Virus record (IMG/VR): IMGVR_UViG_3300031965_000062
Span: 1 to 43,818 of that record
Direction: 5' to 3' (one strand)
Source: a virus
Taxonomy: Duplodnaviria; Caudoviricetes
Length of the DNA stretch: 43,818 bases
This document shows, one piece after another, positions 1 to 43,818 of the stretch. Under the pieces are notes generated by a model, which saw only the letters and a list, made by a program, of their open reading frames with translations, had not been told where the DNA came from and did no database searches. Made by a program: the position numbers and the translations under genes. Each line of letters starts with the position of its first letter. Within the stretch, counting starts at the first letter, position 1.

Positions 1-248
1 TAGTGTGTCTCTGCCCACGTCGTACCGACCTTGTAGTTGCCCCGTAGAGGAAGCCTCATCCCGAGACTCTCTCCCGCGTCGGCGATTGCTTTCGTGAGGG
101 TCTTCCCGACCATCTCGGCGAGTGCCGGGTGGCACGCCCATTGAAACTCGTCATGGACCCACAGCACAGGAAACGCCGAGCCGATCTCAATCAAAACGGC
201 CGACTCGCGCCACGCTTGATCGTAGGCCCTCTTCATTATGATGGCTTC
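1..248. repeat. Terminal direct repeat, copy 1 (assembly circular overlap with 43571-43818)
   Basis: 1-248 equals 43571-43818 except position 128 G vs 43698 A. It lies inside the DNA polymerase gene, so it is not a biological terminal repeat. Confidence 0.95.
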
Positions 249-1913
249 GTTGCCTTGAAGCAACGTACCGAGTGCGAGGTGCTGAGACTCAATTACGATT
301 CTACGTCCATCGAGACAGACGACATACCCGCGCTTTGCCGCGGTAGCAAGTGCCTGCTGCATGTCCTGAAAACCTTGCATGTTCTCGCGCATTCTCTTCA
401 TCACTCGGGCGCCCAGAGAGGCAGCCTTCGTCAGCGGGGGAACAGGTTTGTCGGTCAATCCGCCATTGAACGCCTCTCTCCAGTCTTGCAGCGTGATGAG
501 ACCCTGCTTGTACTTTCCCGCGCCAAGCCACGTTGCATAGGTCAGGGTTTTCTGGCGTTCACGAGTGAACAGACCGCTTGCCTTCCGCATGTACTCGTGC
601 GCGTCGCCGTCGGGGTCGCCGACCAATTTCGCGAGTAACCCCCCGTCGAAGCGGGCAACGTAGTGGGCGTAGATGGCGAGTTGAAGAGCGGAGGCGTCAG
701 CCCCCACGAGAGCGTAGTTGGAGGGAACGTTACCTCCGCCCGCCACGAAAAGCGCTCGACAGGCTTTGCCGTAGACCGACTTCGCGGCACTCGGAACGTT
801 GGCGAGGTTCGGTTTGGCGTGGGCAGCGCGGTGGGTGCGTGCGCCGAGGGGGTAGATAGTCCCGTGAATGCGACCGTCTACTTCGAGCGACAGCCAAGCC
901 TGCTTGCCTTCGCTCAAGTAACCCGCAGTCTTCTCGATCGTCTTGTAGTCTGCACAGAGCTGCGCTTCGGGCCAAGGCAGATCCCGCAACACCTCATCGG
1001 AAGTCACCGGCAGCCCGCCGGGGGTAAACTCGTTCGGCTGCCATCCGTACATCGCGATGAGACGTCGGGCGATCTGCGGCCCTGACCTCGGGTTGAACTC
1101 TTCGATCTTGTACTTCTGATAAGGCACGCTCTTGACGCGGGGAGGGAACCAGCCCTCTTCGCCTTCCTTGCACTTTCGGCAGACCATGTTTCGCTTCGGA
1201 GTCACCGGCAGACCGTCTTTGACAGTGATCGGGGGGAAGACTTCACGAAGTCGGTCTTCCAAGACAGACCGCTTCTCAGCGAGATCGACGAGAAGGGCGA
1301 CGGCCGCATTCTTGTCGAAGCCGACTCCAAACTGGCGCTGCTTCTCCACGTAGTAGAGCATCATGCTTTCGAGGTGCCAGACCTCGTGGGGATGCGGCTT
1401 CTTGAGGAAGTGGGTAAGCAGTCGTCCCGTGGCTCGAACGTCGCCCGCGCAATATGCTTGCATCTCCGGGCTCCACTTCTCCCAGCCGCCGTCGTACTTC
1501 ATTTTTCCTTCAGAGCCGAGCTTCAAGCGGTGTGACCACGCTTCGAGAGAGTGGTGGCCTGCTAACTCGCTGGGAAGGACGCCCCTTGCGACCAGCCCAC
1601 GATCAGGGATGAGCAGCATGTTCTTGGGTCCACCGCCTGGGTAGAGGGTGTGCGACATGGCGAGGGTGTCGAGGTACTTGTGGCGGAGAACGTCGTAGGC
1701 GTGGAGTTTTTCTAGGACTATCATGTCAAAGCCGCAGATATTTTGACCAGCAAGAACGTCCGCGGTTTCCAGGTGCGCGATCAGAGCGTCTTGTTGTCCG
1801 GGGCCATACTCGGTCATTTCACCTGAATCAATGTCGAGCACAACGCCGCAGTGAATGACGGAGACGACGTCAAGAAAGCCGTCAGTTTCCAGGTCGAAGA
1901 GAAGTCGTTTCAT
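1..1913 (-). CDS. T7 gp5-like family A DNA polymerase with 3'-5' exonuclease, about 637 aa; the TAA stop is completed across the circular junction (43570-43572)
   Basis: Manual translation from ATG 1913: MKRLLFDLETDG (ExoI), QNICGFD (ExoII), DGRIHG..THRAAH..PNLANVP, motif A DASALQL, motif B RERQKTLTY, motif C WVHDEFQ, C-terminus GTTWAETH. The ORF track missed it because the stop is at the window edge. Confidence 0.95.
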   Translation of the reverse strand, partial: MKRLLFDLETDGFLDVVSVIHCGVVLDIDSGEMTEYGPGQQDALIAHLETADVLAGQNICGFDMIVLEKLHAYDVLRHKYLDTLAMSHTLYPGGGPKNMLLIPDRGLVARGVLPSELAGHHSLEAWSHRLKLGSEGKMKYDGGWEKWSPEMQAYCAGDVRATGRLLTHFLKKPHPHEVWHLESMMLYYVEKQRQFGVGFDKNAAVALLVDLAEKRSVLEDRLREVFPPITVKDGLPVTPKRNMVCRKCKEGEEGWFPPRVKSVPYQKYKIEEFNPRSGPQIARRLIAMYGWQPNEFTPGGLPVTSDEVLRDLPWPEAQLCADYKTIEKTAGYLSEGKQAWLSLEVDGRIHGTIYPLGARTHRAAHAKPNLANVPSAAKSVYGKACRALFVAGGGNVPSNYALVGADASALQLAIYAHYVARFDGGLLAKLVGDPDGDAHEYMRKASGLFTRERQKTLTYATWLGAGKYKQGLITLQDWREAFNGGLTDKPVPPLTKAASLGARVMKRMRENMQGFQDMQQALATAAKRGYVVCLDGRRIVIESQHLALGTLLQGNEAIIMKRAYDQAWRESAVLIEIGSAFPVLWVHDEFQWACHPALAEMVGKTLTKAIADAGESLGMRLPLRGNYKVGTTWAETH

Positions 1914-1914
1914 G

Positions 1915-2499
1915 CTATATCCCCTTTACATTCGCGCGAAGGCGATCGAACCTGCGGATGAACTTCTCTTTGGTCTGTTCGATCGTCAGAGTCGCGATCG
2001 GAGCGAAAAACCAGTAGAAAGTCGCAGGCACAGTCGGCGAAGGCCGCCACTCAACGCGCGGCAAGAGCCGTAAACTCTCGAACCTGTACGCTTCGAGATC
2101 CGCTTCCTTGACGACCGGATGGAAAGAGCCGGGAAGGTCGAAGGCTAGAGCAACTTGCTCTTGAACGCGATCCTCGATCTCTCTAAACCCTCCAAGGCAG
2201 TCCTTAACAGGTGTCGCAACGTCAGGAAGGTAGGCTTCGGATGCGTCATGAAGAAGACCACATAGCTGCTTCATCGGACTCGCACCCCACGACTCCAAGA
2301 TGCTCGACACGAAAAGAGAGTGCGTCGCCACACTGTAAAACTCCGAGCAGTGACCCGTATACCGACACTTCATCGAAAGCGCGTGAGCGATGTCGAGGAT
2401 GCTGATATCCGCGTACCGCGGAGCTAGGGGAAAGAACTGGACTCCTGTGTACGTGCAGATCGCCGCCTTCGCGTAAGCCTCTTCTCTACCAGTATCCAC
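1915..2499 (-). CDS. HD-domain phosphohydrolase (YfdR/YfbR-like 5'-deoxynucleotidase)
   Basis: DIAHALS..CRYTGH..FYSVATHS..LLHDASEAY..D..TPVK..VKEAD pattern. Confidence 0.85.
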   Translation of the reverse strand: MDTGREEAYAKAAICTYTGVQFFPLAPRYADISILDIAHALSMKCRYTGHCSEFYSVATHSLFVSSILESWGASPMKQLCGLLHDASEAYLPDVATPVKDCLGGFREIEDRVQEQVALAFDLPGSFHPVVKEADLEAYRFESLRLLPRVEWRPSPTVPATFYWFFAPIATLTIEQTKEKFIRRFDRLRANVKGI

Positions 2500-2511
2500 C
2501 TTGTTTGACTC

Positions 2512-2874
2512 CTAATTCGCGACCGGGTAAGCGCCGCCGTCATAATGAGGGACAGCACGCGCTTTTGCCTCCTCCTCGTAGTGCTGAGCGACAGCGAGGC
2601 GAAGGGCGAGAGCCGCGATAGCGAGGCGGTGTTCACTCTCCTCGGGCAAACGGGGTAGGTCATCGGCCTTCAAGTAGACGACGGACTCGGACGCATTTTC
2701 TCCGCGCCCGTGCGTTTCGATCGTGGTATGATACTGACTTCGATACGAGAACTCCGCGACGATCTTGAGTAGGAAGTCAGAATTCGGAACCAGCTTCTGA
2801 GCCGTCTTCTGACCCGAGGTTTTCGTCGCCTCCTCCGTCGTCATCGTCAGAGGTAAATCTCGTTCCTTCTTCAT
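2512..2874 (-). CDS. Hypothetical protein (start uncertain)
   Basis: ORF filling the gap between primase-helicase and the HD gene, same strand as the operon. Confidence 0.55.
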   Translation of the reverse strand: MKKERDLPLTMTTEEATKTSGQKTAQKLVPNSDFLLKIVAEFSYRSQYHTTIETHGRGENASESVVYLKADDLPRLPEESEHRLAIAALALRLAVAQHYEEEAKARAVPHYDGGAYPVAN

Positions 2875-4417
2875 CTTGCAGTCTCCCCGTTTTTCCGTTC
2901 CAAACAAGCTCGCCGGAAGGCCCAGTGAAGCCGGTGAAGCGGCTCTTCAAAATGAAGACCTGGACGACTCGGTCGTCAGGGTCTTGTTGGTCTCGCGCAA
3001 ACGCTACTACGCTGTCGCTGAGTTGACTGATCCCGGCCGTCCCTCGCAGGTCGCCGAGAGTCGGACGGGCTCCCTCTTCAAAGCTCTTGCCTTTTTCCTT
3101 TGACTTGCTCAGGTGGCAAACAACGATCAGCCCGATGTTCACTTCCCGGGCCAGAGACGCAAGGTGAGTCATCGCCCGGTCTAAGAGGATACGTTCGGAG
3201 TCGGTCGAGTCGATCCCCGAAACCATGATCGAGATGTGGTCGAGAAAAACCCAGCGACATCCCAGACCCACTGCCATGAAGCGGATCTTTGAAAGCAGGG
3301 TCTCGCTGTCGACTGAGCCCCAGTGATCGTAGAACGCGATGCGACCCGAACCGACAGTCGCCTCGAATGCCCCTTTGAACTCGGGGTCGCCGGGAGCCAT
3401 CGGGTCAAGGTGAAGCGGTCGGTTGAGGTGGAGCGACATGAGAGCCGTCGCGGTCCTCTTGACGCTTTCTTCAAGCGCGATGTAGCCGACTTGCTCGCCG
3501 CTTTGGATCAGACTGAACGCCGTCTCGCGGCACACCGTAGATTTTCCGACGCCCGTACCGGCGCAGAACGTGACCAGCTCTCCTCGCCGGAGGCCGCGCA
3601 GGTTGGCGTTGAGGTGGAAGAAGGGATATTCCGCCTCGGTCACAGGGTCCGCCACTTGAAGACGATCCCACAGCTCCGTTCCCTCGACGATCCCGTCCGG
3701 GCGGTACGGCTTTGCCTGCCACATCGCCGAAATGAGTTCGTGGCCTCGGCGGGCGACAAGCATTTCGTTCGCATCCTTGAGCGGCAACGTCGCGATCGAG
3801 GCTTTCCCCGGAGGAAGCAACTCGGCGCAGATCTGCGCGGCGTCGCGGCCCGGCTCGTCGTTGTCGAACATGAGGACGACTTCGTCGAAGGACGAGATCC
3901 ATTCGATGTTCTCACGGATCGAGCGAGCCGCGGACCCGGCGCCGTCTTTGACCGAGACGACGGGCCACTTATTGCCTTGGACCTGGGACATCGACATCGC
4001 GTCTAGCTCGCCTTCGGTGACGACGACTTTTCGACCCCCGCCTTTCCAACACTGCTGGCCGAACAGGACCGCCTTTTTCGAGTCGCCGACCCAGACGAAT
4101 TTCTTGTCGGCGGAGCGGCGCTTCTGCGCAACCGGGCGGCCTTTGACGTCATAGTAAGTGGCGTAGTGGAACGGAGGGTCGAGACGGTAGTCGAACTTAC
4201 GGAGGGTCTCTTCGCTGAGACAGCGCTTCAAGAGAGGAGCGTAGCTGCCGCGGTGAAGCGACTTACTCGCGCCGGTTTTTTCGGCCTCTTCCCCTTCGCC
4301 CGCCTCGTAGGCTCCGCATCCGAAGCAGTACCCGTGACCGTCATCGTAACGCCCGAGGTTGTCGCGACTACCGCAGTGCGGACAAGGCTCATGGCGAATG
4401 ATCGCCGACTCGGTCAT
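2777..4417 (-). CDS. T7 gp4-like DNA primase-helicase
   Basis: Zn finger CPHCGSRD..CFGC, TOPRIM VTEGELDAMS and FDNDEPG, Walker A AGTGVGKST, LDHISI, LRGTAGISQLSD, KSRFTG. Confidence 0.97.
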   Translation of the reverse strand: MTESAIIRHEPCPHCGSRDNLGRYDDGHGYCFGCGAYEAGEGEEAEKTGASKSLHRGSYAPLLKRCLSEETLRKFDYRLDPPFHYATYYDVKGRPVAQKRRSADKKFVWVGDSKKAVLFGQQCWKGGGRKVVVTEGELDAMSMSQVQGNKWPVVSVKDGAGSAARSIRENIEWISSFDEVVLMFDNDEPGRDAAQICAELLPPGKASIATLPLKDANEMLVARRGHELISAMWQAKPYRPDGIVEGTELWDRLQVADPVTEAEYPFFHLNANLRGLRRGELVTFCAGTGVGKSTVCRETAFSLIQSGEQVGYIALEESVKRTATALMSLHLNRPLHLDPMAPGDPEFKGAFEATVGSGRIAFYDHWGSVDSETLLSKIRFMAVGLGCRWVFLDHISIMVSGIDSTDSERILLDRAMTHLASLAREVNIGLIVVCHLSKSKEKGKSFEEGARPTLGDLRGTAGISQLSDSVVAFARDQQDPDDRVVQVFILKSRFTGFTGPSGELVWNGKTGRLQDEEGTRFTSDDDDGGGDENLGSEDGSEAGSEF

Positions 4418-4429
4418 GGGGTGGGTCTC

Positions 4430-4681
4430 CTAGAAATTCTTGTCGGGTACGCGCGGCGTCGAGTCTTTCACCAAGACGGGATCGACGCAGACCATGTAGC
4501 AGGCCATTTCGAGTACAACTTCGCCGTCCTCTGACGACGCCGTCTTTTCGATCGAGACCTTGAGGGGGGGAGGAGTCTTTACTCGATCGGGGTCGCAGGC
4601 TTTGGGGAGCAACACCGTTCCCACGATAAGCAGAGCGACGAACAGCCAAAAGAGCGCCGCCTCAATGAGGGGCCGCCTCAC
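4430..4681 (-). CDS. Small membrane-anchored hypothetical protein
   Basis: N-terminal hydrophobic helix ALFWLFVALLIVGTVLL; abuts neighbouring genes. Confidence 0.6.
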   Translation of the reverse strand: MRRPLIEAALFWLFVALLIVGTVLLPKACDPDRVKTPPPLKVSIEKTASSEDGEVVLEMACYMVCVDPVLVKDSTPRVPDKNF

Positions 4682-4887
4682 GGTTGCAGTTCGTAATGGG
4701 AATACTTCGCACCGGAAAAGTCGGTGCGAATCATCGTGTGGATGTCGTGCCCCTCATTGCGAAGCTCCATGATGCGCGGAGCAAGACGTGCGATCTTGTG
4801 GACGATGAGAGCTTCGACAGGAGTGATGCTCCCGTTCCGCCGTAGATGCGTAAGGACAATTTCCTTGTGGGTCGGTCGCGATTTCAT
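4678..4887 (-). CDS. Small winged helix-turn-helix protein
   Basis: VLTHLRRNGSITPVEA..IARLAPRIMELRNEGHDI is a typical small phage HTH; RBS AGGAG before ATG 4887. Confidence 0.75.
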   Translation of the reverse strand: MKSRPTHKEIVLTHLRRNGSITPVEALIVHKIARLAPRIMELRNEGHDIHTMIRTDFSGAKYSHYELQP

Positions 4888-4897
4888 TTCGTTTCTC

Positions 4898-5383
4898 CTA
4901 GTGGTCGACATTGACTTCTTCGCGCAGGAACCGGTAGAGGCGTTGGGCCGTTTCAATCGTTAAGTCGCCTTTACTGACATTGCAGGGAGCACAGAGAAAC
5001 GTCGCGTTGCCGAGCTGGTAGGGCCTGCTGGGGTCTAATGCGTCGAGGTGAGCTGCGTCAGCAGCGTTCGGCCCCTCACTTGAAGATAATACGATCTCGG
5101 TTCCGCAGAGGGCACACTCGCCCCCGTTGCAGTCCCAAAGAAACTCAAGAGTCGCAGCTAGTTCCTTCGAGTCAGCGTTGAAGGGAATCCCCCGCCTCCT
5201 CATTCGCTTGATGGCGTTAAACGCAAGCCTTCGAAACGGGTTCTCATCATTCCATTTTCGGTTGACCGCTCGACTGCAAGGCCTGCAGCGGTGGTGGAGG
5301 CCGTCGGGCTTCGAGCGGCTCAGATGGAACTCCGTCCGCGACTTTTCTTCCTTGCATCTCGAACACCTCTTGGTCTCACTCAT
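4898..5383 (-). CDS. Free-standing HNH endonuclease
   Basis: N-terminal CxxC..EF..CxxC, then CALCG..HLD..GNATFLCAPCNVSKG. Confidence 0.8.
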   Translation of the reverse strand: MSETKRCSRCKEEKSRTEFHLSRSKPDGLHHRCRPCSRAVNRKWNDENPFRRLAFNAIKRMRRRGIPFNADSKELAATLEFLWDCNGGECALCGTEIVLSSSEGPNAADAAHLDALDPSRPYQLGNATFLCAPCNVSKGDLTIETAQRLYRFLREEVNVDH

Positions 5384-5846
5384 CGAGCCACTCCCGAGGT
5401 ATAACGCCGTCCGCGAAGAGGACTCCAACCTTTTCACACACATTTGCGTAGGTGGTCTTACTGCCTTTCCGGATCGGGGTCTTAGACCTTTGGAACACGT
5501 AGCGGATGTCGATCTCGGGGTGTTGTTTAATGCATTCTAGCTCCGCTATGCGATCTTCCGGAACCCACCACCCCTTCGCCTCAACGACGATCAACTTGTC
5601 GGTTCTCGTCGTGATCCAAAAGTCGAAGGTCTTTCGTCGGGCCTTGGCGGGCGGGGTGAATTCGAGGGGTCGCTGTTCATACTCGAATTCAACTCCCGCC
5701 GCCTCAAGTTGAGCGACGATCTGGGCCTCGAATTTAGAACGGAGGGCGCGGGCCTTAGAACTCCACGCCGCCTTCCTCGTCACCCAGTCCGGTTTCGCTG
5801 CTGTCATCGCCATCCTCGCTGTTCTCGTCGACGCTGGGGGCGTCAT
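5376..5846 (-). CDS. T7 gp3-like endonuclease I (Holliday junction resolvase); the true start is probably downstream, near 5783
   Basis: RSKFEAQI..FEYE..DF..VEAKG..HPEIDIRYVF..KGSKTTYA; located after SSB as in T7. Confidence 0.92.
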   Translation of the reverse strand: MTPPASTRTARMAMTAAKPDWVTRKAAWSSKARALRSKFEAQIVAQLEAAGVEFEYEQRPLEFTPPAKARRKTFDFWITTRTDKLIVVEAKGWWVPEDRIAELECIKQHPEIDIRYVFQRSKTPIRKGSKTTYANVCEKVGVLFADGVIPREWLDE

Positions 5847-6447
5847 CTTCGTAATCGCCGCTCTCGTCGCCGAAGCCGTAGTCCGACGCTTCGCGCTCGC
5901 CCGCCGTGACGAGGCTCAAGATCTGAACCGCGTTCAGCTCCAGCGTGACGCCGAAGCCGAGGGCGTCCGTGAACCAAGGGCTTATAGTGAAGTTGATTCG
6001 TCCGACGGTCCCGCCCCAGATCGGCTCAGTGATTTTCTTCGTCTCGCCGGCCGCCCCGAAAATCGGGAGCTTCGTGACGTACGCTTCTCCCGTCGACGAG
6101 TCGATCCCACCGCCGCGCTTCTTGAACCGAAACCGCGTCACTCCCGGGATCTCTTCTTTGTCTTTGTCGAGGGCCGCACTGAAGGGGAAGTCGAACTTCT
6201 TGAGCTTGGTCTTCCGCTTCGATTGCCGGCAGATGTTGTATTCACTCTCGAAGTTCTCTTCGATGAGCTTTGCAAGGTCGGCAGCTTCTTGACCCTCAAG
6301 GTCCAAGCTCACCTGATACTCGCCGTGCTCTTTCTTGAACTTCTTGTCAGGGCGGGTCAGCTTCGGAAACACGAAACGCCCTGCGACGGTCGAGCCCGTG
6401 TAAAGCTCTTTCCGCGGTCTGAAATAGTAATCGCTACCTTTTGCCAT
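5755..6447 (-). CDS. T7 gp2.5-like single-stranded DNA-binding protein
   Basis: FPKLTRPD, IWGGT, GVTLELNAVQI, acidic C-terminal tail ending in F. Confidence 0.92.
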   Translation of the reverse strand: MAKGSDYYFRPRKELYTGSTVAGRFVFPKLTRPDKKFKKEHGEYQVSLDLEGQEAADLAKLIEENFESEYNICRQSKRKTKLKKFDFPFSAALDKDKEEIPGVTRFRFKKRGGGIDSSTGEAYVTKLPIFGAAGETKKITEPIWGGTVGRINFTISPWFTDALGFGVTLELNAVQILSLVTAGEREASDYGFGDESGDYEDDAPSVDENSEDGDDSSETGLGDEEGGVEF

Positions 6448-6592
6448 CGTCGTCTAGCTCCTGTTCTTCGATTGCCGAGACATCAATACCCCGCTCGACC
6501 AGTTGAAAGTACTTATCCAGCGGTAGCTGGCAATCGTTTGCCCGGAGCCACCGCCTCGCCTCTCTCAGTAGACCTTCAGTTTCAGCGTCCAC
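6434..6592 (-). CDS. Small hypothetical protein (52 aa, not in the ORF track)
   Basis: Manual translation MDAETEGLLREARRWLRANDCQLPLDKYFQLVERGIDVSAIEEQELDDDGKR*; fills the gap before SSB. Confidence 0.55.
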   Translation of the reverse strand: MDAETEGLLREARRWLRANDCQLPLDKYFQLVERGIDVSAIEEQELDDDGKR

Positions 6593-6699
6593 TGGGCTAC
6601 TCGTCTTCAGCAACTACTGCGATCTTCGTAGTAGACCCAGCCTCGTCTACGTAGAGGCGTTCTCTCCTAATAGAGCCTTTCATGTCAGATCCCTTTCTT

Positions 6700-6954
6700 C
6701 TAGCCCTTGGTCCGGCCGCGGTTTCGTTTACGTGAGATCTTGGCGAGGTTGTTCCGGATCTTCCGGCGAGCCCGACGCTTCCGTCGCAGAAACTCTTTCT
6801 CACTGATCGCGGCGGGCGCCTGCTTTGCGATCTGTTCTGCCAAAAGATCGACGAAGAGGTTGATCCTCTTCTGCCGCGCGTTCAGGAAGTACCAGAGCGC
6901 CAGCCCGCCAAGCAAGAGCCCCGCGAAGATGCATATCGCAATCAGTTCAGTCAT
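6700..6954 (-). CDS. Membrane-anchored basic hypothetical protein
   Basis: N-terminal TM helix and Arg/Lys-rich C-terminus; overlaps the upstream stop. Confidence 0.6.
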   Translation of the reverse strand: MTELIAICIFAGLLLGGLALWYFLNARQKRINLFVDLLAEQIAKQAPAAISEKEFLRRKRRARRKIRNNLAKISRKRNRGRTKG

Positions 6955-7219
6955 CGGGTAACTCCTCTTTCAAGTAGCGCGCCATCGCCCGCATCTCTAC
7001 GGGGTGCTTTTCCTGAGCATCGCGCATGATGCGATCAGTCACTTCGAGGACACGTCGCGGCTCAATTCGATAACGACGACAGACCGCCAAAAAGAGAGTT
7101 GCGATGGCCGCGGTAATCTGAGCCGGCCGCTCTTTCTGGGCGCGCGTGAGCATGAGCAGCGCTGTGGTTTTGATCCCTACGGCGGTGAGATCGTAGAGCT
7201 TGTCCAGGTTCACGACCAA
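6947..7219 (-). CDS. Hypothetical protein, first gene downstream of RNAP
   Basis: RBS AGGAG upstream; helical 90-aa ORF. Confidence 0.65.
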   Translation of the reverse strand: MVVNLDKLYDLTAVGIKTTALLMLTRAQKERPAQITAAIATLFLAVCRRYRIEPRRVLEVTDRIMRDAQEKHPVEMRAMARYLKEELPDD

Positions 7220-7306
7220 CTCCTAAAAATGAGACGAACCAGAGCACGCCCGCCCCGGTCCGTCAGGTTGAATCCCACACCCCACTTGGCAGAGGATTCG
7301 GTTTTC

Positions 7307-7327
7307 TCTTTCATGGTCACCGATAGA
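7307..7327 (-). promoter_or_regulatory. Putative phage RNAP promoter, copy 1 (TCTATCGGTGACCATGAAAGA)
   Basis: Identical 21-mer at 10311-10331. Lies just after the RNAP stop like T7 phi1.1, and has a GGTGAC core and GAA start resembling SP6-type promoters. Confidence 0.6.
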
Positions 7328-7337
7328 TGTGCAACTC

Positions 7338-9782
7338 CTAAGCGAAGAAATACGGGGCTGTCAGCACCTCGCGAATGTCGAGATCCCCCCGCGGGGGCGG
7401 GTCGGGAAGGTGCAGGCCGGTATCGCGCTCAATGTCCGCCTTGAATTCCGCCAGCACGTCTCGCTCTTCGTAGAGTTTCACGAACTCTTCGCGGAGAACG
7501 ACCGAGACAATTGGAGCGTCGGCCGCGTGGCAGCCGTAAGAGTCGTGGATCATCGCCCACCGCACATGGTCGGGTCCGACGCGCCGCTCCGTTTCAGCGA
7601 CCGTCATCATCATGTGGCACGAGTCCAGCGAGTGAACGAAGTTCGGCGCGACGCCGGCTGATTGCTTGCGGGGGCTGAGATCCTTCAAGCGATCTTTGAT
7701 CCGCAGGATGAGGCGCCCGAGGATCTGAGTCGTCACTCGGCCCTTGACATGCTTGCGGTATTTCTGGACCACTTTCAACCCGAGAGGTGTCGACCACCGC
7801 AGCGGGAGCTTCATCTCGGACGTGATACCCGCAACTTCCTGTAGCCACTCCATCACGATCTTCGCCGAGACCACGACTTCATGAATCGACTCGAAGATCA
7901 GCCGCGTGAGAACGATGCTCGCATCCCAAGGCTCTTCAAGCTCGATCTCGACTCCCGTGTCGGCGACCTCGGCGAGGTAGGCTACAAGCTGCTCTTGCAT
8001 TCCGTGTGCCGTGGCTCCGTAAGGCAAGGTCATAACCTGACGCTTCACGATGCTGCGCCCTAGTAGCCCCGACTTCAGCCACGCCCGCGCGGTCCAGCCT
8101 TTTACGCTCTCTTCTTTCGCTAGGACTTTCAGCTTGCTCTCGACGACGTCGGCGACCTCCTGGTAGATGTCCTGTGGGACGTCGCAAGTCGTGAGGTTTA
8201 CGGACTTGCCGCCGACGGGGTCACGGACCATAGCGCTGTAGTGCTGCAAACCATTACAGGTTCCGTCCATCGCTACGACCTTGTGCGATACGAAGTCAAA
8301 CGGCCGCCCCCTGGAGTTCCATTCAGCCGCCTCAAGGCACCATGCTAGGAACTGCCAAGGATCGCTGGCGTCCATCCACCATTTCGACACAACAGGGTCG
8401 GAAGCCGTCTCCGAGATCAACTCCCAATGCTCCTCAACCCAAGCGATCCGGTCGTCGAAGGACACTTTGTCGACCCCGAAGTGGTTAGCGCCAGAGACCA
8501 TAAACCACCTGACACTTTCATGTGTGTCTAAGGCCTTCCCGTCGGCGAACTCCAAGAGCCCCCGCGCCAAGTCCGGCCCCTGCGGTGCCAAAAACTGCGG
8601 GATGCAGTACGCCCGCCCTCGCCAGTCGAGCTGGTAGGGGTAGTAGAAGCGCTCGAATCCTCTCAGTTCTTCCGCGATGGCATGGATCTTAGCTGCGGTG
8701 AATAGCTTAGACTTTCGCCGCAGCTCGTCGTCGAATGTCCGCGCTCGCGCCCTGCGCCAAGCCTTCCACATCTCCCGCTGAACTGGATTCATGTCTTGAG
8801 GCTTCACGTCGAACGGCAACTCGATCGGGCGGTCCGCCAGCTCGATGGACGTCCGGTCGGGAATCTCTGGGAGAGCCTCCGTAGTTGAATGCCAAAGGGT
8901 TGTCATCGCCTCCAGTACGTCGCGGTTGACGCGCCACGCTGTTCCCTGCATCGCATTGATCGCTGTCAGGATGATCGCCGGAGGACGCTCATGGTCGACG
9001 TGCTGCGTTGAGCCGTCGCGCTGCTTCACGAGAGGTAGCCCGAAAGAGTAGTATCCCCCGCCGAATGGCGCCTCCCACAGCTTCGGTTTCGTGGAGACAG
9101 GAGTGAACCACGGGCGTAGGATCTCCAGTTTCGAGTGACCGTCTGCGATCGCTTTCAGCAGCGCCGGGGTCGGAAGTACGTACCACGATCCCCGTCCTTT
9201 TTCGACGGTCACCATGCCCGTCGACGACCTCATCAATTCGATCAGCTTCCCGCCGACTTCGATGATCTGCCGAGCGCCCCACCGCTCCAGCGGCGGAACC
9301 AAGGGACTCGCAATACTGATTCTCGCCATGAGTTTTCTCTGATAGCCGTAGTGCTGGCTCTGCGATATCAGAAGCTGCGCCCTCCGGTACTCAGCGGGAT
9401 CGTGCTTCTTGAACCACCGGCATCGAATCTCGTCTTCAATCCGCGCGCCGACCCCTCGCGCCGTCGCGGTCAGCTTCTTGTGTTGACCGAACGAGTCAAG
9501 CACCGTGCGGGCTGTGATGAGGGCCGACACCTCATACGGGATTTCTCGAAGGGACATCGTCGCCCTCGAAACTCGTCCGTAACGCGTCCTGCTACGAAGG
9601 TTGCACTCCGTCTTGATCGCGGCTGTCAGCAACGGAACCGCGTCCAGGAGCGCCGCCAGTCCCGCCCCCTGGTGCGACGCCCTCTGCTTTTCCTCTGCGA
9701 TCCTCGCCCGAGACCTGTACCTCGTAACCCCTTGATGAAGCATCGAAATCTCTTCTTGGATCTGCTTTGTAACGTCGTCCAT
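7338..9782 (-). CDS. Single-subunit T7-like DNA-directed RNA polymerase
   Basis: DWRGRAY, PQGPDLARGLLEF, DGTCNGLQHY (motif A), RSIVKRQVMTLPYG (motif B), APNFVHSLD, IHDSYG (motif C). Confidence 0.98.
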   Translation of the reverse strand: MDDVTKQIQEEISMLHQGVTRYRSRARIAEEKQRASHQGAGLAALLDAVPLLTAAIKTECNLRSRTRYGRVSRATMSLREIPYEVSALITARTVLDSFGQHKKLTATARGVGARIEDEIRCRWFKKHDPAEYRRAQLLISQSQHYGYQRKLMARISIASPLVPPLERWGARQIIEVGGKLIELMRSSTGMVTVEKGRGSWYVLPTPALLKAIADGHSKLEILRPWFTPVSTKPKLWEAPFGGGYYSFGLPLVKQRDGSTQHVDHERPPAIILTAINAMQGTAWRVNRDVLEAMTTLWHSTTEALPEIPDRTSIELADRPIELPFDVKPQDMNPVQREMWKAWRRARARTFDDELRRKSKLFTAAKIHAIAEELRGFERFYYPYQLDWRGRAYCIPQFLAPQGPDLARGLLEFADGKALDTHESVRWFMVSGANHFGVDKVSFDDRIAWVEEHWELISETASDPVVSKWWMDASDPWQFLAWCLEAAEWNSRGRPFDFVSHKVVAMDGTCNGLQHYSAMVRDPVGGKSVNLTTCDVPQDIYQEVADVVESKLKVLAKEESVKGWTARAWLKSGLLGRSIVKRQVMTLPYGATAHGMQEQLVAYLAEVADTGVEIELEEPWDASIVLTRLIFESIHEVVVSAKIVMEWLQEVAGITSEMKLPLRWSTPLGLKVVQKYRKHVKGRVTTQILGRLILRIKDRLKDLSPRKQSAGVAPNFVHSLDSCHMMMTVAETERRVGPDHVRWAMIHDSYGCHAADAPIVSVVLREEFVKLYEERDVLAEFKADIERDTGLHLPDPPPRGDLDIREVLTAPYFFA

Positions 9783-9863
9783 GCGTCTCCCCGTTCGCGC
9801 GCGTTATACGTTCTTTTCGACAGGCTCTTTTCTAGACGGTCCGTGGGGTTCTTTTCTATAGCT

Positions 9864-9880
9864 ATAGTACTATGCTAGTA
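9864..9880. repeat. 17-bp direct repeat ATAGTACTATGCTAGTA, copy 1 (palindromic core)
   Basis: Second copy at 10276-10292. Confidence 0.85.
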
Positions 9881-10126
9881 CTGGTCTTCGTTCTGGTCTT
9901 CGTTCTGGTCTTCGTTCTGGTCTTCGTTCTGGTCTTCGTTCTGGGGTTCGTTCTGGTCTTCGTTCTGGTCTTCGTTCCGGGGTTCGTTCTGGGGTTTTTC
10001 TATCAGGAACTTGACGAGGATCTCAGCTAGGATGATTGTTCCTAGACTCGCCAAGGTTCCCACAAAGACCAAGACCACCCCTAAGTCATAAAGGTTAGCT
10101 AGTAATGCCTTGTTAGTCTTTCTCAT
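9875..10126 (-). CDS. Possible small membrane protein with an (NEDQ)n tail
   Basis: TM segment plus a repeat-encoded tail; may be incidental to the DNA repeats. Confidence 0.4.
   Translation of the reverse strand: MRKTNKALLANLYDLGVVLVFVGTLASLGTIILAEILVKFLIEKPQNEPRNEDQNEDQNEPQNEDQNEDQNEDQNEDQNEDQY
9881..9995. repeat. 12-bp tandem array (CTGGTCTTCGTT) x about 9
   Basis: Directly visible, with variants CTGGGGTTCGTT and CCGGGGTTCGTT. Confidence 0.95.
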
Positions 10127-10166
10127 ATTGGTCTTCTTATTAGGTGTTGTACTAAGGTTTGATTAG

Positions 10167-10198
10167 TATTCGTATTGGTATTCGTACTGGTATTCGTA
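10167..10198. repeat. 12-bp tandem array (TATTCGTAYTGG) x about 2.7
   Basis: tattcgtattgg tattcgtactgg tattcgta. Confidence 0.85.
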
Positions 10199-10206
10199 TA
10201 AAGACT

Positions 10207-10278
10207 CTTATAAACATCCTTATAAACATCCTTATAAACATCCTTATAAACATCCTTATAAGCATCTTTATAAGCATA
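10207..10278. repeat. 12-bp AT-rich tandem array (CTTATAAACATC) x about 6
   Basis: Four exact units followed by two degenerate ...TAAGCAT units. Confidence 0.92.
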
Positions 10279-10292
10279 GTACTATGCTAGTA
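10273..10292. promoter_or_regulatory. 16-bp perfect palindrome AGCATAGTACTATGCT overlapping 17-bp repeat copy 2; candidate operator or recombination site
   Basis: Palindrome seen at 10273-10288; function inferred. Confidence 0.45.
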
Positions 10293-10310
10293 TTATGATA
10301 ATAGTCTCTT

Positions 10311-10331
10311 TCTTTCATGGTCACCGATAGA
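10311..10331 (-). promoter_or_regulatory. Putative phage RNAP promoter, copy 2
   Basis: Identical to 7307-7327; 32 bp downstream of the integrase stop and pointing toward the RNAP gene. Confidence 0.55.
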
Positions 10332-10363
10332 CAATTCCCTTCTACTTCAACTACTTAGACCCC

Positions 10364-11575
10364 CTAAATTTTCCAGTCTAACTTTGCTACCAATTCAACT
10401 AGCTGCGGCAGCGGGTACTCTTTCCCGTATCTCCCCGTCGTCATTGACGAATTCGAGTGACCAAGAAGCTGAGCGATCAGAGCTTCCGGGGCTCCAGAGT
10501 GCTTCAGCTTCGTAGCTACGCTGTGTCTAATGCTGTACAGTACCAGCTTAGGGTCGGTAATGCCCTTGGTCTTCCTGAGCCACGTCTCGTTGAACCACCG
10601 AGACGGAGTCGAGGCGAGTCTCCCCGCTGCTCCCGGTTTCAACTCGGGGAACAACAGGCTCTCGGACTCCCCGGAGGGCCCGAGGATCTGGTGAATTCCG
10701 AGATTCCACAGCTCCGGGTGAATAGGTACTAGCCGCCGGCTGGCTTCGTTCTTGATCCTCTGACCAGGGAGAGCCCCCGTGAAGTCGAAGACCCATACCC
10801 CGTCGGCGTCCCTCTTGTCCGCCTCGATCAGATCCCTCTGTCGTAGCTGGGCTACTTCCTCCGGTCGGGCGCCCGTGTAGAGCATAATCAGAGGAATCCA
10901 GAATCTTGCAACGGTCGCACCTACTGGTTTGAACCTTCTGAAGATATACCCTATCTCTGCGTCGGAAAAGGCTTTTCTCTGACCGGCTGGGGCATTACGA
11001 ACCCTCAACTTGAGGCCGGCGGCGGGGTTCGTGCCGATTTGGGAGCGCGCGACACACCAGTTGAAAAAAGCGGAAATGACCGATAGGTGATGGTTCACGG
11101 TCGATTCGGTCAAGTCGGCCTTGAGTAGAAGCCCTCGGTAATTTACGACGTCGCTCCGGGAGATGTACTGGAGAAGCCGCAGCCCCCCGATGTGGCACTC
11201 AAAACGACCGAGCGTCTGCCGGACAATGTCGCCGTGCTGAGGGCTGACATTCGGGAACTTTTCGCCGAAGAACTCAAGGAGAGCCTGTTCGAGAACGATC
11301 ATACCCCGCGGGGACTCGGGCAGAGAGCCGACGGAGTCCTTCCCCGCGGGGGTGCAGCTTTTTGTTGCACCCTGGACGCGAAAATCGCCAGACGCTCCAG
11401 GATCGCTCAGGAGCGACGATCTCGGGGGAGGGGTTGCCGGGGTACCTTCCGGACCGCGATCGTTCAACCTTGCCCCGGTTCCGCCCCGCTGCTGATGAAT
11501 CACCTCGTCTAGTCGGGTCGATATTTCGGCTACCAGCTCTCTCATTCCCACGAGCTTAGAAAAGTCCGATACCAT
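10364..11575 (-). CDS. int: Tyrosine recombinase / phage integrase
   Basis: YTGARPEE (R), IKNEAS (K), YSIRHS (HxxR variant), LLGHS, TTGRY (Y); RBS GGAGGA before ATG 11575. Confidence 0.93.
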   Translation of the reverse strand: MVSDFSKLVGMRELVAEISTRLDEVIHQQRGGTGARLNDRGPEGTPATPPPRSSLLSDPGASGDFRVQGATKSCTPAGKDSVGSLPESPRGMIVLEQALLEFFGEKFPNVSPQHGDIVRQTLGRFECHIGGLRLLQYISRSDVVNYRGLLLKADLTESTVNHHLSVISAFFNWCVARSQIGTNPAAGLKLRVRNAPAGQRKAFSDAEIGYIFRRFKPVGATVARFWIPLIMLYTGARPEEVAQLRQRDLIEADKRDADGVWVFDFTGALPGQRIKNEASRRLVPIHPELWNLGIHQILGPSGESESLLFPELKPGAAGRLASTPSRWFNETWLRKTKGITDPKLVLYSIRHSVATKLKHSGAPEALIAQLLGHSNSSMTTGRYGKEYPLPQLVELVAKLDWKI

Positions 11576-11576
11576 C

Positions 11577-12533
11577 TCAATCCTCCGTTCGGTCGTGGGT
11601 GTACCCCGCGGGGCGGGGCGGGACGGGATTCCCCGCATTCTCCGGCGACGACGCTCGCAGGCCGCCGCACGTTTGGCATTTCGGTCCGTGCCACAGCGGA
11701 GCGCGTCTCAGGAAATCGCTCGGGCGCGATCCTTCCCCCGGGGGAATAGGGGTTTCGACCGTCAGCGGCTTCGGCGGCGCGACGGTATAAGACTCGCGGC
11801 GGTAGGGCACGTCGCTATAACGTCTGCCGGTGGAGAGACGACGGCGGTGCGGATCGCCGGCCTTTGCGTCGGTCACCCTCCGGTCTACGGGTCCATGACG
11901 GCGCCTTCGTTTGGCTCTTTCCCGGTCGCGCTCGTAATCCCCCTCCCGACGCCCGGTAGCGTTGGTATTTCGGCGGAAGTGTCTCGGGCGCTCTGTATCG
12001 GTCCAGGTATAGTTTTTCACCCGGCGGTCCACTGGTCCTTTGCGGTCGCAGATCCCCCTGCTTCGGGAGTCTTCTTGAGTCTTCTTCGCGGCGACGAGTC
12101 CTGCGTCTCGTTTGATCTCTGCGTCGTGAACTTCGGTCAGGGTCGGGGTGAAAAAGTCGGCCGGGAGACTAAGTTTGGGGAGCTGCCTGTACCTCCACTC
12201 TTCGGAATCCAGGGTGTGCGCCTTGAACCAGAGTAGAAAGGCGATGTTGCAGGCGGCATGGTGCAGGTGGTGGATCAGCGATTCCGCGTCGAGAAGCTCG
12301 CCGCCCTTGTAGGCTTTGAGGTGGCGTTCGAGGGCTGCGAAGTACCGACGGCCGGGGTCAGAAACCGACTTCCATCCGTCGCGGGTGTATTTCTTCGCGC
12401 CGTAGGCCAACACGCGGGCGACGGCCATTTCCAGTTCCACGGGGACCAGCGTGAAGTCGAGCTTTCCGTCGTCGAGTTTCGCGCCGGGGCTGTGAGCGTC
12501 GAGACCGCTCGGGTCTTTGTCTTGATTTTCCAT
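11577..12533 (-). CDS. DUF5664-like dATP/dGTP diphosphohydrolase domain fused to an Arg-rich repeat tail
   Basis: GAKLDDGK..LVP..VARVLAYGAKKY..W..YFAALERHL..DAESLIHHLHHAACNIAFL in the first ~105 aa. Confidence 0.8.
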   Translation of the reverse strand: MENQDKDPSGLDAHSPGAKLDDGKLDFTLVPVELEMAVARVLAYGAKKYTRDGWKSVSDPGRRYFAALERHLKAYKGGELLDAESLIHHLHHAACNIAFLLWFKAHTLDSEEWRYRQLPKLSLPADFFTPTLTEVHDAEIKRDAGLVAAKKTQEDSRSRGICDRKGPVDRRVKNYTWTDTERPRHFRRNTNATGRREGDYERDRERAKRRRRHGPVDRRVTDAKAGDPHRRRLSTGRRYSDVPYRRESYTVAPPKPLTVETPIPPGEGSRPSDFLRRAPLWHGPKCQTCGGLRASSPENAGNPVPPRPAGYTHDRTED

Positions 12534-12545
12534 TGTGCAGTTCTC

Positions 12546-12938
12546 CTAGAGTGCGTTATAGACGAGCTGAAGATCGGCCGCTACGTCGTTGAGAGCGGTA
12601 GCTTCAGAACTGTAGAACGGCGCCGTCTCCGCCGTTTCGGTGGTCTGCTCCTGCATAAACGGAATGTTCAGGGGAGGGTCTTTGACGACTTCTTGGTCGA
12701 TAATCGCGGAATTGGTATCGATGGTCGCCGAAAACGTCGCCAGATCCGAGATGATCGTCGTCATTAAGTCTAGCATCGTTTGAGTGATCTTGTCTTTGGC
12801 TTCGTGAAGGGCTGAGTTAGACCCGGCGACGAAAGATCTAGTCCGCTCAAGCTGGGCCTTGGCCTGAGTGATATCTTTTTCGGCCGTTGCTATCCGCCTC
12901 TTTAAAGCCGCGCCTGCGTTGCGTTCTACCTTCGCCAT
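12546..12938 (-). CDS. Hypothetical coiled-coil protein (possible paralog of 12963-13328)
   Basis: Starts MAKV; basic N-terminal helix and acidic C-terminal half. Confidence 0.7.
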   Translation of the reverse strand: MAKVERNAGAALKRRIATAEKDITQAKAQLERTRSFVAGSNSALHEAKDKITQTMLDLMTTIISDLATFSATIDTNSAIIDQEVVKDPPLNIPFMQEQTTETAETAPFYSSEATALNDVAADLQLVYNAL

Positions 12939-12962
12939 CTTGATTTTTCCTTTTCTTCAGTA

Positions 12963-13328
12963 CTAGAACGAATCGAATACCGCTTGAACGGAGGCAAGAG
13001 CGGCGGTTATATCATCCGTGATTCTGCCGGTGATATCCGCTGTCACGCCCGTTATAACGGCGGACTGAGCTAGCGTCTCCGTTACGTTGGCCGGCTCGTC
13101 GAGGAACGCTTCCTCTCGGAGGATGTTCGCGTCCTCGATCGTGATCCTGTGAGACTCTAAATCTGCTGCGGCGCCCGTTAGAGAGTCGATCAGAGTTTGC
13201 GTGACGTTCTCGTCGACGGTGATGACCTCCGACGGAACACTTGACTCAGTGCGCTTGCGCTCTCGCTGTAGTCTCTCTAATTCGCCCAGTAATCGCCGGA
13301 GGCGCCCGTCGTATTTCACTTTTGCCAT
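12963..13328 (-). CDS. Hypothetical coiled-coil protein (possible paralog of 12546-12938)
   Basis: Starts MAKV; same charge layout. Confidence 0.7.
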   Translation of the reverse strand: MAKVKYDGRLRRLLGELERLQRERKRTESSVPSEVITVDENVTQTLIDSLTGAAADLESHRITIEDANILREEAFLDEPANVTETLAQSAVITGVTADITGRITDDITAALASVQAVFDSF

Positions 13329-13331
13329 GTT

Positions 13332-13592
13332 CTACTTCCTCTCTCGTTTGAGTAACGGCTGTCGCCACGAGTGTTCGATCCGCGGCGGAGGGCCGATCTC
13401 TCGCAACTTGTCCGCTAACAAGTCGCGCTGTTCCTTCATTCTCAACAGTTCCCGACGGTGATTGAACCACTTCCGAGCGTCTTTCATAATGTAAAGCTCC
13501 AGGGCTTTGCAGACGCGCTTTTCAGGTGCGAACGTTTCCGGTAGATACCTCCGGATCAGTCGGACCAACAGGGCTGTCAATCTAGCTCTCAT
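13332..13592 (-). CDS. Hypothetical early protein
   Basis: ATG overlaps the upstream stop; RBS-like GAGGAG. Confidence 0.55.
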   Translation of the reverse strand: MRARLTALLVRLIRRYLPETFAPEKRVCKALELYIMKDARKWFNHRRELLRMKEQRDLLADKLREIGPPPRIEHSWRQPLLKRERK

Positions 13593-13807
13593 GTTTGGCT
13601 CTTCTCCTCTGCGAACAAAACCCCGACGTTGAAGTCGAGCGTACTCTGTACCGTGTAGAAGTCCAGAGCCACGCCAAGTTCGGGGTGCTTCTCCCACATC
13701 CATTCAACGAGTCCCTTGTAGTCCGTGCTCGCGCCGTAGACTTGAATGCGCCCGTCCTCGTCCTTCAAAGGGCTGGTCGATATAGCGATCCAGATTACAA
13801 TCTCCAC
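13589..13807 (-). CDS. Hypothetical early protein
   Basis: Tandem minus-strand ORF with RBS GGAGG. Confidence 0.6.
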   Translation of the reverse strand: MEIVIWIAISTSPLKDEDGRIQVYGASTDYKGLVEWMWEKHPELGVALDFYTVQSTLDFNVGVLFAEEKSQT

Positions 13808-13870
13808 TCCTACGCCTCCACACGGCCGCTTAGTAAGTGTCCGCGTTTACGGAAAGGTGACGGGGCTGGG

Positions 13871-14260
13871 CTATTTTCCTGGAGGGGCTGACTTGTTTTT
13901 CTCCCTCCGCTTTTTCCACGCCTCGGCGGCCTGACCCGCGCTAGACCTCACGCACTGATCGGCCCAAAAGAAGCGGCCGTCGGTGGTCGCGACCACAACG
14001 TCGCAAGTCGAATTCGCCCGCCTGATTCCGGGCTGGCGGTAGAGATGATCGACTACCCCGTAGCTTTCCCCGACGTTGCTGTTGAGCAGCGGCGCGAAAT
14101 GGGCGAGACGGCGGACGGTCCGTCCAGGGTAGATCAGTTTGCCGTCGGCGCCCTCGACCCTTTCCCCTTCGGGGTTCTCTTCCCTTGAGTACGCACTGAC
14201 GCGGACGGTCGGGTAGAGCGGAACTGCCGGGTAGGTTTTTCGCTTCTCAGCCATAATCAT
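13871..14260 (-). CDS. Hypothetical early protein
   Basis: Coupled to the upstream ORF stop. Confidence 0.6.
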   Translation of the reverse strand: MIMAEKRKTYPAVPLYPTVRVSAYSREENPEGERVEGADGKLIYPGRTVRRLAHFAPLLNSNVGESYGVVDHLYRQPGIRRANSTCDVVVATTDGRFFWADQCVRSSAGQAAEAWKKRREKNKSAPPGK

Positions 14261-14451
14261 TCCCACCCTAGCTGTTTGCTCGCCTGTACGTAGGCGGCGT
14301 TGTTTTCCGCCCGCTTTTCAGCGAGGCGGGCGAGCCAGTAATCGCCTACCTCGCCTTGCATGAGCGGGTCGCCCAGCGGAGCGAAGCGGACTTTCCGCAA
14401 CAGTTCACAAACGCTTAGGCTGTCGATGTGGTCCTTGGTTTCCTGAGTCAT
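14257..14451 (-). CDS. Hypothetical early protein
   Basis: RBS GAGG; IDSLSVCELLRKVRFAPLGDPLMQGE. Confidence 0.6.
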   Translation of the reverse strand: MTQETKDHIDSLSVCELLRKVRFAPLGDPLMQGEVGDYWLARLAEKRAENNAAYVQASKQLGWE

Positions 14452-14472
14452 TTTTCGTAATACCTCATTCCT

Positions 14473-14700
14473 CTAGATGGTTAGACCGTACATCATTTCA
14501 TAGTCGCATCCGCAAAGGCCCTTAGAGGAGGGGATTTCCATGCACGATTCGCAGCGCGCGGTCCTCAACTGTTCAATGTCGGCGCAACAATTCGCGCACG
14601 TTCCGGGCGAGCCGCTTTCAAACAGAATATCGGGCTCGTGCGCGTGATCGCAATTCGGGCAATAAACAAGCGAGTCTAGGAACTGATTGAAGGACACCAT
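14473..14700 (-). CDS. Small Cys-rich (Zn-finger-like) early protein
   Basis: CPNC, CANC, CESC, CGC motifs. Confidence 0.6.
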   Translation of the reverse strand: MVSFNQFLDSLVYCPNCDHAHEPDILFESGSPGTCANCCADIEQLRTARCESCMEIPSSKGLCGCDYEMMYGLTI

Positions 14701-14713
14701 TGTTTGTAGTACC

Positions 14714-14896
14714 TCATTTCGGTAGCGGCTTCCCGTGAACGAACATTCGCCGCCCCTCTAGGTAGCCGTTTGAGTAGCTCGGATCGCGACGTCCCCCTGC
14801 ATGAAAGCCTGAGACTCCGAGGTAGGCGTCAAGCCATCCGTCGATCAGTCCGCTCCGGTACTCTGCTGTCATGTTCGGTGTCCCCCTTGCCTTCAT
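14714..14896 (-). CDS. Hypothetical early protein
   Basis: Coupled ORF; YRSGLIDG..YSNGYLEG pattern. Confidence 0.5.
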   Translation of the reverse strand: MKARGTPNMTAEYRSGLIDGWLDAYLGVSGFHAGGRRDPSYSNGYLEGRRMFVHGKPLPK

Positions 14897-15168
14897 ACGG
14901 TCGGCGTTGAGTCGAACCCTTCAAGGGCGTCTCTCAAATCGTTCAAGAGAATCTGCACGATGTGGTGGCGCCATTCGTCTAACTCTAGGTCGAAGAGCGA
15001 TTCACTCCCACCCCTATCGAAAAACCTGAGGACGTTAGCCGCCGCAACGTGCAGTTTTTGAACGGAGGTGGCCGGACGGCGGTCTGTGTTGACTTTCGCG
15101 ACTCCCGGTTTTTCCGTTTTCTGTGACGGGCCGCGCACGATCGGTTCGGGCTCGTGATCGTAGTTCAT
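14893..15168 (-). CDS. Hypothetical early protein
   Basis: ATG overlaps the upstream stop; RBS GAGGAG. Confidence 0.55.
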   Translation of the reverse strand: MNYDHEPEPIVRGPSQKTEKPGVAKVNTDRRPATSVQKLHVAAANVLRFFDRGGSESLFDLELDEWRHHIVQILLNDLRDALEGFDSTPTV

Positions 15169-15350
15169 AGCGGAGTCTCCTCGATCTCGTCGATGATCGC
15201 CTGTAGCTCGTCCGCGAGAATCGTAAGTGAAGAGTGTAAGTCGTGCGCGGCAAACGTCAGGCATACTTTCACCCCGCGCAATCGGCTGACGATACTCGGG
15301 CGATCTTCTCTTCTTGCGATCTCTTCGCGCTCCTCTATCGTCGATTTCAT
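15165..15350 (-). CDS. Hypothetical early protein
   Basis: RBS GGAGG; ATGA coupling. Confidence 0.55.
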   Translation of the reverse strand: MKSTIEEREEIARREDRPSIVSRLRGVKVCLTFAAHDLHSSLTILADELQAIIDEIEETPL

Positions 15351-15541
15351 TTCGGTCCTCCCTTTGAGCCTACCCGCGAACGCCCCCAGATTTCCGCGTG
15401 TCGGTTCGCGATCTCATCTAGCAGATCTTGCTCTAGAGCGGCTAGGCGCTCCCTCGCTTTTTCAAGGGCTATGGCCGCCTCGCGAAGGCGCCATTCCTTT
15501 TCGGACGCTGCGGAGCGCTCATCCCTCATCGTTGATGCCAA
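15347..15541 (-). CDS. Hypothetical coiled-coil early protein (likely ATG start 15529)
   Basis: Tandem operon position. Confidence 0.5.
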   Translation of the reverse strand: MASTMRDERSAASEKEWRLREAAIALEKARERLAALEQDLLDEIANRHAEIWGRSRVGSKGGPK

Positions 15542-15758
15542 CGAATACGAAAACGTAGCCGTCTTTCACCGACCCGCCGACGAGTTTTCCAAACCACCCC
15601 ATTTTTTCGCACAGGGCTATCGCGGCCATGTGATAGGCCCCTAGTCGGTCTTGATTCCCCCTGGGAATCGTCACGCTGTTGCCGTCTTGGTCGAATGCCT
15701 TGAGTCGCGAGCCTTTGTAGTCTGTCGGCGCCAGATTCTTGACCGTGATCGCTTTCAT
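15519..15758 (-). CDS. Hypothetical early protein
   Basis: MKAITVKNLAPTDYKGSRLKA resembles a common small phage protein family; coupled start. Confidence 0.65.
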   Translation of the reverse strand: MKAITVKNLAPTDYKGSRLKAFDQDGNSVTIPRGNQDRLGAYHMAAIALCEKMGWFGKLVGGSVKDGYVFVFVGINDEG

Positions 15759-15970
15759 GGCGTCCCCTTTCTAGTTTGAGTTTGAATTTCACCGACCTTT
15801 GCAACAAGAACAAGGGCATTTTTGCCCTTGATCGACCCCCGCTGGAAGACGACTTGTAGCAGTTTCAAAACCTCGCGGGGCCTCATGCCACCCCACCAGA
15901 AATGAATGTAGCCTTCCCCGTCCATCGGGTCGACGGTGTGGTCGCCCCAGTCTACACACCATTCAGGCAT
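15755..15970 (-). CDS. Hypothetical early protein
   Basis: RBS GGAGG; coupled. Confidence 0.55.
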   Translation of the reverse strand: MPEWCVDWGDHTVDPMDGEGYIHFWWGGMRPREVLKLLQVVFQRGSIKGKNALVLVAKVGEIQTQTRKGTP

Positions 15971-16122
15971 TTCGAGCCTCCCACGACTTCGATCTTGAAC
16001 CCTTCATATTTCAGGGCATGGTCGAAGCTATAACAATGGTTCCGGTGAACGTATTGCAGACACTCGAAATAGCCGACGTTCGTCAGGATCTCGTTTCCGT
16101 CTCGTAGTAGGTTGTAGGTCAT
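15952..16122 (-). CDS. Hypothetical early protein
   Basis: ATGA overlap with the stop of the 451-aa gene. Confidence 0.55.
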   Translation of the reverse strand: MTYNLLRDGNEILTNVGYFECLQYVHRNHCYSFDHALKYEGFKIEVVGGSKCLNGV

Positions 16123-17474
16123 GATGCTTGCTCCCCTTCTTTCGCGTTTTCCACGCAATCGTCGCAGTCTCCGTAAAAGAGATCTGAGTTTACAAACTCC
16201 GTTTGGCAGACGGAACATGGGCTCGTATGAGCGATGCGACACGGCACGCAAACGTCGATGAAGTCTGATCCTTCGCGAATCTCCCTTTTATCTCCGGCGT
16301 AGTAAAAGATCTCATCGCAAATCGCGCACGTCCACGAGTGATTTTCGGCGCACGTGAGGCATAGTTCTTTATTGCCTTCATCCGTGCAGAGTCTGTAATC
16401 CTGTTGGTAGAACACGCCGCAGCGGTCGCATGAAAATACTCCGCTGGATTCGCAACACCCTTCGCACAGCCACACCTCGCCGCAACTCCCTCCAGTAATC
16501 ACGATCGTGCCGTCTCTTCTTGTCGTTTCCGAGCAGCCTTCACAGTAGTTCGCGTCTTCGCTCGCGCAAGGGGTGCAAAAGGGTTCGTCATCAACAATTA
16601 TGTAATCCTCCCTCGCTACTTCGTCACCGCAGCGCGCGCAGGGGTTGTCGTCGCCTATTAAACCGTGTTGGGCGTCAAGAGCGAATTCGCCGTCCTCCCG
16701 GAGTACTAGGTAGGCGCCACCTTCGATCGTAGCCTTTTCCTCTCCGTCCCAATAAGGCGCGGCGATCGCGCTTCCGTTCCTTATCAGCGCCAGTCTGGCC
16801 CCTTCGTACTGCGAGCATTCCGCGCTCGCCAAAGTGTACCCCTCCCTTATCAATCTCCCACGGAGGCGGAATTCGTCCCCGTATAACCTCGGTCCGAAGA
16901 TCTTTTTTGCGGGCCAGCAGACTGTTCTCGCGCTTATCTCCCCTCGACCGTTTTCTATGTAGGCGATTGCGAGGTCGCCCGCTGCGTAGGCTCGAACAGA
17001 GTTACAGCCGCTCATGCACGATCGCGGGCCTTTTAAGTAGACCTCCTCGATATCGTCCGCTTCAACTGCGAATTTCAGTTCCACGTCGCAGAAAGCCTCG
17101 CTAAAGACCCTCGACCATGACGTAATTTCGTCGAACGTCAGTACGTCGCCGAAATACTTGGTAAGGTAGCGGCCCGGTTTGATCGGGGTCTGAATGTCGG
17201 CCTGCCCTTTTTTCGACGATTGTGTGTACGCGATCAGACCAGGGTTTTTAAATGAGACATGGGCAATGTGTTTGCCGTGGTATCTGGAGGTGTAGAACCA
17301 GGTTTCGTATTCCCAGGGCAGCGGCGCATATTCGCCATTTCCAAACCTCCTCCATTCGCGATGGCGCCACGCGTAAAACTCTTGACGGCCCCACTCGCAC
17401 GCCTGACATAGCTCCGCCGAGAGCATCGACGTTACGGCCGGGTCGTGCCCGACGTGGACCGGAAGTTCACTCAC
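16119..17474 (-). CDS. 451-aa early protein with multiple C-terminal CxxC repeats
   Basis: IKPGRYL..GPRSCM..ARTVCW..RLYG N-terminal domain followed by about ten CxxC pairs. Confidence 0.8.
   Translation of the reverse strand: MSELPVHVGHDPAVTSMLSAELCQACEWGRQEFYAWRHREWRRFGNGEYAPLPWEYETWFYTSRYHGKHIAHVSFKNPGLIAYTQSSKKGQADIQTPIKPGRYLTKYFGDVLTFDEITSWSRVFSEAFCDVELKFAVEADDIEEVYLKGPRSCMSGCNSVRAYAAGDLAIAYIENGRGEISARTVCWPAKKIFGPRLYGDEFRLRGRLIREGYTLASAECSQYEGARLALIRNGSAIAAPYWDGEEKATIEGGAYLVLREDGEFALDAQHGLIGDDNPCARCGDEVAREDYIIVDDEPFCTPCASEDANYCEGCSETTRRDGTIVITGGSCGEVWLCEGCCESSGVFSCDRCGVFYQQDYRLCTDEGNKELCLTCAENHSWTCAICDEIFYYAGDKREIREGSDFIDVCVPCRIAHTSPCSVCQTEFVNSDLFYGDCDDCVENAKEGEQAS
16161..16379. repeat. 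Diverged ~200-bp duplication, copy A (copy B at 18092-18289)
   Basis: Long identical blocks, e.g. GTCGCAGTCTCCGTAAAAGAGATCTGAGTTTACAAACTCCGTTTG and GTAAAAGATCTCATCGCAAATCGCGCACGTCCACGAGTGATTTTCGGCGCACG. Confidence 0.95.
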
Positions 17475-17740
17475 TTACTCTTCCCCCTTAGCGCCTTCCG
17501 CTCAGCGCTGCGGACGCATTCGTTCAGGATGGAACGGGCCTCACGTTCGGCGACCCTCGCGTGATACTGGAGGCGCCGCGCCATGCAGTAAGCTACCTCA
17601 CACTCGGTATCGGTGGAGCAAGCCTGAACAGCGGGATGGCGCCTCACGTCCACTTCCCCCGCTTCCGCTTCGATTGCGCAGTGAATGAAGGCTCCGAATA
17701 GCGCGAAAACGGCCACAGCTTCGATTAGGTAGGATCTCAT
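17471..17740 (-). CDS. Hypothetical protein with an N-terminal hydrophobic or signal segment
   Basis: MRSYLIEAVAVFALFGAFIHCAIEAEA; ACSTDTEC. Confidence 0.55.
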   Translation of the reverse strand: MRSYLIEAVAVFALFGAFIHCAIEAEAGEVDVRRHPAVQACSTDTECEVAYCMARRLQYHARVAEREARSILNECVRSAERKALRGKSK

Positions 17741-17912
17741 CGCAGCGGCCCTTTCAACAGTCCACGTGATCGCACGACGAGACGCTGTAGCTCTTCCCGC
17801 TCGGCGGCGAAAACACGAAGTCCACGACGACCCACGCTAGGAATAGAATCCCGAGGATCGTCGTGATACTCTCGAACCACCCGCCAACGCCTTTCCAGTC
17901 GAACATTTCTCT

Positions 17913-18089
17913 TTACCCCTTATCCCACGGAGCACGAACCGAAATGATCGGCTCCGAGATTCCCCAGATTTCGCGCAAGACTCGTTTGGCTTCGTCCCTT
18001 GACTCCGCCGGGATCAGCACTTCATTCGAGGCGGTCGGTATGCCGTAGGCGACCAACCACATCGCGGCGCGCTTGGTAGTCGTGCTCAT
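17913..18089 (-). CDS. Small hypothetical early protein
   Basis: ATG 18089 with GGAG upstream. Confidence 0.5.
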   Translation of the reverse strand: MSTTTKRAAMWLVAYGIPTASNEVLIPAESRDEAKRVLREIWGISEPIISVRAPWDKG

Positions 18090-18091
18090 TA

Positions 18092-18289
18092 GTCGCAGTC
18101 TCCGTAAAAGAGATCTGAGTTTACAAACTCCGTTTGTCAGCCGCTCGTATGAGCGGTGTAACACGGCACGCAAACGCTGATGTAGTATGATCCTGCGCGA
18201 ACCTCCCTTTTATCTTCGGCGTAAAAGATCTCATCGCAAATCGCGCACGTCCACGAGTGATTTTCGGCGCACGGTTCTTTATTGCCTTC
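18092..18289. repeat. Diverged duplication, copy B
   Basis: Matches 16161-16379 with substitutions and short deletions. Confidence 0.95.
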
Positions 18290-18298
18290 GATTCTCAT
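18137..18298 (-). CDS. 53-aa Zn-ribbon-like first early gene derived from the C-terminus of the 451-aa protein
   Basis: RBS GGAGG; MRIEGNKEPCAENHSWTCAICDEIFYAEDKREVRAGSYYISVCVPC. Confidence 0.6.
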   Translation of the reverse strand: MRIEGNKEPCAENHSWTCAICDEIFYAEDKREVRAGSYYISVCVPCYTAHTSG

Positions 18299-18320
18299 TG
18301 CGTTTCCTCCCTTACTCTTC

Positions 18321-18349
18321 ATTTTGAGTGAGTGTCCACTCTCTGTCAA
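18321..18349 (-). promoter_or_regulatory. Sigma70-type early promoter (TTGACA-17 bp-CAAAAT)
   Basis: Perfect -35 at 18349-18344, 17-bp spacer, -10 CAAAAT at 18326-18321, directly upstream of the first early gene. Confidence 0.7.
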
Positions 18350-19014
18350 TAGGTATCGGAAAAAAAGGCGGGCGCTTGAGTCTTTTTTCGTTCGTCCCTT
18401 TTTTTCTTCCGCGCCCGGCCCCGCCCACCCTTCATATGTGAAACTAGATGAGATCGGCGTTTTCAGAGCGCTTCGTATATCGTCCCGTGAAACGCGAGGA
18501 AACGGCCTCGGAGGATCGCGTAGGACGAACGATCTCGGAGTGACTGGACCTAGACTACCTACCAAAACGGACTACGTGCAATAAACTGTACGCTAAGGCC
18601 GATAGCGTCTATTTCACTGGACGTAAGCGCGCAAAGGCTCGGAATCTGATCCCTTGCGACTTCGCCCGCGACGTGGTTCGCGACCCGAAGTCCGCGGTTC
18701 GAGCGGACCTATTTACATGAAACGTTCCAAAACGCGCCGTGGTTCGCGGACGGATCAAAACGCATCGCACCACCCGGTATCAGCGAAATACGCGCCGACA
18801 TTCACGAGCGACGCGACCCGAGACGGCCCGACTCGAACGAACGCGCGCCTGAGCCCGATCGACGCTCAACACGCGCTAGTCAGGTAGACTAGCGTATGCA
18901 ACTAGGGCCCTACGCGCACGAGACGCGTTCTCGCGACGCGTCGTTCGATTCTGCTTACGCACGCGCGCGCAGAATGAGACTTACTCGCGAAGTTGCCGAC
19001 GCACGCGCGCGCAA

Positions 19015-19068
19015 CCCCTATGGGGGTATTCGGCGGACTGCGCTATACGTATGCCCCTTCAGATTTTT
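19015..19068 (-). other. T7-like genome-end / terminal-repeat signature AAAAATCTGA-N32-CCCCCATAGGGG
   Basis: Motifs and spacing resemble the T7 terminal repeat start as recalled; lies in the non-coding gap between the last late gene and the early promoter. Confidence 0.6.
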
Positions 19069-19251
19069 GCAACAGAGACATCGCCCGGGAAAGAGGCGGC
19101 GAGGCCGAGCGTACCTGCGGTTCTAGGTGGAGCGCACCCCGCTGCGCTCACCGTTGCCGAAGCGAACGGTTGTTCCTCACGTCCCGAGTGCTGGGGAAGC
19201 TTCGGGGAGGAAGGGGCGCCTCGCGGATGAACGAGGCGGCGGTATGAGGGG

Positions 19252-19803
19252 CTACTCCGTGAAGCGGCCGAAGACTGACACCTGAAAAGACGGGTCAATC
19301 GTGCCGGCGCACACCAGCGCTCCCGCGCCGTCCAACACCTGAATGCCGAGCAAGTCGCCAGCGGCCAAGGTCAGACTCGAAAGCTGCGGAGTCGCGGTCA
19401 CAGACTGAGCGGCGGCGTCCGTCGCGAGGGTTTGTGCCACCCCGGCGTTGGTCCCGTCCACATCGGCGTTGACGATGCAGCCGTAGCCCGCGTCTCCTGC
19501 CACAACGACAGTCGTGACGATCTTCGTCACTTCAAAGGCGGCGGGGACGCTGAACTGATTGAGAAGGACGTTGTCGCACGCAACGGTTACTACCGCGGCG
19601 CCCGTCGTCTCGTCGAGTCCTTCGACATACAAGCACTCGTCATCGGCGTCGAGAGTGCCGTTGAAGGTGACGAGGACCACTTCATTTGACGCCTCCCGGA
19701 TGATGAGGCGATCCGCGACTTCCCGGGGCGTGCTCGCGGCGAACGAAAGGCCCGCGATCAGCGCACAGAACGCGATTACGATGCCGAACTTGAGGAACTT
19801 CAT
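19252..19803 (-). CDS. Signal-peptide protein with a single Cys-containing beta-rich domain
   Basis: MKFLKFGIVIAFCALIAGLSFA signal; paralogous to the C-terminus of 19966-21300. Confidence 0.8.
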   Translation of the reverse strand: MKFLKFGIVIAFCALIAGLSFAASTPREVADRLIIREASNEVVLVTFNGTLDADDECLYVEGLDETTGAAVVTVACDNVLLNQFSVPAAFEVTKIVTTVVVAGDAGYGCIVNADVDGTNAGVAQTLATDAAAQSVTATPQLSSLTLAAGDLLGIQVLDGAGALVCAGTIDPSFQVSVFGRFTE

Positions 19804-19965
19804 GGGTAGATCTCCTGCCTAGAGTCTAGGTGATATCGCCTAGATCTTGGGTGTTGGGTGTTGCGTGAAGATGGACGTAGAGGACATGCCCCCTACGACC
19901 GAAAACTCCTGAGTGCGCGCACTCGGGAGGGACCAAGCCGACCGTAACCGGCGTTGGCGAAGAAC

Positions 19966-21300
19966 TTACTCGGTCCAGTAGCCGTAGATGTTAACCGCGA
20001 AACGGGGGTTCGTGCCGGCGTCGCAGATCAGAGCGTCTTCCCCGTCAAGAACCTGAATCTCGAACTTCCCATCAGCGGCCAGGTTAAAGGTTTGGTTCGA
20101 CGTAGTAACTGTTCCTAGAGCAGCACTAGTCGCGATCGTGATCGCCGAACCTATAGGACTGTCGTCGATCAACGGTTGGACGATGCATCCGTAGCCCGCA
20201 TCGCTGGCTAAAACAATGGTTACGGCGATCTTCGTGACAGTGGCGCTTTGTGGCACCCAATAAGATGACAAGAAGTTTCCGCACGCAGCCGTGGTAGACC
20301 CCGTGCCGGACTGTGTAATAGGGAAGAGACATTCGTCATCGGTGTCGAGAGCCCCTACGAATGCCGTTAAGACTACTTCACGCGAAATCTTCAAACAGAT
20401 CCACTCGGAACCAGTATCGTAGAGAGTCTCTCCCGTCTCACACAAGGCAGGGTCGAGGTCGGTGACTTCGTTCACAAGGCCGTGGAACAGCCCAATCGAC
20501 GAGGAGCGGACCCCCCGCGGCGTGCTGCCGGCGAGGTAGAACCCGACCATGACCGAGGCGTTATCGACTCCAACGGCGGTAGGGTCGGAAGAAGTCGAAG
20601 TCGCCGCGGTCTCGATCTTGAACTCGGCGCGGGCTCCCATCGACGTGCCAGCGACTCCGGTGTCGCCGGTAGCTCCGACTGCCGTGAAGCCGGTGAAGGT
20701 GGCGCTAGGGGTCCACGTTTCGTCAAGAGCTTCAACGCCCGTGCCCCTCACAAACAGGTACGACCGGGAGGTTCCCGTCGCCAGCACCATCGCTGCCGGG
20801 TCAGCAGCGTCCACTGCTTGACCTTCCGCCGCGGCAACTTTGAGCAAGGACCCCTGGTCGGCGGAGAACTCCCAGCAGGTAGCGGCGCTGGCCGTGGCGG
20901 TGGGGAACGTGAACGTGATGTCGGCGCCCGAGGCTAGAGTGTCGGTCGCATGGGTGTAGTAGACGGCCGTGCAGGCCCCGGTGGCGGGCGAAGCGTCCTG
21001 CATGTTGCAGTACTCGTAGGCTTCGTTCCAAAGGTTACCGGCGTCGTCCACGGCGGAGGTGAACTCCCCGTTACCGGACCCGTCAGTCGTCCCGGTCCCC
21101 GTTTCATCCTTCGCGACCGAGCAGACTGCGACGTTCCCGGCTTCCAAAGCGGCCGTGGTCGTCACCGCGAGAGTGGTCCCCGCGCTGATATCGCCCGCGA
21201 CGCCCAAGGTGCCAACGCTCGACAGCTCGAAGGAGAGGGCCGGGCTCGCGACAAGAAGCGCGAAGGCCGTGAAAAGCGTTACCTGAGTTCTGTTCCGCAT
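19966..21300 (-). CDS. Signal-peptide, Ala/Thr/Gly-rich beta-sandwich protein (candidate receptor-binding or surface protein)
   Basis: MRNRTQVTLFTAFALLVASPALS signal; C-terminal domain shared with 19252-19803. Confidence 0.75.
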   Translation of the reverse strand: MRNRTQVTLFTAFALLVASPALSFELSSVGTLGVAGDISAGTTLAVTTTAALEAGNVAVCSVAKDETGTGTTDGSGNGEFTSAVDDAGNLWNEAYEYCNMQDASPATGACTAVYYTHATDTLASGADITFTFPTATASAATCWEFSADQGSLLKVAAAEGQAVDAADPAAMVLATGTSRSYLFVRGTGVEALDETWTPSATFTGFTAVGATGDTGVAGTSMGARAEFKIETAATSTSSDPTAVGVDNASVMVGFYLAGSTPRGVRSSSIGLFHGLVNEVTDLDPALCETGETLYDTGSEWICLKISREVVLTAFVGALDTDDECLFPITQSGTGSTTAACGNFLSSYWVPQSATVTKIAVTIVLASDAGYGCIVQPLIDDSPIGSAITIATSAALGTVTTSNQTFNLAADGKFEIQVLDGEDALICDAGTNPRFAVNIYGYWTE

Positions 21301-21331
21301 GAAAAGCGTGTCTCCGTTGTGAAAAGTGGAA

Positions 21332-23068
21332 CTACTGACGTTCGGACGTGAGTCTATCACCCCACGTTTTTGCTCGTTTGCTCTTCCCGAGAATTCCTTC
21401 CTCGAACTTGAGAAGCTCTTCCTCTAGGCGCTCTGCCTGACGGTCCTTTACCTGGTCCGAGGTGTCGGTATTCAACTGATCCGAGAGCCAGCCGAGGCCG
21501 CCCGCGAGGCAGTCGATCCAGTCGTCGTACTTGAGGCAGCCGCGATCCTTGGTTAGACGGGTCATTTGATAGAAGCCGCTCTTCAACGCGGCGTCTGGAT
21601 CAAGGGAAGCCTCTTTCTTCACGACGATCCGCTTTACCAGCGCCTCGTCGATGATGAGTCGGTGGCCTGAGAGGACGGGCTCGATCGTTTGGATGGCCCT
21701 GATCTCTTTCTGCCCGTGAACCGTGTGATCCTCGACGCCCGCGCCTTCTTGCACGTCGCCGTCGGGTCGCTTGAACTTCACGATCTTCTGCACGATGGGG
21801 CGTAGAAGCTGGGCGTACATGCCATTGCCGAAGTTGTCTTCGACGATGATGCGCTGAACCTTCAGGTCTCGCGCGATTGTCGCGAGCTTCGCGAGAACCG
21901 CGGACTCGTACCCTCCATCTATCCCGCCCCAATCAACGATGAAGACCATGCCGTTGAGGACTTTGAGGACGATGTAGGCGGTTTGGTCTCGGCCGCGGCC
22001 GGACGGGTCGATGTACATCAAGGTCGTCTGGAAAGGGGAGAACTTCTCGGACACTTTCATAGGCTGCTGAAAGCGATCGCCGACCAGACCCACGCGAGGC
22101 AGGTGCTCAAGGGTGTTCTCGTCGCTGCCGCTCCAGACCAAGTAGTCGGGCGCGACGTCGACATCGATGTCGGTGACGATCAGGTCGCGCGTCTTGAGCG
22201 GGTGCGCGTCTTCGTCGCTCAGGCTGGTGTCCAGCATGAACTGAAGCGCATACCCGGCGCGGCCGTACTCCACGAGACGGGCGGCAAGCTCGCTGTTGTC
22301 GAAGCGGGCGGGGTCGATCGGTTCCCCGGGGATGAAGCCTCCCTCCAGGACGAAGGGCGCCAGGTTGCCGCGGTATCGGCTCGTCTCTTCGGGCATCTGA
22401 GCCGGCCAGATTCGGATTTCGTACCCGTGCTCTTCGAGGCCGACGTAGAGAGAGTCTTCGACCTGAGGGGTTCCCAGGAAGATGACGCCGCCCGTCTTGT
22501 TCTGAGACTCGGGGGTCAGCACGGCGCCGCCAAGCTCGGCCACACGGACCGCCAGCTTCTCGCGCTGTGTCGCGGTCTCGGAATTGTTAGGGACTTCGGC
22601 GTCGTCGCAGATGATGTGGTCGGCGCGGGAGCCCGCGATCTGGCCCGTGATGCCGACACTCTTCACGCTGGGGGCGTGGGCGGGGCGGCAGCCGCGGACG
22701 TCGAAGGCGACATTCGAGTCGCGGTCAACGCGGGGGTCGGGGGTGAGGTGCGAGAGGAAGGCGACCTCGGCCAGCAGGCGCTTCGTGAAGATCGAGAAGG
22801 AATCGGCGCGCTCTTTGGAGGCCGATACCACGAGGATCTTCAACTCGGGGTTGTTCCACAGCAGCCAAAGGACGAAAGCGGAGGTGATCCACGACTTTCC
22901 CTCGCCGCGGAAGGCGAGAATGCACTTCCGGCGCGGGCCAGTCTGGAGGTAGCGGGCGATATCGTACTGTGCGGGAGTCGGCGACGGCAGTCCGAGGTGC
23001 TTCCAGATCAGGTACAGGAAGACCCGGAAGTCTCCGCGCGCTTGGGCGAGTACGGCATCCGAGGGCAT
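21332..23068 (-). CDS. Terminase large subunit (T7 gp19-like)
   Basis: AFRGEGKSWIT, VVSASKERA, SVGITGQIAGSRADHIICDD, LGTPQ, IDPSGRGRD, YDDWIDCLA. Confidence 0.97.
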   Translation of the reverse strand: MPSDAVLAQARGDFRVFLYLIWKHLGLPSPTPAQYDIARYLQTGPRRKCILAFRGEGKSWITSAFVLWLLWNNPELKILVVSASKERADSFSIFTKRLLAEVAFLSHLTPDPRVDRDSNVAFDVRGCRPAHAPSVKSVGITGQIAGSRADHIICDDAEVPNNSETATQREKLAVRVAELGGAVLTPESQNKTGGVIFLGTPQVEDSLYVGLEEHGYEIRIWPAQMPEETSRYRGNLAPFVLEGGFIPGEPIDPARFDNSELAARLVEYGRAGYALQFMLDTSLSDEDAHPLKTRDLIVTDIDVDVAPDYLVWSGSDENTLEHLPRVGLVGDRFQQPMKVSEKFSPFQTTLMYIDPSGRGRDQTAYIVLKVLNGMVFIVDWGGIDGGYESAVLAKLATIARDLKVQRIIVEDNFGNGMYAQLLRPIVQKIVKFKRPDGDVQEGAGVEDHTVHGQKEIRAIQTIEPVLSGHRLIIDEALVKRIVVKKEASLDPDAALKSGFYQMTRLTKDRGCLKYDDWIDCLAGGLGWLSDQLNTDTSDQVKDRQAERLEEELLKFEEGILGKSKRAKTWGDRLTSERQ

Positions 23069-23080
23069 GGGTTTGTCATC

Positions 23081-23431
23081 CTAGGGGGGACAGGGGATCT
23101 CTTTCAGGTCATCGTGGCAGTGACGCCATTCCTTCCCGAGGACTCCCACGTCAGAAAAGCCGACCACTCCGTCGCCATCCACGTCGGCGTTCAGGTGCCA
23201 AACGAGCGTCAGGGGGTCGCTGGGAGGTCCAACGTTCCCAGAGGCGTCCCGACCGACGACGTAGACCTCGTAGGGCGCGTACAGGAACGGCCTACAGACT
23301 TGGTAGGAGGGATCGGACACCGTAGCGGCGATCGCCCCTCCAGCGTGAACGTCGTAAGTCTCAGCACCCTGCGCCGGCTCCCAAGCAATCAGAGCGCAAG
23401 TGACGATCAGGGTCTCAAACACCGCCGCCAC
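23081..23431 (-). CDS. FN3-like plus dockerin/EF-hand-like small protein
   Basis: YEVYVVGRDASGNVGPPS (FN3-like end); ADVDGDGVVGFSD (dockerin-type Ca loop). Confidence 0.6.
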   Translation of the reverse strand: MAAVFETLIVTCALIAWEPAQGAETYDVHAGGAIAATVSDPSYQVCRPFLYAPYEVYVVGRDASGNVGPPSDPLTLVWHLNADVDGDGVVGFSDVGVLGKEWRHCHDDLKEIPCPP

Positions 23432-23825
23432 GCTCGCTGCGTTCTACGCGGCCGCGCTCGTTCCTCTCGCTTCGGTGGCGTTTTTGTCGCCTCTCGGGAC
23501 GAGGATTGTCAACGATCGGCGACTTCTCGGGTTGTAATCGTTCGGCGACTTGCGGCAGTTCACGTTTTTCGGGAACGAATGCGTAATCGTCCCGGGTGAA
23601 GCGCTCGTAGTCGCTGAGGGGAGTGACGATGCGAGTCTCTGGCTGGACGCCTCTCGGCACGCGAGCCGCATCGTCGGTGAACGAGGCGGTCCCGTCGCGG
23701 TCGATCCAGCCGTAGACCGTGGTATCCGCTGTCGCGAGGGTAGCGCAGAGAAACTCGATCAGGAGGACGAGAAGGGCGTATGTTCCGGCGGCTGAGCCGG
23801 GCGTACCTGCGGTTTCTCGGCTCAT
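23415..23825 (-). CDS. DUF4124-like exported protein
   Basis: Hydrophobic segment then TVYGWIDRDGTASFTDD..VP. Confidence 0.6.
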   Translation of the reverse strand: MSRETAGTPGSAAGTYALLVLLIEFLCATLATADTTVYGWIDRDGTASFTDDAARVPRGVQPETRIVTPLSDYERFTRDDYAFVPEKRELPQVAERLQPEKSPIVDNPRPERRQKRHRSERNERGRVERSERGGGV

Positions 23826-24094
23826 TTGAGTTTCCCCGCCTCGACCCTTGCCGCCTCCGCACGCGCTTTGTCGGCGCCGCGACGGGCGATTGCCAGCTCT
23901 TCCGGGGTGAAGTTCCAATCGCGGTCTCCCGCGGCGGGGGAAAGCTCGGTCGGCTGAGTAACCGGGGCCGGTGGGGTGGGCTCCGCTGCGGGAAACGAAG
24001 CAGCTTCGGTGATCTCCAGCTCTTTCAGGAGCTTGTCGTTGTGAAGGTTGAACGAACTGCGGTCCGTCGAGCGCACCTTCTTTTTCTCGGCCAT
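23822..24094 (-). CDS. Hypothetical protein
   Basis: Directly follows the endolysin. Confidence 0.55.
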   Translation of the reverse strand: MAEKKKVRSTDRSSFNLHNDKLLKELEITEAASFPAAEPTPPAPVTQPTELSPAAGDRDWNFTPEELAIARRGADKARAEAARVEAGKLK

Positions 24095-24442
24095 TTACCT
24101 GACTCCGTTATGGGTGATTGAAAAGTGTCCGCCGTCGCCGAAGTCCCCACCCCAAGAGCAAAGCTCGTGCAGGGACTCCCAGTACTCCCCAAGGGCTCGA
24201 TACCATTGGGTCGTAGAGAGCACGCGCCCTTGAGACATGAGAACCAGGTCGATCGCAAGCCCGATGCGGTGAAGAGAGTTTTTGATCCCCTTGCCCTGAG
24301 CGGCGTACAACGCGGCTTGCTCGTCGGTTCTCCACAGCTCGCGGAGGCGCACCTCGTACCCGAGTTCGTGTGCCTTCTGGAGGAGGAGGATCAGCAAACG
24401 GGAGAAAAGTTCCTGTTTCTGACCGATCGTCATGGCAGCCAT
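24095..24442 (-). CDS. Endolysin, peptidase M15 family (L-Ala-D-Glu peptidase-like)
   Basis: RTDEQA..SLHRIGLAID..WGGDF.DGGHFS Zn-peptidase motifs. Confidence 0.9.
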   Translation of the reverse strand: MAAMTIGQKQELFSRLLILLLQKAHELGYEVRLRELWRTDEQAALYAAQGKGIKNSLHRIGLAIDLVLMSQGRVLSTTQWYRALGEYWESLHELCSWGGDFGDGGHFSITHNGVR

Positions 24443-24443
24443 C

Positions 24444-24731
24444 CTAGTTCGTGAACTTCGGGAGGTCTTCAGGGAGCGTCTCTTCGATGATCTTGTCCAT
24501 CGAAGCTGCCAACTCCCCGACCGGGCGACTCGGCAAACCCTTGTCGCACGTGATATTGTTGTCCTTCAAGAAGGTACGGATCACGTTGAGGGTCGCGGCC
24601 GACGGCGAAACCGTGTGAACCTCGCCCGCGATGACGGTTTGTTCTCCCTTCTCGATCAAACCCTTCAGCTTCTTCGCGAAGATCGCGTGAATTTCGTTCA
24701 GTTCGGCCTCGAAAGCTGACTTCTTGCTCAT
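24444..24731 (-). CDS. Terminase small subunit (T7 gp18-like)
   Basis: LNEIH..SAATLNVIRTFLKDNNIT pattern; RBS GGAGG. Confidence 0.8.
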   Translation of the reverse strand: MSKKSAFEAELNEIHAIFAKKLKGLIEKGEQTVIAGEVHTVSPSAATLNVIRTFLKDNNITCDKGLPSRPVGELAASMDKIIEETLPEDLPKFTN

Positions 24732-25132
24732 ACGTCCTCCAGAATCGTGTTCCACCAGTTGGCGATCATCCAAGTGGGTGGGCGAAGGTTGTGACGACAG
24801 AGATTTCCGGCGCGCGGGCCGCAGCTATTGTAGGCGCTTAATGACCCGAAGCGTCGGACCGCACGGTAGTATACGAAGCGCAGCCATTGAGAGTACCAAG
24901 GCAGCGCGACGCACATGTTCCGGCGAAGCTCTTTGTCAGCGGCTTTGCGGTGCGCCGGGCACATCGTTCCCTCGGGGTGGGCCCGCGTGCAGTAGCGAAA
25001 ATCGTGTATGCGGCAAGCGAAGTAGATCGGCTTGCAGAAGATCGAATCGGGCGCGTTCGAGCAGCCGTCGTCGACGAAGTCTTTGGGGATCGAATTCAGG
25101 ACGTCCAAGGCGGTCTCGCTTGAACTACTCAC
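24728..25132 (-). CDS. Prokaryotic-type phospholipase A2
   Basis: DDGCSNAPD..F..ACRIHDFRY..AD..L..NM..YYRAVRRFG matches the bacterial/fungal PLA2 His-Asp pattern; start uncertain (GTG 25132). Confidence 0.72.
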   Translation of the reverse strand: MSSSSETALDVLNSIPKDFVDDGCSNAPDSIFCKPIYFACRIHDFRYCTRAHPEGTMCPAHRKAADKELRRNMCVALPWYSQWLRFVYYRAVRRFGSLSAYNSCGPRAGNLCRHNLRPPTWMIANWWNTILEDV

Positions 25133-25565
25133 CGTCGAGAACCATGGCGCCGGCGCCCAGGGGTGACGCGCCCGCAATGCCGGCCTTCACCGCGTTGTCG
25201 ATGATCTCGACGCTGTTGTCACTGAAGCCGGTGTCTGAGGTGTTGCTCGTAAACCCGCCGCAGGCGTTACCGTAGGACTGATTATCGGCGGTTCCCTTTC
25301 CGACGATGGTCGTCCGCACGATCCCTTTGTAGGAAGTCCCGTCGGGAAACTTCATGGAACACGCGGTCTTAGTCGTGGCGCACCCGGTCGTAGCGAAGGC
25401 GACGGCCACGGACGAAAGCAGAAGCAGTAGGGCCAGAACGCCCTTCGCTCTCTGGACAAAGACTTCAACTCGCACTACGCGAACCTCCGTTGAGCGCATC
25501 GCTTCCAGGAGCATGTCGACCTTGGCTTCGATCCTGCCGATTTGCTGGGACTCATTCGGGGTCAT
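25125..25565 (-). CDS. Holin/spanin-like membrane protein
   Basis: Coiled N-terminus, TM VLALLLLLSSVAVAFA, lipobox-like TTGC; located in the lysis region. Confidence 0.5.
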   Translation of the reverse strand: MTPNESQQIGRIEAKVDMLLEAMRSTEVRVVRVEVFVQRAKGVLALLLLLSSVAVAFATTGCATTKTACSMKFPDGTSYKGIVRTTIVGKGTADNQSYGNACGGFTSNTSDTGFSDNSVEIIDNAVKAGIAGASPLGAGAMVLDGE

Positions 25566-25570
25566 GGCGG

Positions 25571-26230
25571 TCACTTCCACGCCCGGATGCGAATCGTCCA
25601 CTTCGATAGGTCGATGAACTGGAACGATGCGACGTCCTTTTGGAAGATGCGGACCGTCTGCCCGACGTAAGCTCGGAACGCGACATCAGTAGCGGTCCAG
25701 TAAATCTTGACGGGAATGCCTCCCCCGGCGAGCGCGTCGACGACGTCTCCCACCGCGTAGCCGAGGTCGGTCGAGGTGCAAGTGAGATTCGCCGTTACCC
25801 GCGTCGGGATCGCTCCGAACGTGTGTCCGAAGGTTTGGTCCCCGTCCGCTTCAAGCAGCGTTGCCGCCAGCTCGCCGGTATCAACCGGGGGCGCCGATAG
25901 CTCGTCGATCGCGTAGAGGAGTTGGTTCACCGTCGCGTTCATGTTGAGAGGCGTGATCCCCCCGCCAGCGATGAAGGTCACGATCGCCGCGGCAACGCTC
26001 GTGTCTCTCGCAATCTTCAGGGTCTCGCCGGTCTGCGGCTCGTCGCCGTCCTGAAAGATGATCTGCGTCCCAGAGTCCGAGAAGAGCCACTCTCCGACGC
26101 CGCTGCCGAAGGCGACTTCCACGTCGTCAATGAAGACGTGAACGTCTGCCGCCTGCGCGTAGGGAAAGCCGATTTCCCACTCGTACTGATCGGTGACGCC
26201 TTCGTGAATCGTAGGTGAGTAGACTGCCAT
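25571..26230 (-). CDS. Short tail fibre / adaptor (T7 gp17 N-terminal domain)
   Basis: EGVTDQYEWEIGFPY..DVHVFID..LKIARDT..F..G..LN..QLLY; follows the large internal virion protein. Confidence 0.8.
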   Translation of the reverse strand: MAVYSPTIHEGVTDQYEWEIGFPYAQAADVHVFIDDVEVAFGSGVGEWLFSDSGTQIIFQDGDEPQTGETLKIARDTSVAAAIVTFIAGGGITPLNMNATVNQLLYAIDELSAPPVDTGELAATLLEADGDQTFGHTFGAIPTRVTANLTCTSTDLGYAVGDVVDALAGGGIPVKIYWTATDVAFRAYVGQTVRIFQKDVASFQFIDLSKWTIRIRAWK

Positions 26231-26239
26231 GAGGCACCT

Positions 26240-29200
26240 TTATCGTAGAGCGGGCGGGGTGCCCGTCAGTGAAGAGAGCAGCGAAGACGGCTGCTGTTGC
26301 GGTTGATTCCGCGCCGCGCGGCGCTCCCGGTCGGCTGCCTTGATTGCATCTCGAAGCTCAGGCTGTTCGCGCAGGAGCGCCTTCTTCGCTCGCTCCCTGC
26401 GGTCGGCGATCAACTGCCGGATCAGCGACTGCTTTCCGTCCCGCGAGTCGTCGGCCTGCTGGTACTTCCGGGTTTGCATGAGCCGGTCAAGGTCGTCTCG
26501 CAGGTTTCGCCCATTGCGGTTCGGGTCTCCCGTCGCCAGGACGATGAAGCGGTCGCGTTGCTCGGGAGTCAACTTCGTGGTCCCGATCGCTTTGTAGGGC
26601 GACATCGAGGCCGTGAACCCGTGCTCGCGCGCGAGGCGGTTGACCTCGCTGTTGACGAGGGTGCCTTCCGACGTTCTCGTTTGGAAGGGACTCACCACGT
26701 CAGGGCCGACGCCCATTCCGTAGGTGATGGGCTCTCCGAACCAGTTTCGCCGGGGCGGGAGGTTCGTTGACAGCCCCGGGAGCTTCGCCCGGATGGCGTC
26801 GAGCAAGCTGTCGGTCTCGCGCATGAGGTGGTCGGCTTCGCCCGTGATTCCGACACCGCCGACGATACCAGTGCGGTTCGTGGAAGCGATGAAGTTGGGG
26901 ACGAGCGACGAACCGAGTCTCTCAAGGAAAGAGGGGAGGCGTCGTTCGGGGTCGTTGAGGGCGTCAACGGCGGCCGTGATTCCGGTCAGGTACGACTTGG
27001 ATTTGAGGTTTTCGGCAAGCGAGATTAGAGCGGCCGCGAAGACGTCGGTCGAGTCGCTTGCGTCTTCCATCATACCTACGGTCTCGCCGAGGTTCGCTGC
27101 GAGGCCGAGGAATAGCCCGATCGGGTCAAGGCGGTTGTAGGAGACGTACTCTACGCTGCCATTTTCTCGGCGCAGGGCGAACGAGAACGGCTGCCAGCCG
27201 GTTGCTTGTAGAGCCTTCCGCTCTTCGGGGTTTCCCGGGCCGGCGCCCGTGATGACGCCGTTGTAGGCTGCGATCGAGGCGATGGTGTAGAGACCCGTTC
27301 CGATGCCTATGCGGGCCCGGGCAGCTTGGAGCGCCGCGGTATCGCCGCCCTTCGCGGCCAACACCGCTTCCTTGTACCTATGCGTGAGATTCGCGACCCC
27401 CGGCGTCCTCTCGCCTACGAACTTGAGGATATTCGAGGGCGTCCGAACGAATGGCATAAGCAGTTTGAACGCGGGGTGCTTCGTAGTGAAGTCCTGGAGG
27501 CTCTTGCTCATCCCGTGGAGGGGGTCGGTGAAAGTGTTGATCTCGGCTTGGCGGACCGCCTGATCGTGCAGCGACGAATAGAGGGCCCTTTCGTCTGCAG
27601 CCAAATGGGGGTTCGTCGCCCAGTCGGGAACGTCCTGGATCAGCTTTTGAATGTGGGCGTCCATGTCGGTTCCCGCCAGCTTCCGCCCGATGGCGTCTTC
27701 CCACGCGAGGCGCTCCATTGCCATGCGGTAGTTAACACCCTTCGCCAGCTCGTCGGAGGCAGCCAAGAGTCGGCCGGGAACACCCGACGCCATCCCGAAC
27801 CATTCCACCATTTTGCCGCCGAAGGTATCGTCCGCGAAACGGCCGGCGTACTTCTCGCCCACAAGGCGACGCGCATTGCCGGGGGTGACTGCGCGGCGCT
27901 CGTCGATGTCGAAGGCTCGGCGCCCGCCGAATGAAGACTCTTCCGTGACGAGGGATTTCCAAGCGCTGCCGATCTCGTCGCCGGCTTGCGCGAAGTCCAC
28001 GCGGGCCCGCGCGATCGCGTTGGGGTTGGCGCTGCCAACGTCTTTGACAGCTCCCAGGAGGGTCGAGCGACCCGCTTCAGTCAGACGGAGAGCCGCGCGG
28101 AACCCCGCCGGAATCCCCTTGAGCTGCCTCAAGGCGCCTTCCATGAGCTGAGCGTTGCCCGTGAACGCCCCTTGAAGCCACATCTCGCCCGTGGTCCAGA
28201 GAGGGACGACGGCGTTAGAGATCGTGTTCACGGCGAAGGTGATCGGGCCCGAGAGAATTCCGTTCAGCCAGACATGAAGACCCATTCGCCCGGCCAAGCC
28301 CGCGCGCCCGTTCGCCCTCACGAATTTGTCCATCGCGGTCAGGTTGTCGAGAGCTGGGAGCATTCGCTGAGCAAGTTCCTTCACTCGGTCCGTGCCGCCG
28401 AACGTGCGGATCAACTCCTGGGAGTCGGTCAGCACGGCCAAGGGGTCCAGCGCCCTCGCCTCGCCGCGCAGCGATCCAAGCGTCCGCCCGATGCTCGTCT
28501 TGAAGCCGTCCATGACGCTTTGAACCTGAGCGGCTTGGTCGTAGGCGCGGAGAAGGTCCGCCAGCGTGACCGAGGTATCGTCGCCGGCCAGGACGGCCTT
28601 CGCAAGGCGGGACGCCCTAGCTCTCGTGGTCTCGTTGAAGACGCGGATTCCCGCCAGGGTCACGTCGATATTGTCCACGACGTCGTTCTTGTACTTCAGC
28701 ATGTTGCGGAGTAAGGTCTCGCTGGAGTCCTCACGGCCGAGAGCGTGAGCGTACCTCTGGGCCTCCCTTCGTCCTGCTTCCATCGTCGCGTCGACTGAGC
28801 GGGTCTTCGGGGTGCCGCGGAGCGTCGCGATCAGGGTCGCGAACTCGTCGGCCTCGGCGCGGACTACGTCGTCGTCCGCAATGCGGCGCACGTTCATGTT
28901 GTTGAGGTCCAGCAGCTGCCCGAGGGTCTCGTAGTCGAGGGGGAGCCCGGCGCGCTCTTTCGCGAAGATCCGCGTGGCGGCCTTGAAGAAGACCGGGTCG
29001 TCGGTGGCGATCATGCGGGTGCTGCGGGCGTTCCCCAGCTTGGCGTCACGCTGCTGAACGTAGCGGGTGAACGAGGGGATGTCGAGCGTTTCTCCTCGGA
29101 AGACGGAGTCCGGGTCGATGTCGGGAGCCGCCGAGTCGGGAATGTGGGAGGTTCCGAGAGCCGCGTCGCCGCCGTTTTCGACGGACCGGGCGGCCCGTAC

Positions 29201-30508
29201 CTGTTCAATCGTCGGGCGGGCCCCCTCGGGGACCAGAGAGTCGAGCGTCTGCTCGTACTGCTGTCGGACTTCGAGCGGTAGGGCGCGGTAATCCGGGTCG
29301 GCGTGGAGGCTCAAGACGGCGTCTTCGGCCGCTTCGAGGTCTCTCATGCGGGCGTTCACCAACTCTTCGAGCCGACCTTTCGCGGCTTCCGTCGCGTCGA
29401 TAACCCGCTGAGTTCCCTCAGGATTCTCTGCTCGGGCCTGCCCCAAGGGGGATTCAGCCCGGGCGGCCTCGTCAAACGGGGCTCCGAATTCGTCGATCGT
29501 CTGGCCGCGCAGTGCTGCGCTGTCAGCCATCTGCTGAGCTTCGGGCGAGAGGGGGACGCCTTCCTGCGCGCCGCGCGCCTCCGCGACAACCGGGTCACCC
29601 GGGTCGGAGCCAGCTCGCTCGAACTCGTCGCGGATCGTGACGGCCTCGTCCAACTGCTCGCGGGCAAAGGCGGCGCTTTCGTAGGTGCTCTTGACAGTAC
29701 CGGAGACCAGCTCATCCTGCCCTTGAAGGACGGTAGTGGCGTGGGCTCTCTGAAACGAGCGGGTCGCCTTGACGCCCGCGATCACGACCTCCGCGATCAA
29801 ACCAAGACCGAGACCCTCGATGACGTTCTTCATCCGCCCTTCGGCGTTCGAGTCTTCGGGGTCCGCGGCGAGGAATTCCGTGATCGGGTTGCTGAGCCCG
29901 AGGTCGTTGACGAGATCGGAAAACCGAGCTTCCTGAGGGTTCCACACAGCGAAGTCGGCGACGGCGCCCGCAGCCGCGGAGCGCGCAGCTCCGCCAACAG
30001 CGACAGCCCTGAGACCGCCCGCGGCGCGCGCTGAAGCGAGGGCCCGACTGACTTGTCCAACCTTGCCGATCTTGCCCATGACGCCGACCACGGGGACGAA
30101 GCCCGTGAGGAATTGAGTGATGCCGCGCGTGAGCGCTTCCGTGGTAGAGCCCGTGGGCTCGACCTTCGGAACCGCCGCGTCCACGTCGATGCCGCTGTCG
30201 ACCAACCCGCCCAGGTCAAAGATCGTCTGAGCGATGTTCACGCCCGCGTCGCGGATGCCGCCTGCGAAGCCGGTAGCGACGTCTTGGAAGACGTTGGAGT
30301 CGGAGGGGTCCGCATTGGGGTCCGCGGTGGGCGGAGCATTGGGGTCCGCGGTGGGCGGAGCATTGGGGTCCGCGGTGGACTCGTCAACGGCGTCCGCAAG
30401 AGCGGCCCGGTCTTCGATCTCCTGAAGGCGGCGAGCCTCGCGCTCGGCGCGGCGGCGCTCTACCTCGCGCTCGTAATCGGCGTCGAAGCTGTCGTCGTAT
30501 CGGGGCAT
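26240..30508 (-). CDS. Large internal virion (ejection) protein, gp16-equivalent
   Basis: 1422 aa; synteny; PFVRTPSNI, GWQPFS, YVSYNRLDP motifs common in podophage internal proteins. Confidence 0.8.
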   Translation of the reverse strand: MPRYDDSFDADYEREVERRRAEREARRLQEIEDRAALADAVDESTADPNAPPTADPNAPPTADPNADPSDSNVFQDVATGFAGGIRDAGVNIAQTIFDLGGLVDSGIDVDAAVPKVEPTGSTTEALTRGITQFLTGFVPVVGVMGKIGKVGQVSRALASARAAGGLRAVAVGGAARSAAAGAVADFAVWNPQEARFSDLVNDLGLSNPITEFLAADPEDSNAEGRMKNVIEGLGLGLIAEVVIAGVKATRSFQRAHATTVLQGQDELVSGTVKSTYESAAFAREQLDEAVTIRDEFERAGSDPGDPVVAEARGAQEGVPLSPEAQQMADSAALRGQTIDEFGAPFDEAARAESPLGQARAENPEGTQRVIDATEAAKGRLEELVNARMRDLEAAEDAVLSLHADPDYRALPLEVRQQYEQTLDSLVPEGARPTIEQVRAARSVENGGDAALGTSHIPDSAAPDIDPDSVFRGETLDIPSFTRYVQQRDAKLGNARSTRMIATDDPVFFKAATRIFAKERAGLPLDYETLGQLLDLNNMNVRRIADDDVVRAEADEFATLIATLRGTPKTRSVDATMEAGRREAQRYAHALGREDSSETLLRNMLKYKNDVVDNIDVTLAGIRVFNETTRARASRLAKAVLAGDDTSVTLADLLRAYDQAAQVQSVMDGFKTSIGRTLGSLRGEARALDPLAVLTDSQELIRTFGGTDRVKELAQRMLPALDNLTAMDKFVRANGRAGLAGRMGLHVWLNGILSGPITFAVNTISNAVVPLWTTGEMWLQGAFTGNAQLMEGALRQLKGIPAGFRAALRLTEAGRSTLLGAVKDVGSANPNAIARARVDFAQAGDEIGSAWKSLVTEESSFGGRRAFDIDERRAVTPGNARRLVGEKYAGRFADDTFGGKMVEWFGMASGVPGRLLAASDELAKGVNYRMAMERLAWEDAIGRKLAGTDMDAHIQKLIQDVPDWATNPHLAADERALYSSLHDQAVRQAEINTFTDPLHGMSKSLQDFTTKHPAFKLLMPFVRTPSNILKFVGERTPGVANLTHRYKEAVLAAKGGDTAALQAARARIGIGTGLYTIASIAAYNGVITGAGPGNPEERKALQATGWQPFSFALRRENGSVEYVSYNRLDPIGLFLGLAANLGETVGMMEDASDSTDVFAAALISLAENLKSKSYLTGITAAVDALNDPERRLPSFLERLGSSLVPNFIASTNRTGIVGGVGITGEADHLMRETDSLLDAIRAKLPGLSTNLPPRRNWFGEPITYGMGVGPDVVSPFQTRTSEGTLVNSEVNRLAREHGFTASMSPYKAIGTTKLTPEQRDRFIVLATGDPNRNGRNLRDDLDRLMQTRKYQQADDSRDGKQSLIRQLIADRRERAKKALLREQPELRDAIKAADRERRAARNQPQQQPSSLLSSLTGTPPALR
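30306..30378. repeat. 24-bp coding tandem repeat (TADPNAPP)
   Basis: GCATTGGGGTCCGCGGTGGGCGGA units. Confidence 0.85.
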
Positions 30509-30525
30509 GGAAACCTCAAGTCAAA

Positions 30526-32394
30526 CTAGGGGGCGGACTCTAGGGCGCGTTGGGAGACTTCTTCGGAGCCATTGAAAAAGAGGGCGTTGACCGCTTCGTC
30601 TGGCGTGAGCTTGCTCGTCAAGCGCTCCTGCCAGATCAGGTGCTCTCGGTGCGCGCGGAGGCGCGCGGCGCGCTCTTCAGCCTCAACGAGTGCCGACCGC
30701 TGACGGCGGCCTTCGGCTTGGAGACTCCGCATCGTCTCGGCTGAAACCTCGCCTGCGACGTGGCCGGCGGCGGCCTGTTGCCGGGTTACGTGGATCTGCT
30801 TGAGGTTCTCCTGAAGAGTCGGCTTCTGCGATTCCAGTATTTGTAGAGCCGCGTCAACGCCCGAAACCGAGGTCGGAAGGGTGACGCCCTGCGACGAGGC
30901 TTCGCGCGCGGCGCGCTCCGCTGAACTTTTGACGGCCCGCGCGGCGACGGTCTGGGCCAGCGAGTAGCTATCCTCTTCGGTGAAGGCTCTGCCGGACGTG
31001 CCGCCCGCCTTTGCCTTCTCGTCGCGCAGGATGTGGTAGTCCTGGATCGCTCGGGCTTCTTCGCTTTCCGAAACGCCAGCGTTTCTCAGATCCAAAACCA
31101 GTTGATCGACAGCCCTGTTGGCGCCTTCTTGCGTCTTGCCTTCGATGTCGACGATGCGGGTAGTCCGCTGATTCAGGAGTTGCTGCCCCTCGGGGGTTTC
31201 CGCGAGCTGGATCAAGCGTGGAGGGGAGAACATCGTCCGCAAGCCGTCGGCGTCGCGATTCGCGACGGCCTCGTTGAAGGCAACGATCTCGTATGGAGTC
31301 GGGGGAACGGAGGTTAAGTCGGCGTTTTCCAAAAGCTTTTTGGTACTCGCCTGCGCGGACAGAGCGGTGTTGAGCAAGGGGATCGCGAGGCGGTTGTTGT
31401 TGATCGCCCTCATGGTCTTGTCGCTCGGCTTCCCGCTGAGGGCCGTCTCAGTGAGAGCGGCGTCGACGAGGTTCCGGGCCGCCGCCACGAGCTTCGGGTC
31501 GTCACGACCGGCCAGGGCCAGCGTTCGATCCTTCGCGTTGCCAGAGAGGATACGAAGCTGCTTGACTCTTTCGGAGTCAGTGACGTGCCCGTCGTCGATC
31601 GCGATATCGACTAGCTCAGGGATGAACTCAATATTGGCGTCATCCTGGGCGATGCCGATCAGGGAGTTGGTTACGACTTCCTCCCGGCCGATCTGATCGC
31701 CAGGAGTCTGGTCCATAAGGTCGTGAGAAAGTTCCAGAAAAGCGGTCTTGAACCTTTCGTCGGCGTCCGCCGCGGGGCTCCCCTGCCACTCCTCAACGAG
31801 GTCGCCGATCGACTCACCGTAGGAGGCCCGGGCCGCACTCATTTGATTTGCAACGTAAAGACTCGCAACCTGAGAGCGCATCTGATCGACGCGCGGCGCC
31901 GTGACCTCAAAGAGACCGACCTCGCGGAAGCCGTCGTCAGGGAACGAAGCGATTTCCGCCTTGGTCAGCTCCTGGTAGGCCGTCTCGAATTCGTCGGGGG
32001 TCGCGAATTTCCCAGCAATTACCTGGTTTTGCAGCTCTCGGGTGAGTTTCAAGCCCCGCACTTGGCCGCGGTTCACTTCGACTTTCCGACGGAAGCCGCG
32101 CGTCACCGCGTAGATGTTCTTGTTCCCGATGGCGTCCTTGTGACGCTCAAGGAACTCTTCCTCGCTCTGTTCGATCTCAGCCGCCCGGTCGCCTTCGAGG
32201 AGGAGGTCGACCTGCTTCTGGAATTCTTCGTTTTCGAGGGCGCGTTCAGCGTCGAAAAAGTTGATCGTGTTCTGGAGAGAAGACCGGAGGTTGTTCACCG
32301 CGTTGCTCACGTCGGAGCCCGGCGGAGCGCCCTGAATCGAGGGGAAGTTGATCTCCGTCCTGCGAATGCGGCGAGTGAAACTGTCGTCAGCCAT
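30526..32394 (-). CDS. Internal virion protein, gp15-equivalent
   Basis: Synteny and helical composition. Confidence 0.65.
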   Translation of the reverse strand: MADDSFTRRIRRTEINFPSIQGAPPGSDVSNAVNNLRSSLQNTINFFDAERALENEEFQKQVDLLLEGDRAAEIEQSEEEFLERHKDAIGNKNIYAVTRGFRRKVEVNRGQVRGLKLTRELQNQVIAGKFATPDEFETAYQELTKAEIASFPDDGFREVGLFEVTAPRVDQMRSQVASLYVANQMSAARASYGESIGDLVEEWQGSPAADADERFKTAFLELSHDLMDQTPGDQIGREEVVTNSLIGIAQDDANIEFIPELVDIAIDDGHVTDSERVKQLRILSGNAKDRTLALAGRDDPKLVAAARNLVDAALTETALSGKPSDKTMRAINNNRLAIPLLNTALSAQASTKKLLENADLTSVPPTPYEIVAFNEAVANRDADGLRTMFSPPRLIQLAETPEGQQLLNQRTTRIVDIEGKTQEGANRAVDQLVLDLRNAGVSESEEARAIQDYHILRDEKAKAGGTSGRAFTEEDSYSLAQTVAARAVKSSAERAAREASSQGVTLPTSVSGVDAALQILESQKPTLQENLKQIHVTRQQAAAGHVAGEVSAETMRSLQAEGRRQRSALVEAEERAARLRAHREHLIWQERLTSKLTPDEAVNALFFNGSEEVSQRALESAP

Positions 32395-32406
32395 GCCTAC
32401 CTACTC

Positions 32407-33141
32407 CTACCCGGTGCGGCGCGAACCGCCGAGGGAACCCAAACCAGCCGAGGCGATGTTGATTGCGAGCGCGGTGTTGCTAGGGCGTCGGATCGCCTTG
32501 ATACGAGCCGTCTGCCCAGCGCGGATGGCGCCGAACTCACTGCGGGTCGCGCCCAGGACGCTTTCTTGACGAGCCGAAATACCGCTCGCGCTCGACTGCG
32601 ATTCGCGCTGCCTCTGTCGGAGCAAAGCGGCGAGCTGCACGCTGCCGCGGTTTTGAAGGTTTCCGGTTACGCCGCGCGCCTCCGCCGACGCGATAGCGTC
32701 AGCCTCGCGCTCTTGGGCGATGACCTTGTTCTCTCGACCTAGCTCGCCTACGGCCTGATTCTGACGTTCTTGGGCTTCTGCGAAGGCCGCCTTCGTTTCC
32801 CTCTTTGCCGCCTTCTGTTGCTCAGTGTGGGTAACCACTGCACCGCTGACGCCCAAGCCTACAACCGCCAGTTCAGCAGCGAGTGAGCCAAGCGTTGCGG
32901 TCGTCCCGAGAATACCGGCTCCAACTCCAGCAGCGGCCGCAGTTGCGCCTCCGGCCGTCGCAGCGGCCCCAAGGGCGACAGAGCCTCCAACTCCCGCGGC
33001 GACGCCGCCGGCTCCTGCTGACGCCAAAACCGAGCCGGCAGCCGCGCCGAGAACGCTCAGCGTCACCGGGCAAGCCATCGCCGTGCTGGGGATGAGGAGC
33101 GCCGCGCCGACAGCAACAAACGCGAAGACGACGAACTTCAT
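32407..33141 (-). CDS. Internal virion protein, gp14-equivalent, with a signal-peptide-like N-terminus
   Basis: Gly/Ala-rich hydrophobic N-terminus, Q-rich coil, AEARGVTG; synteny. Confidence 0.7.
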   Translation of the reverse strand: MKFVVFAFVAVGAALLIPSTAMACPVTLSVLGAAAGSVLASAGAGGVAAGVGGSVALGAAATAGGATAAAAGVGAGILGTTATLGSLAAELAVVGLGVSGAVVTHTEQQKAAKRETKAAFAEAQERQNQAVGELGRENKVIAQEREADAIASAEARGVTGNLQNRGSVQLAALLRQRQRESQSSASGISARQESVLGATRSEFGAIRAGQTARIKAIRRPSNTALAINIASAGLGSLGGSRRTG

Positions 33142-33710
33142 TGAGGGAACCTCCGGACCACTCGAAGGAACGACTCGCCCATGATCCCGTGCTTTTCACG
33201 AGCTTCGACGACGAACCCGAGACCCTCCGCCCAGCGGAGGCCGACCGTGTTTCCGGGAAAGACCCAGTTGACGACGAGGGGGTAGTCCTTCTGCAAGTAG
33301 TTCAGCCATGCGACCCCCTGGTTAAGGAAGTCTGGCTTGATTTGATAGACGCGGTCAGACGAGAGGAACCAAGCGCAGGCCGCCTCGGGAGCGTCCTCGA
33401 AGGGGACGACGCCGATCATACCTACGGGCCCCATGTCCGACATGATGGTGAAGTTCTGAGCGCCCGGCGCCCCGAGCGATAGAAGGCAGTTCTGCGAACA
33501 GTCGAGGCCGTTGACCATCCGGCACTCGCTTTCGTCCTGGACTCGCCAGCCGTGCGCTTCAATCTCACTCACATGCTCAGCGAGAGCCGGGAGAAGCCAG
33601 CCCCTACAAGCGGGCGGATCGTGCCGTGTAGAATCCTTGCCACTCAGCCGCAATAAGAGTGAGGGCTCGGAAGGAAGTCGAGGTGATCTTGATGCGGGCA
33701 TATCGGGCAT
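33138..33710 (-). CDS. gp13-like / acetyltransferase-fold protein (true start likely near 33600)
   Basis: RVQDESEC..GMIGV..AWFLSS..VNWVFPGN..RWAEGLGF. Confidence 0.75.
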   Translation of the reverse strand: MPDMPASRSPRLPSEPSLLLRLSGKDSTRHDPPACRGWLLPALAEHVSEIEAHGWRVQDESECRMVNGLDCSQNCLLSLGAPGAQNFTIMSDMGPVGMIGVVPFEDAPEAACAWFLSSDRVYQIKPDFLNQGVAWLNYLQKDYPLVVNWVFPGNTVGLRWAEGLGFVVEAREKHGIMGESFLRVVRRFPQ

Positions 33711-36042
33711 CCATCCCTACGTCGAAAGAGAAAAGGTCAGCCGGCCGGGGAACCATTGCCCCGAACGTTCCTTGACCCGTGACCTTCTCGGGGTACAGGT
33801 AAACGAACTCAGTAGGCTCCTGGAGTTCTTCTTCGGTCGTGACTTCGTCGCTGGTGACACGAGCTTCAAAGCCGCCTGACGCACGGACCAACACCTTGAA
33901 CTTGCGGATCTGCAAGCGCCCTTGGGTGACAGGTTCGACGCCGCGGGAGGTATCGCCGCCCTGGACGAAGATGACCGGCTTCGTGAATTCGTACTCCGTG
34001 CTGTAGAGGCGGCCGATGTGGGCGACTCCAGCCGAGAAGTCCCCTTCGGCCATTACGACCAAGGGGTCAGAGTCGGACGTCACTGATACGGCCTGTTGAT
34101 GGGCGGCTGCGAAATCTGCATCGCTGAGGATCGCGAGGAAAGTTCCGTCGACAGCTTCATACGGCAGTGTCCAGCGCGTGAGTCCGTCGGCGACAGTGAA
34201 GACGCCCGTAGCTGCGTAGAGGGAGTCGAGGCAAATGCGGTCGCCAAACTCTCCGTGCTGAAGGCGGCCCATGTCCAAGCGCTCGATATGAACGCCGTCG
34301 TCGCGCCCTGCGACGATGTAGAGCTTGTCGCTGAGCCACTCCACTCCGAGGATCACGTAGCTCGGATCGAACTCCCAGCGGGACCACGAAGACTGCTTCT
34401 TGCTCGGGCCGTCGAAGAAGTAGGAGTAGACGTAAAGAGCGTTGGGGGTGTCTTCCGAGAACAAGACGAGCATGGACTCTTTTTGAGACGACGCCAAGAA
34501 CTTGACGTTTCCGGGAATATACGTCGGCACATGCGCGGCAATGTCAACACCGTCCGCAACGAGGTCCGCAATCGTGTACTCGATGACTGAGGTGGACGCG
34601 TCGCGCTCGACCGCGAAGTAGATCCCTTTTCCTGCGGCCTTCGGGCGGACCTTGCTCGAAGACGAGAACGCGCTTGCCTCGACAACCTCGGCGTTTTGAG
34701 TCGTCAGCGCGTCGCCGCCGACGAGAATGTTCTGCACGGCCGCCAAGCCGGAGAAGGTGTAGAGCTTCTGGTCGTAGGGGATCGCGAAGTCGATGGGGGC
34801 GATTCGGTTATTCGTTCCCGCTACGTCGATCGGATCTGAGTCTACGAGCGTCGCAACCGTCGTCGGCCAGAAGTTGAAGAACTCGCCGGCCTCGGACAAG
34901 ACGATATTCTCGCCTGCGAAGAGCCCCAGACGGTTCTTGTGGAACGAGATGTCGCTGATCTCCCGTCCGACGAAACTGGGCTCCGGGGCGGTGTCGATGT
35001 CGCCCGCCTCGCGGGACGCCCAGGTAAGCGGCCCGAAATCGAACTCGTCCGGCCCGACCTGCGTCAAGGCGTGAGGCATCGTATCCTCGTCGAAGTCGTT
35101 GTCCAACTCCGGCCCGACCGACTCCAGCCAAGCGTTATCGTCCTCGCTGTACTTGACCCAGTAGTTGCCGTCCTCGTTGCCGTCCTCGCCGATGATCTCC
35201 GTCAGGAAACCGTCGATCCCGCTGCCGGGGAGGTCCGAGAACTTGAAGGTGGTTTGGGAGATGAACTCGTAGGAATCGTCGCTCCATGCGTAATGCGGGC
35301 GGTGGATCTGCGCGAAAGGCCCTGAGGTCTGCAACCCATGGATCAGGGAGCCGCGGCGAACGAACGTCCACAGAGGGAAGTAGTCGACGTGGTAGATGCC
35401 TTCATTTGACGGCGTGCCGCCGGCTTCGTGCTCTTTCATGAGGGACTGCGCGAGCGCGGGCGCGATGAAGGGTTCCTTCATGTTGATGACTTTGTCCTGA
35501 GACACAGCGCCCAGCGTTTGCTGCCAGTTGTGCTCGTCATTCGGCGGGTTGGCGTCCGTAACCCAGACGAGAAACTCGTTCGTGCGGGCGGCGCTGACGG
35601 TTCCCGACATTTCGACCGTGACCTCTCGGTTCACGATGAAGGTGAAGTCGGCCACAGAGATGACGGCAAAGGCGTCTTGAGCATCGGCTCCTGCGAAGGC
35701 CAGGTAGGCGTCCGCGCCCGCCGCGATGTTCACGGTCGCCTCGGCGCCAGTCAGGAGGTTGAAGACGCGGATATCCCCGTCCTCAATCAGTACGACGTGC
35801 TGCGTCAGTTCGTCTCTAGAGCGAAAGTGAACGTGGTAGCCCGCGGTCGGGATGGCGGCGGTGTGGGCACGCGCGACGTACTCCGCGGGGGGACGAGTTC
35901 GAGGGCCCTCAACGACCCGCGACTGCAGATTGATCTGCTCCGCGCACTGTGAGTCGATGCGGAGTGACGGAGGCTGTTGACTGACGCCGTTGACCAGAGA
36001 GTCAAGCGTCTTAGAAATCAACCCGTCAGAGGGAGCAGCCAT
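33604..36042 (-). CDS. Tail tubular protein B (gp12-like nozzle)
   Basis: LVNGVSQQP, ADFTFIVN, TMPHAL, PSFVG..ISFHKNRLG, FFNFW, QSSWSRW, GRLQIR. Confidence 0.95.
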   Translation of the reverse strand: MAAPSDGLISKTLDSLVNGVSQQPPSLRIDSQCAEQINLQSRVVEGPRTRPPAEYVARAHTAAIPTAGYHVHFRSRDELTQHVVLIEDGDIRVFNLLTGAEATVNIAAGADAYLAFAGADAQDAFAVISVADFTFIVNREVTVEMSGTVSAARTNEFLVWVTDANPPNDEHNWQQTLGAVSQDKVINMKEPFIAPALAQSLMKEHEAGGTPSNEGIYHVDYFPLWTFVRRGSLIHGLQTSGPFAQIHRPHYAWSDDSYEFISQTTFKFSDLPGSGIDGFLTEIIGEDGNEDGNYWVKYSEDDNAWLESVGPELDNDFDEDTMPHALTQVGPDEFDFGPLTWASREAGDIDTAPEPSFVGREISDISFHKNRLGLFAGENIVLSEAGEFFNFWPTTVATLVDSDPIDVAGTNNRIAPIDFAIPYDQKLYTFSGLAAVQNILVGGDALTTQNAEVVEASAFSSSSKVRPKAAGKGIYFAVERDASTSVIEYTIADLVADGVDIAAHVPTYIPGNVKFLASSQKESMLVLFSEDTPNALYVYSYFFDGPSKKQSSWSRWEFDPSYVILGVEWLSDKLYIVAGRDDGVHIERLDMGRLQHGEFGDRICLDSLYAATGVFTVADGLTRWTLPYEAVDGTFLAILSDADFAAAHQQAVSVTSDSDPLVVMAEGDFSAGVAHIGRLYSTEYEFTKPVIFVQGGDTSRGVEPVTQGRLQIRKFKVLVRASGGFEARVTSDEVTTEEELQEPTEFVYLYPEKVTGQGTFGAMVPRPADLFSFDVGMDARYARIKITSTSFRALTLIAAEWQGFYTARSARL

Positions 36043-36048
36043 AGAACT

Positions 36049-36639
36049 CTACCTCTCGTTGATGATCCCTTGAAAGTGGATGGAGTCGAACACGTTGGCG
36101 CCCTCTTGATCGAGGGACTCTTCTTGAAACAGGCCGAGCGCTTCCGCCTCGTCTTCTTTCGTGAACTCGAAGAGAGTCGGAGAGCCGACGGTGCGCTTCT
36201 GAAACTTCACGCCTGCCCGGTGCGCGATGTAGCTGCGCGCGGTCTCGGGAAGGTCGTTAAAAGGAAGTAGGCGGACCCACACGACGCAGAGGTCGGCGGT
36301 GTTGCCGGTGTAAGTGTTGTCGAGGGTGTTGTAGAGGCGATTTCCCCGCTGAACGAATTTCGCTTTTTCGCTCTTGAAGACGGGGACGACGCGCTGAATT
36401 CCGACGGGAATTTCATACTCACCGTCGACGTTGGGAGACAACTCCTGAACCTCCGAGTTGAACCACCACCCGCGGGTTTGGATCTGGACGTTGACTTGAT
36501 TCAGAGCCGTGATCGCGTTGAGCACGTCGAGGCGCTGCGAATCGTGGATGTTGTCCACGGGGCGCTCGCCGATCGACGCGAGCATGATGTTGATGGCTTC
36601 TTGCTCGTTCGTGGGAGTCGGGTTCGTTGAGTGAGCCAT
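36049..36639 (-). CDS. Tail tubular protein A (gp11-like)
   Basis: EAINIMLASIGERPV, QTRGWWFN, LPFNDLPETARSYI. Confidence 0.93.
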   Translation of the reverse strand: MAHSTNPTPTNEQEAINIMLASIGERPVDNIHDSQRLDVLNAITALNQVNVQIQTRGWWFNSEVQELSPNVDGEYEIPVGIQRVVPVFKSEKAKFVQRGNRLYNTLDNTYTGNTADLCVVWVRLLPFNDLPETARSYIAHRAGVKFQKRTVGSPTLFEFTKEDEAEALGLFQEESLDQEGANVFDSIHFQGIINER

Positions 36640-36665
36640 TAGGAGATTCCTGAGAGGGGAGGGGT

Positions 36666-36694
36666 GGGGCACCCCCAAGGTCTGAGGGTGCCCC
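36666..36694 (-). terminator. GC-rich hairpin directly after the capsid stop (T-phi position, but no U tract)
   Basis: GGGGCACCCTCAG/TTGGGGGTGCCCC stem. Confidence 0.5.
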
Positions 36695-36699
36695 GGATA

Positions 36700-37485
36700 C
36701 TACACGATCGCGGTGTCTTCGAGCGAGATACAGCCTTCGGGCCGGAGGTAATCCTGACCGATGGCGTACTTCGACACGAATAACGATCCCTGTCGACGAA
36801 TGTCGTAGGCGCTCTCCGTCTTCATGTCGAGCAGCTTGACGGTGCCGATCGCGTTCTTGTGCCAGACCAGCCCGACGCACTCGCGGAAGTCGTCGCGGAG
36901 AGGGACGGGAACCGTCGCCTCGGCCGAGTCATCTGCGGTCGGGATGTTGTTGGACTTGAGAACCTGAAGGTCCGCCGCGAAGGGCATGGTCGCCCGCGCC
37001 TTGGAACCGTCACCCGCGAAGTCGCGGTGAATGAACTCTCCGTCCTCAAGCATGAGATACCACGCCAAGGGCAAGAGGGCCGCATAGCGATCGCTCTGCG
37101 GTACGTTCTTCTCGTCGAAAGTCTGCGCGGCGTCGTACAAAGCCGCCTTCAGAATCGCCGGGTCGGTCGAGAGGGCGGCCTGCTGAATCGGCGTGCCGTC
37201 GTTGTTGCCCGAGGTGTCGATCGGGTGAGAGGCGGCGGCGCCCACGAAGACGGCACGAAACGAGTTCGTGTCCTTCGCGTTTGCCAGGGCCTCGCCCAGC
37301 TGGTGCGCGTAAGCCGCGCGCACTTCGTAGTGATTCATGGCCTCGTCGAGGATGTAGATGAAGACGTCGGCTTCGAGGAGTTGCTGAATCGCGATGACCT
37401 TCGCAGCGTGCTCGATCGGCACGCCAACGATCTCGGCGCCCGGCGTATGGTACGCCGCGACCGTCGACCAGGTCAGGGGGAACTG
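36700..37485 (-). CDS. Major capsid protein, exon 2
   Basis: QFPLTW..AYHTPG..ILDEAMNHYEVRAAYAHQLGEALA..DEKNVP..KSNNIP..AIGTVKL..LRPE (T7 gp10-like). Confidence 0.95.
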   Translation of the reverse strand, partial: QFPLTWSTVAAYHTPGAEIVGVPIEHAAKVIAIQQLLEADVFIYILDEAMNHYEVRAAYAHQLGEALANAKDTNSFRAVFVGAAASHPIDTSGNNDGTPIQQAALSTDPAILKAALYDAAQTFDEKNVPQSDRYAALLPLAWYLMLEDGEFIHRDFAGDGSKARATMPFAADLQVLKSNNIPTADDSAEATVPVPLRDDFRECVGLVWHKNAIGTVKLLDMKTESAYDIRRQGSLFVSKYAIGQDYLRPEGCISLEDTAIV

Positions 37486-38098
37486 CATCATATCTTCAAC
37501 AGGCTGCGTTACGGCCTGCCCGCCTTCTAGGAGGCTGCTGGCGATTACTCGCCAGAGGAGACTATCTCTTTGCTGCTATGTTTTTCGAGATACGCCGCCG
37601 CAGCGCGAAGGCGCCGGGGGGAATCCTTCATTAAACCAAGAGCGGTATTGCAATTCGTGCAGAGCAGACCGCGCACTTTACCTGTGCGATGGTCGTGGTC
37701 TACAGCGAGCTTGGAGTAGCGCGAGGAATTCAAAGTACAGCAACAAACAGCGCAGGCGCCGCTCTGCTGTACTAGTATCTCGTCATACCGAGCGTTACAC
37801 ACTCCGTTCTTGCGGTATCGCTGCCTCTCAATCTGACAGCTCTTGCAATGGCGGCGCGGCGTCCCTTCTTTACGGAAGTAGAACTCGCCCAGCGGCTTTT
37901 CAGTCCGGCAGATGCGACAAATTTGCATCCGATGATTCCTTTAGCAGCACTCTGCGCTTCCGAGTCACTAGACCCGTACTGGCATGTGCCATAGTCGTTA
38001 CACGTTCCTGTCGTTAGATCAGGCTTCGCTCGGTATTGCCCGCTAGGGGTGTCCACCGAATTCACAGGGTTTTTGAGTCTGCCCAGTTTTTTGGGTTA
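37486..38098 (-). ncRNA. Group I self-splicing intron (613 nt) in the major capsid gene
   Basis: Exon1 ends ..AAGTCTGCT then TAA; P1 AGUCUGCU/GGCAGACU with U.G at the splice site; P/Q AAUUCGGUG/AAUACCGAGC; P7 GACUA/UAGUC; ends in G before CAGTTC; P10 AACUG/CAGUU; splicing restores SGKSA-QFP. Confidence 0.93.
37545..37928 (-). CDS. Intron-encoded homing endonuclease (EndoVII-like HNH)
   Basis: QSGACAVC..LAVDHDHRTGKVRGLLCTNCNTALG; nested in the intron and overlapping its 3' core. Confidence 0.9.
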   Translation of the reverse strand: MQICRICRTEKPLGEFYFRKEGTPRRHCKSCQIERQRYRKNGVCNARYDEILVQQSGACAVCCCTLNSSRYSKLAVDHDHRTGKVRGLLCTNCNTALGLMKDSPRRLRAAAAYLEKHSSKEIVSSGE

Positions 38099-38263
38099 AG
38101 CAGACTTGCCGCTCGTGATCTTCCGCTCGATCTGTCGATCATCGGTGAGTTGGGTGAAGTCGTATCGCTCCAGCACAAGGCCGGAGAAGACTTCGAGAAA
38201 CAGGGCATCGACATCGCCGGCTCCGGCGATCTGCCCAATTCGTGACGGTACTGCTACTGCCAT
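38099..38263 (-). CDS. Major capsid protein, exon 1 (55 aa; not in the ORF track)
   Basis: RBS AGGAG; MAVAVPSRIGQIAGAGDVDALFLEVFSGLVLERYDFTQLTDDRQIERKITSGKSA corresponds to T7 gp10 ALFLKVFGGEV..SGKSA. Confidence 0.93.
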
Positions 38264-38303
38264 AGGGGTAACTCCTAAGTGGGGTGTGGGTGTGGGGAAA
38301 GTG

Positions 38304-39071
38304 CTAGTTGTTCAGGTATTTGCCAGTCTTCATAGACTGGTCTAGTTGACGTTCCACCCTTTCGCGCACGGCTCTGTCGCGCTTGTACTCGTCAGTCCGC
38401 ATGATGCGAACCAACTCCTGACGTGAGCCGATGATCGGCTCTCCAGGTGCGCGGCCTCCCTTGTGCGTAAGGTCAGGCTCATGGTCCGGTTGAGAGCCGG
38501 AAGCCTGAAGGTAACGGGCGTGTAGACCTCGGATCGCGGTATCCCTTCTCGCTGCGTCGGCGCCAGTTGCGTCGGCGTCGAATGCCGCACGCTCCGCTTC
38601 GGTGAGTCCACCTTCTGCCGCCCACTTACACATTTCGCCGTAGGATTGCTTCCCTCCGACGAGGTCGAAAGCCTCGGTCTGCACAGCGTTCATGCTAGCC
38701 GAGTTGCCTTCGATGTAGGTGTCGATGTACTGGTCGACGATCTCTTGCGGAACGTTCGGTGCGAATAGCGCTGCCTTGACGGCAGCACGAGTCTCATCGC
38801 TCAGATCCCCGTCCTTCAGATACTCAGCCGTCCAGGTTTCAAGCTGGTCGTTGATCTCGGGCGGGGTTCCTTCCGGCTTTTCGCCTTCGGCCTTGGGGGT
38901 TTCGCCTTCCGGCTCAACCTTCACCTCTCCAGGATCTTCGGTAGAAATGACCGGCTTGGAGGGTTCGCCTTCCGGCTTTACCTCCGGCGCGCCGGGGTCT
39001 TTACCGTATTCGCCTGAAAGTTTGGCGGCGTCATGCGCTTCGGGATTCACTTCAAAGGTTTCCGTCGCCAT
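38304..39071 (-). CDS. Capsid scaffolding protein (gp9-like)
   Basis: Acidic N-terminus, VGGKQSYGEMCKWA, MRTDEYKRD; between portal and capsid. Confidence 0.9.
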   Translation of the reverse strand: MATETFEVNPEAHDAAKLSGEYGKDPGAPEVKPEGEPSKPVISTEDPGEVKVEPEGETPKAEGEKPEGTPPEINDQLETWTAEYLKDGDLSDETRAAVKAALFAPNVPQEIVDQYIDTYIEGNSASMNAVQTEAFDLVGGKQSYGEMCKWAAEGGLTEAERAAFDADATGADAARRDTAIRGLHARYLQASGSQPDHEPDLTHKGGRAPGEPIIGSRQELVRIMRTDEYKRDRAVRERVERQLDQSMKTGKYLNN

Positions 39072-39075
39072 CCGA

Positions 39076-39426
39076 CTACTCCTTCAGTTCGATCTCGTGC
39101 TGGGCTCCGACAATGCCGGTTCCCGGGCGACGAATCTTTCGGATCAGGGTTGCAACCGTCTTCTCTTTTGAAAGCCGGTCGATCACCGTCCTGGTGTACT
39201 GAACGTGGTCGTAAATGGCGCCCGTTCGCGTGTCTTGAGTAACACGCACTACGGGGTGCATCTTGCCTCGGAACTTGCGAGTCCTACCTGACTCGGCAGC
39301 GGCTACGTCGCCGACTACTGCCGGGGTCTTGCGACCCTTCTTTTTTCCCTCGACCGACTTCTTGGTGGTCGGCTCACCCGTCAGGGGCGCGCTATCCGTA
39401 TTGGGGGATTCGCTTGCACCAGTCAT
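39076..39426 (-). CDS. Hypothetical basic protein
   Basis: RBS AGGAG; between portal and scaffold. Confidence 0.6.
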   Translation of the reverse strand: MTGASESPNTDSAPLTGEPTTKKSVEGKKKGRKTPAVVGDVAAAESGRTRKFRGKMHPVVRVTQDTRTGAIYDHVQYTRTVIDRLSKEKTVATLIRKIRRPGTGIVGAQHEIELKE

Positions 39427-39445
39427 TCATTACTTCTCCTATGTG

Positions 39446-41113
39446 CTATTGAGTCGGCGCTGCTTGAGCGTCGGCTTGAGTACTCGCCACCTGCGAGCTT
39501 ACTTCCTGGGCGCCAGCCTTGGCGAACTCGGGGGCTCCTGCTTTCAGGAGTTCCGCCATTTGCGCCTGCTGCTGTGCCTGTTGGTCTTCCTGCGCGATTT
39601 CTTCGGCCGTCTTGATAAGCCCCTCTTCGGGGATGCCGACGCCGATCGCCGCGCGGTTGATGATCTCTTGAGGCTTGAGCCACCGCCCAATTTCCGGGAT
39701 GAGAGGCTGGATCTCGCCGACGAGGTGGGAGTAGAACTCGCGATTGCGGTTGAACTCGTGCCCGCGACCGACCGCGGCGAGACCCGTGACGACTACGGCC
39801 TTGACCGCGTCCTTCGGCTTCACCGGCTTGAGCAAGCCTTTCTTGATGAGGCGCTGTTCAGTGCGGAGGGCGATCGGGAGTTGAAGCTCTTGGGCGAGAA
39901 CGGAGTAGATGCCTCCTAGGGCGTCCTCAAGCTCTTCAGCCATCCGGCGGATTTCCTCCGCAGTAACGCGCTCGGCACTTCGTTGAAAGCTGGAGTTCAG
40001 GAGGAACGCCGCTGCCAGTTCATTCGAGAGGCGCTGGCTGGTAGACTCCGCCACAACGAAATCGGCCTGCTTGTTCTGCTGGAGCATGGTCACGTCTTCG
40101 GGATACCCTAGGAGGGCCTGACCGTTCTCGGCTCGCATGAGCTTCGCGGGGGTGAGGGCGGCGCCGGGGCGGACGAGGGGGACCAGCTTCGCGGCGTTGA
40201 CCGCCCCGAGCGTGATCGCCTGCTGAAGGCGTTCGAGGGATCGGAGACCGCCTCGAAATTCCTCAATGTATCCGCGGCCGTAGTCTTCGCCGTCGATCGA
40301 ACTGAAGCGCAGGGGAAGGAAGGGGAGCTTGTCTTTGACGAAGGAACCAGCCTTTCCAGGAATAGGAACGCCCAGAGCCTCTTGCGATACAAAATACCGC
40401 TGCTCGCGAAGCTCGATTCGGGTGTAGACGTCAACCGACTTCCGGCCGTCCTTGTCCTTCTCCAGGGTGCCAGGGTTCGTGGGGTCTTCAGGCTGGCCGT
40501 TCGCCAGGAGGGCGTCGACGATCTCCTCGGGCAGGGTCTCGCGCGCCATCGGCTCGACGTAGATGATCTCGATCGGGGTGCCGACGAAGTCGCGGCGGAC
40601 GACGTAGGAATTGAGAGGGAAGACGCGGAGGCCGCCTTCGGGCATGAGGTAGAGAAGGACGTTGCCCGCGACCAGGAGGTGCTTGAAGGCGAGGTCCGTC
40701 TTGGTCCTGACGTTCTGAGAGTCTACGTCGTCCATGATGAGGCGCTCGCGGACCGCAAGACCCTTCTCGATCTCGCTACGCTCGGCGTCGCGACGCGAAT
40801 CCTCCAACTCTTTCTTGACTTCGGGATGGAGCTGGTAGCGCATGAAGGCGCCGGTCGGGGGGAAGAGAGCGAGGTTGAGCTTCGACGCGAGGTTGCGGAC
40901 GCCGCGCGCCCCGAGAATCTGCCAAGGTTTCGCGAGGTTCTCTGGAGAGCCGTCGTTCGTTTGGGTCGTAATGTCGACCTGTGAAGGAACGATCGAAGGG
41001 ATGGTCAGCTTGGCCGACTCGTAGGCTTCGTCCAGGAACCATTGGCGGTCCGTGGAGAGGCGAGAGTAGCGGGCCTTGACCAACCCATCCTCAGCTAGAG
41101 GGTGCTTGGACAT
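39446..41113 (-). CDS. Portal (head-tail connector, gp8-like)
   Basis: WQILGARGVRNLASKLNLALFP, GEDYGRGYIEE, AERVTAEEIR..ELEDALGGIYS. Confidence 0.97.
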   Translation of the reverse strand: MSKHPLAEDGLVKARYSRLSTDRQWFLDEAYESAKLTIPSIVPSQVDITTQTNDGSPENLAKPWQILGARGVRNLASKLNLALFPPTGAFMRYQLHPEVKKELEDSRRDAERSEIEKGLAVRERLIMDDVDSQNVRTKTDLAFKHLLVAGNVLLYLMPEGGLRVFPLNSYVVRRDFVGTPIEIIYVEPMARETLPEEIVDALLANGQPEDPTNPGTLEKDKDGRKSVDVYTRIELREQRYFVSQEALGVPIPGKAGSFVKDKLPFLPLRFSSIDGEDYGRGYIEEFRGGLRSLERLQQAITLGAVNAAKLVPLVRPGAALTPAKLMRAENGQALLGYPEDVTMLQQNKQADFVVAESTSQRLSNELAAAFLLNSSFQRSAERVTAEEIRRMAEELEDALGGIYSVLAQELQLPIALRTEQRLIKKGLLKPVKPKDAVKAVVVTGLAAVGRGHEFNRNREFYSHLVGEIQPLIPEIGRWLKPQEIINRAAIGVGIPEEGLIKTAEEIAQEDQQAQQQAQMAELLKAGAPEFAKAGAQEVSSQVASTQADAQAAPTQ

Positions 41114-41191
41114 TGGATTTCTCAGCGTTTTCAGGGAGTTACGCGCAGCGCGCGGATGCGCGTCACGCGGCGGGAAGGATTCCCGTCGATA

Positions 41192-41410
41192 CTAGCTCTG
41201 AACCCCGGAGCCGGCGCTGCGCGAGGCGCTGCCGATTGAGAGTCCGGGGGTGATGATGAGGGAGTCGCGGCCTGAGGCGAGAGCCTTCTTCTTGCCGCGC
41301 CGATCTCTTTCCTTGGCGCTCGCTGCGTCGATCAGCAGCTCGGGCGCCTTCTCTTGAACAGGGGCCGTCGGTAGAATCTTGTTACCGGCGCCGCCGCCTC
41401 CTAGACACAT
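41192..41410 (-). CDS. Small virion/tail assembly protein upstream of the portal
   Basis: MCLGGG start, KKK..GRDSLII; T7 gp6.7/7.3-like position. Confidence 0.65.
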   Translation of the reverse strand: MCLGGGGAGNKILPTAPVQEKAPELLIDAASAKERDRRGKKKALASGRDSLIITPGLSIGSASRSAGSGVQS

Positions 41411-41485
41411 GGGATGACCTCCAAAAAAGGAACTTTCTTTGATGGTCCCCGATAGACTTTTCGAGGCGAAACGGCCCCGCCGCCG

Positions 41486-42046
41486 TCATTCCGAAGAGAT
41501 AGTCACGGCGGACGAGGCATCTCCCAAGAGGCGAAACGGCTTGACGCGGACCAGCGAGGCGACCTTGAGCTGCTTGACGCGGATGCCCCACGGGCCGAGG
41601 ATTCGGCGGATCTTGTCGAGGGCGGAGTTGCATAGGAAGTCGCCCAGCTCGTCGAAGCTCAACTTCAGCCCCACCTCGACGACTTCCGAACACAGGGTCG
41701 TCATCACAGAGTCGTCGTAGTCCTGGATCGAGCGGTACATCTTCGAGAGGTCAGAAACCTCGTAGTGGGCAGCGAGACGGACACTGACCGCAACCCCGTC
41801 GGCGGACATAAAGTCCAGCCGGGGAGTGATCTGAACGTCGCGAACGGTGTTCTCAGTGTAGAACTCGTAGACGAACGGAAGGATCAGGTGGAAGCCGGAG
41901 CCGAAGACCCCATTCTCGACCGTGGCCGTCTTGACGATCTTTCCGGCGCGGGTGACGACGCCTTGCTGCCACTCGTTCACGCGGTGGATCGGCCAGAACT
42001 CGGTCAGCATGTTCACGAGCTGCTGAAGTAGGTCTCCGAGAGTCAT
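41486..42046 (-). CDS. SPFH (band 7/prohibitin-like) domain protein
   Basis: VNEWQQGVVTRAGK..GFHLILPFV..SADGVAVSV..WGIRV. Confidence 0.75.
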   Translation of the reverse strand: MTLGDLLQQLVNMLTEFWPIHRVNEWQQGVVTRAGKIVKTATVENGVFGSGFHLILPFVYEFYTENTVRDVQITPRLDFMSADGVAVSVRLAAHYEVSDLSKMYRSIQDYDDSVMTTLCSEVVEVGLKLSFDELGDFLCNSALDKIRRILGPWGIRVKQLKVASLVRVKPFRLLGDASSAVTISSE

Positions 42047-42267
42047 TGGTTCTCAACCTTTCGTCGAGCGTACTCGGCGGTGGCCTTCTCGATATAGTCT
42101 TTAAGGCCCTCAACCTTTCGTCGAACGTACTCGGCGGTGGCCTTCTCGATATCGTCTTTAAGGCCGGTTAGTCTTTCGATTTCTAGGTTGGCGTTCTCGA
42201 TCACGTCCACGACCGACTTCTTGACGGGTTCGGAAACTACGCAAACGCCTCGCGATTTGTCATTCAT
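42043..42267 (-). CDS. Small coiled-coil protein with an internal 19-aa duplication
   Basis: GLKDxIEKATAEYxRRKVE occurs twice. Confidence 0.6.
   Translation of the reverse strand: MNDKSRGVCVVSEPVKKSVVDVIENANLEIERLTGLKDDIEKATAEYVRRKVEGLKDYIEKATAEYARRKVENQ
42052..42165. repeat. 57-bp tandem duplication (2 copies, 2 mismatches)
   Basis: CTCAACCTTTCGTCGA..TTAAGGCC twice. Confidence 0.92.
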
Positions 42268-42617
42268 CGGCTTTTCTCAATCATCTCCGTCAAAGTCTCT
42301 TCCTGCTCGTCCATCTCTTCGTTAGCAAGAGCTAGACAGTGACTAAACGAGGCGGAAAAGACTCGTTTGATTTGTCCGCTGCTCCGGTCAGCGTACTTAA
42401 TCTCGACGAGGTTGTCGGTCTTGTTGATCTCCGCCAGAACTTCTGCCGGGACAATGCGGTTCGGGGCCACAGTCGCGAGGTGATCGACAGGCGTCAAACC
42501 ATAGAACAAATGACGGTTGATCGACAGCTCCATCCAACCGTTGTCGCACCGATTCATGAAGCGAACGTACTCGTCCACGAACTCAATCTTGACCTGGTCT
42601 GTTACGTGAAGTGACAC
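42264..42617 (-). CDS. Hypothetical protein
   Basis: GTG start with AGGAG upstream. Confidence 0.55.
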   Translation of the reverse strand: MSLHVTDQVKIEFVDEYVRFMNRCDNGWMELSINRHLFYGLTPVDHLATVAPNRIVPAEVLAEINKTDNLVEIKYADRSSGQIKRVFSASFSHCLALANEEMDEQEETLTEMIEKSR

Positions 42618-43410
42618 GGGTCTTTCTCCTCGTCTTCTTCGCCGGAGGCTTCCACAGCCTCGGGCGCTTGGTTTTGAAGTTGTAATCCTCCGCACGGAGA
42701 ATTCGGGCACACCTTGCTTGAACGATTGCGTCCTTTGCGGTCAAGCCCTTTCGCGCGTACTCGTCGATGATCGCCTCCCACGCGCCTACGTTGTCGAAGC
42801 CTACGTCAGTTACGAACGTCTCCAGCACGCGGGGCGCCTTCACCTTCCCGATGCCCGGCACCCCCGGATAGCCGTCAGTCGAATCGCCCGTCAAGATCTG
42901 ACAGTAGAAAGCGAAGTCGGCCTCCACTTCGGTGATGGTCTGAACTCCCAACTCGGGAGCCCACCAGTTGTAGAGAGAGCACGGAAACGTCCGCATGTCC
43001 TTGTCGATCGAGCAGACAACGCGGGGGCCCTCAAGACCTTTGATTTTTGCGGTCGCCACGATCCCGAGAACGTCGTCAGCTTCGAGGTAGGGACGCTGCA
43101 TGGTCGGGTACTTCTCGCGGACGTATTCCTTGCACGGGTCGAGCAGCAGCGGCTTCACCTTGCCGATTCGGTTGCGCTTGTAGGCGGGGTAGACGTCCTT
43201 TCGGAAGTTGGCGGTGTCATCGGTGAAGACGAGCAGCGCCTTGGTCGCGCCCACCTCCCGCTTGATGTCGTGGATCAGGGCGTCGATCAGACGCTCAGCC
43301 GCCGCGGCGTCTGCCCACGAGACGACTTCGCCGTTGCCCCAGTCAACCTTTTCTTGAGCCCTCGTCACGGCTTGATAGACTACAATGTCTCCGTCGATCA
43401 GTGCTCGCAT
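42583..43410 (-). CDS. 5'-3' exonuclease (T7 gp6-like)
   Basis: LIDGD, NFRKDVYPAYKRNR, LEADDVLG, SIDKD, QILTGDSTDGYPGVPGIG, QARCARILR. Confidence 0.96.
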   Translation of the reverse strand: MRALIDGDIVVYQAVTRAQEKVDWGNGEVVSWADAAAAERLIDALIHDIKREVGATKALLVFTDDTANFRKDVYPAYKRNRIGKVKPLLLDPCKEYVREKYPTMQRPYLEADDVLGIVATAKIKGLEGPRVVCSIDKDMRTFPCSLYNWWAPELGVQTITEVEADFAFYCQILTGDSTDGYPGVPGIGKVKAPRVLETFVTDVGFDNVGAWEAIIDEYARKGLTAKDAIVQARCARILRAEDYNFKTKRPRLWKPPAKKTRRKTRVTSRNRPGQD

Positions 43411-43554
43411 TTAGAAGTCCTTCTTAGGCCAGCATGACATTGTTACGAGCGCCGCCCCTACAGCGAACAGAGCGCCTGCCAACCCGAGCGCCAGAGCAGC
43501 GCCAAAGCAAGACAGAGTTGCGCCTAATGTCCAAAGTATCAACCTGTCAGTCAC
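43411..43554 (-). CDS. 47-aa membrane protein (not in the ORF track)
   Basis: RBS AGGAG; MTDRLILWTLGATLSCFGAALALGLAGALFAVGAALVTMSCWPKKDF*. Confidence 0.55.
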   Translation of the reverse strand: MTDRLILWTLGATLSCFGAALALGLAGALFAVGAALVTMSCWPKKDF

Positions 43555-43570
43555 CGTCACGTCTCCTAAT

Positions 43571-43818
43571 TAGTGTGTCTCTGCCCACGTCGTACCGACC
43601 TTGTAGTTGCCCCGTAGAGGAAGCCTCATCCCGAGACTCTCTCCCGCGTCGGCGATTGCTTTCGTGAGGGTCTTCCCGACCATCTCGGCGAGTGCCGAGT
43701 GGCACGCCCATTGAAACTCGTCATGGACCCACAGCACAGGAAACGCCGAGCCGATCTCAATCAAAACGGCCGACTCGCGCCACGCTTGATCGTAGGCCCT
43801 CTTCATTATGATGGCTTC
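43571..43818. repeat. Terminal direct repeat, copy 2 (duplicate of the DNA polymerase 3' end)
   Basis: Equals 1-248 with one mismatch. Confidence 0.95.

Follow-up and report, generated by a model that had tools for sequence, protein, structure and literature searches.

A predicted self-splicing intron with an Endo VII-type nuclease gene in the major capsid gene of a T7-like phage

The major capsid gene of the phage analysed here is broken after 55 codons by an in-frame stop and resumes 613 nt downstream; how would a full-length capsid protein be made from such a gene, and what accounts for the insert? The window (the whole stretch of DNA analysed, 43,818 nt, IMG/VR record IMGVR_UViG_3300031965_000062) looks like a whole T7-like phage genome, and its ends overlap by 248 nt, 247 of them identical. 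It encodes a T7-type RNA polymerase, primase/helicase, family A DNA polymerase, portal, scaffold, tail tubes, terminase and an integrase; the capsid gene lies on the minus strand between the scaffold and tail-tube genes. The integrase, of the tyrosine type (10364-11638), is encoded just upstream of the T7-type RNA polymerase gene, so the phage is probably a temperate T7-like phage. Also encoded are a dATP/dGTP diphosphohydrolase domain protein and an HD-type deoxynucleotide phosphatase (11580-12533 and 1915-2499), a pairing that may reflect nucleotide-pool editing or base modification, and an SPFH/Band 7 domain protein (41486-42046).

The explanation we favour, with a probability of about 0.92, is that the capsid gene is interrupted by a 613-base group I intron of subgroup IA2 in which an intact Endo VII-type nuclease gene is nested, that predicted self-splicing of this intron restores a protein of 316 residues, and that the intron likely spreads by homing into capsid genes that lack it. 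The sequences show exact boundaries, a ribozyme fold that is complete and covaries, an undamaged nuclease with an excess of synonymous change, a patchy presence among relatives and a conflict between nuclease and capsid trees, and on this evidence the intron in the window is real and very likely functional. The features of the locus, all on the minus strand, are as follows.

38272..38276, minus: Shine-Dalgarno-like AGGAG, 8 nt ahead of the capsid start codon (from the sequence)
38099..38263, minus: capsid exon 1, 55 codons (phrog_267 match and exon joining)
37486..38098, minus: group I intron, subgroup IA2, 613 nt, in-frame TAA at its start and G (37486) at its end
38076..38088, minus: internal guide, unique pairing with both exon ends, compensatory changes
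37949..38070, minus: 5' ribozyme core with P3, P4, P5, P6, P6a, P7 5' strand, P7.1 and P7.2; no P2
38070-38063/37956-37949, minus: P3, with one C.A mismatch that is C-G in L170
38060-38055/38034-38029, minus: P4
38023-38020/38010-38007, minus: P6a
37996-37992, minus: P7 5' strand
37991-37980, 37979-37977 and 37976-37961, minus: P7.1, GUA linker and P7.2
37572..37948, minus: P8 (37948-37942 with 37578-37572), its loop housing the nuclease gene; a U-A pair is changed to C-G in L170
37545..37928, minus: DHHRN / Endo VII-type nuclease, 127 aa (PF02945 Endonuclease_7, E 7.6e-23)
37500..37564, minus: 3' core with P7 3' strand, P9, P9.1 and P9.2
37564-37560, 37555-37538, 37535-37522 and 37518-37500, minus: P7 3' strand, P9, P9.1 and P9.2
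36700..37485, minus: capsid exon 2, 261 codons plus stop (PF21703, E 3.5e-51; phrog_267)

The split gene and its ribozyme

Exon 1 ends with the codon GCT, followed by TAA as the first intron triplet, and exon 2 opens with CAG at 37485. Excising the 613 nt in silico yields a stop-free protein of 316 aa with the junction SGKSA/QFP, which aligns over residues 1-316 with the capsid proteins of the intronless loci L001 and L002 at 72-73% identity. The boundaries and the restored protein put forward by the sequence-only reading hold to the base, and its claim that the full capsid protein depends on (predicted) splicing is also right. Positions 33-75 of the PHROG 267 profile fall in exon 1, and those from 76 on in exon 2. 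In the model of a 73% identical relative, the part corresponding to exon 1 forms a helix (18-37), a strand (45-49) and the start of another (54-60). In the L001 model (mean pLDDT 78.6) the insertion site used in the window, site A, falls within this second strand, and a neighbouring site used by related introns, site B, falls in the turn between the two strands. The insertion motif ranks 11th in conservation among 304 twelve-residue windows.

The intron has the features of group I: a P1 helix with U.G at the 5' splice site, a terminal G, P10, and a P3-P9 core. P1 consists of 8 bp, U.G included, between 38083-38076 and exon 1 (38099-38106); P10 consists of 5 bp between 38088-38084 and exon 2 (37485-37481). 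A contiguous 13-nt guide matching both exon ends occurs once in both strands of the 43.8 kb, at 38083, and the wobble position of Ser54 is matched by compensatory guide changes in the related introns L158 and L170. P7.1 and P7.2 lie between P7 and P3, joined through G-U-A, and P2 is absent; these are the traits given for the IA2 intron of the T7-like phage Pf-WMP3 (PMC3428280; papers are cited here for parts of their text). The elements P3 to P9.2 were placed by hand on the window sequence, and P9.1 was folded and compared with L170 only, outside the covariation count. That count covered ten helices in an unfitted MAFFT alignment of 11 related introns. Pairing was found in 92.5% of paired cells, versus 67.2% after shuffling and 39-42% when the structure was slid along the alignment, a comparison in which the structure has an advantage over the slid controls because it was taken from the window's own sequence. 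Both sides change in 37 of 52 pairs, and none of 500 shuffles attains the observed pairing, a count that is not a probability because the 11 introns are related. P7, with its conserved guanosine site, is invariant in all 11, and the other helices covary. L170, the nearest intron, has compensatory changes in P1, P8 and P9. The identification as group I, made earlier from P1 with its U.G, P10, P7 and the terminal G, stands, now with a covarying core.

With the 384-nt ORF left in, Rfam model RF00028 matches the region at 42.8 bits (E 2.3e-9), against a gathering cut-off of 50; an Rfam search at the gathering threshold returns nothing, and the match appears by E-value alone. It is the sole Rfam match at E<=1 in the 43.8 kb, and no second intron was found in the window. 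Isolated core pieces mostly folded no better than shuffles (z +0.05, -1.07, -1.54); only P1 reached -2.79. We also considered that the window intron might join the guide of one clade of short relatives to the body of a long clade; this was dropped, as the exon ends determine what the guide must be, and L170 is built in the same way from end to end.

Splicing and homing would proceed as follows. Ribosomes would halt at the first intron codon, the core would fold, and guanosine would attack at the U.G pair, with P10 then aligning exon 2 for ligation. The nuclease would be translated from a start codon of its own within the P8 loop. On co-infection, or on meeting a prophage, it would cut alleles that lack the intron, within or close to the SGKSAQFP codons, and repair would copy the intron in, along with some flanking exon. 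The family as a whole has switched between two sites several times, likely through changes in the guide sequence.

A nested nuclease and a mobile family

The nuclease gene has its own AAGGA and ATG inside the P8 loop. Its last 34 nt serve also as the P8 3' strand, J8/7, the P7 3' strand and P9, and its stop codon sits in the P9 GUAA loop. The nested EndoVII-like ORF noticed in the sequence-only reading proves to be intact and to carry the Endo VII motif D, H, H, R, N together with zinc-binding cysteines: residues D77, H78, H80, R86 and N94 and eight Cys (including C59, C62, C90 and C93) are invariant in 24 of 24 aligned members. Among solved structures the best relative is Hpy99I, to which a profile of the family aligns almost from end to end (E 1.3e-15); T4 Endo VII is also matched. 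An origin by local duplication was rejected, the other endonuclease-like ORF of the window (4901-5443) being not detectably related (E 0.24).

The distribution of the element was surveyed from both sides. A search with exon 2 found 58 viral loci, 55 of them informative at the insertion motif; 49 of the 55, including the three nearest, are intron-free there, and six hold an insert. Among the best 80 of 195 nuclease matches in viral contigs, 36 of the top 37 adjoin capsid exons, and none of the remaining 43 splits a capsid gene. Further scans were added, and the parsed set came to 98 loci including the window (some contigs having been fetched twice); L079, L089, L188 and L344 are unparsed and stand outside the family set. 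Dereplication at 90% nuclease identity, with L178 dropped, left 38 introns; the 5' splice-site calls of L160 and L250 are uncorrected, and dereplication removed both. Twenty of the 38 occupy site A, after Ala55, as in the window, and 18 occupy site B, after Gly52, the two lying 9 nt apart in SGKSA/QFP. An in-frame stop lies within six codons of the 5' splice site in all 38, a known trait of such introns (PMC3073962, section 8). There are also two intron builds, long (n = 19, the window included) and short (n = 19). Site and build groups were fixed before the nuclease tree was made; the tree splits by build with support 100/99, while the insertion site needs five changes on it, and the AU test rejects a grouping of all site-A introns in one clade (p 2.6e-7).

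Optional presence and horizontal transfer, the marks of a mobile intron, were both found. The sister of the window nuclease is that of L170 (77% identity, support 99/94), and yet the L170 capsid is just 42% identical; the window capsid instead groups with the intronless L001-L003 at 100/100 (LG+G4, with a long-branch warning elsewhere in the tree). Intron presence changes 14 times on the capsid tree, in which the placement of L159 is less reliable, its upstream flank being the end of an insertion sequence and not exon 1. A sister intron, in L011, occupies site B in a gene whose capsid protein is 99% identical to that of the intronless L006. Of the 16 DNA differences in 750 nt between L011 and the intronless L006-L008, 15 are found between -66 and +60 relative to the insertion site, the pattern that co-conversion during recent homing would leave.

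Several single loci are recorded here as observations. A transposase-like ORF (L159:536-1849), which we take to be IS256-like from its motif, stands at the very start of a site-B intron and splits off exon 1 on a contig of a Gemmatimonadales MAG; in L160, from the same MAG, the intron is intact. An ORF-less group I intron of ~270 nt occupies a third capsid site, near residue 292, in L029 (~3695-3970). In the nuclease genes of two contigs a TGA replaces the codon for the final Cys of the second zinc pair (L097:2088-2090, L098:670-672), a pattern matched in these two contigs only. The two genes differ by 31 synonymous and 13 replacement codons, a constraint equal to that of intact pairs; possible explanations are read-through and a C-terminal half produced on its own. 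A selenocysteine-type hairpin behind the TGA was not distinctive compared with other family members. Klebsiella phage Henu2_3 (L060) and Rhizobium phage RHph_N3_13 (L061) have related ribozyme cores flanked by fragments of terminase or ribonucleotide reductase, in stretches with no annotated intron. In L201, L202, L207, L330 and L336 an intact capsid gene is directly followed by a free-standing gene of the Endo VII type, possibly a case of intronless homing on the same gene.

Does the window nuclease still home? No near-identical intronless allele of the window phage was found, the nearest capsid being 73% identical, and recent homing is therefore shown for the sister intron L011 only. An intron that still splices while its nuclease is inactive, or its target has drifted, would fit this lack of a close intronless allele. 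We consider this loss unlikely: the catalytic and zinc residues are all intact, a ribosome-binding site and ATG are present, and synonymous codon changes exceed replacements (45 to 29) in the comparison with L170.

A much less probable account concerns why the intron is kept. The sequence-only reading suggested that splicing, being guanosine-dependent, could serve as a checkpoint; in this account the intron is retained for such metabolic control of capsid synthesis. Conditional splicing has precedent, efficient splicing of bacterial group I introns needs translation of the upstream exon (PMC3073962, section 8), and a side effect on capsid output is conceivable. The survey leaves the proposal unsupported all the same: most informative homologues, the three nearest among them, do without the intron, its presence has come and gone repeatedly on the capsid tree, and nothing in the data points to guanosine sensing. 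Horizontal movement and an intact nuclease account for its persistence without any benefit to the phage, and the patchy, horizontal occurrence fits a selfish element. Cellular GTP levels, moreover, usually exceed the guanosine affinity of such introns by a wide margin.

Failure to splice is more improbable again. An in-frame ATG pair where the intron reaches its 3' end (37491-37486) opens a 263-aa ORF; capsid might be made by starting there, from exon 2 alone, or else from two peptides. An in-frame ATG is found in the last 30 nt of just 11 of the 38 family introns, however, and the ribozyme fold covaries; the strong ribosome-binding site, furthermore, belongs to exon 1, which codes for a helix and a strand that are conserved, and the N-arm joins capsomer contacts in the related P-SCSP1u capsid (PMC10575957). 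Least credible of all is an assembly chimera, or a free-standing nuclease gene disrupting the capsid gene, for although the DNA comes from just one metagenomic contig, 19 other introns of the dereplicated set, those of cultured phages among them, sit at this junction too, and the guide is tailored to the exon's own TCT codon.

The cultured phages carry the short site-A intron, which is present in nine GenBank records representing seven Ralstonia phages. These phages were isolated as virions, which suggests that their sister intron splices. The three Ralstonia phage records examined annotate no intron and give the capsid as fragments or hypothetical proteins, bearing out the earlier expectation that automated annotation would mis-call such genes; the word "intron" is absent from the main text of a genome paper on three of these phages (PMC8703784). 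Searched by blastn with the whole window intron, GenBank phages yielded no record covering 80% of it.

A nuclease frame through the core of the short introns

In the short clade the coding sequence appears to reach much further into the ribozyme. In 18 of the 19 short introns, versus 4 of 19 long ones, no stop interrupts the nuclease frame between the guide and the end of P3-P7, and the other two frames are open through P3-P7 in 1 and 0 of the 19 short introns; the 18 open frames are not independent, because the core is conserved. All 15 site-A short introns (L025, L034, L059, L094, L096, L142, L143, L147, L149-L152, L155, L158 and L199) have an in-frame ATG (13) or TTG (2) in the P1 loop or overlapping the exon-1 stop. 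Across these 15, the P4/P5 segment measures 30, 33, 39, 42 or 45 nt (39 in L152, read by hand), all multiples of three. Such frame-keeping insertions and deletions are stronger evidence for an extended nuclease frame than the number of open frames, and we infer that the 5' extension is translated in the short clade. The intron of the window itself lacks a frame through its 5' core and has the 3' overlap only.

On balance we lean towards a wider reading of the family, in which SGKSA/QFP is a contested homing hotspot for one capsid-specific DHHRN lineage with two sites 9 nt apart and repeated retargeting. In one clade, translation of the nuclease would re-initiate just behind the stop of exon 1 and run across almost all of the 5' core, the same bases acting as guide, catalyst and coding sequence, so that nuclease synthesis would compete directly with capsid splicing.

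Comparison with known introns and nucleases

The element itself is of an ordinary kind and capsid-gene introns are not new. No description of this capsid hotspot, insertion site or intron family was found in the literature searched, although supplements and subscription papers (intron databases, F-CphI tables) may list them. The family adds the capsid gene to the DNA polymerase genes as a home of introns in T7-like phages and supplies a candidate target, defined and conserved, for DHHRN nucleases. It also corrects annotation, seven cultured Ralstonia phages carrying the sister intron and the three records examined showing none. Its natural pairs (with and without intron, site A and site B, own and read-through start) offer tests of the core-creep model and of how a very abundant mRNA can be spliced when its ribozyme is also translated.

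A capsid gene is a less surprising host for an intron than the sequence-only reading made it. The capsid intron of mycobacteriophage LittleE was proven by RT-PCR and N-terminal protein sequencing, and the same paper cites a capsid intron in lactococcal Tuc2009 (PMC3706429); crAss-like Delta phages typically carry capsid introns, and Zeta phages too have introns in the capsid gene (PMC7886860). As in all of these, the most abundant virion protein depends on splicing, which is predicted for the window. The window differs from them in phage family and in insertion site (PMC3706429, PMC7886860), and the LittleE intron has an antisense nuclease of another type (PMC3706429).

The intron of Pf-WMP3 (PMC3428280) is similar in its T7-like host, in its P1-P10 structure without P2, in P7.1-GUA-P7.2 and in a nuclease ORF overlapping the core; in the window, by contrast, it is the major capsid gene that hosts the intron, and a DHHRN enzyme is encoded in the P8 loop, not an HNH enzyme starting in P6a. 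The D-H-H-R-N motif and the location within a group I intron are shared with the DHHRN family (PMC6083498), which includes F-CphI and intron-encoded members in LUZ24 and in the Yersinia phages Berlin and YpP-G. DNA polymerase genes are where the paper places the intron members that it names from podoviruses, and "capsid" is absent from its main text; the clade of the window nuclease, unlike the intron members named there, is capsid-specific among its top matches. Finally, the last 34 nt of the window nuclease gene, in doubling as ribozyme structure, resemble "core creep" (PMC3073962). The longest overlap in the table of that review is 81 nt, with the caution that long 5' overlaps may be mispredictions, whereas the short clade has an open frame of ~115-140 nt through the 5' core in addition to the 3' end.
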